Shown piece by piece: positions 1-64,000 of a stretch of DNA of 64,000 nucleotides. Position numbers and translations under genes: made by a program. A model generated the notes under the pieces. It saw only the letters and a list, made by a program, of their open reading frames with translations, did not search any database and was not told the origin of the DNA. Location of the stretch: NCBI GenBank assembly GCA_017935065.1, contig JAGBIF010000031.1:302-64301 (forward strand). The letters are read 5' to 3'. This stretch comes from Clostridia bacterium. GTDB taxonomy: Bacteria; Bacillota; Clostridia; Oscillospirales; CAG-272. Position 1 is the first letter of the stretch; each line of letters opens with the position of its first letter.

Positions 1-695
1 CTGCTTGTGAAGAGCCTTCTTACAAAGGCGTATATCTCGCTCTTCGGTGTAGCGCCTGCAGGGGTGCTTTCAACCTCGGCACCGTCCTCGGCCTCGGTAG
101 CCTCATCGGGCACGGCAACAGACCTCACGTCCGCACCTGCCGAAGATGTACTCTCGGTCTTTTTTACCTTCTTCGCCTTTGTGCTCGACGCCTTTTTCTC
201 AAGCTTTTTCTTTTCCTTTTCAAGCTTCTCTATGCGCTTTTTTTCAAGCTCGCGTTGCTTGTCAAGCTCGTCAAGCATAAAGAACCTGTCACAGACGTTC
301 TTGAATGACGGACAGGCGTTTGACAGTCCTGCACCGATAACGAATACATTTGATTCCTTGAGCCTTTTTGCAAGACCTGTGAAGTCGCTGTCATTTGACA
401 TAATGCAAAAGGCGTTTACGTGGTTTGAATAAAGAATATCCATAGCGGATATCGCCATATCAATATCACTCGCGTTCTTGCCCTTGGTGTAGGTGTACTG
501 AGGCGATATGGTGATGGAATGCTCGTTTGATATCTCGCGCCATCTGTCGACCTTGGGATTTCCCAGCGTTCCGTAGAGCCTCTTGTAGGTCACACGTCCA
601 AGCGCGGAAAGCTCGTCTGTGATGATTTCTATATACCTCGTATCAAGATTTTCACCGTCGATAAGAAGCGCGATTGTAAGGTTTTCGTCAAGCAT
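1..695 (-). CDS. NYN/LabA-like (DUF88) domain protein, N-terminal part only; the gene runs off the left edge
   Basis: Not in the ORF track because there is no stop in the window. Manual reverse translation from the ATG at 695-693 gives MLDENLTIALLIDGENLDTRYIEIITDELSALGRVTYKRLYGTLGNPKVDRW..., the LIDGEN-type NYN start, followed by a Lys/Glu-rich region. The plus-strand ORF 7-432 is its low-complexity shadow. Confidence 0.65.
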   Translation of the reverse strand, partial: MLDENLTIALLIDGENLDTRYIEIITDELSALGRVTYKRLYGTLGNPKVDRWREISNEHSITISPQYTYTKGKNASDIDMAISAMDILYSNHVNAFCIMSNDSDFTGLAKRLKESNVFVIGAGLSNACPSFKNVCDRFFMLDELDKQRELEKKRIEKLEKEKKKLEKKASSTKAKKVKKTESTSSAGADVRSVAVPDEATEAEDGAEVESTPAGATPKSEIYAFVRRLFTS

Positions 696-698
696 AGC

Positions 699-1421
699 TT
701 ACATTTTTCCTCTCTTATATATAAATTCGTATGTGTCGGTGGTATCGACCTCGTTTATATGAAGCTTGATTTTTTCGCAGGTAAGAAGATAATTCGCAAG
801 TGTCTCGTTCGTAATATCCGAGGGCAGGTAGACACCGCACCTCGCGCGCCTTGTGTCGGCGTGATAGTCCGCCCCCGCCGTGAGGATAAGCGAGGTGTCC
901 TTCGCGATTTTTAGTATTCTCTCAAAATGCGTGCCCTCGTAAAGCGGGTGGCAGTTTACCTCAATTCCGTCAAGGTAGCGAAGCTCCTGCAGTCGGTCGA
1001 CGTCCCGTCTGAAGGGATGCGCTTGCACCACAGCCCCCCCGTATGCGTGAACGAGCGCGTAAAGCTCGGACTGCTCAAGTGTGTAAATAGTTGGATTATC
1101 GGTGATGAAGCTAAACGGCACGCCGTAAATCAGAATATGAAGCTTCGGGTCGCGCGAGACGGTAAGCTCAATTCCGTAAAGCACGGTAAGCCCCATCTCC
1201 TCCCCAAGCCTTCTTGCTAAAAAATATTCCTCGTTATAGCGCTTAGCAAGCTCGTCCGGCGAGGTGGCTTCTGCATACTTTTCGCTGTAATGGTTGGTAA
1301 GCACGATACCGTCGTGCCCCGCGTCCCTCGCCTGCTTCAGTACCTCGTCTATCGGAATTTTACAGCACTCGCTGATACCGCTACTATGCGCGTGCATATC
1401 AATAAGAAGCTCGTTTTTCAT
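699..1421 (-). CDS. PHP-domain metal-dependent phosphoesterase
   Basis: 240-aa ORF. The N-terminus LIDMHAHSSGIS...GHDGIVLTNHY is typical of the PHP (polymerase/histidinol phosphatase) fold. Confidence 0.75.
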   Translation of the reverse strand: MKNELLIDMHAHSSGISECCKIPIDEVLKQARDAGHDGIVLTNHYSEKYAEATSPDELAKRYNEEYFLARRLGEEMGLTVLYGIELTVSRDPKLHILIYGVPFSFITDNPTIYTLEQSELYALVHAYGGAVVQAHPFRRDVDRLQELRYLDGIEVNCHPLYEGTHFERILKIAKDTSLILTAGADYHADTRRARCGVYLPSDITNETLANYLLTCEKIKLHINEVDTTDTYEFIYKRGKM

Positions 1422-1452
1422 TTTTTATACCTCACAAAATAGCTGATATTTT

Positions 1453-2226
1453 CTAAATCAGGGCCTCGGCACAGCTCACCGCAAGAAGCCTCTCTTTGTC
1501 GACCGTATCCCGTCCGTACGCGTCAAGGAATATATCCGAATAGCGGTCGGTGCCGAGATTGAAGTTAAGTGTCCAAAGCCCCCAGAAGATATCAATGTGT
1601 CGGTCTCCGACGCCACCGCACCCAAGGTCGATATAACCCGAGAGGCGCCAGCCGTCATATATTACGTTCGGTAGACAGAAGTCACCGTGTATAAGCACAT
1701 CGCGCCGAAGCATCCCCTCGCTGGCCTTCAGTATGCGGTAGGCATCCTCGTGGGATTTGAGCCTTGAGTAGGACGATAGCGACGAGTGCGGTCTTGCCCC
1801 CGACTCATAGCTCTCATACGCGCCCTTAAGATAGGGGGTAATTCTGTCGGATACGGGCGAGAGCTCTGTCGGCAGACTGTGAAAGGCGCGCATGCTCTCG
1901 GCAAGCGAGATTGCGAGCCTCCGCCCGTCGCGAAGATACATACTGTCAGTAAGAGGCTTTCCCGAAACGCGCCTTGTCAGAAGCATATCCTGCCCCGAGC
2001 ATTCACCGTAGAAAAGCACCTCGGGACCGAGCGAGAGGGAATGAAGATAGGCGTCCATCTCGGCTTCACGAAGAAGTGCCTTTTGCTCTGCTATTTTAAG
2101 AAAAAATTCACCGTCAGCGCCCACGCGAAAGACTCTTGCCTCGGGGGAGGAGGAAAAATCGGCTACGGGGTAGACACCGACTATATCGCGTACCTCTGGG
2201 GGCAGCTCGTTAATATTAAAATTCAT
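1453..2226 (-). CDS. Aminoglycoside phosphotransferase (APH(3')-like) family kinase
   Basis: 257 aa. It has the catalytic-loop and activation motifs VLIHGDFCLPNVIY...GYIDLGCGGVGDRHIDIF characteristic of APH/choline-kinase family enzymes. Confidence 0.75.
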   Translation of the reverse strand: MNFNINELPPEVRDIVGVYPVADFSSSPEARVFRVGADGEFFLKIAEQKALLREAEMDAYLHSLSLGPEVLFYGECSGQDMLLTRRVSGKPLTDSMYLRDGRRLAISLAESMRAFHSLPTELSPVSDRITPYLKGAYESYESGARPHSSLSSYSRLKSHEDAYRILKASEGMLRRDVLIHGDFCLPNVIYDGWRLSGYIDLGCGGVGDRHIDIFWGLWTLNFNLGTDRYSDIFLDAYGRDTVDKERLLAVSCAEALI

Positions 2227-2229
2227 ACT

Positions 2230-3138
2230 TTAGTCAATGCTTTGATAAGGCACGCCGTCCTTATAGGATATATCCACCTTGCCGATAACCACGCGCCTGT
2301 CGCCCGAGGGACGCATAGGGTCGGTCTGGATGTGAAAGGCGGTCATAAGCTCACCGCTTTTCGTTTTAAAGAATGCGTTGTGTCCCGAGCCAAAGAGGTC
2401 GTCACGGCAGGAAAGCACAGGATTGCAGTCGGGCTTTATGAACGGACCTCTCGGAGATTTTGCATAGGAGATGCAAATTGCGTAATCGTTTGTGGCGTAG
2501 CAGTTTGCCGAGTAGTTCATAATATAGTAATTTCCGTCGAAAATCACCGTCGGTCCCTCGTTCCAGAGCGTAGGCGTGCCGCCGCGATTTAAGGACTTGC
2601 GCTCAAATTTCTCGGTCGGTGTGCTGACGAGAGTATGCTCGCCAATACACTTCGTGAGAGACTCGTCAAGCTCTACACAGTAAAGCTGGCTGACTCTTAT
2701 GCCGTCTACTATATTCTCGGAGCAGTCTCTTGAATAATAGAGGAAATTGCCCTCATCCGATATAAGCACTGAGCCGTCTATTGCCGCATAGCCCATATCA
2801 AACATAGGCGCGTCAAACACGTCACGAAATGGTCCTGTCGGTGAGTCTGATACGGCAACGCCGATACGAAGCGAGTTAAGCTCACGGCTCATAGCCGAGT
2901 AGTGCATAATAAATTTACCGCCGTGATAAACCACCTCGGGCGCCCAGAAGTGGCTCTTGCCCCAGGAGTCAATGGCGTGGAAGCAGTGTATCGGCTCGCT
3001 CCAGTCTGCAAGGTCGTCGCTGACGCGCACGTCAAAGCCCTCGCAAAAATGCTCGCAATTGGTAGCGTAGCAATAGTATTTTCCATCATACAGTACTATC
3101 TGTGGGTCGCCTATTTTAGTAATGTCTGTAATAATCAT
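2230..3138 (-). CDS. Glycoside hydrolase family 43-like (beta-xylosidase/arabinanase fold)
   Basis: 302 aa, no signal peptide. The WAPEVVYHGGKFIMHYSA and GPTVIFDGNYYIMNYSA blades are typical of the GH43 five-bladed propeller. Confidence 0.7.
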   Translation of the reverse strand: MIITDITKIGDPQIVLYDGKYYCYATNCEHFCEGFDVRVSDDLADWSEPIHCFHAIDSWGKSHFWAPEVVYHGGKFIMHYSAMSRELNSLRIGVAVSDSPTGPFRDVFDAPMFDMGYAAIDGSVLISDEGNFLYYSRDCSENIVDGIRVSQLYCVELDESLTKCIGEHTLVSTPTEKFERKSLNRGGTPTLWNEGPTVIFDGNYYIMNYSANCYATNDYAICISYAKSPRGPFIKPDCNPVLSCRDDLFGSGHNAFFKTKSGELMTAFHIQTDPMRPSGDRRVVIGKVDISYKDGVPYQSID

Positions 3139-3193
3139 AATTTCTTATTCCTTCATAAAAAGCGTGTAATGCTAATAGTTGTTTGCGAAAGCC

Positions 3194-4201
3194 TTATTTT
3201 CTGTATTCATCAAGCACCCTTCCAAGAAGCTCGGGGTTGTCTGTCATTATACAGTCACAGCCAAGCTCTATAAGCTCTCTCATAGTAGCCTCGTCGTTTA
3301 TAGTCCAGTACTGCACCGCAATATTACGCCTGTGCGCGCGCCTTATGAAGGTTCCTCTCGCAAGATTGAGAGTAATGTCCACGTCATAATCGGTGGGTAT
3401 CTGCAGGCAGGCAAAGTCGCCGCCGTCAAAGAGATTGACACAAAGAAGCTGGGTTACGATAAACTTGGCCGCCGTGCCCGTAGGCGCGCCTCGGTAGAGG
3501 TCGGGGTAATTCGCTTTCAGCTCTGCCTCAATCTCGTCGTGGAAGGTGCCGACTACTATTCGGTCACGGTAGGCGGGGAATTCCCCAAGCACCTCGTTAA
3601 GAAGCCTTGCCGCCTCGTAGCCGCGCTCACCCTCATCCTTTATCTCAACTATAAAGAGAAGCTCGGGGTGGCTCTCATAAAACTCCGAAAAAAGCTCGTC
3701 AACCGTCGCGATGGCAAGCCCCAGCTCGGCAGGATCTTCGGCATCCCTGTATATCCTCTCGCCATCCCTTTCAAAGTAAAAGCCGAAGTTATAGCTCTTA
3801 AGCTCGGCAAGCGTCATATCGCGTATATAGTGTCTTTTGGACTTGTCCTTGATAAGCTCCTTCATATCCTCATACGGGATATCCCCGTTTACATTACAGG
3901 TCTCGTCAATATACGCATCGTGGTTGTAAACGAGGTGTCCGTCCTTGGTAAGATACAGGTCGCTCTCGATTATATCCACATGATAGGTCATAACCGCCTC
4001 GCGGAAGGCGAGCAGGGTATTCTCGGGATTGCACTCGCCGCCGCCTCTGTGCGCGGCAATCATAGGAAGCTCACCGTCACCCACTACGAAGGGATTGTTC
4101 TCAACATTCTTCCTCGGCGGTATAACATTGATTAAAAGCATAAATACTGCTATGACTGCCAGCACTATTGCCGTGATTTTTAAGCCTCTTTGTTTTTTCA
4201 T
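3194..4201 (-). CDS. Membrane-anchored glycerophosphodiester phosphodiesterase (GDPD family)
   Basis: N-terminal TM helix, then the AAHRGGGECNPENTLLAFREAV GDPD signature. I chose the start at 4201 (MKKQRGL) because an AAGAGGTG Shine-Dalgarno sequence precedes it and this removes the overlap with the upstream gene. The track start is 4234. Confidence 0.8.
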   Translation of the reverse strand: MKKQRGLKITAIVLAVIAVFMLLINVIPPRKNVENNPFVVGDGELPMIAAHRGGGECNPENTLLAFREAVMTYHVDIIESDLYLTKDGHLVYNHDAYIDETCNVNGDIPYEDMKELIKDKSKRHYIRDMTLAELKSYNFGFYFERDGERIYRDAEDPAELGLAIATVDELFSEFYESHPELLFIVEIKDEGERGYEAARLLNEVLGEFPAYRDRIVVGTFHDEIEAELKANYPDLYRGAPTGTAAKFIVTQLLCVNLFDGGDFACLQIPTDYDVDITLNLARGTFIRRAHRRNIAVQYWTINDEATMRELIELGCDCIMTDNPELLGRVLDEYRK

Positions 4202-4211
4202 AAAGCACCTC

Positions 4212-5411
4212 TTATTTCGTATATTTTTTCGCAAGCCCGCCCTCAGCGGTCTCTCTGTAAATAACCTTAAGGTCCTTGCCCGTCTCGTACATAGTCTCGA
4301 CTATCATATCAAAGCTTATCTTCCTCGAGTCGGCAAGGAAGTCGGCAAGGCTCACCGCATTTATCGCGCGCATAGCGGCAATAGCATTTCGCTCAATGCA
4401 GGGTATCTGCACAAGTCCGCCGATAGGGTCGCAGGTAAGTCCGAGATGATGCTCAATAGACATCTCTGCCGCATACTCTATCTGGTCAAGGTCAAGCTCA
4501 TAAAGGTCTGCCGCCGCGGCAGCCGCCATAGCGCACGCCGTACCTATCTCCGCCTGACAACCGCACTCGGCACCGCTTATTGAGGCATTGGTTTTTATTA
4601 GATTTCCGATAAGGCTTGCCGTCGCGAGCGCGTGTATAATGTCATCTTCTGTAAACCCTTCTTTACCAATAAGGAACTTCAGCACCGCGGGAAGCACACC
4701 GCACGCACCGCAGGTAGGTGCGGTTACGATAACACCGCCTGCCGCGTTTTCCTCGCTCACCGCGTAGGCGTAGGCGCAGATAAGACGGTTGGTCTTGGTT
4801 TCCTGTCTCTCGTCAATATGCTTCTGACGGAAAAGGTATCTCGCCTTTCGCATAAGCCCAAGCCCTCCGTGAAGCACACCCTCGCTCGAAATGCCGCGCG
4901 AGATTGCCGCATCCATAGCCTTCCATACCTCGCGAAGGTAGTCCCATATATCCTCGCCCTCACATTCCTCGACGTACTGCCAGAGCCTCATATCCCTTGC
5001 TCTGCAGTATTCCGAAATCTGTGTGAAGGACGACATCCCGTAGACCTCGCTTGTCTCGGGTAGCGTCTCGCCCTCTGCAATAACCGCGCCGCCGCCAACG
5101 CTGAAAAAGCGCTCTCTTGCTACCTCGCGCCCGCCCGAGTGCGCTATTATATCAAGCGTGTTCGGGTGCGTTGGGGTCTCGGTCTTTGTATCAAATATTA
5201 TCTCGCAGGGAAGTCTGTCAAACGCCTCCCTCAGCGCCTCGTCGGTCATATGCCCCGCGCCCGTCTTTGCAAGCGAGCCGTAGAGTATAACGGTAAAGCT
5301 ATCCGCCTCGGGATTGCCTTTCATAAAGCGCTTTGCCGCCGAGTACGGCCCCATAGTATGTGAGGACGACGGCCCCTTGCCTATTCTGTATAGATGCCTT
5401 AGTGATTTCAT
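4212..5411 (-). CDS. sdaA: L-serine ammonia-lyase (iron-sulfur dependent, single-chain form)
   Basis: 399 aa. The N-terminus LYRIGKGPSSSHTMGP and the internal CGACG / GAECGCQAEIG motifs are typical of Fe-S L-serine dehydratases. Confidence 0.85.
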   Translation of the reverse strand: MKSLRHLYRIGKGPSSSHTMGPYSAAKRFMKGNPEADSFTVILYGSLAKTGAGHMTDEALREAFDRLPCEIIFDTKTETPTHPNTLDIIAHSGGREVARERFFSVGGGAVIAEGETLPETSEVYGMSSFTQISEYCRARDMRLWQYVEECEGEDIWDYLREVWKAMDAAISRGISSEGVLHGGLGLMRKARYLFRQKHIDERQETKTNRLICAYAYAVSEENAAGGVIVTAPTCGACGVLPAVLKFLIGKEGFTEDDIIHALATASLIGNLIKTNASISGAECGCQAEIGTACAMAAAAAADLYELDLDQIEYAAEMSIEHHLGLTCDPIGGLVQIPCIERNAIAAMRAINAVSLADFLADSRKISFDMIVETMYETGKDLKVIYRETAEGGLAKKYTK

Positions 5412-5456
5412 TTCTTTTCCTTCCTGAAATTAAGGGAAAATGCCCTTATGCGTGGC

Positions 5457-6269
5457 TTAAAGCAGGCTCGGTATCTGCTTTGCGCTTGTTACCTCGAACA
5501 GAAGAATATGCGTGTCCTCGCCCCACCTCGCGGGAATACCAAGCTCACCCGCCTTGCGCATTATGTCCTCCGCGCGCTCGGCACGGGTGTAGCGCACCTC
5601 AAGCGTCTGAGGTGTGTCGGGGAAGGCGAGCGCCACAGGCTTATCAAGCAGTGAAAGCGACGCGCAGGTAGCGCTGTAAAGCTCGTCCAGCACCTCGCCA
5701 CGCTCGCGAAGATGTGCGTTGTTGCGCCCTCTGCCCCTCTTCGTCACCACGCACACGGCATCGGGGCAGATGCCCTTCAGCTCATTACAGGATATATCAT
5801 CCCCCGCGTGAAGCAGGGCCTTAACACCGAGGTCGGCAAAAATATGCGTATCAACGAAAAGCTCACCGATAGGCGTACCGCCGAGCTTCACATACTGTAT
5901 TCCCACCGAGCTGAAGGTGTGGGCAAGCACACCCATAGGCGTGCCTTCCTTTGCGTGGTAGCCGAGAAATATTACGCCCGAGAGCGAAAGAGCCTTCGCA
6001 AAATCCCCTCGGTACAGGTAGCCCCTGTGGCTGACGGGTGTTATCCGCTTATCAAGAAGGCTCGTATCAATATTGCCACCGCCACCGTGGTTGTCCCACA
6101 CGTATACATGCTCCGCACCCTTGTCAAACAGTGCGCGCGCGACGGTGTTTATCTCAAACACCGCCCCCTCGCACGCAGTCTTGTAATCGCAAGAGTGTGT
6201 GAGTGTCTGATACCTCTCACCCACAACACCGTGAATTCCCTCAAGGTCAACGCAAATTAAAATGTTCAT
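5457..6269 (-). CDS. Peptidase M55 (DppA-type D-aminopeptidase) family protein
   Basis: 270 aa. It has the M55-like start MNILICVDLEGIHGVV and an internal HGGGGN motif. Confidence 0.7.
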   Translation of the reverse strand: MNILICVDLEGIHGVVGERYQTLTHSCDYKTACEGAVFEINTVARALFDKGAEHVYVWDNHGGGGNIDTSLLDKRITPVSHRGYLYRGDFAKALSLSGVIFLGYHAKEGTPMGVLAHTFSSVGIQYVKLGGTPIGELFVDTHIFADLGVKALLHAGDDISCNELKGICPDAVCVVTKRGRGRNNAHLRERGEVLDELYSATCASLSLLDKPVALAFPDTPQTLEVRYTRAERAEDIMRKAGELGIPARWGEDTHILLFEVTSAKQIPSLL

Positions 6270-6289
6270 AGAATATATCCTCTTTAAAA

Positions 6290-6886
6290 TTACGGATTTT
6301 CGTCAATCAGGTCTTTGATAGAGCTTAAAGCATCCATTTGACTGTCTGTCAGAGCTTGTGGGTCGATGTTGTCGGCTTCACACTTGTGGATATGTCTGTG
6401 ATAGGAAATCAGCTCGGACTTGTCCGAAAAACGCTTGTTCAAGGCACAGCACAAATAGCTTTCGTCTGTAAAATCACTAAAGCAAGCCTCGGACGGCGCT
6501 GATATGATATAAAAGACCTCGCCGTTATGAGACAGAACCTCGCCACACTTAAAAAGTACAGGAAGGCTGCAGACCTCAAGAAACGGAAAAAAGGGTGGAC
6601 ACTCTCTTTTTCCAAAGTGCTTATTATATATCGCTTGTGTTTTATCGTGAATAAATCCAAACGCTTCAATATCCTCAATTGCGGCACCTATAAGCTCGAT
6701 TTCCGCTTTGCTTTGTGTCTTTTTGAGAAGCTTGGCAAGGAATGCCGTTTTGTCATTTTCGCTCACATAATGCATAATTAAGGTTGCGCATTGAAGTATT
6801 GAGGGGTTGAAGTCACTATGCCTCAAATGTTCACGCATGGCAGATGAGGGAATAAAGCTTACTATTTCGTCAATCAGGTCTATCAT
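6290..6886 (-). CDS. Hypothetical protein (198 aa), last gene of the AT-rich cassette
   Basis: Clean ORF, 9 nt downstream of the methyltransferase gene and 20 nt upstream of the M55 gene. I recognise no motif. Confidence 0.5.
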   Translation of the reverse strand: MIDLIDEIVSFIPSSAMREHLRHSDFNPSILQCATLIMHYVSENDKTAFLAKLLKKTQSKAEIELIGAAIEDIEAFGFIHDKTQAIYNKHFGKRECPPFFPFLEVCSLPVLFKCGEVLSHNGEVFYIISAPSEACFSDFTDESYLCCALNKRFSDKSELISYHRHIHKCEADNIDPQALTDSQMDALSSIKDLIDENP

Positions 6887-6895
6887 TGCTTATCC

Positions 6896-7561
6896 TCACC
6901 AAATAAAAGGTATCAATCGGTATTTTACCCTTGTCTTGTATTCGCTGTAGCCGACAAGCCCCTCGGTAAGCACTCTTTCCTCGTTTATGATACGCACCGC
7001 GATTATGATAGGGTAGAGAAGAAAGGGTATCAGCCCGTACAGCGAGCCGAGAATGATCGGCATCGGCAAAAACATAAGAAGCGTCGCAAGATACATAGGG
7101 TGCCTGACGGTGCCGTATAGCCCCGTGTCAATTATTTTCTGCTCTGCCTGCACCTCAACGGTGCGCGAAAGATAGGCGTTCTCACGCATGACCTCGCCGT
7201 ACAAGCAATAGCCGATAAGGAATAGCACCGATGCGAGTATCACCGCAGGCAAGGGCACCTCGGACCACCCAAATCTGAAGTCAAGCGCCGAGAGTGTGAA
7301 GCCCGAGAGAAAGACCGCCCCCGAGAGGGCAACGACACCGCGCTGTGTCCTCTCGCGCTCACCGCCCGACAGGCGCTTCTCAAGAAGCGTCGGCGCCTTG
7401 ACGAAAAGCACCGCCCCAAGCAGTAGCATAGGCACAAACAAAAGCCCCATAAACAGCCACCCATAAGGGTAATCAAGCGTCCCCGCAGGCAAAAACAAAA
7501 GCACTCCCACAAGCACAACACCCAAAAGATATTTACATAAAGCACTGAAAAGAAGCTTCAT
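6896..7561 (-). CDS. Isoprenylcysteine carboxyl / phospholipid methyltransferase (ICMT/PEMT) family membrane protein
   Basis: 221 aa and multi-TM. The C-terminal motif GLYGTVRHPMYLATLLMF...INEERVL...YSEYKTRVKYRLIPFIW is typical of the family. Its start codon overlaps the upstream stop (ATGA). Confidence 0.75.
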   Translation of the reverse strand: MKLLFSALCKYLLGVVLVGVLLFLPAGTLDYPYGWLFMGLLFVPMLLLGAVLFVKAPTLLEKRLSGGERERTQRGVVALSGAVFLSGFTLSALDFRFGWSEVPLPAVILASVLFLIGYCLYGEVMRENAYLSRTVEVQAEQKIIDTGLYGTVRHPMYLATLLMFLPMPIILGSLYGLIPFLLYPIIIAVRIINEERVLTEGLVGYSEYKTRVKYRLIPFIW

Positions 7562-8070
7562 ACGGTTTCCTCACTTTTATTCTTTTTAGGAATGCTAGCG
7601 TCGTCTATAATTTCCATCCAACCGCGCACAACCTTGCACACCTCGTTGATATCCGCGTTTTTCTCAATAAAAAACACCGCAAGCAACGCCTCAACGGCGG
7701 TTGCTATAAATTTGTGTGAGTCACCTTTATAATCGTAACTGTGCGGAATGTTTTTATCATTCACGTCATACTTGATAAAATCAATCAGTCCGTAATGCCT
7801 CGCAATATGCTCGACAAGAGTCTTGTCGGTTTCATAATCCTTCTTTTCGTCGGTGATTCTTTCACTTCCTTTTTCATAAAGAATTTTGCAAAGAGCGAGC
7901 TTCAGCACCGCATCACCGTATGTGGAAAGCGAGGAGTTCGTTTCGTTATCATTGATTTTATGATCAATATTTTTATAGGATTTATCGGTTAATGCGCGGA
8001 TAAACATACTCTCATCGCGCTGACAATTTCCGTGCAAATATTCATAAAACGCATCGTTTTCAAGGCACAT
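7558..8070 (-). CDS. RNase III-fold protein, partly degenerate (Mini-III-like size)
   Basis: 170 aa. STYGDAVLKLALCKILY resembles the RNase III signature (E..LGDAVL), and HKFIATAVEALLAVFFIE resembles the second catalytic helix (ADAFEA.IGAIYLD). Several acidic positions appear to be replaced. Confidence 0.45.
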   Translation of the reverse strand: MCLENDAFYEYLHGNCQRDESMFIRALTDKSYKNIDHKINDNETNSSLSTYGDAVLKLALCKILYEKGSERITDEKKDYETDKTLVEHIARHYGLIDFIKYDVNDKNIPHSYDYKGDSHKFIATAVEALLAVFFIEKNADINEVCKVVRGWMEIIDDASIPKKNKSEETV

Positions 8071-8115
8071 AAAATCCTCCCGAATATAGAGCTTTAATAG
8101 ATTATCAGCCTCGCG

Positions 8116-9273
8116 TTATTCCTTTTCGGTATATTTACATTTAGGGAAATTCGGGCAGGCGTAAAAGCTTCCGTATTGTCCTCGCTTAAGCACCAGAGGC
8201 GCACCGCAGAGCTTGCATTTTCTCTCATCCGCACCGCTCTTTGACTTCGGTGCTGTGGCATCGGCGCCTACTGTGTCTGACTTCATTAGATTGCATCGGT
8301 GACATAGAGTTTGCAGATTGTCAAAATTTGATTTTCCGCCCTTGGCGATAGGGAAAATATGGTCTACCTCAAGCTGATCTGTCGATATTCCGCACATTCT
8401 GCAACGGTAGCCGTCTCGCTTGTAGATTGCAAAACGCATTTTGTTGCTTACCTTGCTACGCTCAACACGGCAGATAGAATCCCATATCTCACTATCAAGA
8501 TATCTGTCGCCGTTTTTGTTATTCAATCGCTCCATCGCGTCGGAAATTATGTCATATGAGAATACAAACGATTTGTTGCTCTTAAATGCGCCGTTTATAT
8601 TTGTGAGAGTTAAGGTTACTGAAATTGAATAATCCCTGATGGGCGCCTGTATAAGCGAATTAAATACTCTTTTTTCGGTTAAGCTCAGCTTTTTCTTGAA
8701 AATTGCTTTATTTGCCTTATCATATTCATCAAAGCACTTTACGGAAGCTAATTCACAACTATATGCTTCGTAAAGCTCTTTGTTTGCCTCAGCAAGCTTT
8801 GCGTTGGCAATAACATCGCCTTTTATATATACCAGCTGATACACCAGATAATCGAAGGGCGAAACCTCGTTATAAAAAACCTCGTTATCATAGGTATAAG
8901 CAAGCTGAGGTAGCACAAGCTCGTTGAACTTATAGCTGTCGTTAATATTCTTCAGTCGTTGAATTGCAAGGCTATGGTTTTCTACGAATTTTACATATCT
9001 TCTGTCGGTAAGCTTTATAAGAATAAAGGCTAAAAGCGAAAGCAATCCCAGCGATAGCAAAACGATACACAGCACAAGATTTTCTTCAATAAAGCTGATA
9101 AATCCGTTGAATATCGCGACCGCAAGGCCTATCACGATAAAGGGTAAAATCAATAAAGCAACGAGCGGTGCCGAGCTACAGCCCGAGCCACGTCTGCCGT
9201 AACGCCTTCTGCTGTAATAGCCCCGACTTGAGTAGCCTCTTCTGTAATTTTTGCGTTTGCGATAAAAGCTCAT
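8116..9273 (-). CDS. Membrane-anchored HNH endonuclease with a C-terminal topoisomerase-type C4 zinc ribbon
   Basis: 385 aa. It has an Arg/Tyr/Ser-rich N-tail and two TM helices. An unassigned ~200-aa middle region follows. It also has the HNH motif YKRDGYRCRMCG...EVDHIFPIAKGGKSNFDNLQTLCHRCNLMKS and the zinc ribbon CKLCGAPLVLKRGQYGSFYACPNFPKCKY. Confidence 0.7.
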   Translation of the reverse strand: MSFYRKRKNYRRGYSSRGYYSRRRYGRRGSGCSSAPLVALLILPFIVIGLAVAIFNGFISFIEENLVLCIVLLSLGLLSLLAFILIKLTDRRYVKFVENHSLAIQRLKNINDSYKFNELVLPQLAYTYDNEVFYNEVSPFDYLVYQLVYIKGDVIANAKLAEANKELYEAYSCELASVKCFDEYDKANKAIFKKKLSLTEKRVFNSLIQAPIRDYSISVTLTLTNINGAFKSNKSFVFSYDIISDAMERLNNKNGDRYLDSEIWDSICRVERSKVSNKMRFAIYKRDGYRCRMCGISTDQLEVDHIFPIAKGGKSNFDNLQTLCHRCNLMKSDTVGADATAPKSKSGADERKCKLCGAPLVLKRGQYGSFYACPNFPKCKYTEKE

Positions 9274-9322
9274 AGTGCTATCCTTTCAAAAGTGTGAATT
9301 AAATATATCAAAGCGGGACCTG

Positions 9323-10348
9323 TCACTTTTTCTCGGTCTTTACCCCGATTTTCTCAAGGCTACTTAAAATCATAACCTTGTTTTCGTATGAGATTATCTC
9401 ATTCAGACTTATGTGGCTGAACTTTTTGAGATACATCTCAATGCCCCTGTCAAATTCCGACTCATCAAGCCTTACTCTGAGGATTTTCTTTCTGTAGTCA
9501 ATGGCACAGTCCACCTCGGTCTTTACATCCTCGGATGAGGTAGAGTTTTTACTGCAAAGAAGTATTACCGCGGAGGCATGCTCAAGCTTGTCGGCAATCA
9601 CATTTTTCCAGTTGTCACCGACAGGAATGCCCGCGTCATACCATACGCGCACACCGTGAAACTGCAAAAAGGCAAGGAATTCACCCGCCACCGTTCTGTC
9701 AAGGTGAGAATAGCTCATAAATACATAGTTTTCACTGCCCTGATAGGGGGCCTCTACATAGGCAGAGTCAAGAAACCTCTTTTGCCTTTCCTTTGATTTT
9801 TCAATAAGGACATCAAGCTGTGTCCTTATCGCTTCAAAGTTGAAATTAGAGCTTTCACCGCCGTAAATCATAATATAGTCGAACAGCGCTCGGTTTTTGA
9901 CAATAACATCCGCTACGGTGTCACCCATAGCAAGGCGGGGCTGAGCCTCGGCATCAGAAAGCCCCTTTGCCCGTATAAGCTCAAGCTGAGCGCTTTTGTC
10001 TATGTATACACCCACGATAGGAACGGCATCACCGTAGCCTGCTTGAATGTGGTGCAAAAACTCAATGTTATCGCTCGTCATACACAAAATAGCGTTCTCG
10101 TTTCCGTAAATGGCGTCAAAAATATCCGCCTTGTTAAAGCCCGCGTAGCCGTAATTCGTGCGGTACTTGAAGTCACAGGAATCAAGCCTTTCCCTGTCGC
10201 TGAGCTTTCTTTCGGTAAAGTAGGATTTCACAGGCGTGTCCTTGTCCTCAAGCACCACCTTTTCAATCACGCGAAACCCGCGCGACATCATATACCGCCT
10301 CGTCTCGTCCCCCACCGAAAGTGTAAGACCGTAAAAAACCATTAGCAT
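9323..10348 (-). CDS. TIR-domain protein with an unassigned ~200-aa N-terminal domain
   Basis: 341 aa. The C-terminal TIR pattern is YVFMSYSHLDRTVAGEFLAFLQFHGVRVWYDAGIPVGDNWKNVIADKLEHASAVILLCSKNSTSSEDVKTEVDCAI. A GGGAGGA Shine-Dalgarno sequence lies 8 nt upstream of the ATG. Confidence 0.8.
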   Translation of the reverse strand: MLMVFYGLTLSVGDETRRYMMSRGFRVIEKVVLEDKDTPVKSYFTERKLSDRERLDSCDFKYRTNYGYAGFNKADIFDAIYGNENAILCMTSDNIEFLHHIQAGYGDAVPIVGVYIDKSAQLELIRAKGLSDAEAQPRLAMGDTVADVIVKNRALFDYIMIYGGESSNFNFEAIRTQLDVLIEKSKERQKRFLDSAYVEAPYQGSENYVFMSYSHLDRTVAGEFLAFLQFHGVRVWYDAGIPVGDNWKNVIADKLEHASAVILLCSKNSTSSEDVKTEVDCAIDYRKKILRVRLDESEFDRGIEMYLKKFSHISLNEIISYENKVMILSSLEKIGVKTEKK

Positions 10349-10402
10349 AGTGTTGTCCTCCCTGTCTTTGTTAATTTAAGTCCCCCAAAAGCGCCCCCGC
10401 CC

Positions 10403-10679
10403 CTACTCGCCATCCTTCGCGGTGGTGATGGAGGCGATGAGTTTTCTACGAATAGCACCGCATTTGTTAGAAAGCATTTTATATGTACTTTCGTCTATTG
10501 AGCCGACCTTGAAAAGAATTTCAAGCCAATAGTCGGTTTCATAGCACTCCTTGAGAGCGATTTCAAGTTTATTTATAAAGTCTGCCGTGCTTTGAGCATA
10601 TTTAGCTCAATCTCCTTCTTCTTCGATATGTTATACCGTACTGCTGTAAAACGAACTTTTGAGTTTCACTCGAAATCAT
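10403..10679 (-). pseudogene. Decayed four-helix-bundle protein gene (TIGR02436 / former 23S rRNA IVS protein family; Avd-like fold)
   Basis: Manual translation of the minus strand gives ...AKYAQSTADFINKLEIALKECYETDYWLEILFKVGSIDESTYKMLSNKCGAIRRKLIASITTAKDGE*, which matches the C-terminal half of the family. The N-terminal part (MISSETQKFVLQQYGI...) is in another frame and is interrupted by stops. Confidence 0.5.
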
Positions 10680-10696
10680 TATTTGTCCCTGCTTAA

Positions 10697-10859
10697 AAAT
10701 GATGTTGCGGCAAGCCGCAAATGATGTTATGCTCTGCATAAATGATGTTGGCTTCGCCAAATGATGTAGGTTTGCCGACCTTTCCGTTTTCGCGTAGCGA
10801 AACATCATTCGCGAAGCGACATCGTTGCCGAAGGCACATCATTTTGCCGTCAGGCAAAC
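10697..10859. repeat. Mini-hairpin array with constant word AATGATGT; orientation flips mid-array to ACATCATT
   Basis: AATGATGT occurs at 10698, 10720, 10741 and 10760, each followed by a different 11-14 nt hairpin (TGCGGCAAGCCGCA, TATGCTCTGCATA, TGGCTTCGCCA, AGGTTTGCCGACCT). After that come CGCGTAGCG-AACATCATT-CGCGAAGCG-ACATCGT-TGCCGAAGGCA-CATCATTT-TGCCGTCAGGCA. The array starts directly after the rlmD stop. Confidence 0.8.
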
Positions 10860-12239
10860 CTAATTCGAGTCTCGTCGTGTGAGACACACGACGGACTCGA
10901 CATGCCCCGTCAGGGCAAACATATCCCACCCCTCGGCTTTCTCTGTCGTATATCCATAGTCAAAAAACGCCTTCACATCTCTTGCCAGCGTTTGCGGGTT
11001 GCAGGAAATGTAGACTATGCGCTTGGGAGAGATTTCTGATACGAATTTTATAAGCTCACCGTCACAGCCTGCACGCGGGGGGTCGAGGACTACTACCGTT
11101 GGCGAAATTTTCCTGCCAAGCTTGGCCTCGGCACTCGCGAGAAGTCCGCGTGTGTCGGTGGCGTCGCCTACGAAGAAGTGCGCGTTTTCTATACCGTTAA
11201 TACGCGCGTTTTCCTCAGCGCACCTGATAGCGTCGGGGATTATCTCAATGCCAATAACCTCGCCCGCATCTCTTGCCATCGAAAGACCTATTGAGCCTGT
11301 CCCGCAAAAGAGGTCGAGAAGCGTGTCCTCTCGCGTGAGCGAGGCAAGCTCGCGCGCTCTGGCATATATAGCATCCGCCACATCGTGGTTGACCTGATAG
11401 AAGGATGGCGCGGTAATCTTAAGCCTCACACCGCCGAGGGTGTCAAGGATATAATCATCCCCAAAGAGCCTCTGCCACCTCTGCCCGAGAATTACGTTGG
11501 TGTCGGCCTGATTTATGTTCAGCATAATGCCCGATACGTAAGGGTGCGCGCGCGATATCCTCTCACACAGAGCATCCGCGTGAGGAAGAGTATCCGAGTT
11601 TATTACAAGCGTTAAGAGAATTTTACCGCTCTCGTGCGAGCGCCTCATATAAATATGGCGGATAATACCCCCACCGCTTTTTTCATCGTACGCGGGGATA
11701 GAGTATTCGTAAAAGAGCTCGCGCAGTGTCGTCAGCACCGCGTGAAAATCGGGGTGCGACAGCGGACAGTCTGACGCCTCGGTGACGTTGTGCGACTTGG
11801 GCGCGAAAAAGCCGATAACATACTCACCGTCCTTGGTTTGCCTTACAGGGTACTGTGCCTTGTTTCGGTAGCCAAGCTCGCTTGGCGAGGGATTAACGGG
11901 CGGAACCGTGACGTCGCAAAGACCAGCCTTCACAAAGGCGTTCCTTATATCGTCGCGCTTGAAGTTGAGCTCATACTCGTAAGGCACGTTTTTATACGCG
12001 CACGAGCGACAGCGGGTGTTAGAGCATCTCGCCTCGGTGCGCATAGGGGAGGGAGTGATTATTCTCTCTAGCCTTGCGACACAGTAGCTTGAGGTAGCCT
12101 TTATTATCCTCGCGCTGACGGTATCCTCGGGGACGGCATCCTGTACGAATACTACCATACCGCAGGACTTGCCGACACCGAAGCCAAGGTTAGTCAGATC
12201 TTCAATTTTCAGAGTTATAATATCGTTCTTCTTTGGCAT
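10860..12239 (-). CDS. rlmD: 23S rRNA (uracil-C5)-methyltransferase, RlmD/RumA family (TRAM + Fe-S + SAM MTase)
   Basis: 459 aa. It has an N-terminal TRAM-like start (DIITLKIEDLTNLGFGVGK), the Cys cluster CSNTRCRSCAYK, and the SAM motif LLDLFCGTGSIG ... VVLDPPRAGC. Confidence 0.85.
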   Translation of the reverse strand: MPKKNDIITLKIEDLTNLGFGVGKSCGMVVFVQDAVPEDTVSARIIKATSSYCVARLERIITPSPMRTEARCSNTRCRSCAYKNVPYEYELNFKRDDIRNAFVKAGLCDVTVPPVNPSPSELGYRNKAQYPVRQTKDGEYVIGFFAPKSHNVTEASDCPLSHPDFHAVLTTLRELFYEYSIPAYDEKSGGGIIRHIYMRRSHESGKILLTLVINSDTLPHADALCERISRAHPYVSGIMLNINQADTNVILGQRWQRLFGDDYILDTLGGVRLKITAPSFYQVNHDVADAIYARARELASLTREDTLLDLFCGTGSIGLSMARDAGEVIGIEIIPDAIRCAEENARINGIENAHFFVGDATDTRGLLASAEAKLGRKISPTVVVLDPPRAGCDGELIKFVSEISPKRIVYISCNPQTLARDVKAFFDYGYTTEKAEGWDMFALTGHVESVVCLTRRDSN

Positions 12240-12251
12240 AGGATACCTTTT

Positions 12252-13103
12252 TTAGATGAAATCGTTCTTGAATTTGTTTCTGTATTCCTTGGGTGTCATA
12301 CCGAATTGCGCCTTGAAGGTCTTGGTAAAATAGGATGCGTCGGTAAAGCCCGTATCGTCGGCAATATCCGCAATAGCGCGGTCGGTGCATTCAAGCAGTC
12401 TCATAGCGCACTTGATGCGGTAGCTGATAACATACTGATGAAGCGTTATGCCCTTGCGGTCCTTAAGCATCTTGCTGATGTAGAAGGGGTGGTAGCCGAA
12501 AATCGCGCCAAGCTCGGTATTGGAGATTTCATCGTGGACGTTGTCGCGTATGTAGCTGTCAAGGTTTTCTACCATAGAGGCGGGAAGGGCGTTTTTATCG
12601 GAATGCTCGGCTATTTTGAGCATAATAAGCTTCAGATTTGCCGATATCTCGGCAAGATAGCTACCCTCTGCCGAGGTGAAAATATTGTTAAGCTTAATAA
12701 AGCTGTCGCGCATAGCCTCAACGTCCTCAAGTAAAATAGGCTTGTCAAAGGGCGCTGTGTCCTCGCTCGCTCGGCAAAGGGTGCTGTCATATTCCGAGAC
12801 AGGCGAGGGCGCGGGGCAGGGGATATGCGAGAATTTGTCGGTAAGGTCAAAGGCTATCACCACCGCGCGGAAATACTTTGCGCGAAGCGAATACTCACAT
12901 CCTGCGGGAATATATAGAAGCATACCTGGGCCAAGCTTAGCCTTGGATTTTCCCCCGAGGGTATATGTAAGCTCGCCCGAGATAAGGTAAATCAGCCTTG
13001 CGTCATAGGAGATGCAGGGCTCGGTGCGGTTAATTCTCTCGTATTGAGAAACACTGTGAATATCGGGATTAAGATAAGCAAAATTCATAAAAACACACCC
13101 CAA
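12252..13103 (-). CDS. AraC family transcriptional regulator (cupin sensor + HTH)
   Basis: 283 aa. The C-terminus IADIADDTGFTDASYFTKTFKAQFGMTPKEYR is the AraC HTH signature. Confidence 0.85.
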   Translation of the reverse strand: MGCVFMNFAYLNPDIHSVSQYERINRTEPCISYDARLIYLISGELTYTLGGKSKAKLGPGMLLYIPAGCEYSLRAKYFRAVVIAFDLTDKFSHIPCPAPSPVSEYDSTLCRASEDTAPFDKPILLEDVEAMRDSFIKLNNIFTSAEGSYLAEISANLKLIMLKIAEHSDKNALPASMVENLDSYIRDNVHDEISNTELGAIFGYHPFYISKMLKDRKGITLHQYVISYRIKCAMRLLECTDRAIADIADDTGFTDASYFTKTFKAQFGMTPKEYRNKFKNDFI

Positions 13104-13208
13104 AATATTTTTGCGTGAAATTTTAAAAGTTTTATAATATATATTGTAGCACCTTTTGTGCTTAAAATCAACAAATTATTCAAATTTTGATTTTTTTTAA
13201 AAAAAGGG

Positions 13209-13237
13209 TTGACAAAGCAAAAATAATATGCTAGAAT
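13209..13237 (+). promoter_or_regulatory. Sigma-A type promoter for tRNA-Glu
   Basis: TTGACA (13209-13214), a 17-nt spacer ending in TGc, then TAGAAT (13232-13237), about 20 nt upstream of the tRNA 5' end. Confidence 0.65.
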
Positions 13238-13256
13238 GTCTAGGCGTGATAAGCAA

Positions 13257-13331
13257 GGCTCGTTGGTCAAGCGGCTAAGACACGGCCCTCTCAAGGCTGA
13301 AACATGGGTTCGATTCCCGTACGAGTCACCA
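13257..13331 (+). tRNA. tRNA-Glu (anticodon CUC), CCA encoded
   Basis: Hand-folded cloverleaf. The acceptor is GGCTCGT/ACGAGTC, the D-arm is GTCAAGCGGCTAAGAC, and the anticodon stem is CGGCC/GGCTG with loop CTCTCAA. The T-arm is ATGGG-TTCGATT-CCCGT, with discriminator A plus CCA. It closely resembles the Firmicute tRNA-Glu scaffold. Confidence 0.9.
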
Positions 13332-13337
13332 AAGAAG

Positions 13338-13367
13338 AAACCACCCATTTCGGGTGGTTTTTTCTTT
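13338..13367 (+). terminator. Intrinsic terminator after tRNA-Glu
   Basis: AAACCACCC-ATTTC-GGGTGGTTT followed by TTTCTTT. Confidence 0.8.
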
Positions 13368-13494
13368 GGTACCTCGTACGGCTAGACACGCACCCACTCG
13401 GGGCGTAAAATGCCACGAATTGGGTTCGTGTCCACATCCGCGCTGTTTCTCTGTGAGAAACCTTGCCAAGCGCGGATGATTCCCGTACGAGTCA
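13368..13494 (+). repeat. tRNA-Glu-derived structured element, copy 1
   Basis: It shares CGGCTA-GACACG and GATTCCCGTACGAGTCA with the tRNA. It folds as a closing helix (13373-13381 with 13483-13491) around two long hairpins (13385-13432 and 13437-13476). Confidence 0.6.
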
Positions 13495-13522
13495 GACACC
13501 ACAAAAGATGGTGTCTTTTTTT
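13495..13522 (+). terminator. Intrinsic terminator after element copy 1
   Basis: GACACCA-CAAAAGA-TGGTGTC followed by TTTTTTT. Confidence 0.75.
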
Positions 13523-13528
13523 CGTTCT

Positions 13529-13649
13529 GGTACCTCGTACGGCTAGACACGCACCCACTCGGGGCGCAAAGCGCCACGAATTGGGTTCGTGTCCACAGGC
13601 ACGCCGTCTCTGTGCGAGAGACCTTGCCAGGCGCGGATGATTCCCGTAC
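13529..13649 (+). repeat. tRNA-Glu-derived structured element, copy 2
   Basis: It lies 161 bp downstream of copy 1. The first ~37 nt and the central helix are identical. The differences fall as paired compensatory changes in three helices. Confidence 0.6.
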
Positions 13650-13676
13650 TTCGGACGCCAATAGGTGTGTCCGAAA

Positions 13677-13780
13677 ATGAAGCACACTCGAGGCGGGGTG
13701 TGCTTCGCTTCATACGAGCGTAGCGAGTGCTTCATAGTTGAATAGCAACTGCTTCATATTGACAAGGTCAATGCTTCATT
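13677..13780. repeat. Mini-hairpin array with constant word GCTTCAT
   Basis: GCTTCAT occurs at 13707, 13729, 13751 and 13773, and its complement ATGAAGC at 13677. These are separated by hairpins: GAAGCACAC...GTGTGCTTC, AGTTGAATAGCAACT and ATTGACAAGGTCAAT. Confidence 0.75.
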
Positions 13781-13812
13781 TTACCACCGTTCTTCCTCTT
13801 GCGCATTTTCTC

Positions 13813-13841
13813 TTGCAATTTGTTTCATTATATGCTATAAT
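13813..13841 (+). promoter_or_regulatory. Sigma-A type promoter
   Basis: TTGCAA, a 17-nt spacer ending in TGc, then TATAAT, 35 nt upstream of the 13876 ATG. Confidence 0.55.
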
Positions 13842-13875
13842 ACCACAGGAAAATATTTTCACGAGGTACTGAAAA

Positions 13876-14238
13876 ATGAAATTTATCGGGTTTTGGTCAA
13901 AGCAGATGATCGTCGCGGAGTTTGACGAGATGCTTGCCTGCCGTCATTATTACCGTGACGGGGAATACTGTGAGGAGGGCTTCTGGGTAGTAAGAGCCAG
14001 CCTTGGCAGGGGCGCTAATGTGCGCGAGTATTACCTCTGCCCTGTCGATAAGGACAGCAAGGACGGCTACCGCCCCTTCCGTGACTGTGACGAGGCAAAC
14101 CTCTTTATTGAAAGGGCGCTTAAGCTCGGTGTTGATAATATCGACCTTCGCTCGCATAACGTCTGCTGTGCCTTTATGGAGGATACCTACGCCAAGGTAA
14201 GCCTGCTTAATAAGAGCGAGTTTTCGGGCGCGGAATAA
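13876..14238 (+). CDS. Hypothetical protein (120 aa, Cys-rich, cytoplasmic)
   Basis: The ORF has its own promoter and an AGGT-type ribosome-binding site. I recognise no motif. Confidence 0.5.
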   Translation: MKFIGFWSKQMIVAEFDEMLACRHYYRDGEYCEEGFWVVRASLGRGANVREYYLCPVDKDSKDGYRPFRDCDEANLFIERALKLGVDNIDLRSHNVCCAFMEDTYAKVSLLNKSEFSGAE

Positions 14239-14370
14239 TTAGAAGATTTCAAAAAAGCGCAAACGTCTTTTTGCTAAGACGGTGTTAAATAGTCTTAAAA
14301 TGTAATCTATACCGTACAAAATGGCAGTATTTATTCAAATTATATTCCGACATAAAACGAGGGCTTCCTT

Positions 14371-14679
14371 ATGCTTCCTGAAATTCTTGAAATAATTATG
14401 ATACTTTGCTTCGGCATCTCATGGCCGTTTAACGTGGCGCGCTCTTACCGAGCGAGGACAACGAAGGGCAAGAGCCTTGTGTTTCTTATCTGTATTATCG
14501 TAGGCTATATTGCAGGCATCGCCTCAAAGCTTACGAGCGAGGCGTATATGAATGCCTTTTCCGAGAAGTGGTACGTGCTTATCTTCTATTTTATAAACAT
14601 AGTTATGGTATGTGCCGACCTCGTTATCTACATAAGAAACTACCGCCTTGACAAAGCTCACTCGTGCGAGGAGACATAA
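14371..14679 (+). CDS. Small 3-TM membrane protein, PQ-loop/SemiSWEET-like
   Basis: 102 aa. The layout is TM1, then WPFNVARSYRARTTKGKS, then TM2 and TM3. This matches the SemiSWEET/PQ-loop layout (TM, PQ-like turn, basic stretch, G.S). Confidence 0.4.
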   Translation: MLPEILEIIMILCFGISWPFNVARSYRARTTKGKSLVFLICIIVGYIAGIASKLTSEAYMNAFSEKWYVLIFYFINIVMVCADLVIYIRNYRLDKAHSCEET

Positions 14680-14700
14680 GCTCTGCTGAGCTTTATATGA

Positions 14701-14749
14701 TCAACCTCTTTTGCGAAGTAATTTGCACAAAAGAGGTTGATTATTTTTG
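14701..14749 (+). terminator. Intrinsic terminator
   Basis: TCAACCTCTTTTG (14701-14713) pairs with CAAAAGAGGTTGA (14728-14740), followed by TTATTTTTG. Confidence 0.75.
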
Positions 14750-14799
14750 TAAAGAGTTCATAAATATTCGAGGCAAATATTAATTTTCTGCGAGTTGCC

Positions 14800-14828
14800 T
14801 TGAAATCACTGCCGTGTGTATATATAAT
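14800..14828 (+). promoter_or_regulatory. Sigma-A type promoter for the lipoprotein paralog pair
   Basis: TTGAAA, a 17-nt spacer, then TATAAT (14823-14828). Confidence 0.55.
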
Positions 14829-14914
14829 TATAATAGTAAAATATTTTATATTTCTTATTTTATTTATACACGCGCATACTCGCGTGTATTTCATATGAAG
14901 AGGAGAAACTTGAA

Positions 14915-17530
14915 ATGAAGAAGATTTTAAAGGGCTTGCTTTTGATTATACTCTCACTTGCCTGTGTGCTTTCGTTGCTTGCTTGCACAGGCGGCGGGGA
15001 GCCTGACGATACCGACGAGCCGAGCGAGCCTACCTACCCCGAGGACGATATTCCTCTTGAGGGGCTAGTGCTCATCAGAAAGAACGTTGCGCAGTTCAAG
15101 GTAGTAATTGCCTCGGGTGCGGGAAGCGAGGGCAGACGCGCCGCGGGTGAGCTTGTGGACAGACTCCGCGCGCTTGATATTGAGATTGCCGACGCAGTAG
15201 AGGATAAAAACGCCGCCGAGATAAGCGAGTGCGAGATTATAATCGGTGTCGGTGCGAAAAACCGCGACGGTTGTGCGGTGCAGGCATCCGAGCTTGGCGA
15301 TATGGGTTATCTCATCAAGGCGGTGGGAAGCCGTATAGTAATCGCGGGCGGAACACCCACCCTTACACGCAAGACGGTGAAGGATTTTATAGAAGATCAG
15401 CTCGGTATTACCGAGAACACCGTTTCCAGGCGAAACGTTGCGGTGCCGAAGGACCTTAATATCTTCGTGCCTACCGACTACAACATTGATAAAATTACGG
15501 TTGCGGGCAACGACCTTGCGGGGTACGTTATAGCCTGTGACGAGAACGATGAGGCGGTATATCCCGATCTTGTAAATAAGGTAAAGAACAAAATTTTCTC
15601 AGCCTCGGGCTATAATCTGTCCATCGTTGATAATCGCAACGTCGCGAGCGGGGCGAAGCAGATAATAGTCAGGACGGTTGACGATGCGGGCGAGGGCGGC
15701 TTCAGAGTGCTCGTCGACGGCTCAAATCTCGTTATCGAGGCATCGCTGTCAACTATGTTTGCCTCTGCAGTTGACGAGTTCCTCTCGGCTAGTCTCAACG
15801 GCACGAAGGCACTGCTTGCGTTCGGTAGCGACTATACCTATACTAAGAACATACTAACCGTAAAATACGCCGATTTCGGAGCGAAGGGCGATGGCAAGAA
15901 CAACGATTTCTTCGCGCTTCTCGAGGCGCACGAGACGGTTAACCTTACCAAGCAAACGCTCATAGCCGAGGGTGAGGTCGGAAATAAGTTCTATATCGGT
16001 AAGACCTGGATCGACGGCGAGGATACCGCCAAATCCATACCTGTTCGTACCGATATGGATTTCGGGGATGCGACGATTATTATTGACGATACCGTAGACG
16101 GTATTCACAAGGTGGGCTACAGGTCGGGCGCGATATTCACCGTCGGGCGCGATCATGGCATTATTACCTACAGAAGTGAGGAGGACTATCCGAGGCAGAT
16201 ATCCTCACTTGCCGACGATCCTAGGCTTAAGGTCGGCGATACCTCTATTCCTTGGTTAGCCGAGGTTCTCGAGGCGGAGAAGAACATGATATTCCTTCGC
16301 AACGAAAACCATAAGGATTATGTAAGGTTTGGAGGCAACCAGAACGAGGGCAACGACAGGACGGACGTTATCATAGTTGACTCGGAGGGAAATATATCTG
16401 CCGACACGCCTATCATCTTTGATTTTGACGAGTTGACACAGCTTCAGATACTTCCCATCACCGACGAGCCTATTACCGTTCAGGGAGGCTTCTTCAAGAC
16501 ACGCGCGGCTACCTGCGCGCCTGAGCATGCGAGCCTCAGCCACACACCGTATGAATCCTATTCCCGCGGAATTGCCGTGACACGCCCCAACGCTACGATT
16601 AAGAATATCGACCACGAGGTGACGGGTGAGCCATCGTCAAAGGGCTATCCCTGTAGCGGCTTTATTACGATTTCGGCTACCTACAACGTCACTCTCAGCG
16701 ATACTAAGCTCAGTGGCAGAAAAATGTATTATGAAAAGAAGGCTACCTCAAGCTCGCCCGTTCCGATGGGCTCGTACGATCTTACGATGAACAGCTCTGT
16801 TAATACCTACTATAAAAATCTCACTCAGTATCGCGATATTAAGGATGAGGTATATTGGGGACTTTCGGCATCGAACGGCTGTAAAAACCTTTATTTCGAT
16901 AATGTGGTAATATCGAGAATTGACGCGCACTGCGGACTTTGGAATATTGACGTGAAGAACTCTACAATAGGCTTCGCCTTCAACGTTATCGGCGGCGGCA
17001 CGCTCAACGCAACTAACGTTCAAAGACGCACGGGTGAGACGTTCATATACCTTCGCGGAGATTATGGCGCGACCTTTAACGGCACTGTAAATCTCAAGAA
17101 CTGCCGTATGAACGGCTACACCTCCTATAAATCGCTTGATTCCTCGGGAAATAAGGTTGAATTTAACTATAACTCCTATGTTTCTCGGGTGTACGTTATC
17201 GACTCGGGCTTTAACGCCTCGTCGTACAATTCCGCTACGGGCAAGTACTATTCCCAGTGGGATTTCGGCTATAAGTGCTATATGCCCACACAGGTAAATC
17301 TCGATAACTTCACCGCAGGACATCAGCAGGAGCTTCAGGGGGCTGTCGCCAAGACACACACGGTGCACGTATTTAACGATATAAGCAACAGCGCCTTTAA
17401 CTCCTCGGCACCTTACGGAGGATATCAGATTTGTAAAAAGGTAACCTACAAAAATATGACCAAGCCCACAATTTGCCCCACCCCTGGCACCTGCACTAAG
17501 CTTGCGGGAATCAGCATTGTTCAAGGTTAA
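14915..17530 (+). CDS. Secreted lipoprotein with N-terminal alpha/beta stalk domains and a right-handed beta-helix (pectate-lyase-3 / GH28-related) domain, paralog A
   Basis: 871 aa with lipobox LSLLAC. YADFGAKGDGKNNDFFAL is the typical start of Pectate_lyase_3/tailspike-like beta-helix domains. The C-terminal half is Asn/Gly/Thr-rich, as in parallel beta-helices. Confidence 0.7.
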   Translation: MKKILKGLLLIILSLACVLSLLACTGGGEPDDTDEPSEPTYPEDDIPLEGLVLIRKNVAQFKVVIASGAGSEGRRAAGELVDRLRALDIEIADAVEDKNAAEISECEIIIGVGAKNRDGCAVQASELGDMGYLIKAVGSRIVIAGGTPTLTRKTVKDFIEDQLGITENTVSRRNVAVPKDLNIFVPTDYNIDKITVAGNDLAGYVIACDENDEAVYPDLVNKVKNKIFSASGYNLSIVDNRNVASGAKQIIVRTVDDAGEGGFRVLVDGSNLVIEASLSTMFASAVDEFLSASLNGTKALLAFGSDYTYTKNILTVKYADFGAKGDGKNNDFFALLEAHETVNLTKQTLIAEGEVGNKFYIGKTWIDGEDTAKSIPVRTDMDFGDATIIIDDTVDGIHKVGYRSGAIFTVGRDHGIITYRSEEDYPRQISSLADDPRLKVGDTSIPWLAEVLEAEKNMIFLRNENHKDYVRFGGNQNEGNDRTDVIIVDSEGNISADTPIIFDFDELTQLQILPITDEPITVQGGFFKTRAATCAPEHASLSHTPYESYSRGIAVTRPNATIKNIDHEVTGEPSSKGYPCSGFITISATYNVTLSDTKLSGRKMYYEKKATSSSPVPMGSYDLTMNSSVNTYYKNLTQYRDIKDEVYWGLSASNGCKNLYFDNVVISRIDAHCGLWNIDVKNSTIGFAFNVIGGGTLNATNVQRRTGETFIYLRGDYGATFNGTVNLKNCRMNGYTSYKSLDSSGNKVEFNYNSYVSRVYVIDSGFNASSYNSATGKYYSQWDFGYKCYMPTQVNLDNFTAGHQQELQGAVAKTHTVHVFNDISNSAFNSSAPYGGYQICKKVTYKNMTKPTICPTPGTCTKLAGISIVQG

Positions 17531-17702
17531 GAAAAGAGGATAATAGCGTGAAAGTTATGTAACATCTATTCTTTCGGATAGTCGGTTTCACGCCCGAATT
17601 TTCGCGATGTGGAGCCTTAGTCCAAATCGTCACGCGCAGCGTGATACCGAAAATTCATCAACAATTTGTGCGGTCGCCTATGGCGACGGAATGGAGATTA
17701 AT

Positions 17703-20219
17703 ATGAAATCTAAACTTTTGAAATTGCTTCTGCTTATGCTCGCTATGACACTCGTTCTGTCATTCGGACTTACTGCCTGTGCAGACCCCGAGGAGCCCGA
17801 CGATACCGACGGCGATACCGACGAGCCGAGCGATCCTACCTACCCCGAGGACGATATTCCTCTTGAGGGGCTGGTGCTTATTAAAAAGAACGTCGCGCAG
17901 TTCAAGGTAGTAATTGCCTATGGCGCAGGAAGCGAGGGCAGACGCGCCGCCAGGGATTTGGTAGACAGACTCCGTGAGCTTGGGGTTGAGGTTGCCGATC
18001 CTGTAGAGGACAAGGATGCCGCGGCGGTTTCGGAATGTGAGATAATAGTCGGCGTCGGTGTCAGAAACCGCCCCGACGCGTGCGTTATGGAGGCGGCAGA
18101 GTTCGGCCCTGACGGCTCTACAATAAGAGTTGTCGGCAACCGCGTTGTTTGCGCGGGCGGTACCATTACCAACACGCGCCGTGCGGTAGATAAGCTTATG
18201 AGAGTCTATATGGGTATCACCGAGACTACCGAGTCCAAGCGTAACGTAGCGCTTGCCACCGACCTCAACGATACTGTTCTTACCGATTATCAGGTAGATA
18301 AGATTACCGTTGTCGGAAATCTTCTTTCGGACTATAAAATAGTTTGTGACGAGAACGACTTCGGCGCGTATCCCTACGTCACCGACTCTGTAAAGAAGGC
18401 TATCTTCAACTGCTCGGGCTACAATCTTTCCGTGGTTGACCAGAAGAACACAGTCGATACCGATAAGAAGCTTATCGTGCGCACCGTGGCGAACGCGGGC
18501 GATGACGGCTTCAGGGTATTTGTTGAGGGGGAAAATCTCATTATAGAGTGCTCGATACACAAGCTCTTCCTTGATACCGCCTCGGAGTTCCTCACCAAGG
18601 AAATAACCTCAAAGAAGGGCGAGGTAAGCTTTGCCAGCGACTATACCTGGTCCACGAATATAAGAACTATATCCTACGCTGATTTCGGCGCGAAGGGTGA
18701 CGGTAAGGACGGAGATTTTGACGCAATGATTGCCTGCCACGAGCGCGCTAACGAAACGGGTCAGACGGTAGTGGCAAAGGGCACCGTCGGTAATAAATTC
18801 TACATCGGAAAAACCTGGGAGCCCGACGTCTCCGACAAGGTCGAGGACGAGGATAGGACCTACGGTATACAGATTACCGTAAAGAGCAACTGTGATTTCA
18901 CAGGCGCTGAGTTCATTATTGACGATACGGTTGCGGGAATTCACTACGAGCAAAGAAGAAACAGAGCAATATTTTATATTACGTCCGATAACCGAGGAGT
19001 CACCTATAGCTCTGAGCCTGAGGCGACAAACCAGATATCGTCTCTTGGCGAAAATCTCTCGCTTAAGGCGGGCGCCAAGGAAATCCCCTGGCTTGCAAGC
19101 CAGCTTACGGGCGGTGACTACTTCGTATTCATTGAAAACTCAAATCACAAGGATTACATAAGGTACGGCGGCAACGCCGACAATGGCTACAACCGAATGG
19201 AGGCGCTTATCGTACACTCAGGCGGTATCATTTCGGATGAGACCCCCGTTACCGCAAACTTTGACAAAATCACCGAGGTAATGTGGCGAAGCGTTGACGA
19301 TACTCCGATAACGTTTAAGGGCGGTAAGTTTACCACCAAGTCCAACAAAACCGCCTCAGGCAAGGCTGCAGTTTACGATGCATACCAGAGAGGCATCAAG
19401 ATCAACCGCGCTAATGCAACCGTTCAGAACATCGACCACGTAATCACAGGCGAGCCTGGCGGTAATAATACGAGCTATCCCTACTACGGCTTCGTTCAGT
19501 TCTATTATGCATATAATTCAACACTCAGAGATTCCTGTCTTAACCGTCACAAGACCTATTATTCACCCGACGGAGTTCCTATGGGTAACTACGACCTCAT
19601 AATCGACTACTCGGTTGGAATAACCGTTGATAACGTAGAGCAGCACGGAGATATCAAGGATATGGCGTATTGGGGAATATCCGCCTCAAACGGCTCCAGA
19701 AATATGAAGTTCAATAAGGTGGTTATTTCCAGAATTGACGCGCACAGAGGACTTTATAACCTTGATATAAAGGATTCCACGATAGGCTTCGCTATCAACG
19801 TAATCGGCGGTGGCACGGTTAATATCACAAATACCGTAAGACGTGTTGGTAACAATTTCATTACCCTGAGAGGTGACTACGGAGCTACCTTTAACGGTAC
19901 TATGAATATCAAGAACTGTACGCTTGACGCCTGGACGAATAAGAGCCAGACTGCAAGGGAATCCGTTGCGTACATTATATATTCCGAGTACAACTCGGCA
20001 CACGCAAACCACAACTTCGGATATACCTGCTATATGCCTCAGTACGTAAATCTTGACAACTTCAAATGCAGCGCGGGCACTACCTACGTATTCCCAGGTA
20101 TTTCCGACAGCGTATTCCCTAAATATAAGATTTGCAAGAAGATCACCTTCAAGAATATGACGAAGTATGCAAATGCCCCTGCAGGCTCTAGCAAGCTGAA
20201 TGCTATTCCGAGAGGGTAA
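17703..20219 (+). CDS. Secreted beta-helix lipoprotein, paralog B
   Basis: I chose the start at the ATG at 17703 (MKSKLLKLLLLMLAMTLVLSFGLTAC) because GGAG lies upstream. The track start at 17607 would add a non-signal extension. It is collinear with paralog A along its whole length and carries YADFGAKGDGKDGDFDAM. Confidence 0.7.
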   Translation: MKSKLLKLLLLMLAMTLVLSFGLTACADPEEPDDTDGDTDEPSDPTYPEDDIPLEGLVLIKKNVAQFKVVIAYGAGSEGRRAARDLVDRLRELGVEVADPVEDKDAAAVSECEIIVGVGVRNRPDACVMEAAEFGPDGSTIRVVGNRVVCAGGTITNTRRAVDKLMRVYMGITETTESKRNVALATDLNDTVLTDYQVDKITVVGNLLSDYKIVCDENDFGAYPYVTDSVKKAIFNCSGYNLSVVDQKNTVDTDKKLIVRTVANAGDDGFRVFVEGENLIIECSIHKLFLDTASEFLTKEITSKKGEVSFASDYTWSTNIRTISYADFGAKGDGKDGDFDAMIACHERANETGQTVVAKGTVGNKFYIGKTWEPDVSDKVEDEDRTYGIQITVKSNCDFTGAEFIIDDTVAGIHYEQRRNRAIFYITSDNRGVTYSSEPEATNQISSLGENLSLKAGAKEIPWLASQLTGGDYFVFIENSNHKDYIRYGGNADNGYNRMEALIVHSGGIISDETPVTANFDKITEVMWRSVDDTPITFKGGKFTTKSNKTASGKAAVYDAYQRGIKINRANATVQNIDHVITGEPGGNNTSYPYYGFVQFYYAYNSTLRDSCLNRHKTYYSPDGVPMGNYDLIIDYSVGITVDNVEQHGDIKDMAYWGISASNGSRNMKFNKVVISRIDAHRGLYNLDIKDSTIGFAINVIGGGTVNITNTVRRVGNNFITLRGDYGATFNGTMNIKNCTLDAWTNKSQTARESVAYIIYSEYNSAHANHNFGYTCYMPQYVNLDNFKCSAGTTYVFPGISDSVFPKYKICKKITFKNMTKYANAPAGSSKLNAIPRG

Positions 20220-20241
20220 GCGATACCCCGCATCGCCGTAG

Positions 20242-20352
20242 GGCGGGGGAAATGTCATCCTGAGCCAACAAGCAATTGCTTGTTGCCCTGAGCGAAGCCG
20301 AAGGGGGTGTCGAACCCGTAGGGCGACGCAAAGCGTCGGGATCTCTCCCGCC
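20242..20352. repeat. ~110-nt long-hairpin repeat, copy 1 (termini GGCGGGGGAAATGTCATCCTGAGC ... CGTCGGGATCTCTCCCGCC)
   Basis: The termini are mutually complementary: ATCCTGA pairs with TCGGGAT, and GGCGGG with CCCGCC. The interior holds the small hairpins CAACAAGCAATTGCTTGTTG and CGACGCAAAGCGTCG. Confidence 0.65.
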
Positions 20353-20399
20353 GTGTACGCCTCGCACACAGTACGATGGTGTGCCCGTGGCGCTTGCAA

Positions 20400-20473
20400 T
20401 GAAATCCGCTTTGCGGATGAAGTCCACTTCGTGGATGAAGTCGCTTCGCGATGAAGTCCGACTTTGTCGGGTT
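20400..20473. repeat. Mini-hairpin array with constant word ATGAAGT; 74-nt block identical to 28196-28269
   Basis: The sequence is TGAAAT-CCGCTTTGCGG-ATGAAGT-CCACTTCGTGG-ATGAAGT-CGCTTCGCG-ATGAAGT-CCGACTTTGTCGG. A base-by-base comparison with 28196-28269 shows no mismatch. Confidence 0.85.
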
Positions 20474-20480
20474 GATATGG

Positions 20481-20567
20481 GAGCGGGAATGTCATCCTGA
20501 GCGGAGGGCTATGCCCGAAGTCGAACGGCGCAGCCGCGACGCTGTGCGTCGGGATCTCTTCCGCTTC
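20481..20567. repeat. Long-hairpin repeat, copy 2 (GAGCGGGAATGTCATCCTGAGC ... CGTCGGGATCTCTTCCGCTTC)
   Basis: It has the same termini and the same internal GTCGAAC and CGACGC-nnn-GCGTCG landmarks as copy 1, but a shorter and different interior. Confidence 0.65.
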
Positions 20568-20585
20568 GCACGCATTTCCCATATT

Positions 20586-21095
20586 AAAGGAGGATGCTCT
20601 TCCGCCGTACCTCATCCTTGCAAAGCTTAAGAGTGTCGCATAGTGATTTTTATATTCCTTTCCCGAGGTCGCAAGATAGATTGACAGCTCGTCAATTCTG
20701 TCGACATAGTCCTCGGGAAATTTTTCCCTGAAGGCATTATACTCGGTGTCGGAAAGAAAAACATTGTCAAAGGCACCGAAGGGCTCTTTTTTGCCGAGAG
20801 GCGAGGGAGGTGCTGAGCTTGGCATCTGTATTTCCTCATCCCTATCAACCGCGGTGTCATACACCGCATCATTTAATGAAAAAGAATTTTCAAAATCGCG
20901 CTCTTCACGAGAGAAAGAGAGATTTTCACCGTTATCGTTTTCGGTAACGGTTTCTTCTTTTTTATTCTTCTCTCTTTCTTCTCGAAGAGAAGTATGTTCT
21001 TCTTTGTTCTTTTCTGTTCTATTATTTATATTTATTAAGGGTAATGATTTTGTAATGCTCAAATCATTACATGTAATGCTCGGTGTAATGCTCAA
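20586..21095 (-). pseudogene. Remnant of a phage/plasmid replisome-organiser (DnaD-like C-terminal) gene
   Basis: The segment FDNVFLSDTEYNAFREKFPEDYVDRIDELSIYLATSGKEYKNHYATLLSFARM matches a C-terminal module common in Firmicute phage replication proteins. The N-terminus lies in a repeat array. The reading frame has lost its native stop and runs on through repeats into the antisense of paralog B. Confidence 0.35.
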
Positions 21096-21185
21096 ATCTT
21101 TCCCTGTAATGCTATCTGTAACGGCTTCATCATTACGAGCGAAGCGAATAACATCACTTTTGCGTCAGCAAAAACATCACTAACA
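21041..21185. repeat. Mini-hairpin / word arrays (GTAATGCT x4, then CATCA-type words)
   Basis: GTAATGCT occurs at 21053, 21073, 21085 and 21106. The inverted repeat GTAATGATTT/AAATCATTAC lies at 21041-21070. This is followed by CATCATTA-CGAGCGAAGCGA-ATAACATCAC-TTTTGCGTCAGCAAAA-ACATCAC. Confidence 0.7.
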
Positions 21186-21232
21186 AAAAGAGCAGACACA
21201 AGAATTTTCATCTTATGTGTCTGCTCTTTTTT
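21185..21232. terminator. Bidirectional intrinsic terminator
   Basis: AAAAAGAGCAGACACA ... TGTGTCTGCTCTTTTTT, with A-run and T-run flanks on both sides. It lies downstream of the minus-strand GH28-like gene. Confidence 0.75.
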
Positions 21233-21268
21233 GCTTGTATAAGGTTTTTTGGGGGGAATTTACTAATT

Positions 21269-21350
21269 GCGAGCGAAGCTCGCGTCGATATATTTGCTTT
21301 GTGTACAAAGCAAATTCGATATGCGCTTCGCGCGTGATATGATTGACACA
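21269..21350. repeat. Mini-hairpin array with constant word CGATAT
   Basis: The sequence is GCGAGCGAAGCTCGC-GTCGATATA-TTTGCTTTGTGTACAAAGCAAA-TTCGATAT-GCGCTTCGCGC-GTGATAT-GATTGACACA. It is homologous to 28314-28380. Confidence 0.75.
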
Positions 21351-21377
21351 TTCCCCCTCATAAAAAACTCACGGCTA

Positions 21378-23006
21378 TTAATTATAGATAATATTCTTCG
21401 CGAAGGCATTCTTTTTGACCAGGCCTGAGCTTTCGGTGACCTTAACGCCTTCTATTGTGACATTATCAAAGGTAATGCCGTCGATAATTCTATTGTCGTC
21501 CTGACCGTAGACGTAGATTTTTGATTGCTCACCGAGTGCGTGCTTTGCTGATATGTTCTTAAAGGTTATGTTCTGGATAAGCTTACCGTAGGTATCATTG
21601 TCCTTGACGAAGTGAAGTCTTATAGCGTCACCGAGGGTGAATTCCATTCGGATATCCTCAAAGCTCATATCCTTAAGGATATTCTCACCGCCGTTGTGAA
21701 GCCTTATCGCGCCTGTTGTATTTACCGAATGTACCTCAAGAATATCTATATCTTTTACCTTGATATTCTCGATTACATCGGGGCTTGTCGCGTTTCCGCT
21801 TCCGTGAGAGCCGATGTTTATCGCGTGCGCGTTATCCGCCCAAAGCACGCAGTTTGTGATAGTGTAGTTCTTTGAGCTACCGACGTTGTCCCATCTTGAG
21901 GCATAAATGGCGATACAGTCGTCGTTGGTGCGGAAAAAGCTATTCTTTACCGTCATATCCGAGCATGCCATAACGTCAAAGCCGTCGGTCCAGGGCATTG
22001 AGGCAATTGCCTTGACGTTGTTGACTGTAACACTGCTACTATTTCCGCCGTTAATGCAATATGCGCTGGGATTGCGTATGATAATGCCGTCAACGGTGAT
22101 GTTTTTTGAATTGGATATCATTATAGCAGAGGGATAGGGAAGCGTTGTGTCGCGGTTGTTATCGGGGGTGTTCCACATCAACATATCAATGACACCCCTT
22201 CCCATAAGGCGCGAGCCGTCATCGTCCTTAATCACAACCGCTGCCTGAAGCACAGCACCGCCCGATAGATAGAGCGTGACACCTGAGGAAATATTGAACA
22301 CGGGGGTGCGTACACCGTTCTTATCTTCCATTCTTATATAGCGACAGTTATCCGCATTGTATAATCCAGGCCCCAGGTATATCGTATCGTCGGCATTCCT
22401 GTCAAATTCCTCAATGGGGTTTGCAAAAATCTGAAGATTTCCGTAAATATCACCGCCAACCTCGTAGGAGAACTGACCAGCCTCATCAAGCGTTAAGAGA
22501 GTGGTCTTTCCCTCGGTGCTGTAAGCGCTCTTGTCGATAGGTCTTATTCTGACATCACCCGCCGACTTGTGAGTGATGCGAAGGGTGACCTCGCCCTCAA
22601 AGTCAAAGTTAACGAAATAAGTAGTATGCGTCGTGTATGTTCCGATAGCATCAGGGTGCTGCATTGCAACGCGGGCAGTCCATACCTCAAGCTTGTGAAA
22701 GGTCTTGCCGTCGAGCGAGAGCTCCGCCGTGTATTCATCGTCGGATATGTAATCTGAAGATGGCGCGTCGTAGAGTATGGCACTGCTGATACCGTTCGAG
22801 GATGTTATTTTATGTATTTTGTCAGAGCCGTCGTTCTTTGGCGGAGCAGGCTCCTCGGGTTCCTCAGGCTCCGCGGGCTCCTTAGGCTCCTCAGGCTCGG
22901 TGGGCACATCGGGTGTATCGGGCTCGTCGGGTGTTTCCGTGAGGTTGCAGGCCGTGAAGCACAGGGAAAGCATAAGCGCAAGAAAAAGAACAAGTAATTT
23001 TTTCAT
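21378..23006 (-). CDS. Secreted lipoprotein, GH28-like right-handed beta-helix glycoside hydrolase
   Basis: 542 aa with lipobox LCFTAC and a Pro/Glu linker. The beta-helix motifs WTDGFDVMACSDMTVKNSFFRTNDDCIAIYA and AHAINIGSHGSG parallel the GH28 motifs NTDG / DDC.AI / G.HG.SIGS. Confidence 0.65.
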   Translation of the reverse strand: MKKLLVLFLALMLSLCFTACNLTETPDEPDTPDVPTEPEEPKEPAEPEEPEEPAPPKNDGSDKIHKITSSNGISSAILYDAPSSDYISDDEYTAELSLDGKTFHKLEVWTARVAMQHPDAIGTYTTHTTYFVNFDFEGEVTLRITHKSAGDVRIRPIDKSAYSTEGKTTLLTLDEAGQFSYEVGGDIYGNLQIFANPIEEFDRNADDTIYLGPGLYNADNCRYIRMEDKNGVRTPVFNISSGVTLYLSGGAVLQAAVVIKDDDGSRLMGRGVIDMLMWNTPDNNRDTTLPYPSAIMISNSKNITVDGIIIRNPSAYCINGGNSSSVTVNNVKAIASMPWTDGFDVMACSDMTVKNSFFRTNDDCIAIYASRWDNVGSSKNYTITNCVLWADNAHAINIGSHGSGNATSPDVIENIKVKDIDILEVHSVNTTGAIRLHNGGENILKDMSFEDIRMEFTLGDAIRLHFVKDNDTYGKLIQNITFKNISAKHALGEQSKIYVYGQDDNRIIDGITFDNVTIEGVKVTESSGLVKKNAFAKNIIYN

Positions 23007-23133
23007 ACTTTACCTCAAGCTATAATTTTCTTCATTATAACACACGTACGGGCGAAAGTCAACCTCATACCGCTTGCGAAATAAACAGATAAGAAGAATG
23101 TTACCACGCGAGGCAGGAATTTTTAAAATCTTC

Positions 23134-23162
23134 TTGAAAATCATCGCGCGCGGGTGTATAAT
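23134..23162 (+). promoter_or_regulatory. Sigma-A type promoter for the GH3 gene
   Basis: TTGAAA, a 17-nt spacer, then TATAAT (23157-23162). Confidence 0.55.
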
Positions 23163-23195
23163 AATAAAAGAATAAATAATAGGATGGTGTCTATT

Positions 23196-25352
23196 ATGGA
23201 TATTAAGGCTTTACTTTCCAAAATGACCGTTGAGGAGAAGCTTGCGCAGATGTCGCAGTTTAATTCAAATTGCCTCGACAAGGATTCCGACGGAGGCGTT
23301 ACGGGACCCGCGCGCTCACTCTCGCTCACCGAGGCGGATATTGCCGCAACGGGCTCGACGCTTAACTTTAAAGGTGCCGATGAGATGATTCGTATGCAGG
23401 ACGAGCATATGAAGCAGGACAGGCTGGGTATTCCGCTTCTCTTTATGATGGATGTAATTCACGGCTTCAGAACGATTTATCCTATCCCCCTTGGTGTAGG
23501 AGCTTCGTTTGATCCCGACCTTATGAAAAGGCTTTCCGAGATGGCGGCAAAGGAGGCGGCAGTAGGAGGCGTTCAGGTAACGTTCTCTCCTATGGTTGAC
23601 CTCGTAAGGGATGCCAGATGGGGCAGATGTATGGAAAGCACGGGTGAGGATAAATATCTTAACGGCCTTATGGCTAAGGCGGCTGTTGAGGGCTACCAGG
23701 GTGACTACTCCTCAAAGTACAATATTGCCGCGTGTGTAAAGCATTTTGCGGCGTACGGAGCGGCAGAGAGCGGACGTGATTACAACAGCGTTGATATGTC
23801 CGAGTATTCGCTCTACAACGATTATCTTCCCGCCTACAAGGTCGCAACCGACGCGGGCGTTGATATGCTTATGACCTCATTTAATCTTATAAACGGCGTT
23901 CCTTCGTCGGGTAACGAATGGCTGCTTCGCGAGGTGCTTCGCGACAGATGGGGCTTTGGCGGTATTATCATATCCGATTATAACGCCTTCCGCGAAATGA
24001 AGTCGCACGGCTTCTGTGCCGATGATTACGAGTGCGCAAGGGCGGCGTTTAAAGCAGGCACCGATATCGAAATGATGTCTAATTGCTACATAAAGTTTGG
24101 TAAGAGGCTTCTTGAGGAGGGTATCATTACCGAGGCACAGATTGACGAGTCGGTGCTCAGAATACTTGCTCTTAAGGATAAGCTCGGTATGTTTGATAAC
24201 CCCTATCGCGCGGCAAGCGCGGAGGAGGAAAAGGCTCTGTTCCTTTGCCCCGAGCACCGTGCTCTCGCAAGAGAGGGCGCGGAGAAGTCGGCTGTCCTTC
24301 TTAAAAACGAGGGTGTCCTTCCTCTCTCTGAGAGCGTGGACAGGGTTGCCGTAATAGGCCCCTTTGCCGATGTCGGAATGATAGGCTTCTGGTCCTGCCA
24401 CGGCAAGGAAAGCGAGGCGGTAAGCGCGTACAGAGGAATGTGCGATGCGCTCGGTGAGGAGCGTGTGTCTTACGCTAAGGGCTGTGACACGGCATCGAAC
24501 GCAAAAAGTGACGAGGCGCTTCTTCGTGAGGCGGTTGAGCTTGCAAGCAGGTCCTCTGCCGTAGTGCTTTGCCTCGGCGAGGAGCGCAATATGAGCGGCG
24601 AGTCCAACTCACGCGCGGACATTGGGCTTTCGGATGCGCAAAAGACTCTCGTACGCGAAATCGCGCGCGTTAATAAAAATTGTGTATCTGTTCTTTATTG
24701 CGGTAGACCTCTTGCTCTTGCGGATATAATCGACGATATGCCCGCATGCGCCGTAATGTGGCAGCCTGGAACTGAGGGTGGCTCGGCTCTTGCAAATCTT
24801 CTTCTCGGCAGATGTGACTTCACCGCAAGGCTTCCTATGTCCTTCCCCTACACCGTAGGACAGGCGCCCATATACTACAACCGCACGAGGACGGGCAGAC
24901 CTGCTCACGACGAGCACGCGATAGGCAAGATGTATAGCAGTCACTATCTTGATTGCCCGAATGGGCCGCTTTTCCCCTTCGGATACGGACTGTCCTACAC
25001 CGCGTTTGAAACAAGCGCTCCTGAGGTATCGAAGGACAGCATGAACGCTGACGGAAGCCTTACCGTTTGCGCTACCGTTACTAACAAGGGCGCGCGCGAC
25101 TCCGCGGCTCTCGTTCAGCTCTATATCCGCGACGTCGTCGCATCCAGGGTACGCCCTGTGAAGGAGCTCAAGGGCTTTGAGAGAGTTGAGCTTAAGGCAG
25201 GCGAGAGCAAGGTCGTTTCCTTTGAGATTACAAGTGATATGCTGAGCTTTAAGGATTCCTCGGACAACGATGTGCTTGAGGCAGGCGAGTTCCACGCATT
25301 CGTGGGGCTTTCCTCCGACGAGAAAAGAGCTGCCTCCTTCCGCCTCGTTTGA
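23196..25352 (+). CDS. bglX: Glycoside hydrolase family 3 beta-glucosidase (BglX-like)
   Basis: MDIKALLSKMTVEEKLAQM is the classic GH3 N-terminus, and ISDYNA and the fibronectin-like C-terminus are present. I chose the start at 23196; the track ORF begins at 23154. Confidence 0.85.
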   Translation: MDIKALLSKMTVEEKLAQMSQFNSNCLDKDSDGGVTGPARSLSLTEADIAATGSTLNFKGADEMIRMQDEHMKQDRLGIPLLFMMDVIHGFRTIYPIPLGVGASFDPDLMKRLSEMAAKEAAVGGVQVTFSPMVDLVRDARWGRCMESTGEDKYLNGLMAKAAVEGYQGDYSSKYNIAACVKHFAAYGAAESGRDYNSVDMSEYSLYNDYLPAYKVATDAGVDMLMTSFNLINGVPSSGNEWLLREVLRDRWGFGGIIISDYNAFREMKSHGFCADDYECARAAFKAGTDIEMMSNCYIKFGKRLLEEGIITEAQIDESVLRILALKDKLGMFDNPYRAASAEEEKALFLCPEHRALAREGAEKSAVLLKNEGVLPLSESVDRVAVIGPFADVGMIGFWSCHGKESEAVSAYRGMCDALGEERVSYAKGCDTASNAKSDEALLREAVELASRSSAVVLCLGEERNMSGESNSRADIGLSDAQKTLVREIARVNKNCVSVLYCGRPLALADIIDDMPACAVMWQPGTEGGSALANLLLGRCDFTARLPMSFPYTVGQAPIYYNRTRTGRPAHDEHAIGKMYSSHYLDCPNGPLFPFGYGLSYTAFETSAPEVSKDSMNADGSLTVCATVTNKGARDSAALVQLYIRDVVASRVRPVKELKGFERVELKAGESKVVSFEITSDMLSFKDSSDNDVLEAGEFHAFVGLSSDEKRAASFRLV

Positions 25353-25372
25353 TTTTTTGCTGAATAAATACC

Positions 25373-25413
25373 AAGACACCGCTTGCGATCGTTTCGCGAG
25401 CGGTGTCTTTTTT
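25373..25413 (+). terminator. Intrinsic terminator
   Basis: AAGACACCGCT ... AGCGGTGTCTT followed by TTTTG. Confidence 0.8.
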
Positions 25414-25550
25414 GCCTAATATCCCTATATGACAATAACTATTTACAAATTATGGCGTTTATACCATATATTTTGCATTGAGTGAATTGCTCCTTTATGG
25501 TATAATTTTCACAGGTGTGTTTCACCGAATTTTTAAAGAAAGGAGCTTTT

Positions 25551-26459
25551 ATGACGATAATCTCAAAAAAGAATATTATGAAGCTTATCGCGGTTATGCT
25601 GATTTTGGTTTTCAGCCTATCGCTTATGTCGATGACAAATCAGGCGGTTGATGTTGAGTTTACCAAGCGTGAGCTTAACTACTTTACACCGATTGGTGAT
25701 AAGCGAGTGAGCGCTCACCCGAAAATTTCGGTCAGCGTCGGCGGCGTGCCTCTGTCCGAGAGTGCGTATCTTATAAACGATACCACCTACGTACCGATGC
25801 GTGCCGCGGCGACCATAAGCGGTGCTACCGTTACCTTTGATGATAAGACGCGCACCGCGTACGCGAGAATGTCAGGGCTTGAGCTTTCCTGCTCGGACGG
25901 CGGATACATAGTATATGCAAACGAAAGACCTATTCTGACAAAGACACCCGCTATCATTCTTTCCGACGGCAGGATGTATCTACCTGTAAGAAGCCTCGCG
26001 AAGGCGCTCGGGCTTACTGTAACCTGGCAACCGCCACGCTCGGTTGCGCTCACAGGAAGCACAAGACCGCTTACACACGCGAGGGACTATTATAAGCAGG
26101 ACGACCTCTATTGGCTATCCCGCATCATCAACGCCGAAAGCCGCGGTGAGCCTCTGCTCGGTCAGATAGCCGTCGGCAACGTGGTGCTGAACCGAAAGGC
26201 AAGCAGGGATTTCCCGAATACCGTGTACGGCGTTATCTTTGACAGGAAGTACGGCACGCAGTTCAGCCCCACGGCTGACGGAAGCATTTACAAGACGCCT
26301 ACCTATCTCTCAACCGTAGCGGCTAAAATATGTCTCGAGGGCATATCAGTAAGCCCCGACGTGCTGTTCTTCATTGAGCCTACCAAGGCAAACTCGGCGT
26401 GGATCGTCAAGAACCGAAAATACGCCTTCACCGTCTCAAATCATTATTTCTTTTACTAG
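25551..26459 (+). CDS. SleB/CwlJ-family cell wall hydrolase with an N-terminal copper-amine-oxidase-like (stalk) domain
   Basis: Signal/TM segment, then TTYVPMRAAA...MYLPVRSLAKALGL (CuAO-N-like), then YWLSRIINAESRGEPLLGQIAVGNVVLNRKASRDFPNTVYGVIFDRKYGTQFSP (Hydrolase_2). The start at 25551 has GGAG upstream. Confidence 0.8.
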   Translation: MTIISKKNIMKLIAVMLILVFSLSLMSMTNQAVDVEFTKRELNYFTPIGDKRVSAHPKISVSVGGVPLSESAYLINDTTYVPMRAAATISGATVTFDDKTRTAYARMSGLELSCSDGGYIVYANERPILTKTPAIILSDGRMYLPVRSLAKALGLTVTWQPPRSVALTGSTRPLTHARDYYKQDDLYWLSRIINAESRGEPLLGQIAVGNVVLNRKASRDFPNTVYGVIFDRKYGTQFSPTADGSIYKTPTYLSTVAAKICLEGISVSPDVLFFIEPTKANSAWIVKNRKYAFTVSNHYFFY

Positions 26460-26522
26460 AGCTGAAGCTTATTTCTGTCTTGGTAAACGGTGTTTTGCCT
26501 ATAGCGCGCAAACCGCCTATAA

Positions 26523-26567
26523 TATACCCGCAGGGAAAAAGACTTTCCTTTGCGGGTATATTATTTT
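26523..26567 (+). terminator. Intrinsic terminator
   Basis: TATACCCGCA ... TGCGGGTATA followed by TTATTTT. Confidence 0.75.
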
Positions 26568-26579
26568 ATTATATATATC

Positions 26580-26608
26580 TTGATTTTTTCGGTCCGCGGT
26601 AGTATAAT
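26580..26608 (+). promoter_or_regulatory. Sigma-A type promoter
   Basis: TTGATT, a 17-nt spacer, then TATAAT (26603-26608). Confidence 0.55.
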
Positions 26609-26635
26609 AAAGAAAAAACAGCAGAGGTGAATAAA

Positions 26636-27187
26636 ATGACCTATAAGCTTAACGTTGCGGGCATTTCCCGCGACCTCGTACTTTGTCCTATCGGGGAGGA
26701 CCTTAATATCGGAGCCTTCATCCTATTCGGTGACGTAGAGCTTACCGAGCGCTGTGCGGAGGCACTCGCGAAACTCGCGCCCGAGCACGATGTTCTCATC
26801 ACCGCGGAGTCAAAGGGAATTCCGCTTATCCACGCGATGAGCCGTATTCTCGGTGAGAACAGATACGTTCTCGCGAGAAAGTCGGTAAAGCTCTATATGC
26901 ACGACGTTATAGAGTGTAAGACACAGTCAATAACCACCGCAAAAGAGCAAACACTCTACATAAACGGTGACGATGCCGAGTTTATGCGCGGCAAACGCGT
27001 GCTTATCGTTGACGATGTAATCAGCACGGGAGGCTCGCTCGCGTCGCTTGAGAAGCTCGTTACTATGTCGGGAGGTACTATCGCAGGCAAAATGACCATT
27101 CTTGCCGAGGGGGATGCCTGCCTGCGCGACGATATCATCTTCCTTGAGAAGCTTCCTCTGTTTAACGGGGAGGGCAAGCCGATATAA
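26636..27187 (+). CDS. Phosphoribosyltransferase family protein (adenine/purine PRT-like)
   Basis: It carries the PRPP-binding motif VLIVDDVISTGGSL. The ATG at 26636 is preceded by AGAGGTG; the track start at 26627 is a GTG. Confidence 0.7.
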   Translation: MTYKLNVAGISRDLVLCPIGEDLNIGAFILFGDVELTERCAEALAKLAPEHDVLITAESKGIPLIHAMSRILGENRYVLARKSVKLYMHDVIECKTQSITTAKEQTLYINGDDAEFMRGKRVLIVDDVISTGGSLASLEKLVTMSGGTIAGKMTILAEGDACLRDDIIFLEKLPLFNGEGKPI

Positions 27188-27254
27188 ACGGCATTTGCCA
27201 TAAGGGTAAGCATCACATTACTTTCGCGTCAGTAAAAGCATCACCAATAAACAA

Positions 27255-27291
27255 AAAAGAGCAATTCGGCCACAAGCCGATTGCTCTTTTT
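27255..27291 (+). terminator. Intrinsic terminator
   Basis: AAAGAGCAATTCGGC-CACAA-GCCGATTGCTCTTT followed by TTT. Confidence 0.8.
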
Positions 27292-27402
27292 TGTCGGCAG
27301 TGCCTTCGTAAAAAATGGATAAACTCGCGAATTTGTAAACTATTGTGTAAAATTATGTAGAAATGGGTATACTCTGTATAAAGTAAAATCGGAGGATTAC
27401 CT

Positions 27403-28173
27403 ATGAAAAGAATAGAGCTTTGCGGTGTGGATACTTCAAGCCTTAAGACCTTAAGCGAGGAGGAAAAGCGCGAGCTTTTAAGAAGAACGAGAGAGGGGGA
27501 TATGTCGGCACGCGAGGAGCTTGCGCTTGGAAATATACGCCTTGTCTTAAGCGTGATCAGGCGCTTCAGCCCAAAGAACGATACGATGGAGGACCTCTTT
27601 CAGGTAGGGTGTGTCGGGCTTCTTAAGGCTATTGATAACTTCAATCCCGAGTTTGACGTGCGCTTTTCGACCTATGCCGTTCCGATGATAATAGGCGAGA
27701 TAAGGCGCTTTCAGAGAGACAATAATTCGGTGCGAGTGTCAAGAGGCATCAGAGACCTCGCCTACCGAGCGCTTCAGGTGCGGGAGAAATTCACCGCTGA
27801 CGAGGGAAGGGAGCCGAGCTGTGCCGAGATCGCGGGTATTCTCGGTGAGCCAGAGCGCGATGTAGAGGAGGCGACCCTCGCGGTGGTAGAGCCCGTCTCG
27901 CTCTTTGACTCGGTCTACAACGACGGTGAGGACTCGGTCTACGTGATAGACCAGCTTCGTGACGAAACGCAGTCGGACGAAATTCTGATTGAGAATATAG
28001 CGCTTGCCGAGGCGATGAAGAAGCTCACAGGTCGCGAGGGAGCAATAATACGCAAGCGCTTCTACAAGGGGCGCACGCAGATGGAAATAGCCGACGAAAT
28101 AGGCATATCCCAGGCTCAGGTCTCACGGCTTGAAAAAGGTGCGATAGACAAGCTGAGAAGGTATATGAGATAG
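27403..28173 (+). CDS. sigG: Sporulation sigma factor SigG (forespore late)
   Basis: It is collinear with B. subtilis SigG as I recall it: ELCGVDTS.L, GD.SAREE...GN.RLVLSVI.RF, DLFQVGC.GL.K..DNF, FSTYAVPMIIGEIRR, NN.VRVSR..RD.AY.ALQVRE, EIGISQAQVSRLEK. Confidence 0.9.
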   Translation: MKRIELCGVDTSSLKTLSEEEKRELLRRTREGDMSAREELALGNIRLVLSVIRRFSPKNDTMEDLFQVGCVGLLKAIDNFNPEFDVRFSTYAVPMIIGEIRRFQRDNNSVRVSRGIRDLAYRALQVREKFTADEGREPSCAEIAGILGEPERDVEEATLAVVEPVSLFDSVYNDGEDSVYVIDQLRDETQSDEILIENIALAEAMKKLTGREGAIIRKRFYKGRTQMEIADEIGISQAQVSRLEKGAIDKLRRYMR

Positions 28174-28385
28174 CGGGCGATGCAAAGCTTCGCAGTGAAA
28201 TCCGCTTTGCGGATGAAGTCCACTTCGTGGATGAAGTCGCTTCGCGATGAAGTCCGACTTTGTCGGGTTAGATATGCCTCGCGTAGCGAGGCGCGATATA
28301 TTTGCATTGCAAGCAAAGCAAATTCGATATGTGCTTCGCACTCGATATATTGCTTCGCAATTCGATATGTTGACACCTCGGTGCC
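28174..28385. repeat. Composite mini-hairpin array (ATGAAGT block, then CGATAT block) directly after the sigG stop
   Basis: 28196-28269 is identical to 20400-20473. It is followed by GATAT-GCCTCGCGTAGCGAGGC-GCGATATAT-TTGCATTGCAA-...-TTCGATAT-GTGCTTCGCAC-TCGATATA-TTGCTTCGCAA-TTCGATAT-GTTGACACC. Confidence 0.8.
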
Positions 28386-28554
28386 AACGAGAAGGGTTGC
28401 ACCGATATCATGCCGAAATATTTTTTCTTTTTTTGCAATAAATCCGAGGGTTGGATTATTAATTTAATAATTATATACTGCCACGCGTTTGTTACGCTAT
28501 CTTTTTCAAAATGTGCCAAAAGCCCCGAAGTTTTTGCCAATTACCTTATTTTCC

Positions 28555-28583
28555 TTGACAAAAATTGCGTGCGGTGATATAAT
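28555..28583 (+). promoter_or_regulatory. Perfect-consensus sigma-A promoter for the polysaccharide locus
   Basis: TTGACA (28555-28560), an exactly 17-nt spacer, then TATAAT (28578-28583), 37 nt upstream of the first ATG. Confidence 0.65.
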
Positions 28584-28619
28584 TATAAAAAATATTTTAT
28601 TAATTTATTAAGGAAAGTT

Positions 28620-29816
28620 ATGGAAATCAAACCCTTTGAGAAAAAAGTCTGGCTTGCCAGCCCTACGATGCATGGCAAAGAGCTTGAATATGTACACGAG
28701 GCATACGAGACCAACTGGATGAGTACGGTCGGAAGGAATATTGACGAGCTTGAGCGCATCGCCTGTGAGCATACGGGTGCTAAGTATGCGGTTGCGCTCT
28801 CTTGCGGAACGGCGGCGCTTCACCTTGCGGTAAAGCTTGCGGGCATCGGCAGAGGAGACCGCGTGTTCTGCACCGATATGACCTTTGCGGCTACGCTTAA
28901 CTCGGTGGTGTACGAGGGGGCTGAGCCTGTGTTCATCGATACCGAATACGATACCTGGAATATGGATCCCGTTGCGCTTGAGCGTGCCTTCCGCCTCTAC
29001 CCCGACGCAAAGGCGGTTATCATAGTCAACCTCTACGGCACGCCTGCTAAGCTTGACGAGCTTTGCGAGATAGCAAACCGCTACGGCGCTGTTGTGATAG
29101 AGGATGCCGCCGAGTCGCTGGGCGCTACATATAAGGGCAGACAGACGGGCACCTTCGGTAGGTACAACGCCATTTCCTTTAACGGAAATAAGATAATCAC
29201 AGGCTCGTCGGGCGGTATGCTTCTTACCGATGATGAGGGTGCGGCAAAGCACGCGCGTAAGTGGTCCACCCAGTCGCGTGACAATGCCCCCTGGTATCAG
29301 CACACCGAGATTGGCTACAACTACCGTATGAGCAACGTTATCGCGGGTATCGCTCGCGGACAGTATGCCTACCTTGACGAGCATATCGCGAGAAAGCGTG
29401 CCATCTATCTTCGCTACCGTGAGGGTCTTGCGGGGCTTCCCGTCTGCATGAACCCCCATGACGAGGAATACAGTCTGCCTAACTTCTGGCTTTCCTGTAT
29501 GATAATAGAGCCCGAGGGCTTCGGAAAGCAGACGCGCACCGACAGCGAGGCGAGCTTCACCCACATCAGCGGCAAAAGCACCCCCACCGAGATCCTCGCC
29601 GCCCTCGCCGCCATTAATGCCGAGGGCAGACCGATATGGAAGCCTATGCATATGCAGCCTATATACAAAAACTGCGACTTCGTAAAGTCGACACAGGACG
29701 GCACCGACGTCGGCGCCGATATCTTCGAGCGCGGCCTCTGCCTGCCAAGCGACATTAAAATGACTAATGCCGAGCAGGACGTCATAATCGCCGCCATCCG
29801 CAAGTGCTTTGAGTAG
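28620..29816 (+). CDS. DegT/DnrJ/EryC1/StrS-family sugar aminotransferase (PglE/EpsN-like)
   Basis: 398 aa. It has the SPTMHG.E start, CGTAALHLA, and the NGNKIITGSSGGMLLT PLP-lysine region. The 404-aa antisense ORF is a shadow. Confidence 0.85.
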   Translation: MEIKPFEKKVWLASPTMHGKELEYVHEAYETNWMSTVGRNIDELERIACEHTGAKYAVALSCGTAALHLAVKLAGIGRGDRVFCTDMTFAATLNSVVYEGAEPVFIDTEYDTWNMDPVALERAFRLYPDAKAVIIVNLYGTPAKLDELCEIANRYGAVVIEDAAESLGATYKGRQTGTFGRYNAISFNGNKIITGSSGGMLLTDDEGAAKHARKWSTQSRDNAPWYQHTEIGYNYRMSNVIAGIARGQYAYLDEHIARKRAIYLRYREGLAGLPVCMNPHDEEYSLPNFWLSCMIIEPEGFGKQTRTDSEASFTHISGKSTPTEILAALAAINAEGRPIWKPMHMQPIYKNCDFVKSTQDGTDVGADIFERGLCLPSDIKMTNAEQDVIIAAIRKCFE

Positions 29817-29876
29817 GAACACCGAGAGACACTCGCTGTTCTCACAAGACTACTTTACATAAGGACCTTTTGCTCT

Positions 29877-30560
29877 ATGTATTCAAAATTCTTTAAGCGT
29901 CTCTTGGATTTCTTCATATCCCTGACGGCAATTCTTGTTCTGTCACCAGTCTTTGTCATACTTATGATAGCGGGTGCTATCGCTATGCGCGGTAACCCCT
30001 TCTTCACCCAGCTTCGCCCTGGTAAAATCAGCAAAAAGACGGGCGAGGAGCGCATCTTTAAGCTTATCAAATTCCGCACCATGTCCAACGCCAAGGACAA
30101 GGACGGCAGGCTTCTTCCCGACGATAAGCGCCTCAATAAATACGGCCGCTTCCTTCGTTCCACCAGCCTAGACGAGCTGCCCGAGCTCTTTAATATTCTC
30201 ATAGGTGATATGTCTATAGTGGGTCCAAGACCACTTCTCGTTGACTACCTTCCCTATTATACCGAAGAAGAGCGTCACCGCCACGACATCCGCCCCGGCC
30301 TCACAGGACTTGCACAGGTGAATGGAAGGAACGCTATTGCAAGCTGGGAAGAGCGTTTTGAATATGATATTCAGTATGTCAAGAACGTTTCGCTTTTTTT
30401 AGATATTAAAATTTTGATTTTAACGGTGTTAAAGGTTGTAAAACGCTCGGATATTCTTGTTGGAAGTGAAATAAAGGCGGGCCGTCTTGATGATGCCAGA
30501 AAGGATAAAACGCCAGATGAAAGTAACAATAAGAAGGTTTCTATCCAAGGACATAAGTAA
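29877..30560 (+). CDS. Small phosphoglycosyl (bacterial sugar) transferase, PglC/EpsL-like initiating enzyme
   Basis: 227 aa with one re-entrant N-terminal helix. It carries the motifs FKFRTM and DELPQL-like LDELPELFNILIGDMSIVGPRP. Confidence 0.85.
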   Translation: MYSKFFKRLLDFFISLTAILVLSPVFVILMIAGAIAMRGNPFFTQLRPGKISKKTGEERIFKLIKFRTMSNAKDKDGRLLPDDKRLNKYGRFLRSTSLDELPELFNILIGDMSIVGPRPLLVDYLPYYTEEERHRHDIRPGLTGLAQVNGRNAIASWEERFEYDIQYVKNVSLFLDIKILILTVLKVVKRSDILVGSEIKAGRLDDARKDKTPDESNNKKVSIQGHK

Positions 30561-31038
30561 AAAGGTTGAGTGGATAAATAATCCTGACAATAATACATAT
30601 CTTCATTACGATCTTCCCTTGGAAGAAGAGAAAACGAGGGCTTGGTTCGAAAAAAACTTTGACCGCACAGATAGATTTGATGCAGTGATTGAAGTTGATG
30701 GGGTAGCAGTCGGTCTGATTGGACTTCTAAGCATCGATAAGCGCAATCTTAAGGCCGAATTTTATATTTGTATTGGCGAGACGGGTTGTAAGGGAAAGGG
30801 CGTTGCTAAGCAATCGAGCAAGCTCTTGCTTGATTATGCGTTCAACGAACTAAAGTTAAATAAGGTGTATCTTTATACCGAGGTGGACAATATATCTGCC
30901 CAACGGCTTTTTGAGAGGGTGGGCTTTGAAAAAGAAGGATTGCTTCGTGAAGATTTGATTTATAGAGGCAGAAAGGTTGATAGATTTGTCTATGGAATTA
31001 CAAGACTACGATATGAGGAGCTTGAAAACAGGGATTGA
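30517..31038 (+). CDS. GNAT-family N-acetyltransferase
   Basis: It has a GNAT core (GKGVAKQSSKLLLDYAF...LYTEVDNISAQRLFERVGFEKEG). The start is uncertain (30487 or 30517) and overlaps the upstream gene. Confidence 0.7.
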   Translation: MKVTIRRFLSKDISKKVEWINNPDNNTYLHYDLPLEEEKTRAWFEKNFDRTDRFDAVIEVDGVAVGLIGLLSIDKRNLKAEFYICIGETGCKGKGVAKQSSKLLLDYAFNELKLNKVYLYTEVDNISAQRLFERVGFEKEGLLREDLIYRGRKVDRFVYGITRLRYEELENRD

Positions 31039-31945
31039 TCGGCTTGATAAGCCAATCGGCGGAAATGTTTTATTTGTCAAGCGCGATGATCTTATACCTT
31101 TTTCATTCGGTGGCAACAAGGCGCGCAAGGCTTTTTATTTCTTTAAAGAGATTCTTGACGGCGAGTATGATACGGTAGTGACTTACGGTGCGGGTAGCTC
31201 AAATCACTGTAGAGTAGTGGCAAATATGTCAGCAAAATACGGACTTCCTTGCTACATAGTATCACCCGAGGAAAACTATCAGAATACATTCAATTCGAGG
31301 CTTGTCGGTCTTTTTGGCGCGAAAATCATAAAAACACCCGTTGATAATGTATCTGCTTGTATAGATACGCTTATGAAGAATTTAGAGAGCGAAGGAAAGC
31401 GCCCTTACTTTATTGCGGGTGGCGGACACGGAAATCTTGGAACTCAAGCCTATGTAGATGCTTATTCAGAGATTAAAGCATTTGAGGAAGAGAGCGGAGT
31501 TAAGTTTGACTGCATATTTCACGCATCGGGTACGGGAACTACACAGGCTGGGCTTGTTTGCGGGGCCGCTCTTTGCGGTGATACAGATAAAAAAATCGTC
31601 GGTATAAGCATTGCAAGAAAATGTCCGCGAGGAAGGGATGTCGTTGTAAAAAGCATCGATGATTATCTTCAAAGCATAGATTATAAAGGAGCTATTCCCG
31701 ATATTACATTTGATGATTCGTATGTATTAGACGGTTACGGAAGGTACAATGACGATATTGTGAGTGTTGCTCGTGAGGTTATGACAAATGCTGGAATTCC
31801 CTTAAATACGACCTATACGGCAAAGGCTTTTTGGGGAATGAAGCAATATCTTGAGAGAAATAAAATCTGTGGGAAAAATATTCTGTTTATTAACACGGGT
31901 GGCGCACCGCTTTTCTTTGACGATATGATAGGAGATGACATATGA
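30977..31945 (+). CDS. Fold-type II PLP enzyme of the ACC deaminase / D-cysteine desulfhydrase family
   Basis: VKRDDLIPFSFGGNKARKAFYF contains the family PLP-lysine motif (GGNK.RK), and a glycine-rich loop HASGTGTTQAGL is present. The start is uncertain (30977, 30992 or 31013). Confidence 0.65.
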   Translation: MIDLSMELQDYDMRSLKTGIDRLDKPIGGNVLFVKRDDLIPFSFGGNKARKAFYFFKEILDGEYDTVVTYGAGSSNHCRVVANMSAKYGLPCYIVSPEENYQNTFNSRLVGLFGAKIIKTPVDNVSACIDTLMKNLESEGKRPYFIAGGGHGNLGTQAYVDAYSEIKAFEEESGVKFDCIFHASGTGTTQAGLVCGAALCGDTDKKIVGISIARKCPRGRDVVVKSIDDYLQSIDYKGAIPDITFDDSYVLDGYGRYNDDIVSVAREVMTNAGIPLNTTYTAKAFWGMKQYLERNKICGKNILFINTGGAPLFFDDMIGDDI

Positions 31946-32904
31946 ACATACTGATTTTGAGCTCAGGTACGCGTAATAAAATAATTCAGTATTTTAAAAA
32001 GACGCTTTCCTGCGGTGACAAGGTTATTGCGACCGATATGAGCCCTTATGCGCCGTCTATATATGAGGCGGACAAGTTTTACAATGTTCCCCGTATGACC
32101 GCCGAGGGCTATATTGATGTTATTTTCGATATTTGCAGGAAAGAGAATATCGACGGTGTTTTATCTCTTATTGATCCTGAGCTTTCTCTTCTTGCCGAGC
32201 ATAAGGATGACTTTGATGCGCTGGGTGTTAAGGTGATAGGCTCGACCTATGAGCTTTGCGAGATGTGCCTTGACAAGTGGCAGATGTATGAGTGGCTTGT
32301 CGCTCACAATTACAAGTGCGCAAAGAGCTATATCAGTAAGGATGCCTTTTATGCGGATGTTGAACGCGGTGTAATAAGCTATCCCGTTTTTGTTAAGCCC
32401 GTTCGCGGAAGCGCGAGCATTGCGATTTCAAAGGTATACGATAAAGAAACCATAGAACTTCTCTTTAGCAAGAGCGACGGACTTATGATACAGGAATTTC
32501 TTGACGGACAGGAAATTGGCGCTGATGTCTATATAGATATGATAAGCGGTGAGGTCGTGTCAATTTTCACAAAGAAAAAGCTTCTTATGAGAGCAGGCGA
32601 AACCGATAAGGCGGTGAGCTTTAAGGATGATAGGCTTTTCGAGCTTGTCGAGAGGTTCTCAAAAGAAGCGGGCTTTTCAGGTCAGATTGATATTGATATC
32701 TTTGATGTCGGCGGTGAGTACTATATATCCGAGGTAAACCCCCGCTTTGGCGGAGGCTACCCCCACGCATACGAGTCGGGCTGTGACCATATGAAGCTCA
32801 TCGTAAATAACCTTAGAGGTATAGCCAACGAGAAAAACATAGGCGATTACGACGAGGGAATCTATATGATGAAATACAACGAGGTAATGGTAAAGAAGGT
32901 TTAG
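31942..32904 (+). CDS. ATP-grasp ligase
   Basis: 320 aa. The pattern KPV.GS.S..I ... IQEF..G.E...D ... E.NPRFGGGYP is typical of ATP-grasp enzymes. It overlaps the upstream gene by 4 nt. Confidence 0.7.
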   Translation: MNILILSSGTRNKIIQYFKKTLSCGDKVIATDMSPYAPSIYEADKFYNVPRMTAEGYIDVIFDICRKENIDGVLSLIDPELSLLAEHKDDFDALGVKVIGSTYELCEMCLDKWQMYEWLVAHNYKCAKSYISKDAFYADVERGVISYPVFVKPVRGSASIAISKVYDKETIELLFSKSDGLMIQEFLDGQEIGADVYIDMISGEVVSIFTKKKLLMRAGETDKAVSFKDDRLFELVERFSKEAGFSGQIDIDIFDVGGEYYISEVNPRFGGGYPHAYESGCDHMKLIVNNLRGIANEKNIGDYDEGIYMMKYNEVMVKKV

Positions 32905-32905
32905 G

Positions 32906-34000
32906 ATGAAGATACTGTATGTGACGACGGTTCCTGGGACAGTTAAGTTTTTCAAACGTTTTATAAAAGATCTGATAGATGAAGGGCATACCGTCGATAT
33001 TGCGTGTAATAATACGAAAGTAGATGTTATTCCGTACTTTTACGAGCTTGGCTGTAAGGTTTATACAATTTCAACCTCGCGCTCACCTTTGAATTTCGGT
33101 AACCTCAAGGCGATAAAGCAAATAAAAAAGCTTGTTCGGGAAAACGGCTATGATATTGTACATTGCCACACCCCTGTTGCCGCAATGTGCACGCGTCTTG
33201 CCTGCAAAGGACTAAGAAAAAAACAAGGCGTGCGTGTTATCTATACTGCTCACGGTTTTCATTTTTACGAGGGTGCGCCTAAAAAGAATTGGATTCTTTT
33301 TTACCCGATTGAAAAGCTTTGCGCAAGATACACCGATGTGCTGATTACAATAAATCAAGAGGACTTCGCGCTTGCCAAAAAGAAAATGAAGGCAAAGCAG
33401 GTGGTATATGTTCCTGGCGTTGGAATAGACCTTGAGCGTTTTAGCAGTATTTTTATCAATAAGGCGGAAAAGCGTCGAGAGATAGGTGTTCCCGAAGAAA
33501 CAGCATTGCTTTTTTCGGTAGGGGAGCTTAATGAAAACAAGAATCAAGCCACTGTTATAAAGGCCATAAAGGACCTGGACATTCATTATGCTATCGCAGG
33601 TGAGGGACCTTCAAAGAATGCACTAGCTGTATTAAGCGAAGAGCTTGGTATAAGTGATAGAGTACATTTTCTTGGGTATCGAACCGATGTCCTTGAAATT
33701 TATCTCGCCTCGGATTTTTATGCCTTCCCTTCTTATCGAGAGGGACTTTCCGTTGCGCTAATGGAAGCAATGGCTTCAGGGCTTCCTGTTGCTTGCAGTA
33801 GAATTCGCGGAAATACAGATCTCATAGATGAAAACGGCGGTATGCTTTTTAATCCGCATAGCGTTGAAGAATGCAAAGTTGCCATTTCTTCATTATTGTC
33901 CTGCGACATAAATGAAATGGGGAAATATAACAAAGAAAAGGTAAAAGGCTTTTCATATGATGTTGTGAAAAGCATGTTGGTGGATATGTATAACCAATAG
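32906..34000 (+). CDS. Glycosyltransferase family 4
   Basis: 364 aa with the C-terminal EGL..ALMEAMASGLPV (E-x7-E region). Confidence 0.8.
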   Translation: MKILYVTTVPGTVKFFKRFIKDLIDEGHTVDIACNNTKVDVIPYFYELGCKVYTISTSRSPLNFGNLKAIKQIKKLVRENGYDIVHCHTPVAAMCTRLACKGLRKKQGVRVIYTAHGFHFYEGAPKKNWILFYPIEKLCARYTDVLITINQEDFALAKKKMKAKQVVYVPGVGIDLERFSSIFINKAEKRREIGVPEETALLFSVGELNENKNQATVIKAIKDLDIHYAIAGEGPSKNALAVLSEELGISDRVHFLGYRTDVLEIYLASDFYAFPSYREGLSVALMEAMASGLPVACSRIRGNTDLIDENGGMLFNPHSVEECKVAISSLLSCDINEMGKYNKEKVKGFSYDVVKSMLVDMYNQ

Positions 34001-34021
34001 TAATTAATTTTGAAGGTGCTT

Positions 34022-35068
34022 ATGAGGATATTACACATTTTGCCTACGAGAAGGTTTTCGGGAGCTGAAAATGTTATATGTCAGATAATAGATATGTTTA
34101 AAGACGATTCTGACATCGAAATGGTATATTGCAGTCCTGAAGGCAGTATAAGAGATGCTTTATTGGCTAGAGATGTTGCTTTTTTACCGCTTGACAAGTT
34201 TAGCAAGCAAGAAATAAAAAGGGCGATCAATGAGTATGCACCAGATATAATTCACGCTCACGACATGCGTGCGGCGTATTTAACTGTTAAAGTTGCGGGG
34301 CGTATTCCTGTTATTTGTCATATTCACAACAATGACAAGGATATGATAAAAATATCAAAAAAATCAGTTGCGTTTTTGTTAAGTTCATTTAAAATTAAGC
34401 ATATTTTTTGGGTATCCGATTCTGCCTTTGACAGCTATTTATTTAAAACATTCATCAAGAAAAAATCAAGCGTTCTTTATAATGTCATATCTGTTGATGA
34501 ATGTATAAGAAAATCAAATTCAGAAATGGCGGTAGAGAATGTCGATGTTGTTTATGTAGGGCGCTTTAGCTATCAGAAGAATATAGAACGTTTTCTATAT
34601 GTGTGCAAAAAAATTGTCAATGAAATAGGAAACGTAAAAGTAGCGCTTCTTGGTGACGGACCAAATAAATCAGATCTGATAGAACTTTCCAAAGAATTGA
34701 AAATTGATAATAATGTTGAATTCCTTGGTTTCGTTGATAATCCGCTTGCTTATGTTGCTAAGTCAAAGGTTATGCTTATGACTTCAAGATTTGAAGGTAC
34801 TCCGATGGCGGCATTAGAGGCCATGGCTCTTGGCACACCAATTGTTTCAACCCCCACTGATGGACTTAAGTATATTGTTGACGAAGGGGTAACGGGTTAT
34901 CTTTCGGATGATGATGATAACCTTGCTCGAAGCGCAATTAAAATAATTTTAGATGATAGTGAATATGCTCGTTTATCTGAAGCTAGCATATTACGTTCAA
35001 AGAAGCTTAACGATGTTTCTCTTTATAGGGCTAAATTGAAGGAAGCATATGCAAGGTGCATAAAATGA
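34022..35068 (+). CDS. Glycosyltransferase family 4
   Basis: It carries the FEGTPMAALEAMALGTPIV motif. The ATG at 34022 is preceded by GAAGGTG; the track start at 34010 is a TTG. Confidence 0.8.
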   Translation: MRILHILPTRRFSGAENVICQIIDMFKDDSDIEMVYCSPEGSIRDALLARDVAFLPLDKFSKQEIKRAINEYAPDIIHAHDMRAAYLTVKVAGRIPVICHIHNNDKDMIKISKKSVAFLLSSFKIKHIFWVSDSAFDSYLFKTFIKKKSSVLYNVISVDECIRKSNSEMAVENVDVVYVGRFSYQKNIERFLYVCKKIVNEIGNVKVALLGDGPNKSDLIELSKELKIDNNVEFLGFVDNPLAYVAKSKVMLMTSRFEGTPMAALEAMALGTPIVSTPTDGLKYIVDEGVTGYLSDDDDNLARSAIKIILDDSEYARLSEASILRSKKLNDVSLYRAKLKEAYARCIK

Positions 35069-36129
35069 AGATTATTCAAGTAATACCGACACTTAGGCTT
35101 GCGGGTGCAGAGCGTATGTGTCAGGCTCTTTGTGTTCGTCTTATAGAACTGGGGCACGAAGTAACTGTAGTCAGTATGTTTAATGAAAGAACGGCTATTA
35201 CAGACGAGCTTTCGACTTTGGGGATTAAGGTTATATTTCTTGATAAAAAATATGGATTTGACCTTTCTATGATAAGAAAGCTACGAAGGGTTTTCAAGAC
35301 CGAGAAGCCCGATGCTGTTCATGTGCATTTAGCGATGCTTAAATATGCATATCCTGCGTCGTTTGGAATGAAATTCAACATTATATATACCGTTCATAAT
35401 CTTGCCGACAAGGATTCTGGAAAATACGATAGATTTGTATATAAGCTTGCTTTCCGTTCAAAGAAGGTTGTTCCTGTTGCAATAAGTGAAATTATTCGGA
35501 ATTCTATAAAAGATGTATATAAGTTGAAAGATGATGAAATTAGTGTTGTCTACAACGGTATAGATCTTAGCAGGTGTATTCCGAAAGATGATTATTCTAT
35601 AAACGGTATATTCAAAATATTGCATGTTGGAAGGTTTTCCGAACAAAAAAACCATTTAGGCTTGCTTGAGGCTTTTAAAGCATTTCACGAAAAGCATAAC
35701 GATAGCGAGCTTTTGCTTATTGGTGACGGCGAGATGAGGGAAGAAATTGAGAAATTTATTCAGCAAAACGAATTGTGTAACTCTGTAAAGCTTTTAGGAC
35801 TTCAAGATGATGTATACGGTTTTTTGCACAATGCTGATTTGTTCACTCTGCCTTCGCTTTATGAAGGCGTGCCGATATCGCTTATTGAGGCAATGGGAAC
35901 AGGGGTGCCTATCGTCGCGACTGATGTTGGCGGGGTGCCCGATATGCTTGACAAAGAAAGCGCCTTGCTTGTGCCCGCTTCGGTTGATGAGATAGCGGGG
36001 GCTTTTGAGAAATATTACAATAATCAAGCGTTGAGAGAAGAACACGGAAAAAATGCACTTGAGCGATCTAAAGCTTTTTCTGTTGGCGAGATGGGAGAAC
36101 TGTATGAGGGTATTTACCTTAGATACTAA
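35065..36129 (+). CDS. Glycosyltransferase family 4
   Basis: It carries the YEGVPISLIEAMGTGVPIV motif. The ATG at 35065 is preceded by AAGGTG. Confidence 0.8.
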   Translation: MKIIQVIPTLRLAGAERMCQALCVRLIELGHEVTVVSMFNERTAITDELSTLGIKVIFLDKKYGFDLSMIRKLRRVFKTEKPDAVHVHLAMLKYAYPASFGMKFNIIYTVHNLADKDSGKYDRFVYKLAFRSKKVVPVAISEIIRNSIKDVYKLKDDEISVVYNGIDLSRCIPKDDYSINGIFKILHVGRFSEQKNHLGLLEAFKAFHEKHNDSELLLIGDGEMREEIEKFIQQNELCNSVKLLGLQDDVYGFLHNADLFTLPSLYEGVPISLIEAMGTGVPIVATDVGGVPDMLDKESALLVPASVDEIAGAFEKYYNNQALREEHGKNALERSKAFSVGEMGELYEGIYLRY

Positions 36130-37453
36130 GATAAAAGAATGTTTGCCTGCACTTAATTTGGTATTATGCTTTCTTATTTTTTTTATAATTGCGCATTCTT
36201 TGGTTATAGGTAGCGAAACGCTGTTGTTTATAGCTATTATTCTTTCATTGGTGTACTGTGCTATCGCTAAAATTGGTAATTGTTTTTTATTAATGTGCGG
36301 TATTTCAATGTTTGAATCTGCATTTACCATTCAGGGTAGTAATGCTTGGTTTGCTTTGCTGGTTATTTTGGTCATTAGAATTATATACAAGAGTAATTTT
36401 AAATTCAAATCATTTGCATTTGCAGGCTGTTTGTTTTTGTTCGCATTAGAGTTGCTTCTTGATTTTTTTAACGGTAGCATGGGGCAATTGCTAGTAAATC
36501 TTGTAGTTGTCGTGTTTGTGTTTTGTATATTTTCCAATTTGGATAAAATTGATGTCAAACCATTTTCGATAACTTGCTCGCTTTCGCTTTCTTTTCTTTG
36601 CGTTTTATACTATTTGATTTCAATGTACGGTGGAATCGATAAGTTTATATCTGTTTTTATGACATCTAATGACGCGTACAGATTTGGTTTGGAGTATGGA
36701 GGCTCGGTTGGCGGTTCTATGGCAATCCCTTTATATTCTGCAATGATAATATCATGTGGTCTTGTATATTTGATTGTTGAAAAATCAAAACATTTTTTTC
36801 AAATGCTTTTTGTAGCCGCTTCTTCTTTTATAGCAATGTTTTTTGGTGCGATAACAATAAGCCGTTCTTTTTTTCTTTGTATGATAGTTCTACTGATGTT
36901 TCTATTAGTTTTTAAAGGAAAAAACAGTGGATCAACAAGGAATAAGTTCATATTAATCACAATAATTGTTTTTTCATTGTTGATTTTTTCGCAGTTAGAT
37001 ATATTTGACAAGATTTTTGTTGATTTAGGCTCAAGATTAAATTATGAAATTAGTCCTGAATCAGGTGGCAGATTATCAATTTGGTTAGCATGTTTTGATT
37101 TTTTATTTAGCAATCCTATTTGCCTCATATTTGGCATTGGGGCTACTAATTATATGAATATAGCACTAGAGTATAATTTGGGATTTTCCGCTGGTGCTCA
37201 TAATCTTTTGCTTGATTTAATCATGTCTTGGGGGATTGTAGGTGCGGCACTGATTGTTTGTTTGTGTGTGTTTGGTTTAAAGCGAGTTCTATCACCCAAA
37301 TGCCAGAGATTAATGCACGCGTTCCTGCCGTTGCTTGTTTATTTGACATTTTCCATGACAGCGCTTAGGTGCAATAATTTGAAAACATGGATCTTTTTAT
37401 TGGTCGCATTCTTTTTTGTAAAAAAGTATAACACAAGAGAGGATTTGTTATGA
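36104..37453 (+). CDS. wzy: O-antigen/polysaccharide polymerase (Wzy / O-antigen ligase-like)
   Basis: Polytopic membrane protein (more than 10 TM) with the Wzy_C-like segment GIGATNY...GAHNLLLDLIMSWGIVG. The start at 36104 follows GGGAG. Confidence 0.65.
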   Translation: MRVFTLDTKIKECLPALNLVLCFLIFFIIAHSLVIGSETLLFIAIILSLVYCAIAKIGNCFLLMCGISMFESAFTIQGSNAWFALLVILVIRIIYKSNFKFKSFAFAGCLFLFALELLLDFFNGSMGQLLVNLVVVVFVFCIFSNLDKIDVKPFSITCSLSLSFLCVLYYLISMYGGIDKFISVFMTSNDAYRFGLEYGGSVGGSMAIPLYSAMIISCGLVYLIVEKSKHFFQMLFVAASSFIAMFFGAITISRSFFLCMIVLLMFLLVFKGKNSGSTRNKFILITIIVFSLLIFSQLDIFDKIFVDLGSRLNYEISPESGGRLSIWLACFDFLFSNPICLIFGIGATNYMNIALEYNLGFSAGAHNLLLDLIMSWGIVGAALIVCLCVFGLKRVLSPKCQRLMHAFLPLLVYLTFSMTALRCNNLKTWIFLLVAFFFVKKYNTREDLL

Positions 37454-38169
37454 TACCAAAAAAATTGCATGCTTGCTGGTTTGGCGGGAAGCCGATCCCT
37501 GATGATGCGCAAAAATATCTTGAGTCTTGGAAGAGATTCTGTCCAGATTATGAGATTATAATTTGGAATGAAGAAAACTTCGATGTAAATTCTAACACAT
37601 ATGTTAAAGAGGCATATCAAAGTAAAAAATTTGCATTTGTTACCGACTATGTAAGGCTTAAGGTTTTATATGAGTATGGCGGTATATATATGGATACGGA
37701 TGTTGAAGTTTTAAAGCCACTAGATGATTTACTTAAGTACCCAGCTTTTTCAGGCTTTGAGGGGCCTAACCGTATTCCTACTGGAACGATGGGTGCTGAG
37801 CCTAACAATAGGTGGATAAAAATGCTTTTAGACTATTATGATGATAGGCATTTTGTTTTGCCTGACGGCAATCTAGACCTTACCACCAATGTTAAAACTA
37901 TTACCGATATAACTGTTTCAAATTATCCAATAGTATTAAATAATACTTTCCAATCGTTCGAAGATTTCGTAATGTTTCCATTTGATTACTTGTGTGCAAA
38001 GGATCTTGTAGATGGAAAAGTGAAAACAAGTGACAACACATACACTATACATCATTTTGCGGGTTCATGGACATCAAGGAAAGAGAAGTTTGTTAAATGG
38101 ATGATATCTACATTTGGATATCGTTTCGTGCATTTTCTTGTTGAAATAAAACATAAACTGTTTCGATGA
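37450..38169 (+). CDS. GT32-like glycosyltransferase (DXD sugar-binding region)
   Basis: PKKLH.CWFGG, FAFVTDYVRLKVLYEYGGIYMDTDVEVLKPLD. Confidence 0.75.
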   Translation: MIPKKLHACWFGGKPIPDDAQKYLESWKRFCPDYEIIIWNEENFDVNSNTYVKEAYQSKKFAFVTDYVRLKVLYEYGGIYMDTDVEVLKPLDDLLKYPAFSGFEGPNRIPTGTMGAEPNNRWIKMLLDYYDDRHFVLPDGNLDLTTNVKTITDITVSNYPIVLNNTFQSFEDFVMFPFDYLCAKDLVDGKVKTSDNTYTIHHFAGSWTSRKEKFVKWMISTFGYRFVHFLVEIKHKLFR

Positions 38170-38173
38170 AATT

Positions 38174-39076
38174 ATGAAGGAATTAACAATATTTACACCA
38201 GTATACAATAGAGCTAATTTAATTAGGCGTCTGTATGATAGTCTGATGAGACAGACAAATAAGGAATTCGTATGGCAAATAGTCGACGACGGTTCTACGG
38301 ATAATATAAAGCAGGTGATTGATGCTTTTAAGTCCGAGGCTGATTTTGATATAAGATATTTTTATCAAGAGAATGCAGGAAAGCATGTGGCTCATAATAC
38401 TGGCGTAGAGTTATGTGATACATTGCTGTTTTGCTGTGTGGATTCAGATGATTATCTTGTGGATAATGCAGTTGATATAATATATGAGGTTCATAAAAAA
38501 AACGAGCAATGTGATTATCTTGGCTATTATTTTAGGAAAATTGACACGGAAGGGAATATTTCTGGCGGTGATTTTCATCTTGAGAACAATGCCGTTGGAC
38601 TTCGTGAGCTATATTTCAAATACAGCTTTGTCGGCGAGTTAACCATAGTATTGAAAACTCAAATGATAAGAGAGTATGAGTTCCCAGTTTTTGATAATGA
38701 GCGCTTCGTGAGTGAGAAGGTTTTATACAACCAGTTGGATTGTATAGCCCCGATGCTATTTATTGATGAGCCGATATATATATTTGAATATCAACAGTCG
38801 GGATATACTAAAAACTCAATAAGATTGCTTTCAAACAATCCTAAGGGTGGTGCTATGGGATATATTAGCGATGCGGCATACGGTAAGGTTTTTATTGAGA
38901 GAGCGAAGGCATACAGTTCATTTTTGGCTATGAAACATATTTACAAGCTACGCGACAAGTTTCAGATAGGTTTAAAAATTCCGTTGTCAGTAAAGCTACT
39001 TGGATATCTGTTTCTTCCACATTACCGCAAATTGTTTCGAAATATAAAGAGATGCTATGGATTGGAGGAAAAATGA
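38174..39076 (+). CDS. Glycosyltransferase family 2
   Basis: LTIFTPVYNRANLIRRLYDSLMRQT...WQIVDDGSTDN ... CVDSDDYL. Confidence 0.8.
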   Translation: MKELTIFTPVYNRANLIRRLYDSLMRQTNKEFVWQIVDDGSTDNIKQVIDAFKSEADFDIRYFYQENAGKHVAHNTGVELCDTLLFCCVDSDDYLVDNAVDIIYEVHKKNEQCDYLGYYFRKIDTEGNISGGDFHLENNAVGLRELYFKYSFVGELTIVLKTQMIREYEFPVFDNERFVSEKVLYNQLDCIAPMLFIDEPIYIFEYQQSGYTKNSIRLLSNNPKGGAMGYISDAAYGKVFIERAKAYSSFLAMKHIYKLRDKFQIGLKIPLSVKLLGYLFLPHYRKLFRNIKRCYGLEEK

Positions 39077-40161
39077 GAATTGGAATAATTACTTTTCATC
39101 GTGCACTGAATTATGGGGCATTGCTTCAAGCATATGCGTTGCGTGAGGCGCTCAAGGCTTGTGGTGCAGAGACGAGTGTTATAGACTATAGGAACCCAAT
39201 TATTGAAAATATGTATTCCTATCCTTCACTCTTTCAGCGCAAGGGCTTAAAAAGCAAGATGAAGTATATTCTTCAAGGTGGGGCAGAAAAGAGGCGTAGG
39301 TCAAAATTTGAGTTTTTCAGAAAGCAATTTTTAAATTTGGGTGATAACGATTATTATACTGGCGAAGATATTTCAAAATCGCTTGAACACTTTGATAAAT
39401 TTATCACAGGAAGTGATCAGGTTTGGAATTACGATGCTCATAATTTTGATAAGAATTACTTGCTAAGCTTCGTTGGTGATAAAAAGAAAAAATTTTCCTA
39501 TGCGGCAAGCTTTGGTGTCTCGCAGTTGCCTGAAAAATATATGGAGGACTATAAGGCGCATTTAAGCGATTTTTCAGCATGTTCGGTAAGGGAAGAGCAG
39601 GGGCTGGATATTTTAAACGAATTAGGCATTACAAGCGGAAGAGTAGATGTCGATCCTACAATGCTTTTAACTAAAAATGATTGGATTAGTAATTTTAAAA
39701 TATCCGAAAAATCTGGCAAGTATATTTTTGTGTATTATTTCGAGTTGACGAATACAATGAAAGAATACATTGAACGACTTGCTACAAACACTGGTTGCTC
39801 AGTTGTTTTGGTTGGTAACCCTATAAAGTCACCGCTAAAATGTAAATGCAAGTTTCTAAGGACAGCTGATCCTGTAGAATTTATTTCCGCCTTGGCAAAT
39901 TCGACTTATGTGGTAACGAATTCGTTTCACGGAACAGCATTATCAATAATTTTAAATAAAACATTTTACGTTGAACTGCTAAAAAAACAGTCAAAGGTCA
40001 ACAGTAGAATTGAAAACATACTGAAATTGTTTTCACTTGAGGATCGCATTATTAGCGATAGTTTGAATGATTTTCAAATAAACTGGGAAGAAGTAAATGA
40101 TAAAATGGCGAAAATGAGAAAGATCTCATTGGCATATCTGGGAGAAATTGTTAATGATTAA
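39073..40161 (+). CDS. Polysaccharide pyruvyl transferase
   Basis: MRIGIITFHRALNYGALLQAYAL...GSDQVWN...SFHGTALSII is typical of PS_pyruv_trans. The start at 39073 follows GGAGG. Confidence 0.75.
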   Translation: MRIGIITFHRALNYGALLQAYALREALKACGAETSVIDYRNPIIENMYSYPSLFQRKGLKSKMKYILQGGAEKRRRSKFEFFRKQFLNLGDNDYYTGEDISKSLEHFDKFITGSDQVWNYDAHNFDKNYLLSFVGDKKKKFSYAASFGVSQLPEKYMEDYKAHLSDFSACSVREEQGLDILNELGITSGRVDVDPTMLLTKNDWISNFKISEKSGKYIFVYYFELTNTMKEYIERLATNTGCSVVLVGNPIKSPLKCKCKFLRTADPVEFISALANSTYVVTNSFHGTALSIILNKTFYVELLKKQSKVNSRIENILKLFSLEDRIISDSLNDFQINWEEVNDKMAKMRKISLAYLGEIVND

Positions 40162-41299
40162 ACACATAACCGAAAACAATTGCTTTGGTTGCTTTGCTTG
40201 CGAAAGCATATGTCCTAAATCTGCCATTAAAATCGATTCTAAAACTGGTTTTTATAAACCAGATGTTGACTCATCTCTTTGTATAGAGTGTGGGCTTTGT
40301 CTTAATATATGCCCCAAAGAGCAGAATGAAAAAAACGGAATTGATAATCAAGTAGCATATGCTATTAAACACAAAGAGAAAAGTGTGTTAAACGAAAGCA
40401 CTTCAGGCGGAGCTTTTTCTTCTATTGCGAATAGAGTTATCGAGATGAATGGAGTTGTGTATGGATGTATCACAAGCCGTAATGAAGTACGACATACAAG
40501 GACTGAATCCGATTATAGCGAAATGCGAGGCTCAAAGTATGTTCAAAGTAATTTGAGTGACATACATAATCAAATTGCAAACGATTTGAAAAACGGAAGA
40601 ATGGTTCTGTTTACAGGAACCCCCTGTCAATGTTCTTCAATGAAAAAGTTTGTAAAACAAAAGAATTTGCCAGAGGACATGCTTCTTCTCGTTGATTTTA
40701 TATGTCATGGTACCCCTAGTCCAAAAATATTTAGTGATTATATTTCTTATTGCGAAAGTAAGGCTGAGAAAAACATTAAGAAGCATTTGTTTCGACCAAA
40801 GATCAACGGTTGGACAAAGCATACGGAAGCGAATGTATTAACTGATGGCACAGTTGATTATCAGTCATATGAATCACAAATGTATAAATCAATTTTTCAT
40901 TCGCATCTTGCAATGAATGAAACCTGTTTTTCGTGCCCGTTTGCTTCAGTCGAAAGGGTGTCGGATGTTACTATGGCGGATTTTTGGGGGGTACAGAAAT
41001 CACATCCAGAGTTTTTTGATAACCGCGGGTTATCATTTGCTTTGGCTAATACAAAAAAAGGAAGGGATTTTGTACTGGGATGTATGGACATTGATATTAC
41101 CGAGGTGTCGGTTGATGATGTCGATCAACCACAGTTGCACCGTCCTTGTTCAAAGCCTGACGGATATGAAAAATTTTGGTCTGTATATAATAAAAGAGGT
41201 TTTTCATATGTAGTAAAAAAATACTATCACGGTGGATGGCTTTATCGAAAACTTAGTGACTTATATCATAAGCTGAAAATCAGGAAGAATCATGAATGA
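40154..41299 (+). CDS. Coenzyme F420 hydrogenase/dehydrogenase beta-subunit-like protein with an N-terminal 2x[4Fe-4S] ferredoxin domain
   Basis: It has the CFGCFACESICP and CIECGLCLNICP cluster motifs and an FrhB/FdhB-like body (GTPCQ). Confidence 0.7.
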   Translation: MIKHITENNCFGCFACESICPKSAIKIDSKTGFYKPDVDSSLCIECGLCLNICPKEQNEKNGIDNQVAYAIKHKEKSVLNESTSGGAFSSIANRVIEMNGVVYGCITSRNEVRHTRTESDYSEMRGSKYVQSNLSDIHNQIANDLKNGRMVLFTGTPCQCSSMKKFVKQKNLPEDMLLLVDFICHGTPSPKIFSDYISYCESKAEKNIKKHLFRPKINGWTKHTEANVLTDGTVDYQSYESQMYKSIFHSHLAMNETCFSCPFASVERVSDVTMADFWGVQKSHPEFFDNRGLSFALANTKKGRDFVLGCMDIDITEVSVDDVDQPQLHRPCSKPDGYEKFWSVYNKRGFSYVVKKYYHGGWLYRKLSDLYHKLKIRKNHE

Positions 41300-42824
41300 C
41301 AAGTCTAGAAGTTATAACACAAAACGAAATGCTATTGTAAATATCATTTCTCAATTTATAATCTTAATATTGAATTTCGCAACGCGGAAGATATTTATTG
41401 TAGCATTCGGTGAGAATTATCTTGGAATAAGTGGATTGTTTTCCAACATTTTGAGTGTATTATCGTTAGCTGAGTTAGGTGTTGGAAGCGCGATTTTGTA
41501 TTGCCTGTACAAGCCTGTATCAGAAAAAGACTATGCGCATATAAATGCACTCATTAACTATTACAAGAAGCTTTATAGAGTTATAGGAGTAATAGTTGCT
41601 TTTGTTGGTATTGCGGTTGTCCCGCTACTCAAATTTATTGTTAACATAGAGGCGGATATAGGAAATATAACGCTGTATTATTTATTATATCTTGCCAACA
41701 TAGTAGCCTCGTATTTTTTGGTATATAAAACTGCAATTTTGACGGCTGACCAAAAACACTATATAATTAAAGCATCATCCATAGCAATGCAGATAGTGCA
41801 GTTTATAGTGCTTACAATTGTTGCGCTGCTTGTTAAGGATTACACACTATATCTTGCACTTCACATTGTTTTTTCTGTTTTGACGAATGTAATAACATCT
41901 TATATTGCTAGTAGAATGTATCCGTTCATCAAAGGAAAAAATCAAATTAGCGATGATGAAAAGAAGGATATATGGAAAAATATTAAGGCATTGTTTTCCT
42001 ATCAAATTGGAAATGTTCTGATCAATCACACGGATAATATTTTGATATCAATATTAGTTAGCACCATAGTTGTAGGATTTTATTCCAACTATTCAATGGT
42101 GGTAATGGCAGTAAGCACTTTTGTTATGCTTCTATTCAATTCGGCCCAAGCGAGCATTGGAAATCTTGCGGCTAAAGAGAGCGAAGAACAGCAATATGGT
42201 GTATTCAAGAAAATGTCGCTAATAAGCTTTCTTGTCACTTCTTTTTCAGTGGTAGGATTTATATCCTTGTTTCAGGATTTTATAGAAATCATGTACACTG
42301 ATTATTATCTTATGGATTTCAAGATAGTAATTATTTGTGCGTTGAATTTTTATATGGTTAATATTCTTCAACCTGTATACTGTTACAGAAGCACCGTTGG
42401 GCTTTTTAAAGACACAAGAATGATAATGATTTATATCGCAATTATCAATATCGTTCTGTCTATTTTGCTGGGCATTGTATGGGGATTGTTCGGTATTCTT
42501 ATTGCGACATTTATTTCAAGATTATTGACGAACTTTTGGTTTGAACCTTTAGTGCTTTACAAGAAGTATTTTAAGAAATCTGTTAAGAGTTATTTCAAGG
42601 ACCAGTTGATTTATTCTTTGCTCACTCTGTTTATGGTGCTTGTAATGATAGGTATAGGCCACTTGTTGAGTTCATTGAATATATATTTGCGGTTCGTTTT
42701 GAAAATCTTGCTTTGTATTTTAATACCCTCTCTTGTGTACATTGTGAGTTTTAGAAAGAATGAACTGTTTATTCAGGTAATAGGTAAAATCAAAAAAACG
42801 GTTTTAAAGAAAAAACTTAATTGA
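41292..42824 (+). CDS. wzx: Wzx-type oligosaccharide flippase (MOP superfamily)
   Basis: 510 aa with about 14 TM. The N-terminus RNAIVNIISQFIILILNF is typical of polysaccharide biosynthesis (Polysacc_synt) proteins. Confidence 0.8.
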   Translation: MNDKSRSYNTKRNAIVNIISQFIILILNFATRKIFIVAFGENYLGISGLFSNILSVLSLAELGVGSAILYCLYKPVSEKDYAHINALINYYKKLYRVIGVIVAFVGIAVVPLLKFIVNIEADIGNITLYYLLYLANIVASYFLVYKTAILTADQKHYIIKASSIAMQIVQFIVLTIVALLVKDYTLYLALHIVFSVLTNVITSYIASRMYPFIKGKNQISDDEKKDIWKNIKALFSYQIGNVLINHTDNILISILVSTIVVGFYSNYSMVVMAVSTFVMLLFNSAQASIGNLAAKESEEQQYGVFKKMSLISFLVTSFSVVGFISLFQDFIEIMYTDYYLMDFKIVIICALNFYMVNILQPVYCYRSTVGLFKDTRMIMIYIAIINIVLSILLGIVWGLFGILIATFISRLLTNFWFEPLVLYKKYFKKSVKSYFKDQLIYSLLTLFMVLVMIGIGHLLSSLNIYLRFVLKILLCILIPSLVYIVSFRKNELFIQVIGKIKKTVLKKKLN

Positions 42825-42852
42825 TATAGGATTAATTTAGGAGTACACCCAC

Positions 42853-43947
42853 ATGAAAACCATAATGTTAGTATTCGGCACGAGGCCGGAGGCCATTAAG
42901 ATGTGTCCGCTTGTTAACGAGCTTAAGACGAGGGCGGGGATAAGGACGCTTGTGTGCGTGACGGGGCAGCACCGTCAGATGCTTGACCAGGTGCTTGACG
43001 CCTTTGGCGTCAAGCCTGACTATGATTTGTCTATAATGAAGGCGGGGCAGACGCTCTTTGATATTACGACGAATATTCTTGAGCGTATAGGCTCGGTGCT
43101 TGACGAGGCGAAGCCTGACGTCGTGCTTGTTCACGGTGATACCTCAACAACCTTCGTGACGGCTCTTGCCTGCTTCTATAAGCAGATTGCGGTGGGGCAC
43201 GTCGAGGCGGGGCTTCGCACCTACAATATTTACAGCCCCTATCCCGAGGAATTCAACCGTCAGGCGGTATCTATTATATCGAAATACAACTTCGCTCCGA
43301 CCGAGCTTTCACGCGACAACCTTCTCAGGGAAGGGAAGTGTGCCGAGAGCATTTATATCACGGGCAACACCGCTATTGACGCGCTCAAAACTACGGTAAG
43401 AGATGACTACACGCACCCCGAGCTTAAGTGGGCAGAGGGCTCAAGACTTATCCTCATCACCGCACACCGCAGAGAAAACCTCGGTGAGCCTATGCTTCGT
43501 ATGTTCCGCGCTATAAGACGCGTTATGAGCGAGCACACGGACGTCAAGGCAATTTATCCTATACATATGAACCCCGCTGTAAGAGCCGCGGCAGATGCCG
43601 AGCTTGCAGGGCTTGACAGGGTGCATATAATCGAGCCGCTTGAGGTGCTTGATTTCCACAACTTTATGGCGAAATCCTATATGATACTCACCGATTCGGG
43701 CGGAATACAGGAGGAGGCACCCTCGCTCGGCAAGCCCGTTCTCGTTATGCGAGACACGACCGAGCGCCCCGAGGGTATAGGAGCAGGCACGCTGAGGCTT
43801 GTCGGCACCGACGAGGAGGTTATCTACAACAGCTTCACCGAGCTTCTCGACAACCCCGCGACCTACGAAAGCATGTCAAGGGCATCCAACCCCTACGGCG
43901 ACGGCCTCGCCTGCAAGAGAATAGCGGATATTCTTGAAAACAGTTAA
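42853..43947 (+). CDS. wecB: UDP-N-acetylglucosamine 2-epimerase (non-hydrolysing)
   Basis: FGTRPEAIKMCPL, HGDTSTTF, GHVEAGLRT, HRREN.GEP, TDSGGIQEEAPSLGKPVLVMRDTTERPEG. Confidence 0.9.
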   Translation: MKTIMLVFGTRPEAIKMCPLVNELKTRAGIRTLVCVTGQHRQMLDQVLDAFGVKPDYDLSIMKAGQTLFDITTNILERIGSVLDEAKPDVVLVHGDTSTTFVTALACFYKQIAVGHVEAGLRTYNIYSPYPEEFNRQAVSIISKYNFAPTELSRDNLLREGKCAESIYITGNTAIDALKTTVRDDYTHPELKWAEGSRLILITAHRRENLGEPMLRMFRAIRRVMSEHTDVKAIYPIHMNPAVRAAADAELAGLDRVHIIEPLEVLDFHNFMAKSYMILTDSGGIQEEAPSLGKPVLVMRDTTERPEGIGAGTLRLVGTDEEVIYNSFTELLDNPATYESMSRASNPYGDGLACKRIADILENS

Positions 43948-43950
43948 AAA

Positions 43951-43998
43951 ACAGGTCTGCCGACACCCACAAAAGGGCACTCGGCAGACCTGTTTGTT
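43951..43998 (+). terminator. Intrinsic terminator closing the polysaccharide locus
   Basis: ACAGGTCTGCCGA (43951-43963) pairs with TCGGCAGACCTGT (43981-43993), followed by TTGTT. Confidence 0.75.
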
Positions 43999-44101
43999 GC
44001 AAAAATCTATTAGGGCTTTATACATACCGAAAACAATTTATATTTGTGCAGAAGGTTTTCAATATCGGCAAAATAACCTCTAAAAATAATTCTCAAAACG
44101 C

Positions 44102-44130
44102 TTGATATTTTGCCGATGATGTGCTATAAT
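44102..44130 (+). promoter_or_regulatory. Sigma-A type promoter for fic, overlapped by a TTGCCGAT motif
   Basis: TTGATA, a 17-nt spacer ending in TGc, then TATAAT (44125-44130). The spacer contains TATTTTGCCGAT, the inverted partner of ATCGGCAAAATA at 44064-44075. Confidence 0.6.
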
Positions 44131-44170
44131 AATAGTGTTAATTGCCGATAACGGTTTTTGAGGTGAATTT

Positions 44171-45058
44171 ATGAAATATATTTCGGTCGCAGATGCGGCG
44201 AAAAAATGGGGGATTTCCGAGCGGAGCGTCAGGAATTACTGCGGGCTAGGGCGTGTTGTCGGCGCGAGGCTTGTTGGTAAGATATGGGAAATTCCAGACG
44301 TAGCAGAGAAGCCTGAAAGAGCTACTCGCTCGGACAAAAAACGCACACTGCTTGATATTTTGCGTGAGGAAAAGGCCGCACGTCTTTCGGGCGGTATTTA
44401 TCACAGAGTTCAGATAGACCTGACATATAATTCAAATCATATTGAAGGCTCGCGCCTTACACACGACGAAACGCGATATATATTTGAAACAAATACGATA
44501 GGACTTTCCGAAAAGACGGTCAACGTTGACGATATTATTGAAACGTCAAATCATTTCAGATGCATTGACTGTATGATAGATAATGCTCATCTTGCACTTT
44601 CGGAACGATACGTCAAGCAGCTTCATTTTCTTCTGAAAAGCACCACCAGCGATAGCCGCCGTGATTGGTTCAGAGTAGGCGAATATAAAGGGTTGCCCAA
44701 CGAAGTAGGGGGGATTGATACCACCGCCCCCGAGTGCGTAGCCGCGAAAATGAAAGCTTTGCTTCGTAGCTACAACGCAAAGCAGGGAAAAAGCATTGAG
44801 GATATTATAGCTCTTCACGTTGCTTTTGAGCGGATACATCCCTTCCAAGACGGCAATGGAAGAGTAGGCAGACTTATTATGTTCGGGGAATGCCTGAAGC
44901 ATAATATTGTTCCGTTTATCATAGACGATGAGCATAAGCTGTTTTATTACAGAGGACTTAAAGAGTGGGATATCGAGCGCGGATTTCTTATCGACACCTG
45001 TCTTTCAGCACAGGATAAATTTAAGACGATCCTACAAAAATTTAATATTGAAATATAA
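44171..45058 (+). CDS. Fic-family protein with an N-terminal HTH (MerR/excisionase-like) domain
   Basis: It carries the canonical Fic motif HPFQDGNGRVGRL. The N-terminus ISVADAAKKWGISERSVRNYC is HTH-like. Confidence 0.85.
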   Translation: MKYISVADAAKKWGISERSVRNYCGLGRVVGARLVGKIWEIPDVAEKPERATRSDKKRTLLDILREEKAARLSGGIYHRVQIDLTYNSNHIEGSRLTHDETRYIFETNTIGLSEKTVNVDDIIETSNHFRCIDCMIDNAHLALSERYVKQLHFLLKSTTSDSRRDWFRVGEYKGLPNEVGGIDTTAPECVAAKMKALLRSYNAKQGKSIEDIIALHVAFERIHPFQDGNGRVGRLIMFGECLKHNIVPFIIDDEHKLFYYRGLKEWDIERGFLIDTCLSAQDKFKTILQKFNIEI

Positions 45059-45084
45059 AAAAGAGGGTGGCGCCCTCTTTTTTG
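45059..45084 (+). terminator. Intrinsic terminator
   Basis: AAGAGGG-TGGCG-CCCTCTT followed by TTTTG. Confidence 0.75.
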
Positions 45085-45167
45085 CTTTACGCCGCCTGGG
45101 GTATTGCTTCGCTCAGCGCTGCAGAGAGCATATTTTTAATATTGCTCTTAATATTTTTTGTTATATA

Positions 45168-45196
45168 TTGCAATTATTCTTCGGCTGTGCTATAAT
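45168..45196 (+). promoter_or_regulatory. Sigma-A type promoter for the Cys-repeat lipoprotein gene
   Basis: TTGCAA, a 17-nt spacer ending in TGc, then TATAAT (45191-45196). Confidence 0.6.
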
Positions 45197-45202
45197 ATAA
45201 GA

Positions 45203-45366
45203 GCCAAACAAGTTGAATAATAATTCGAATGGGATATTTCTCTTTATGGGAGAACTATACCTTTTTCGCGTTGCCGATTAACTTTTAGAATTTGATAAAA
45301 ATGCAAATTTCAGAGGGTTAATTGGCAGGTATTTTTATATCTCCGTTCATCTTCAACTTGTTTGGC
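45203..45366 (+). promoter_or_regulatory. 164-nt rod-like hairpin at the predicted 5' end of the transcript
   Basis: Nested helices are GCCAAACAAGTTGAA (45203-45217) with TTCAACTTGTTTGGC (45352-45366), GGAGA..ATACC with GGTAT..TCTCC, and GCCGATTAAC (45273-45282) with GTTAATTGGC (45317-45326). The apical helix is AATTTG with CAAATT. Confidence 0.6.
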
Positions 45367-45389
45367 GACGGTTGGAGTTTGCGTTTTTT

Positions 45390-45424
45390 GTGCGTCGGCT
45401 CATACCGACGCACTTTTTATTTTA
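45390..45424 (+). terminator. Leader terminator (attenuator) 19 nt upstream of the start codon
   Basis: GTGCGTCGG-CTCATA-CCGACGCAC followed by TTTTTATTTTAT, located between the promoter and the ribosome-binding site AAAGGAG. Confidence 0.65.
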
Positions 45425-45442
45425 TATTAAAGGAGTAAGAAG

Positions 45443-47968
45443 ATGAAAAAGAACCTGATCTTATTTATCACAGCGCTTTTTGTGATCTTATCACTCACTC
45501 TGCTGACAGGCTGTGAAATCCCTGGAGTTTCCTGCCAGCACCGAGATGCGGACGACAACTCGCTTTGCGATAAGTGTGGCGAGAGTTACACCGACGGCAA
45601 GGACGTAGAGGAAAGTACACCCTGCCAGCACAGAGATGCCGACGACAACTCGCTTTGCGATAAGTGTGGCGAGAGTTACACCGACGGCAAGGACGTAGAG
45701 GACAGTACGTCCTGCCAGCACAGAGATGCGGACGACAATACGCTCTGTGATAAGTGTGGCGAAAGTTACACCGACGGAAAGGACATAGACGACGGCGAAC
45801 CCATTCCTCATTCCCACAGTTTTACGGTGAAGAATATTGATGATAAGTATATATCCTCAGCGGCAGATTGTTCAAATGCAGCCGTCTTTTGGTATTCCTG
45901 TGCCTGCGGTGAGAAGGGAACCGAAACTTTCACCAGCGGCACTCCACTCGGTCACGACGAGCAGCCTCACGCGGCAAAATCACCCGATTGCACTAACTTC
46001 GGCTGGGACGCATACGTGACCTGTTCGCGTTGCGATTATTCTACCTATTCACAAAAGCCTGCCCTCGGACATACTGAGATCATTGATGATGCGGTGGCGG
46101 CAGACTGTACGAATACAGGTCTTACCGAAGGTAAGCACTGTGATACCTGCGGTGAGGTGCTCGTGCCTCAGCAAATTGTAGGTGCGGGCGGACATAACTA
46201 CGTCGCGGGTGTATGTAGCGGTTGCGGTGATGAGTTACTTACGGGCAACGTAATGTATAACGCGCAAAAGACGGCAGTCAGTGTAAACGACGTCCTGACT
46301 CCCGAACTGTTCTCGGCATATTGCCTCTACTCGAACGGTCAGAATGCGACGGTAACCCTTACCGTAAACGGAACTCAGACGGCAGGCAGCACAATTGATA
46401 TAAGACTTAGTGTGACTACCACGAAGGAAAGCAAGCAGGTCACCCTGAGGGATATAAAGGTCTACGGTATGCCGACGCTCACCGTTGACGATACCGTCAC
46501 AGCTATTAACGTATATAACGACCTGAATGCCGAAAAATTCTCTGCCGTAGGTACGGACAGTTTTGGTGATGAGGCAGAAGTCAGCGTATATATTGACAAA
46601 AACTATACCGTAGGCGAGATAGTCACCGTCACCGTAAGTGCTACCGATGTGGCAGGCAATGAAACTGTAAAGAATATAAATAACGTAAAGGCGTACGGAG
46701 ATCCAACGCTTACGTATAATACCGAGAGAAAGCATATAAACCTTAACGATGGATTTACGGCAGAACTGTTTGAGGCTGTCGCTACCGATTCCTTCGGCGT
46801 AGAGTGTGACGTCGAGATAAGCGCAAGCGAGGAAACATTTAAATCGGGAACTACCGTTACCGTATATCTTACCGCTACCGATATCATAGGCAGTAAGACC
46901 GTGAGAAGTATTTCGGACGTTAAGATATACAGCGCGCCGAGGGTCGTGTTTGATGAATTTATTTACGATAGCACCGATATATCCTTCGTAGCCGTTGTTT
47001 ACGATAGCTTTGGCAACGAGCTTATACCCGAAATAACCTACACGGGCTCGCTTATCGACGGCAGTGAGGTCATAGTGACGGTAAAGGCATCTGACTCGGT
47101 CGGAAACAGCGTAGAGAAGACTAAACGTTACGTCGTTAACCACGATGAGCATACCTATGAGGACGGCTACTGTACAGTATGCGGTATTGTTTGCCCGTAC
47201 ACACGCGACGGTAATTATATCTACTTCGGCGAATATCCGCAGACTATAAAGGCAGATAGCGTGACGATAACTTCGATTACCGACTCGCGCGGTTATTATC
47301 TCGGTAGCGACGGATATTATTACGCAAAGGTCACGGCGTCGCCGTACAAATCGGGCTATACCTTCTCGACAGGCACTACCGTCACAAGCGGTACTGTCTA
47401 CTACTTCAAGGTCGAGCCTATCCGCTGGCGTATACTGTCCGAAGACGGCGAGAGCGCCTTTATACTCTGCGACAGTATAATAGCGAATAAGAAGTATTAC
47501 AGCAATTCTAACTACAAGGACAGTGATATCCGCGCATGGCTTAACGACACCTTCTTTAAGACGGTATTCACCGAACTGCAACAACAGATAATACTTACTA
47601 CTACGGTAGACAACAGTGTAGCAAGCACGGGTTATAGCATAAACCCCTACGTGTGTGATGATACCGAGGATAAAATATTCCTGCTCTCGTACAGCGAAGT
47701 AACTGACAGCGACTACGGTTTTTCGTCAAGCAGTTCAACTTTCGATACCGCAAGACAAAGGTCTACCAGCGACTATTCAAGGGCGACGGGTGTTTATATG
47801 TACACTGATAGCAGTTACTTCGGCAACGGCTCTTGGTGGCTTCGTTCTCCTATTTACTTCGATAGAGGTGGTGCGAGGGGCGTCGACGGTTACGGCGGTG
47901 CGGACTCCAACTGCATTGTCTTCTACGCTTCTTGCGGCGTTGTCCCCGCTTTAAATATTCGGCTTTGA
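45443..47968 (+). CDS. Large surface lipoprotein: Cys-motif repeats, Ig-like repeats, C-terminal DUF6273-like domain
   Basis: 841 aa with lipobox LLTGC. It has 3 x [24 protein letters not shown] and further H..C..C modules. Repeated ~75-aa beta-rich modules follow (TV..TD..GN). The C-terminus [10 protein letters not shown]...WRIL...WWLRSP is typical of DUF6273. Confidence 0.7.
45531..45800 (+). repeat. 3 x 90-bp in-frame tandem repeat
   Basis: CCTGCCAGCAC recurs at 45531, 45621 and 45711. The copies are near-identical at the DNA level. Confidence 0.9.
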
Positions 47969-48060
47969 GGTACGAAAAGACTTACTATAAAAATCCTCCT
48001 CGCGGGCGGTGAGGCACTTTGCGCCCCGCCCGCTCCAAAATAAAATGAAAGGATCATATT

Positions 48061-48927
48061 ATGGAGATTAAAATTATTGAAGAAGTAAAAAAATTTTTTA
48101 ATGAAGCAAAACCTATCAAAGAAGGCGATTATGATAGCATTCCCGAGCTTGATGTGTATTTTAACGAAATTGAGGATTTGATAAGAAAAGATTTTGGTGA
48201 CATATTAAATTCCGTACCTCAAAGCAATTTGCGTTCTTGGGATAATTGCAGGCGTGTGTTCCGTCGTGCAGCATACCAACGAAATCCCGAATCGGCAGAT
48301 TTGCCAACTCACCCCGAATGCAAATGCTATATCTGTAAAGAGGATTGCAAGGGTATGAACTGCCGTCTTTGCGACAATTCTCTCGCTCTTAATCTTGCAT
48401 TTTATCTTTCAAGCTGGGGAATGTATAGAAGCTCTTTCTTGAAAAAATATGATCATACGATACATATTGGCGCAGTTAAAATACTTATGGACTTTAATTA
48501 TTTGCCGCTTTTTGATCCTTGGCTTTGGTATAATAAGCCTTGTTTATACAAAGAGCTTGTTAAAGATGTCTATGAAAGACTTTTTGAATATTATGCTCAC
48601 TACGCTTCTAAAAAGACAAGGCAAAACGGCAAACCATATAACGTTACAGACACGCTTATCACGAAAATTCTTTTAGGCGTTTATGGCTGTATTCCAGCAT
48701 ACGATAAGAATGTTAAAAAGGCGATATATAACATAGGTGGAACTAATAAAATTACACTTATCCCATATAACCTAGATAAAGTACTTCATGAGGTTGTGGT
48801 TTTAGCTCATATATTTTTGCCGATTATTAACATGATGCTTCTTAAATCAAAAACAGGTTGGGATAAATGCGGTCTTTACACGCCAATGAAGTTTTTAGAT
48901 ATGATTTTATTTTCACTAGGTCATTAA
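48061..48927 (+). CDS. Hypothetical protein (288 aa), AT-rich orphan with a Cys cluster
   Basis: Clean ORF with a ribosome-binding site (AAAGGA). It has the cluster HPECKCYICKEDCKGMNCRLCDN. I cannot assign a family. Confidence 0.5.
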   Translation: MEIKIIEEVKKFFNEAKPIKEGDYDSIPELDVYFNEIEDLIRKDFGDILNSVPQSNLRSWDNCRRVFRRAAYQRNPESADLPTHPECKCYICKEDCKGMNCRLCDNSLALNLAFYLSSWGMYRSSFLKKYDHTIHIGAVKILMDFNYLPLFDPWLWYNKPCLYKELVKDVYERLFEYYAHYASKKTRQNGKPYNVTDTLITKILLGVYGCIPAYDKNVKKAIYNIGGTNKITLIPYNLDKVLHEVVVLAHIFLPIINMMLLKSKTGWDKCGLYTPMKFLDMILFSLGH

Positions 48928-49031
48928 ATCCGAAGTTTTATTAGACTTATATTGTGGCGAATAACCAAATGAGAGGGAAGCATTTTGCAACCCTCTCAAT
49001 TTTTATATTCAATTTTGCATTCTGCATTAAC

Positions 49032-49127
49032 TCACGCCGCCTTTGGCTGTACCTGACTTTGTGCCGCACTTAGCATATTCTCGATAAAAATTCCATAACC
49101 TTCGGTCGGATTGGCTATTAGTACAAT
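49032..49127 (-). pseudogene. Duplicated relic of the spoIVB 3' end
   Basis: The minus strand translates to VLIANPTEGYGIFIENMLSAAQSQVQPKAA*, compared with the authentic C-terminus HVLIANPTEGYGIFIENMLAAAQNQVIPKAA*. DNA identity is roughly 80% over ~100 nt, and similarity ends upstream of that. Confidence 0.7.
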
Positions 49128-49266
49128 GCGTAGGCGTTCCCTGAAATTTGTGCGAACATAGTGAGGAACGCTAAAAGTTTTCGCCCCTCTCAAAACAGCG
49201 CGAGAGGGGCTTTGCTTCGCAAAGTTCCGAAAACTGTTAAGCTGTAGTGCCTCGCAAATCCAACGG

Positions 49267-50370
49267 TTACGCCGCCTTTGGTATCACCTGATTTTGTGCG
49301 GCTGCTAACATATTTTCGATGAAAATGCCATATCCTTCGGTTGGATTTGCTATCAAAACATGTGTTACCGCACCGACGAGCTTGCCGTCTTGGATTATAG
49401 GAGAGCCGCTCATTCCGCGGACAATGCCGCCTGTGAGGGCTATGAGGGCTTCGTCTGTTACCTTTATTTTAAAGGATTTTGAGCCGTCTGAGGCGTAGTC
49501 GATGTCGAACAGCTCGACCTCATATCTTGCTCGCTTACCGCCCTTTACGGTTGAGATTATCTCAGCCTTGCCCTCTTTTACCTCATCACGCGCGGCGACG
49601 GGGATTGGCTCATCCATCTGCTTTTTCTTTAACCCCTCGCCGTTCAGTGTGCCGAAAACACCTACCCTTGTATTCTTCCTTATATCACCCAGCGTGTCGT
49701 GCGTCAGTATACCGCGAAGCTCACCCGGCTTGCCGCCCTCACCCCGAGAGGCACCGCCTAAAATCACCCCTGTGCAGACACCGTCTGTCATAGGAAGCAG
49801 CTTGCCGCTATCCTGGTCGCAGATGCCGTGACCGAGACCGCCGAAGCTGGCGTCGGCGGGATTTATATAGGTTACAGTGCCTATGCCCGCCGCGCTGTCC
49901 GACATAAGCACGCCAAGCCTGAATTCGTCCGTGTCTGACAGAGGTATCGCAAGCGTCATACTCTTTCCGCCCCGTAAAATTGCCACTCTTGCTTCGTCCT
50001 TCGCCCCCGACAGTATCTCGCGCGCCTCATCGACGCTATTTACCTCTCTGCCGTTTATGCGCTCTATCCTATCACCCTCACAAAGTCCGCCCTCACTCTC
50101 GGTAAGTACCCTTGACACTCTGACACCCGCACCGCTTATCCTCGCTCCGAACACATCCCCGCTGGGGCACAGCATAAGCGCATCCTCACGCTTGTCCTCT
50201 TTTTTGCCAAAGATAAGCTCGCCAAAGCGCGATGCGATAACGACCTCACCGCCACTCTTATTTTCATATGCAGCACTCGGCAGGGCAGAGGATAAAAGAA
50301 GTGTCAGTGTGAGAAGCAGAAGGCATACAGCGCGTAAAATTTTTCTTCTGTTTTTGCTCTTCGTTTCCAT
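49267..50370 (-). CDS. spoIVB: SpoIVB signalling serine peptidase (S55, PDZ + protease)
   Basis: 367 aa with an N-terminal TM and a PDZ-like region (GDRIERINGREV). It carries the S55 motifs GIGTVTYINP....FGGLGHGI and GMSGSPII. Confidence 0.85.
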   Translation of the reverse strand: METKSKNRRKILRAVCLLLLTLTLLLSSALPSAAYENKSGGEVVIASRFGELIFGKKEDKREDALMLCPSGDVFGARISGAGVRVSRVLTESEGGLCEGDRIERINGREVNSVDEAREILSGAKDEARVAILRGGKSMTLAIPLSDTDEFRLGVLMSDSAAGIGTVTYINPADASFGGLGHGICDQDSGKLLPMTDGVCTGVILGGASRGEGGKPGELRGILTHDTLGDIRKNTRVGVFGTLNGEGLKKKQMDEPIPVAARDEVKEGKAEIISTVKGGKRARYEVELFDIDYASDGSKSFKIKVTDEALIALTGGIVRGMSGSPIIQDGKLVGAVTHVLIANPTEGYGIFIENMLAAAQNQVIPKAA

Positions 50371-50580
50371 TTTCTAGGACATCCCTTCCGTTCCTCGGCG
50401 AAAAATCACCGTAACTTTAATTTGCTCAGGGAGCCTTTTAAATATTAGTAGAAAAAAATGTAATAACGAAAATAGCACGCACCCGCGTGATGCTCTAAGT
50501 AGAGTATTCGCGCCGATGCGTGCTATTAATATAATGAAGGAAATTCTTTGAAATGTAAATATTTGTAAACAAATACACCC

Positions 50581-51690
50581 TTAAGGCATAGCAATCAGAG
50601 AGTGGTCAAGCTTGGTGTACTCGCTCGTAGGTGAGGCGGAGAGCCTGAGCGCATCCTCATCCGCACCTACCAGCTCACGCACGCGAGATGAAAGATAACT
50701 CTCGGTTATATACGCGAGGTTTTCGTTAAAATACTCATCGGTCTTATTCGTGCGGTAGAGGATATAGTAGTGCGAGCCATCTCCGTCGTTTATCGCTACC
50801 ACCTTGCTCGTTTCGCCTATATTTATTCTGAACGCTTCCTCGGTAAGCTCGGCAAAGTATGCGTCATCGAGGCTTGACTTGCCGATAAGAATACCAACCG
50901 CGCCGTCGCGCTCGGTAGTGGTGGTGAAGTTCATAATATAGGAAATGACACCCGCCTCGTTGACGTATGAGGCGATATTGTCGCGTATCTCTTGTGCGCG
51001 CTCGGCTGTGAAGCTTCGTGCGTCAAGCATAGCAAGCAGGCACCTCACGGCCTGGTCAGAGTCGTAGTAGGCGCGCACGTCGGCGTCGGTGTACTCAAGC
51101 TTGCCGTCCTTCATTTCGGGGGTGGGATTATTCTTATCGACGGTGCCTATATAATATTCGTTGATTTTATCCGTCGCTATGGCATAGCGGTAAAGCAGGT
51201 CCTGCACAGAGTAGTTAAGTCCGCTTTCCTTAAGCGACTGAAGATACTTATCGTAGTCACCGCCAAAGCCCTCTGCCGATACCTCACCGTCGTCATAACC
51301 CTCAACACTGCCTCTTATATATTCCTGCACCTGCTTGTCAAAGGATACCGAGTAGGGATTGATGCCAAGCTTCCTTGCGTGGTGAAGCGTGCCGTAAATT
51401 TCCGCGACCGAGTCAAGTATCATACCGTTTATTCTCGTTATATAGGCGCTCTTATTCTCGGACGTCCAAACGCTCGCATCCCCGCCGTCAACTTCCGACT
51501 TGTAATTTAAGAAAAACGCGCGGTACAGCTCGTATTTTACGTCATAGGTCTTGTCCTCATATGACAGGGTATAAAGCACGCGCGATTCCTCGGCGGTGCT
51601 GGGGACGGGCGGATAGTCCTTCTCACCGCACCCCGCAAGACAAAGCAGGAGCGATAAAATCAAAAGGAGCGAAAAGAGCTTTCTTTTCAT
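50581..51690 (-). CDS. Lipoprotein, possibly a PrsA/SurA-like foldase with a degenerate parvulin-like C-terminus
   Basis: 369 aa with lipobox LCLAGC. The C-terminus FRINIGETSKVVAINDGDGSHYYILYR resembles the end of parvulin domains. This is a weak call. Confidence 0.35.
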   Translation of the reverse strand: MKRKLFSLLLILSLLLCLAGCGEKDYPPVPSTAEESRVLYTLSYEDKTYDVKYELYRAFFLNYKSEVDGGDASVWTSENKSAYITRINGMILDSVAEIYGTLHHARKLGINPYSVSFDKQVQEYIRGSVEGYDDGEVSAEGFGGDYDKYLQSLKESGLNYSVQDLLYRYAIATDKINEYYIGTVDKNNPTPEMKDGKLEYTDADVRAYYDSDQAVRCLLAMLDARSFTAERAQEIRDNIASYVNEAGVISYIMNFTTTTERDGAVGILIGKSSLDDAYFAELTEEAFRINIGETSKVVAINDGDGSHYYILYRTNKTDEYFNENLAYITESYLSSRVRELVGADEDALRLSASPTSEYTKLDHSLIAMP

Positions 51691-51858
51691 AATTATGTTA
51701 ACCTCTAAATCTTTTTATGTTTTCTATTATTTTAGCATAAAAAAATCTATTTTACAAGGATTATATTCGCTAATCTTAAAATTTCACAAAACATTTGCAT
51801 TTTTGCTTTGAATGTGTTAATATATAATTGCAAAATATGAGCAAGGGATGGATTTAAT

Positions 51859-52791
51859 ATGGAAGAAAAATACAGTATTCCGCTATCAAAGGTTATAGAT
51901 GAATTCTCGCTTGAGGTCTTTCATCTTCCCGACCTGCCCGAAAATATCCTTGTCACCTGTGCGCGTGTAAACCGCCCGGGGCTTCAGGTTGCGGGCTTTT
52001 ACGATTATTACGAGCAGGCAAGGCTTCAGATTATCGGCAAGATGGAAAATCACTTCATAACCAATCTTCCCGATGATGAGAGACAGAGGAGGCTTGACGA
52101 TTTCTTCCGCTCGGGACCTGCGGGCGTTATAATGACCTCTCACAATCCGATATCAGATGAGATGGTGGCTCTTGCCGAGAAGTACAGGGTGCCGCTTCTT
52201 CGTACGGGCGAGAGAACGAGCGAGTTTATGGCGGCACTTATCGCCTATCTTAACGTTGAGCTTGGACCGAGGATCACCCGTCACGGTGTCCTTATCGAGG
52301 TCTACGGCGAGGGTATTCTTCTGCTCGGCGACTCGGGAGTGGGTAAGAGCGAGACCGCGATAGAGCTTGTAAAGCGCGGACACAGGCTTATTGCAGACGA
52401 TGCCGTTGAGATAAAGCGCGTGTCTGCCACTACTCTTGTAGGACAGGCGCCCGAGATAATAAGACACTATGTAGAGCTTCGCGGTATCGGTATCGTAGAC
52501 GTCAGACGGCTTTTCGGTATGGGAGCTATCAAGCTGACCGAGAAGATAGACCTTGTTATCAACCTTGAGAACTGGGTCGAGGGCAAGATGTACGACAGGC
52601 TCGGTATTGACGAGGAAACCACCGATATTCTCGGAATTAAGGTGCCGAGCATAACGCTTCCCGTAAGACCCGGTAGAAACCTCTCGGTAGTAATCGAGGT
52701 CGCGGCTATGAACAACCGTCAGAAGCGTATGGGCTACAACACCGCAGAGGAGTTCAACAAGCGCCTGATGGAGAGCATGGGCAAGCATTAA
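51859..52791 (+). CDS. hprK: HPr kinase/phosphorylase
   Basis: 310 aa. It has the Walker-like motif GDSGVGKSETAIEL, HRLIADD, ELRGIGI and other family landmarks. Confidence 0.9.
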   Translation: MEEKYSIPLSKVIDEFSLEVFHLPDLPENILVTCARVNRPGLQVAGFYDYYEQARLQIIGKMENHFITNLPDDERQRRLDDFFRSGPAGVIMTSHNPISDEMVALAEKYRVPLLRTGERTSEFMAALIAYLNVELGPRITRHGVLIEVYGEGILLLGDSGVGKSETAIELVKRGHRLIADDAVEIKRVSATTLVGQAPEIIRHYVELRGIGIVDVRRLFGMGAIKLTEKIDLVINLENWVEGKMYDRLGIDEETTDILGIKVPSITLPVRPGRNLSVVIEVAAMNNRQKRMGYNTAEEFNKRLMESMGKH

Positions 52792-52867
52792 TTTCCTAAA
52801 TATTGAATAAACCGAAATTCCTTCGCATAGTATTGAACAAATACTGAATTTGCGGAGGAATTTTTTT

Positions 52868-54430
52868 ATGCAGGATAACGCGGGAAAATGCACCGAGGAA
52901 AATACCGTTATATGCGAGAGAAAATGCACGGGAGGCAGGCTTGACAGTTCGTGCGACTTTTATCTTCCCGATTATATGGGGGACGTGAAGCGCATTATGG
53001 TGAGCGAGGCTGTAGCGATGAATGCGGGATATAGCGAAAATGAGGGCGGTGTATCGTTTGCGGTGGTTGTCGGCTACAGCGTAATCTATCTCGACGGAGA
53101 GAACAGGCTTACCGAGGCGCAGTTTACATCCGACCTTGAGTTCTCGGTTCCTTGTGATGAAAAAATCGTTGATGCCACCCTTGAGCTTGACGTGCCGAGC
53201 CTTCAGATACGCGCGGCGGGGGCAAGAAAGCTCTCGGCTAAGGCTACCGTCAGCGCCGAGGTCGGACTTCTGGTAAAGAGGTGTATGCCGCCCGAGACGC
53301 TTCCCGCGGGCAGTGAGACCGTCCTCTCGGAAATCTCGCTTTACAGCCCGAGGTATCTCCCCTCGTGCGAGTATGATCTTGCCGAGCAGATAGCCTTTAT
53401 AGAGGACGTGAGTGCCGAGGAGCTTGAGGTAATATTCGAGAGGGCGGAGGTGCTTCACGCGGAGGTGTCGGGTGATGACACGGGCACAGGTGTAGAGGCA
53501 GAGCTTCTCGGCAGGTGTCTCATCAGAAAAAACGGCGAGAGCTACGCGGCGCACTCGGGAGTGCTTAAGCTTTCCGCGCCACTTCCCGAGCAGTGGGAGG
53601 GGCAGGTGCCCGACTGTCTTAAGGTGGATATAACCTCGGTCAGCTGCTCGGTAAACAATGCGACGAGCGATGAGGATATGAGGGTTGGCGCCTCGGTGGT
53701 TATAGGTCTTGTGGCAGAGCTTTCCGGCAGGGTTGACGGTTGTGTGAAAAGAAGGGTGGTAAGGGATGCCTTTATACCCGGGCAGGCGAGCGAATGTACG
53801 GTGCAGAGCCTTGAATATGACGAGCTTTGCTTCAAAAGAGACGTCCGCGAGAGGGTATCGTTTGATATTATGGCAGGCGATATAGGGCTTGAGCGACTAG
53901 ACGATCTGCTTCTCTGTACCTCGAAATTTAAAATGGGTGAGACGGTAAACGAGGACGGCGAGCTTTACTGTGATGGTGAGATTATGACCTCGGGAATTGC
54001 TCTTTCTGACGGGCGAGCCCTGCAGTTTAAGCGCGCGTATCCTGTGAGAGTACCCTTGAGGCTGTCCTGCGATAACGACGTAAGGCTTCTCAGGACGGTT
54101 GAGCTTCAAGCCTGCGAGCATCACCCCGCACAGGATAGAATAGGTGTTGTGTGCACGCTGAAAATGTATATAAGAGGTATAAAAAGAAAAAGCGAGCGCG
54201 CGGTGGCTGATATCCACAGCGAGCCGTGTGATGAGTGCGATGATTTTGGCGTATGTATTTACTATCCGAGGGTAGGGGACACACTGTTTTCGGTTGCTAA
54301 AAAATACAGGGTGGGGTGCGAGGGCATTGCCGAAAGAAACGGCATAGCTGTACCTACCTTGAGTATAAATAATAACGAGCTGAAGCTCGATATAGCAAAG
54401 CCGATAATTATAGAAAAAACGCTTAAATGA
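52868..54430 (+). CDS. DUF3794 (SPOCS) domain protein with a C-terminal LysM
   Basis: It has repeated DUF3794-like modules and the C-terminal LysM YYPRVGDTLFSVAKKYRVGCEGIAERNGI. The start at 52868 follows GGAGG. Confidence 0.6.
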   Translation: MQDNAGKCTEENTVICERKCTGGRLDSSCDFYLPDYMGDVKRIMVSEAVAMNAGYSENEGGVSFAVVVGYSVIYLDGENRLTEAQFTSDLEFSVPCDEKIVDATLELDVPSLQIRAAGARKLSAKATVSAEVGLLVKRCMPPETLPAGSETVLSEISLYSPRYLPSCEYDLAEQIAFIEDVSAEELEVIFERAEVLHAEVSGDDTGTGVEAELLGRCLIRKNGESYAAHSGVLKLSAPLPEQWEGQVPDCLKVDITSVSCSVNNATSDEDMRVGASVVIGLVAELSGRVDGCVKRRVVRDAFIPGQASECTVQSLEYDELCFKRDVRERVSFDIMAGDIGLERLDDLLLCTSKFKMGETVNEDGELYCDGEIMTSGIALSDGRALQFKRAYPVRVPLRLSCDNDVRLLRTVELQACEHHPAQDRIGVVCTLKMYIRGIKRKSERAVADIHSEPCDECDDFGVCIYYPRVGDTLFSVAKKYRVGCEGIAERNGIAVPTLSINNNELKLDIAKPIIIEKTLK

Positions 54431-54478
54431 CAATAGTAATTTACATTCTACCCAGATAAATATTAAATGTCGACAAAT

Positions 54479-54525
54479 AAATAATGCGTGCTAAACGTTT
54501 TGTAAGTTAGCACGCATTATTTTTG
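54479..54525. terminator. Bidirectional intrinsic terminator between convergent genes
   Basis: AATAATGCGTGCTAA ... TTAGCACGCATTATT, with A-run and T-run flanks on both sides. Confidence 0.8.
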
Positions 54526-54536
54526 TTAAAGGAAGA

Positions 54537-57149
54537 TCAGCTCTGCTGGAGCCAATTTTTTCCGCTTGTTACATCTACTGTAAGAGGCACCGAAAGCTTG
54601 ACTGCCCTTTCCATTTCTTCCTTAAGGATACCTGCTACAAGCTCGCGGTCTGAGTCGGGACACTCAACTACAAGCTCATCGTGAACCTGCATTACGATTT
54701 TAGCATCCGGCACGTCCCTCTTAAGCCTCTCGTAAACCCTTATCATCGCAAGCTTCATAACGTCTGCCGCGGTACCCTGTATGGGCGCGTTCATAGCAAT
54801 ACGCTTGCCGAGCTGTCTTTGCATACCGTTTGCGGCACGAAGCTCTGGGATATATCTGCGCCGACCGAACTCGGTGACGGTGTAGCCATTCACCCTCGCA
54901 TCCTCGACCACGCGCTCAAGATAGCTGTCGATGCCAGGGTAATTCATAAGATAATTCTTAATGTATCTCGTAGCCTCTGCTGAGGTCGTTCCGATATCCT
55001 TCGCGAGCGAGAAGCCGCTGATGCCGTAAACGATACCGAAGTTTACCGCCTTGGCACGCTTTCTCATATCGTCTGTGACAAATTCCTCGGGTATGCTGAA
55101 TACAGCGGCGGCGGTCTTTCTGTGAATATCCTCGTTATGAATAAAGGCGTTTTTCATATTGTAATCGTCTGACATATGAGAGAGCAGACGAAGCTCTATT
55201 TGCGAGTAGTCGGCATCAACCAGAGTATAGCCCTCTCTTGCGATAAAGTAGCGTCTCATCTCGCGTCCCATGGCCGTTCTTATCGGTATATTCTGAAGGT
55301 TGGGATCGGCAGATGAAAGCCTTCCCGTTGCGGTGAGCGCCTGCTTGAAATCGGTGTGTATTCTGTCGTTTTCGTCAACAAGCCTCGGCAGGGCGTTTGC
55401 ATACGTGCCGTGAAGCTTTGTTACCTGACGGTACTCAAGAATGTCGTCAATTATAGGTGAATACTGACGCAACTCTTCGAGAGTTTCGGCATCGGTAGAA
55501 AATCCATTTTTATTCTTTTTCTTCTTACAAGGTAAACCAAGCTTTACAAAAAGCACCTCGCCGAGCTGTTTTGGTGAATTAATGTTGAACTCGCCAAGCG
55601 CCTGAATATATATTCTTTCCTTAAGCTCATTTGCAAGCTTGTCAAGAGCCTCGGCAAAATCCCTCATGCCAGAAACGTTTATCTTGAAGCCCACCCTCTC
55701 ACACTCAAACAGAACGGGGATCAGGGGAAGCTCAAGCTCATCAAGCACTCTCGTGAGCCCGTCTTTTTCAAGCTCGTCTCTCATAATTTTCTCAAGAGGG
55801 AGAAGAAGATCGTGGCAGGGGTCGGAGGCCTCGGCTGGAACACCGAGATAGTTCATAGCAAGCGTGTCCAGCGTCGCGCAAGCGCCGCCTGGATTTTTAA
55901 CATAGGCGTAGAGCATAAGGTCGCAAAATTTGGGTATGCGAGTGAATTCAGCTCCCCTCTTATCAAGCGCGTGAAGAAGCGTCTTTGCATCGTACAGAAC
56001 CAGCTCGCGAGCGTCCGAGAGCGCATCCGCAAGAAGGGATAGGTCGTCGCTGTAAACGAAGGCTCTCTCTCCCGTACAGAGGTAGGCATCATCACCGACA
56101 AGCGCCAACGCTACTCTTTCACAGCGGAGCCTGTCAAGCTCATCCCTTGTGATAGGCTCGCTTTTCATTCTATCATATGAGGGCAGGGGCTCGCCCGCGG
56201 GCTCATCTGCCCCCGTCTTTTTCTCGTCATCCTGTCGGACGGCAGGCTCGCTCTTTGGTGCGGGCGCTTCGGTTATTACATCCTTTGCCGAAAGTCCCAG
56301 CTTCGTTATAAACGAGTTCAGCTCAAGCTCGGTGAGCTTCTTGTAAAGCCCGCCCCTGTCCATAGGCCTTACGGCAAGGTCCTCGAGTGTGAGCCCGAGG
56401 GGTACGTCGGTCATTATTCTTGCAAGCTCTCGCGAGAGATAGGCATCCTCTCTGCAGTCAAGGAGCTTCTGCCTTGTTCCCTTGGTGATTTTCTCGGAAT
56501 TGATATTCTCGTAAATTCCGTCTAGCGTTCCGAACTCGGTAATGAGTGCCGCCGCACCCTTGTCACCGATGCCTCGCACGCCTGGGATATTGTCCGACTT
56601 GTCACCCATAATAGCCTTCATATCAACGAAGCGGTCGGGCGTTACGCCGTATTTCTCAAAAAACTGCTCTTTGTGATAGGCGACCGTCTCGTGCACCGAC
56701 GGGTAGAGAACGGTAATTCTGTCATCAATCAGCTGAAAAAGGTCTCGGTCGCCCGAGAGAATATAGCTCTCAAGGCTCTCATCCTGCCTTGCGAATGAGG
56801 CAACCGTGCCCTGAATATCGTCTGCCTCATAGCCCTCAAGCTCAAGCACGCTTATTCCAAAAAGCCTTAAGCAGTCCTTGAGATAGGGGAACTGCTCAAG
56901 CAGCTCGGGGTCGGCCTTTTTGCGTCCTGCCTTGTAATCCGCGTACATTTTATGGCGGAAGGTGGGTGCCTTAAGGTCAAACGCGACTGCCGCAAAGTCG
57001 GGCTTTAGGGTGTTCACCTGCTTAAGTATGATATTCAGCGCGCCGAATACCGCATTCGTATGCTTACCCTGACGCGTGGTAAGCGGCTTTACACCGTAAT
57101 AGGCGCGGTTTATAATGCTGTTGCCGTCAACGACAAGTATTTTTTTCAT
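54537..57149 (-). CDS. polA: DNA polymerase I
   Basis: 870 aa. It has the 5' nuclease N-terminus (ILVVDGNSIINRAYY) and the polymerase motifs DYSQIELR, RRxAKAVNFGIVYG and QVHDELV. Confidence 0.95.
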   Translation of the reverse strand: MKKILVVDGNSIINRAYYGVKPLTTRQGKHTNAVFGALNIILKQVNTLKPDFAAVAFDLKAPTFRHKMYADYKAGRKKADPELLEQFPYLKDCLRLFGISVLELEGYEADDIQGTVASFARQDESLESYILSGDRDLFQLIDDRITVLYPSVHETVAYHKEQFFEKYGVTPDRFVDMKAIMGDKSDNIPGVRGIGDKGAAALITEFGTLDGIYENINSEKITKGTRQKLLDCREDAYLSRELARIMTDVPLGLTLEDLAVRPMDRGGLYKKLTELELNSFITKLGLSAKDVITEAPAPKSEPAVRQDDEKKTGADEPAGEPLPSYDRMKSEPITRDELDRLRCERVALALVGDDAYLCTGERAFVYSDDLSLLADALSDARELVLYDAKTLLHALDKRGAEFTRIPKFCDLMLYAYVKNPGGACATLDTLAMNYLGVPAEASDPCHDLLLPLEKIMRDELEKDGLTRVLDELELPLIPVLFECERVGFKINVSGMRDFAEALDKLANELKERIYIQALGEFNINSPKQLGEVLFVKLGLPCKKKKNKNGFSTDAETLEELRQYSPIIDDILEYRQVTKLHGTYANALPRLVDENDRIHTDFKQALTATGRLSSADPNLQNIPIRTAMGREMRRYFIAREGYTLVDADYSQIELRLLSHMSDDYNMKNAFIHNEDIHRKTAAAVFSIPEEFVTDDMRKRAKAVNFGIVYGISGFSLAKDIGTTSAEATRYIKNYLMNYPGIDSYLERVVEDARVNGYTVTEFGRRRYIPELRAANGMQRQLGKRIAMNAPIQGTAADVMKLAMIRVYERLKRDVPDAKIVMQVHDELVVECPDSDRELVAGILKEEMERAVKLSVPLTVDVTSGKNWLQQS

Positions 57150-57171
57150 TATCTTCTCCTTTTATGAGAGC

Positions 57172-58305
57172 TTAAATGTCCTCTGTGGTATCGTTCGGAG
57201 TAATGCTTCCGTCCTCGTCCTCGACGCTCTGACTTGATTCAAGCGGTTCGGTGATCACGGGCTCCCCGTCATCGCCGCCACCGTCCGAAAAATCCGCCTC
57301 ATCACCGTCCGCCTCGGTAGGCTCGGCTCCGTGCTGTGCCAGAAGAAGCTCATCATGCTCGCGCTTGGCAATGGCGTTTATAAGCCTTATATGCTCAAGC
57401 TTTGCGTTTTCCTCTCTTAAGTTGATCTGTGACTCGGTACTGTCGGCAAGCTCGCGTATCGCCGCGACGATGGCGGATTCCTCATCCTCTTTTGCGCTGT
57501 CAAAGCTTATTAAGCGCAGGCAGACGAAAATACAGAAGGCGAGCGTGAGCGTTACGTCATATATACTGTTTGATACCGATTTACCAGTAGCGAGATATAC
57601 TACTACCGAGGGAATTGAGGAATACGCCGCAACCGATGCCGAGATAAGTCCCATTGCCACATATGCGCGCGGTGTCTGCCTGTCAAGCGATATTCTCGTC
57701 TCAAAGAGCAAAAAGAGCGAGGCGAAAAGATACGCCATCTGGTCGGTGAGCTTATTCGGCGCGTTGATAGGGAGGCTTGCCTCAAAATACAGATAAGCCG
57801 CGTAGGTCGCAAACAGAAGCACACCGCAAAGACAAAAGCCTGCTCTGCCCGCACTGTAGCGCGAGGGATTGAGTGCCGCCAGAATGAGGTATGCTGAGGT
57901 AAGAAGCGCAAGAACGAATACCGCAAGCTCAACTATTGAAAGCGGCTCTTTTAGGTAGGCACTAAAATCAAGCGGTAGCTCACGCGACTTAAGGCGCACG
58001 AGCATTGATATGCCGAGAAAGACCGTCGCGCACCCAAGCACCGCCGAGGCAACGTACCCCTTAGTGCAGTTAAGCTCAAAGCGCACCCGCATATTGCTCT
58101 TGCCTATAAATAGGTAGGTGAAGAACAGAACGCATACGCCGATAAGCATATAGTCGGATACGCTTATGAGCGTCCTCTGATTAAAATAACCGCTTGTAAA
58201 ATCAAAGTCCTTGATAAGAGCTATGCATCTTATCGTGACCGTCGCGATAAGAAAGATTAAGAAAATAGGGAGGTAGGTGCCTATTCTTTTGCTTTTCTTT
58301 GTCAT
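57172..58305 (-). CDS. Polytopic membrane protein with an acidic C-terminal tail, function unknown
   Basis: 377 aa with about 8 TM, a coiled segment and an Asp/Glu-rich C-terminus. It lies 22 nt upstream of polA on the same strand. Confidence 0.5.
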   Translation of the reverse strand: MTKKSKRIGTYLPIFLIFLIATVTIRCIALIKDFDFTSGYFNQRTLISVSDYMLIGVCVLFFTYLFIGKSNMRVRFELNCTKGYVASAVLGCATVFLGISMLVRLKSRELPLDFSAYLKEPLSIVELAVFVLALLTSAYLILAALNPSRYSAGRAGFCLCGVLLFATYAAYLYFEASLPINAPNKLTDQMAYLFASLFLLFETRISLDRQTPRAYVAMGLISASVAAYSSIPSVVVYLATGKSVSNSIYDVTLTLAFCIFVCLRLISFDSAKEDEESAIVAAIRELADSTESQINLREENAKLEHIRLINAIAKREHDELLLAQHGAEPTEADGDEADFSDGGGDDGEPVITEPLESSQSVEDEDGSITPNDTTEDI

Positions 58306-58593
58306 TTGGTGAAAATTCCTTCATTTATTATTATATGTGTCATTATATATATCGCTGTATAGAGCATCGGATAAAGCTTCTTCGTGATGCGTCCGCTATT
58401 CTTATATTTTACTATATAATTATTAACAAACTGTAAACAAACAAAAAGAGCTTGCAAAATAACCGTATAAAGCTTACTTTTACCCCACGGAAGGCCTCTT
58501 ACGCGGGGTGGATTATGCTTTAGTTGTGCAAGTTATACAAAAATATATGTGGAAATGAGAGAAAATTTCTACAAATATTTTTTGATATAGGTG

Positions 58594-58622
58594 TTGATTT
58601 TTAAAATATTATAGTGTATAAT
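58594..58622 (+). promoter_or_regulatory. Sigma-A type promoter of the S10 operon
   Basis: TTGATT (58594-58599), a 17-nt spacer, then TATAAT (58617-58622). Confidence 0.6.
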
Positions 58623-58895
58623 AGTCTCTGCTTGATATGCGATGATGCGGGAGGTGGCTACCCGAAGTATGCGCTCTTACGTGCGTATATATAGAGGTAG
58701 GGAATTTCCGCGGAGTATGTCCGATATTTAACCGGGCGGAAATAGCTGTGTAGACGTTACGGTTCGTTTGCCGACTGCGGAGGAGGCTTTCGAATCGTTA
58801 GTGTTGGGCATCGTATGATACGCAAGGCACAGTGTAAAACCAATTCGCCCTTCTTAATGCGGTCGAGCGAACATTTTAAGAAGGAGGAAACAAAA
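58623..58895 (+). promoter_or_regulatory. ~270-nt structured 5' leader of the S10 operon, with a Shine-Dalgarno-sequestering helix
   Basis: CCTTCTTAA (58849-58857) pairs with TTAAGAAGG (58876-58884), which overlaps the Shine-Dalgarno sequence GGAGG (58883-58887). There is an additional 8-bp helix, ATTTCCGC with GCGGAAAT. Confidence 0.5.
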
Positions 58896-59201
58896 ATGGC
58901 ACAGAAAATCAGAGTGAGACTCAAGAGCTACGATTCGACTATCATTGATGCCGCAGCAGCAAAGATTGTAGACGTTGCAAAGAGAAATGGAAGCAAGGTC
59001 AGCGGTCCTATTCCGCTTCCTACCGACAGAGAGATCGTTACGATCCTTCGTGCGGTTCACAAGTACAAGGACAGCCGTGAGCAGTTTGAAATGCGTACTC
59101 ACAAGCGTCTTATCGACATTACTATCAACGATAAGAAGGTGCTTGAGGCGCTTCTCGCGGTAGAGCTTCCTGCCGGCGTTCAGGTAGAGGTCAAGCAGTA
59201 A
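58896..59201 (+). CDS. rpsJ: 30S ribosomal protein S10
   Basis: [13 protein letters not shown]...; AAGGAGG lies upstream. Confidence 0.97.
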
Positions 59202-59330
59202 ACGCCAAAACGTTCTTCGGAACAAACGGGAGCTTCAAATCCCGAAAACCACGGCCTCGTGGTCAAGTTGGCGAGATCGCGCTTTAGCGAAAATTCAAAC
59301 CCGTCAACCAATAACCTAATGGAGGAAAAA

Positions 59331-59960
59331 ATGAAAAAGTGCATTATCGGTAAGAAGCTGGGCATGACTCAGATCTTCGATAACAAGGGCAACGTGATAC
59401 CCGTAACCCTGATTGAAGCAGGCCCCTGCGTGGTAGCACAGAAAAAGACCGTTGAAACCGACGGCTATGCAGCAATTCAGCTTGCATATGAGGACACTAA
59501 GGAAAAGCACCTCACCAAGGCAGAGCTCGGACACCTTAAGAAGGCGGGCGTTTCTGCTAAAAAGCATCTCAAGGAATTCAGAGTAGACGACGTAGCGGCT
59601 TACGAGGCTGGCTCCGTGGTAACCGTCGATACCTTCACCGAGGGTGACAAGGTCGACGTAACAGGTATCACGAAGGGTCGCGGATACAGCGGTTGCGTAA
59701 AGAGATGGGGACATCACATCCTTAGAATGACTCACGGTACAGGACCTATTCACCGTCAGCCCGGTTCGATGGGCGTTATTGACCCCGCGAGAATCTTCAA
59801 GAACAAGAAGATGCCCGGTCAGTACGGTAACGAGCAGGTCACCATCCTTAACCTTGAAGCGGTTAAGATCGACGCAGAAAAGAATCTCATCGCAGTAAAG
59901 GGTGCCATCCCCGGCGCAAAGGGCGGTATCGTATTTATTCGCGATTCGGTTAAAGCATAA
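59331..59960 (+). CDS. rplC: 50S ribosomal protein L3
   Basis: [17 protein letters not shown]...; GGAGG lies upstream. The track start at 59259 is an upstream extension. Confidence 0.95.
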
Positions 59961-59978
59961 CGGAAGGAGGAACACACA

Positions 59979-60608
59979 ATGCCTAATATGAAAGTTGTTG
60001 ATATGGCGGGCAAGGAAGTAGGCGAAATTACTTTATCTTCTGTCGTTTTCGGCCAAGAGAAGGTTAATAATGCAGTCCTCCACACCGCAGTAAGAGCATA
60101 CCTTCTTAATCAGAGACAGGGTACACAGTCCACCCTCACCCGCACTGAGGTGTCGGGCGGCGGCAGAAAGCCCTGGAAGCAGAAGGGTACGGGCCACGCA
60201 AGACAGGGAAGCACACGTTCGCCTCAGTGGACACACGGCGGAGTTGCTCTCGGTCCTAAGCCCCGTAGCTACAGAGTAGAGCTTGATAAGAGAACCAGAA
60301 GAGCTGCTCTCTTCTCGGCGCTCACTACAAAGGTTGTCAACGATGAGATGATCGTTGTTGACGCAATCACCGCAAACGAGTACAAGACCAAGACCATGGT
60401 TGCTATGCTCGATGCAATCGGCGCGGCAAAGAAGACGCTTATCGTTCTTCCCGCGGTTGACTCTTGCGTAATCAAGAGCTGTGACAACATTGAGGGTGTA
60501 AAGACCACTCAGTGGAATAGTTTGAACGTATACGATATCCTTAACTGTGACACTATCGTGTTTGCAAAGGATGCCGTAGCAAAGATTGAGGAGGTATATA
60601 GCAAATGA
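59979..60608 (+). CDS. rplD: 50S ribosomal protein L4
   Basis: It has conserved S10-operon order and the motif [19 protein letters not shown]. Confidence 0.97.
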
Positions 60609-60901
60609 AATCACTTGCAGATATCATTGTAAGACCTCTTGTAACAGAGAAGAGCATGTCGGGCGTTGCTGAGAAGCGTTACTGCTTCGAGGTTAAGTCG
60701 GATGCTACCAAGGCAGATATTGCGGCTGCAGTCGAGGCAATGTTCAAGAACGTCAAGGTTGCTGCTGTCAATACTATCACGATGAAGAAGAAGCCCAAGA
60801 GAATGGGTGTCCATTTCGGATACACCAGCGAGTGGAAGAAGGCAGTCGTTACCCTTACCGCCGACTCTAAGGCAATCGAATTCTTCGAGAGCATGAACTA
60901 A
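60605..60901 (+). CDS. rplW: 50S ribosomal protein L23
   Basis: [11 protein letters not shown] motif and operon position. Confidence 0.97.
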
Positions 60902-60920
60902 TCGTAGGAGGTAATCAATA

Positions 60921-61751
60921 ATGGCAACTATGAAGTATAAGCCGACAACACCGTCGCGCAGAAATATGGTAAGCCCTTCCTTCGACGAGGTAACCAAGTT
61001 CTCTCCCGAAAAGAGCCTTATCGTAAAGAAAAAGAAGAACGCCGGCAGAAACAGCTACGGTAAGATCACCGTACGTCATCACGGCGGCGGAAACAAGCAG
61101 AAGTACAGACTTATCGACTTCAGAAGAGGCACCGACGGCGAGGCTAAGGTAATCGGAATTGAGTACGATCCTAACAGAACCGCTTATATCGCCCTTCTTG
61201 AAAACGAGGCAGGTAAGAAGAGCTACATCATCGCTCCCGTAGGACTTACCGACGGTGACGTTGTAGCAACCGGTGCTAACGTAGATATCAAGCCCGGTAA
61301 CGTTCTTCCTATTTCTCAGATCCCCGTAGGTACTATTATCCACAACATCGAGCTTTATCCCGGTAAGGGCGCTCAGCTCGTTCGTTCGGCAGGCGCGTTC
61401 GCTCAGCTTATGGCTAAGGAGAACGGCACCGCACAGGTAAGACTTCCCTCGGGTGAGGTTCGTATCATCAGACTTGAGTGCAAGGCTACTATCGGCCAGG
61501 TTGGAAACCTTGAGCATGAGACTATCAAGCTCGGTAAGGCGGGTAAGACTCGTCACAAGGGCATCCGTCCCACCGTACGCGGTTCTGTAATGAACCCCTG
61601 CGATCACCCCCACGGTGGCGGTGAGGGTAAGAGCCCTATCGGACGTCCCGGTCCTGTTACTCCTTGGGGCAAGCCCGCTCTCGGCTATAAGACGAGAAAC
61701 AAGAAGGCAAGAACCAACAAGTTCATTCTTAAGCGCAGAAACGCTAAGTAA
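60921..61751 (+). CDS. rplB: 50S ribosomal protein L2
   Basis: [15 protein letters not shown] ... [13 protein letters not shown]. Confidence 0.98.
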
Positions 61752-61777
61752 TGAGAGACTGATAAGGAGAATGAATT

Positions 61778-62053
61778 ATGAGCAGAAGCTTAAAGAAGGC
61801 ACCTTACGTTGAAAAGAAGCTTTTCGACCGTATCTGTGCAATGAATGAAAAGAATGAGAAAAAGGTGCTTAAGACCTGGAGTCGTTCATCAACTATATTC
61901 CCTGATTTCGTAGGACACACTATCGCCGTTCACGACGGTAGAAAGCACGTTCCGGTATACGTTACTGAGGATATGGTCGGACACAAACTCGGCGAATTCG
62001 CCCTTACCCGTACCTTCAAGGGACATGCGGGCTCAAAAACTTCGAATAAATAA
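61778..62053 (+). CDS. rpsS: 30S ribosomal protein S19
   Basis: [11 protein letters not shown] ... [16 protein letters not shown]. Confidence 0.98.
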
Positions 62054-62090
62054 GGAAATCGCAATATAGCGAGAGGAGGCAATTCCGATA

Positions 62091-62432
62091 ATGGAAGCAA
62101 AAGCACATCTTAAATATGTCAGAATTTCTCCGCGCAAGGTAAAGATCGTACTTGACCTTATCAGAGGCAAGGATACCGATGCGGCAATGGCTATTCTCAA
62201 GAATACCAACAAAATTGCCAGCGAGCATCTTATAAAGCTGCTCAAGAGCGCGGTAGCAAATGCAGAACACAATTACAACATGAATGCAGGTAACCTCTTT
62301 GTTTCCGAATGCTTCGTATGCCCCGGCCCCACACTCAAGAGAGTACAGCCCAGAGCACAGGGTAGAGCATTCCAGATCCTTAAGAGAACCAGCCACGTTA
62401 CACTCGTAGTAAAAGAGAAGGAGGTAAGCTGA
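62091..62432 (+). CDS. rplV: 50S ribosomal protein L22
   Basis: [27 protein letters not shown]. Confidence 0.97.
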
Positions 62433-62433
62433 A

Positions 62434-63192
62434 ATGGGACAGAAGGTTAATCCCCACGGTCTGCGCGTCGGCGTAATCAAGAACTGGGATTCCAGATGGT
62501 TCGTTGACGACAAGGAGTTCGGTGATACGCTTGTTTCGGATAACAAGGTAAGAACTTATGTAAAGAATAAGCTTCAGGCAGCAGGCGTTCCCAAGGTAGA
62601 GATCGAGCGTGATGCAAATCGCGTAAGAGTATTCATTCAGTGCGCAAAGCCCGGTATCGTAATCGGTCAGCGCGGCGCTGCTATCGAAGAACTCAGAAAA
62701 GAGCTTGAGGCAATGCTTGGCACCGCGGTTGTGGTAAACGTTATCGAGATCAAGAACCCCGATCTTAACGCACAGCTCGTTGCAGAGTCTATTTCGGCTC
62801 AGCTCGAAAAGAGAGTTTCCTTCCGTCGCGCAATGAAGCTTGCTATCGGCAGAACCATGAAAGCAGGCGTTAAGGGTATCAAGGTATCCTGCAGCGGCCG
62901 TCTTGGCGGCGCTGAGATTGCGCGTACCGAGCATTACCACGAGGGAACTATTCCGCTTCAGACACTCAGAGCCGACATTGACTACGGCTTCTACGAGGCG
63001 AACACCACCTACGGTAAGATAGGCGTTAAGGTCTGGATCTACAGAGGCGAGGTTCTCGCTGAGGTTCAGAACAGCGATCGCAAGCGCGACCGTCAGGAAA
63101 GACGCCCCAGAAGAAACGACAAGGACCGCCGCCCTCAGAACAGAGACGGTCAGCGCCGTAGCTTCAAGAAGAACGCAGAGGAGGGCAGATAA
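62434..63192 (+). CDS. rpsC: 30S ribosomal protein S3 (with a basic C-terminal extension)
   Basis: [13 protein letters not shown] ... [11 protein letters not shown]. Confidence 0.98.
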
Positions 63193-63193
63193 T

Positions 63194-63622
63194 ATGTTAA
63201 TGCCTAAGAGAGTAAAGTACAGACGCGTTCATCGCGGAAGACTTACAGGTAAGGCCCTTCGCGGCAACACCGTAACCAACGGCTCATTCGGTCTTATGGC
63301 TACCGAGCCTGCTTGGATTACCGCAAACCAGATCGAGGCTGCCCGTATCGCAATGACGAGATACGTAAAGCGTGGCGGTAAGGTCTGGATCAAGATATTC
63401 CCCGACAAGCCTATCACAGAAAAGCCTGCCGAGACTCGAATGGGTTCAGGTAAGGGCTCGCCCGAGTATTGGGTTGCCGTTGTTAAGCCCGGACGCGTAA
63501 TGTTCGAGATGGACGGCGTTACTGAGGAGCAGGCAAAAGAAGCAATGCGTCTTGCATCTCACAAGCTTCCCATCAAGTGCAAGTTTGTGAAGAAGGCAGA
63601 CCTTGAAACCGAGGAGGCTTAA
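63194..63622 (+). CDS. rplP: 50S ribosomal protein L16
   Basis: [16 protein letters not shown] ... [19 protein letters not shown]. Confidence 0.98.
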
Positions 63623-63626
63623 GCAG

Positions 63627-63815
63627 ATGAAGGCAAATGAACTTAGAGAAATGACCGCCGAGCAGCTCAACAAGAAGCTCGGTGAGCTCAAGGAAGAGTA
63701 TTTCAATCTTCGTTTTCAGCTTGAGGTTAAGCAGCTTGACAATCCTCACAAGATTACAGCGGTTAAGCACGATATTGCCCGCGTAATGACTGTTCTTCGC
63801 GAGAAGAATGCTTAA
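63627..63815 (+). CDS. rpmC: 50S ribosomal protein L29
   Basis: [31 protein letters not shown]. The track start at 63603 overlaps rplP. Confidence 0.95.
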
Positions 63816-63829
63816 TGGAGGACAAAAAG

Positions 63830-64000
63830 ATGACTGAGACTCGTAAGCTTAGAAAAGTAAGAATTGGTAAGGTAGTAAGTGATAAGATGGACAAGACCAT
63901 CGTCGTTGCTATCGAGGACAACGTTCGTCACCCCAAGTACGGAAAGATCATCAAGAGAACGGTTAAGATCCACGCTCACGATGAGAAGAACGCATGCGGT
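63830..64000 (+). CDS. rpsQ: 30S ribosomal protein S17 (5' part; truncated by the window end)
   Basis: Manual translation gives [57 protein letters not shown] lies upstream. Confidence 0.9.

Follow-up and report, generated by a model that had tools for sequence, protein, structure and literature searches.

A dyad-symmetric foldback of short words and mini-hairpins at the rumA 3′ end belongs to an intergenic repeat superfamily of gut Clostridia

The stretch of DNA analysed here (the window, 64,000 nucleotides) comes from the assembly of an uncultured gut Clostridia bacterium (1.74 Mb in 47 contigs, 75% complete). Between positions 10403 and 10901 it holds the remnant of a four-helix-bundle gene, a leader, an array of constant words alternating with miniature hairpins, and the 3′ end of rumA, arranged as follows.

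10403–10606, minus strand: 5′-truncated four-helix-bundle gene (PF05635, 23S rRNA IVS protein, Avd-like), of which residues ~52–117 are left.
10612–10697, minus strand: conserved ‘leader’, promoter- or 5′-UTR-like and with a ribosome-binding site, which separates the four-helix-bundle remnant from the array.
10698–10767, plus strand: left (ATG-type) arm, with AATGATGT four times, at 10698, 10720, 10741 and 10760.
10706–10719, 10728–10740 and 10749–10759, plus strand: perfect hairpins between the left-arm words, with loops AA, TCT and TTC.
10768–10801, plus strand: dyad centre, with hairpin aggt-ttgccg-acct (10768–10781), linker ttccgttt and hairpin tcgcgtagcga (10790–10800).
10802–10859, plus strand: right (CAT-type) arm, with ACATCATT (10802–10809), ACATCGT (10819–10825) and ACATCATT (10836–10843).
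Within the right arm: hairpins cgcgaagcg, tgccgaaggca and ttgccgtcaggcaa, with loops GAA, GAA and GTCA.
10860–10901, minus strand: last 13 codons and stop codon of rumA (...HVESVVCLTRRDSN, then stop), with a 14-bp perfect hairpin at 10866–10900.

The initial annotation of this DNA had described 10697–10859 as four copies of one word, each followed by a different perfect hairpin, after which the array inverts, and direct reading of the sequence confirms both parts of that description. The four spacers of the AATGATGT half are the hairpins tgcggcaagccgca, tatgctctgcata, tggcttcgcca and aggt-ttgccg-acct. The mirrored half carries three complementary words of the ACATCATT type interleaved with hairpins, in the order tcgcgtagcga, ACATCATT, cgcgaagcg, ACATCGT, tgccgaaggca, ACATCATT, ttgccgtcaggcaa; the first of these, tcgcgtagcga, is also the first hairpin of the array with a GNA loop. 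The 64 kb window contains eight AATGATGT copies, six of them inside 146 bp, the expectation for the whole window being 1.8. Folded as a single strand, the element is predicted to pair the words of opposite arms, with the hairpins as side branches, and its fold score reaches z = −5.2 as DNA and −4.0 as RNA. It sits at the 3′ end of rumA and here forms part of the rumA 3′ untranslated region.

Further arrays of the same architecture lie elsewhere in the window.

13677–13780, plus strand: array with GCTTCAT four times and hairpins with GTA, AATAG and AAG loops.
20397–20476, plus strand: ATGAAAT/ATGAAGT array with a sub-threshold match to the Rfam family Gut-1 (34.2 bits); near-identical copy at 28193–28269.
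28266–28392, plus strand: (T)CGATAT word-hairpin module of ~130 nt; further copy at 21262–21352.

These correspond to loci picked out by the initial annotation, namely GCTTCAT at 13677–13780, ATGAAGT at 20400–20473 and 28196–28269 (near-identical copies of each other), and CGATAT at 21269–21350 and 28266–28385; a CATCAC pair proposed near 27200–27250 was likewise recovered, at ~27205. Before the GCTTCAT array stands a duplicate of the tRNA-Glu 3′ end, and after it come a TTGCAA-17-TATAAT promoter and a gene of 120 aa. The locus proposed at 21041–21185 stands in part, with a CATCAC pair at ~21150, and fails in part, since the spacers of the GTAATGCT repeats at 21041–21120 are not hairpins. The supposed A-run array at 59205–59290 does not hold: this is the rpsJ–rplC spacer, where hairpins are present and a constant word is absent.

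A single loose one-strand consensus, RTGAWRT, covers the words, which are 7–9 nt long and include AATGATGT, ATGAAGT, GTGAAAT, TTGAAATG, TCGATAT, GTGATAT, AATGAGGT and GTTATGA. Arrays comprise 3–10 units, and their spacers are palindromes of 9–17 nt, all different within one array. The bias towards TTC and GAA loops that had been noticed at the outset is general, as are the GC-rich stems (4–7 bp, the range among 337 distinct hairpins) and the spacing of 16–24 nt. Pairing within the stems is almost entirely canonical, with 1752 Watson-Crick pairs and, besides them, only 10 G·T and 5 A·C positions. Read on the RTGAWRT strand, the loops begin and end T..C 144 times and G..A 5 times, taking the forms c-TTC-g, c-TGC-g, c-TTT-g, c-TAC-g and c-TNNC-g, of which c-TTC-g (46), c-TGC-g (22) and c-TAC-g (16) are the commonest on this ATG strand. 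On the opposite (CAT) strand the same loops read c-GNA-g or c-GNNA-g and show the DNA mini-hairpin motif of a C:G closing pair with a G..A loop, which characterises DNA mini-hairpins of exceptional stability and nuclease resistance (PMC13037366). A UUCG tetraloop, considered as an argument for RNA, was discarded, as the palindrome register gives a C:G-closed triloop and not c(UUCG)g.

Mirror pairs are polar by 24:1: of 77 ATG-type arrays, 24 have the reverse-complement word on their 3′ side and 1 has it on the 5′ side. Relative to flanking genes, the strand splits 32:20 for downstream and 18:16 for upstream genes, a bias that is not significant, and a fixed-strand 3′-UTR element was rejected on this ground. 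The early impression that most arrays sit just downstream of stop codons is true of some; others occupy tandem and divergent spacers. Unit lengths favour multiples of 3. A three-frame stop module using the TGA in the word was also rejected, full frame coverage showing no above-chance excess (16 of 88 and 14 of 52 arrays).

Scanning the genome for 6-mers that recur at least three times at a spacing of 13–30 nt returned 759 chains, compared with ~40 in dinucleotide shuffles. Chains with at least two hairpin spacers numbered 167, compared with ~1 in shuffles, and merged into about 83 arrays. Several array families are multi-copy and near-identical, with unit numbers that vary between paralogues: 22 arrays with the word TCGATAT were counted, and 14 strict three-word copies were aligned. 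Contigs end at arrays. Across the same order, the pattern RTGAWRT-N9–18 repeated three times is present in 130 of 251 genomes (76 of 139 genera) at 0 to ~70 per genome, and the reversed pattern, used as a control on these genomes, gave almost no matches. Elsewhere in the phylum true arrays occur in few genomes and patchily, one genome having 123 matches. The foldback belongs to an intergenic repeat superfamily that is order-wide in gut Clostridia, and the earlier proposal of a real repeat family, limited neither to this window nor to this assembly, is upheld.

Ten AATGATGT-type foldbacks from eight genomes and several families could be aligned over their full length, with individual hairpins recognisably homologous across the set and the centre ‘gtttgcc’ of the focal copy kept in homologues from other families. 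Paired cells in this alignment amount to 93.6%, and compensatory changes occur in 15 of 45 pairs, compared with 7.5 ± 1.5 in shuffles (0 of 500 shuffles as high); slid-register controls collapse. The words of opposite arms covary as well, ATGATGT with ACATCAT and GTGATGT with ACATCAC. These compensatory changes support the suggestion that hairpin potential is kept between homologous copies. Because of the spread of the arrays and their conserved hairpins, the objections that the initial annotation had raised against its own proposal fall away, except that a match to a named family exists in part. We also considered whether the word could be a target-site duplication and the hairpin the inserted DNA; homologous hairpins share positions across families, which argues for descent over repeated fresh insertions.

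Directly beside the focal array, the four-helix-bundle remnant gives a PF05635 match at 10436–10603 (47 bits), the sole one in the genome. In homologous elements intact PF05635 genes hold the same position, and among seven homologous AATGATGT foldbacks retrieved from other families four have such a gene directly downstream. The layout that recurs is tRNA, intrinsic terminator, ATG-type arm, centre, CAT-type arm, extended −10 promoter (TGnTATAAT), ribosome-binding site and gene. The signature protein is roughly 115–120 aa long and matches PDB 2RLD (E = 2e-28); we know of no catalytic or sequence-specific DNA-binding activity for it. In a sample from more than 20 array-rich genomes, an array lies ≤330 nt upstream of 25 of 40 PF05635 genes. 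PF05635 is present in 27 of 28 array-rich genomes (1–10 copies) versus 5 of 28 array-free genomes (Fisher p = 1e-9), a contrast also seen within families, and our literature search returned nothing tying PF05635 to arrays. A second PF05635 subfamily has arms of simple heptamer repeats on both sides of the gene. Word type follows protein subfamily, a match that could come from linkage alone. Everywhere, arrays outnumber PF05635 genes by about 10:1. The genome studied here has ~83 arrays but no intact PF05635 gene, indicating that arrays can persist without the gene, a point that is weaker because the assembly is only 75% complete.

A 282-bp segment (10621–10901), comprising the leader, the array and the last rumA codons, is 94% identical in another genome (G023), the RumA proteins being only 55% identical; the rumA tail (10860–10901), as part of this segment, moves with the element. 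The G023 copy lies 3.6 kb from that genome's own rumA, among different genes. G023 also has two cassettes in tandem, the second of which begins with an old rumA-tail fragment. In cassette-free species rumA ends in ...VVCLTRK and a stop codon, followed by a terminator. Among 20 species of the genus, at least 11 have a foldback that begins at the rumA stop codon or inside it; its words vary by species (GCGATAT, TGAATTG, AGTGAAGTT, CGTGATAT), and a PF05635 gene usually follows. Type-B cassettes are found behind tRNA genes. In a related strain both flanks are present and the focal array is absent at ≥90% identity. With its word the focal copy is a new variant, and its setting at the rumA 3′ end, a decayed four-helix-bundle cassette, is defined here for the first time. 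The island in the window carries TIR, HNH, RNase III-like and methyltransferase genes; a resident integrase was considered and ruled out, none being found in or near the island.

Starting from the observed anatomy, distribution, covariation, gene linkage and site-specific accretion, we infer protein binding, hairpin extrusion and a function of the arrays along the following lines. It is about an even call, in our judgement, that the focal array, a dyad-symmetric word and mini-hairpin foldback, forms the non-coding arm of a decayed hitchhiking cassette and acts as DNA. A full cassette would consist of a target-gene 3′ tail with its hairpin, the foldback array, a promoter, the PF05635 gene and variable cargo; such cassettes stack where rumA and tRNA genes end. 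In the window's copy the four-helix-bundle gene has lost its 5′ half, and most arrays of the genome are gene-less copies, which would be related to the gene as REP/REPIN sequences are to the RAYT gene. Action as DNA, not as a dedicated RNA, is suggested by the wobble-free perfect palindromy, the DNA-stabilising loops, the lack of significant strand bias and the position between terminator and promoter. The words would then act as recurring sites of recognition, with the four-helix-bundle protein as the likeliest candidate partner, and the perfect palindromes with c-GNA-g loops could extrude as very stable DNA mini-hairpins. Words and hairpins together may provide a cis-acting platform for promoter control, maintenance or mobility of the cassette. 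Among the functions suggested in the initial annotation, a protein binding platform stays plausible, with the PF05635 protein as candidate partner, and hairpin-seeding repair or transposition has found no direct support.

The initial annotation could match the repeat family to none of REP/BIME, BOX, RUP, ERIC and Correia elements, yet part of the family already has a name. With the curated gathering score of 50 bits of the covariance model as the threshold for membership, a Gut-1 (RF01706) search of the genome gave 57 matches at E ≤ 1, of which four exceed the threshold, all of them GTGAAAT arrays (64–69 bits). The ATGAAGT arrays in the window score 34.2 and 33.5 bits, below it, and the focal AATGATGT array gave no Gut-1 match even at E ≤ 10. 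In an Rfam scan of the whole window at gathering thresholds, tRNA-Glu alone was reported, and an E-value scan of 10300–14000 added noise only. Gut-1 is an orphan candidate non-coding RNA from gut metagenome sequence that Weinberg et al. (2010) judged to be an RNA, and its description gives no host, gene context or mirror partner (PMC2864571); apart from that paper, our literature search turned up a single study using the family, on benchmarking and otherwise unrelated. It resembles the present arrays in its short hairpins with a constant word between them (GUGAAAU in the Gut-1 seed) and in its gut metagenome origin; it differs in that it covers one arm of what is here a DNA element with two arms, and the present superfamily has many other words. 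Rfam Gut-1 thus corresponds to single arms of GTGAAAT-type arrays within a wider superfamily.

The arrays might instead be structured RNAs, either Gut-1-type non-coding RNAs or 3′-UTR or insulator elements whose task is to stabilise transcripts, to end them or to soak up an RNA-binding protein. Such a role would accord with the Gut-1 arrays above threshold, with the verdict of the discoverers of Gut-1 and with the covarying stems. On the minus strand, moreover, the last unit of the focal array and a TTTTT running into the leader resemble an intrinsic terminator for rumA; a terminator scan flagged two minus-strand units in the element (10720–10705 and 10760–10748), with uninterrupted TTTTT only after the outermost. 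Short contigs from four metatranscriptome runs cover 10720–10904 at 97–99% identity and do not cover the rumA body; they are shallow, give no strand, and may stem in part from carried-over DNA or from copies in other hosts. Against a role as RNA stand the balanced orientation relative to genes and the two convergent Gut-1 matches that each element gives, one per arm and on opposite strands. G·U pairs are nearly absent, and the loops are c-GNA-g triloops, not UNCG or GNRA tetraloops. The placement of full copies, with a terminator on one side and a promoter on the other, leaves no space for a promoter of the array's own. We therefore regard an RNA function as unlikely, and the RNA 3′-end stabiliser proposed in the initial annotation finds little support in the strand distribution, the convergent Gut-1 arms, the missing G·U wobble and the placement of full copies.

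If the foldback acts as DNA, it could also be a recombination site resembling attC or an attP arm, single-stranded or cruciform, at which a recombinase supplied in trans inserts cassettes at rumA and tRNA 3′ ends, with the words as arm-type sites. The cassettes with different words at one rumA site, the tandem accretion in G023 with its duplicated rumA tail, and the type-B cassettes that follow tRNA genes are all consistent with such a site, as are the direct contact between the array and the duplicated core and the way in which structure is kept while sequence varies, as in integron attC sites. The inferred crossover, on the other hand, lies in the rumA coding tail, outside the array, and many arrays are in places without any sign of a cassette. 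No integrase accompanies the islands. The whole genome has one tyrosine recombinase gene (PF00589), on another contig, and the 75% complete assembly gave 0 matches to the Y1 transposase PF01797, with positive controls matching; a recombinase or transposase able to move the cassettes was not found in the genome. A recombination site is accordingly quite doubtful as the primary identity of the array.

Less probable still are purely selfish MITE- or REP-like repeats, spread as single-stranded DNA by some enzyme and expanded by unequal recombination between words, with no role for host or gene and with the gene link arising from co-hitchhiking. The multi-copy, near-identical families (the 22 TCGATAT arrays and the 14 strict three-word copies), the variable unit number of paralogues, the contig breaks at arrays, the patchiness among relatives and the excess of arrays over genes all fit selfish spread. 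The genome, however, yielded no candidate transposase, and in gene-bearing copies the array has a fixed place with respect to terminator and promoter. The palindromes, the type of loop and the complementarity between words are strictly preserved from family to family, which points to constraint and speaks against a purely selfish repeat. Chance, simple tandem duplication or assembly artefact, for which the shortness of the words might be cited, is hardly credible, as shuffle controls reject chance, the same element occurs in independent assemblies and sequencing runs, and the spacers within one array differ, unlike those of a tandem duplication.

Returning to the foldback as the DNA arm of a cassette, its close analogues include REP, BIME and REPIN sequences with their RAYT genes. 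These share short intergenic palindromes tagged by a constant short word, often as inverted pairs, as well as many gene-less copies with a few flanking a signature gene and a patchy occurrence among relatives. Here the signature gene encodes a four-helix bundle and not a Y1/HUH transposase, the hairpins differ from unit to unit, the word differs from array to array and the units are arranged in arrays. Instead of one palindrome per family with a fixed 5′ tetranucleotide (GTAG or CGTC), we found words of 7–9 nt conforming to RTGAWRT. The view that these are not REP elements is supported: the 75% complete genome showed no REP/RAYT signature, having no match to a Y1 transposase, and REP/RAYT was rejected for that reason. 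CRISPR arrays have repeats of about 23–50 nt, unique non-palindromic spacers and cas genes; here the repeats are 7–9 nt, not about 23–50 nt, and the spacers are palindromic.

The intervening sequences of 23S rRNA genes (Leptospira, Coxiella) with an S23p ORF encode the same PF05635 protein family and likewise combine a gene with arms whose complementarity lets them zip up as a long stem; the heptamer-arm PF05635 subfamily resembles them in having arms on both sides of the gene. The present cassettes differ in lying behind rumA and tRNA genes, not in 23S rRNA helix 25 or 45, and the focal type has both arms upstream of the gene, with mini-hairpin side branches. Integrons and their attC sites offer a parallel in tandem stacking at one site, the newest cassette apparently beside the anchor gene, and in a palindromic element per cassette whose fold is kept and sequence is not. 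They differ in their IntI integrase and R/L box consensus, both missing here (no GTTRRRY boxes were seen on reading the element sequence), and the present element is 150–200 bp long, is built of word-hairpin units and belongs to cassettes with their own promoter. The hairpins themselves have counterparts in the DNA mini-hairpins d(GCGNAGC) and d(GCGNNAGC) at phage G4 and ssiA priming sites and at phage N4 hairpin promoters, which have the same c-GNA-g or c-GNNA-g cores; in the phage G4/ssiA and N4 systems, proteins recognise small DNA hairpins (PMC13037366). Those are single hairpins with a known enzyme, whereas here they form arrays with constant words and a candidate partner.

A bolder extension, which we hold to be possible though improbable, is that arrays and PF05635 proteins make up a mobile system not recognised before, in which a small non-enzymatic bundle would read extruded hairpins and words and so steer or stabilise a site-specific, integron-like stacking of accessory and defence cassettes at tRNA and rumA 3′ ends without a dedicated integrase, gene-less arrays being REPIN-like non-autonomous copies. 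If true, this would also explain how ORF-bearing intervening sequences enter 23S rRNA genes.

Gut-1, described in 2010, had stayed an orphan that lacked host, context and function, and it can now be tested jointly with PF05635. To our knowledge, the widespread PF05635 ‘23S rRNA IVS proteins’ are unexplained outside diversity-generating retroelements. Both orphans acquire a defined context: terminator, foldback, promoter and four-helix-bundle gene, in an order of gut Clostridia, at rumA and tRNA 3′ ends. The arrays break short-read assemblies, and variable accessory and defence islands have them at their borders. The arrays may also be mis-called as CRISPR arrays, and ‘23S rRNA IVP’ is listed among CRISPR-linked proteins (PMC10910872). 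If the element does act through DNA hairpins, it would be a rare example of extrudable mini-hairpins arrayed on a chromosome and paired with a protein dedicated to them.

Between the word-hairpin array and the cassette gene lies a conserved leader, whose make-up is GGACAAAT..TTCGAG..GTTTTACAGCAGT..GTATAACATATCGAAG plus a ribosome-binding site, and which recurs at loci in other genomes.

Leader copies
Window 10612-10690, minus strand: conserved leader, ~70 nt
L106 (G061:C29) 360-430 and 2540-2612: further leader copies
L093 (genome G023) 776-850 and 4047-4108: further leader copies
L163, L171, L172: further leader copies

The genes 3′ of the leader vary, and include four-helix-bundle, GIY-YIG and membrane-protein genes as well as one cassette gene whose translation contains an SGGKDS motif (PP-loop ATPase-like). 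Gut-metagenome depth over the leader was 115-357 versus 4-27 in the flanks, and a comparison of the leader with Rfam matched no family. Possible roles for the leader are those of a portable promoter, a 5′ UTR or a junction between cassettes.

On the rumA side, the codons that end rumA, beyond VVCLTR, make up a perfect hairpin of 10-16 bp, both in the window (10860-10901) and at the rumA 3′ ends in loci L155-L174. Here, ~40 nt at the rumA 3′ end are 85-93% identical across families in which RumA itself is only ~50% identical, and in cassette-bearing species the rumA stop codon sometimes falls inside the first word of the array. The rumA tail in these species appears to be supplied by the cassette.

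The accessory island behind rumA carries a further gene.

Window 7558-8070, minus strand: small RNase III-like gene

RNase III cuts out those ribosomal RNA intervening sequences that bear this four-helix-bundle gene, and it is for this reason that an RNase III-like gene near rumA is noteworthy. Separately, the stretch 3′ of rumA at L162 (genome G015, a different species), read by eye, translates to a seemingly similar RNase III-like protein.

The surroundings of the GCTTCAT array, within window 13600-13900, contain a partial tRNA copy 5′ of the array. A strong promoter, TTGCAA-17-TATAAT, lies after the array, as does a cysteine-rich gene of 120 aa that lacks annotation. The genome's intergenic spacers are mosaics built from a small set of module types.

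Repeats and related features
Within window 13600-13900, 5′ of the GCTTCAT array: partial copy of a tRNA-Glu 3′ end (gattcccgtac)
Window 20481-20567 and 20242-20352, also contigs C11 and C32 of the same genome: multi-copy intergenic module gaaatgtcatcctgagcggagggc...cgtcgggatctc
Contigs C5 (from 26560), C11 and C33, right of TCGATAT modules: repeated module aggcaaggctctcactataacaaaag...gcgataccgaaaattcggtcgggct, ~130 nt
Window 21041-21120: four copies of GTAATGCT, with non-hairpin spacers and degenerate copies on both sides

The first of these modules is often joined end to end with word-hairpin modules, and the second follows a TCGATAT module in at least six copies. The GTAATGCT repeat differs in kind from the hairpin arrays; its copies sit at the 5′ end of an open frame on the minus strand, and this frame resembles a fragment of a DnaD or phage replication protein.

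A figure legend in PMC10910872 places '23S rRNA IVP' among proteins newly tied to CRISPR arrays or adaptation modules. Repeat finders could take word-hairpin arrays adjoining PF05635 genes for CRISPR arrays.

Outside the focal order, genome G511, from another family of the phylum, contains 123 matches to the three-word pattern, far above the count in any sampled genome of that order, with arrays composed of ATGAAAT and GTGAAAT words and c-TTC-g hairpins. G511 is a good candidate model for the word-hairpin element.
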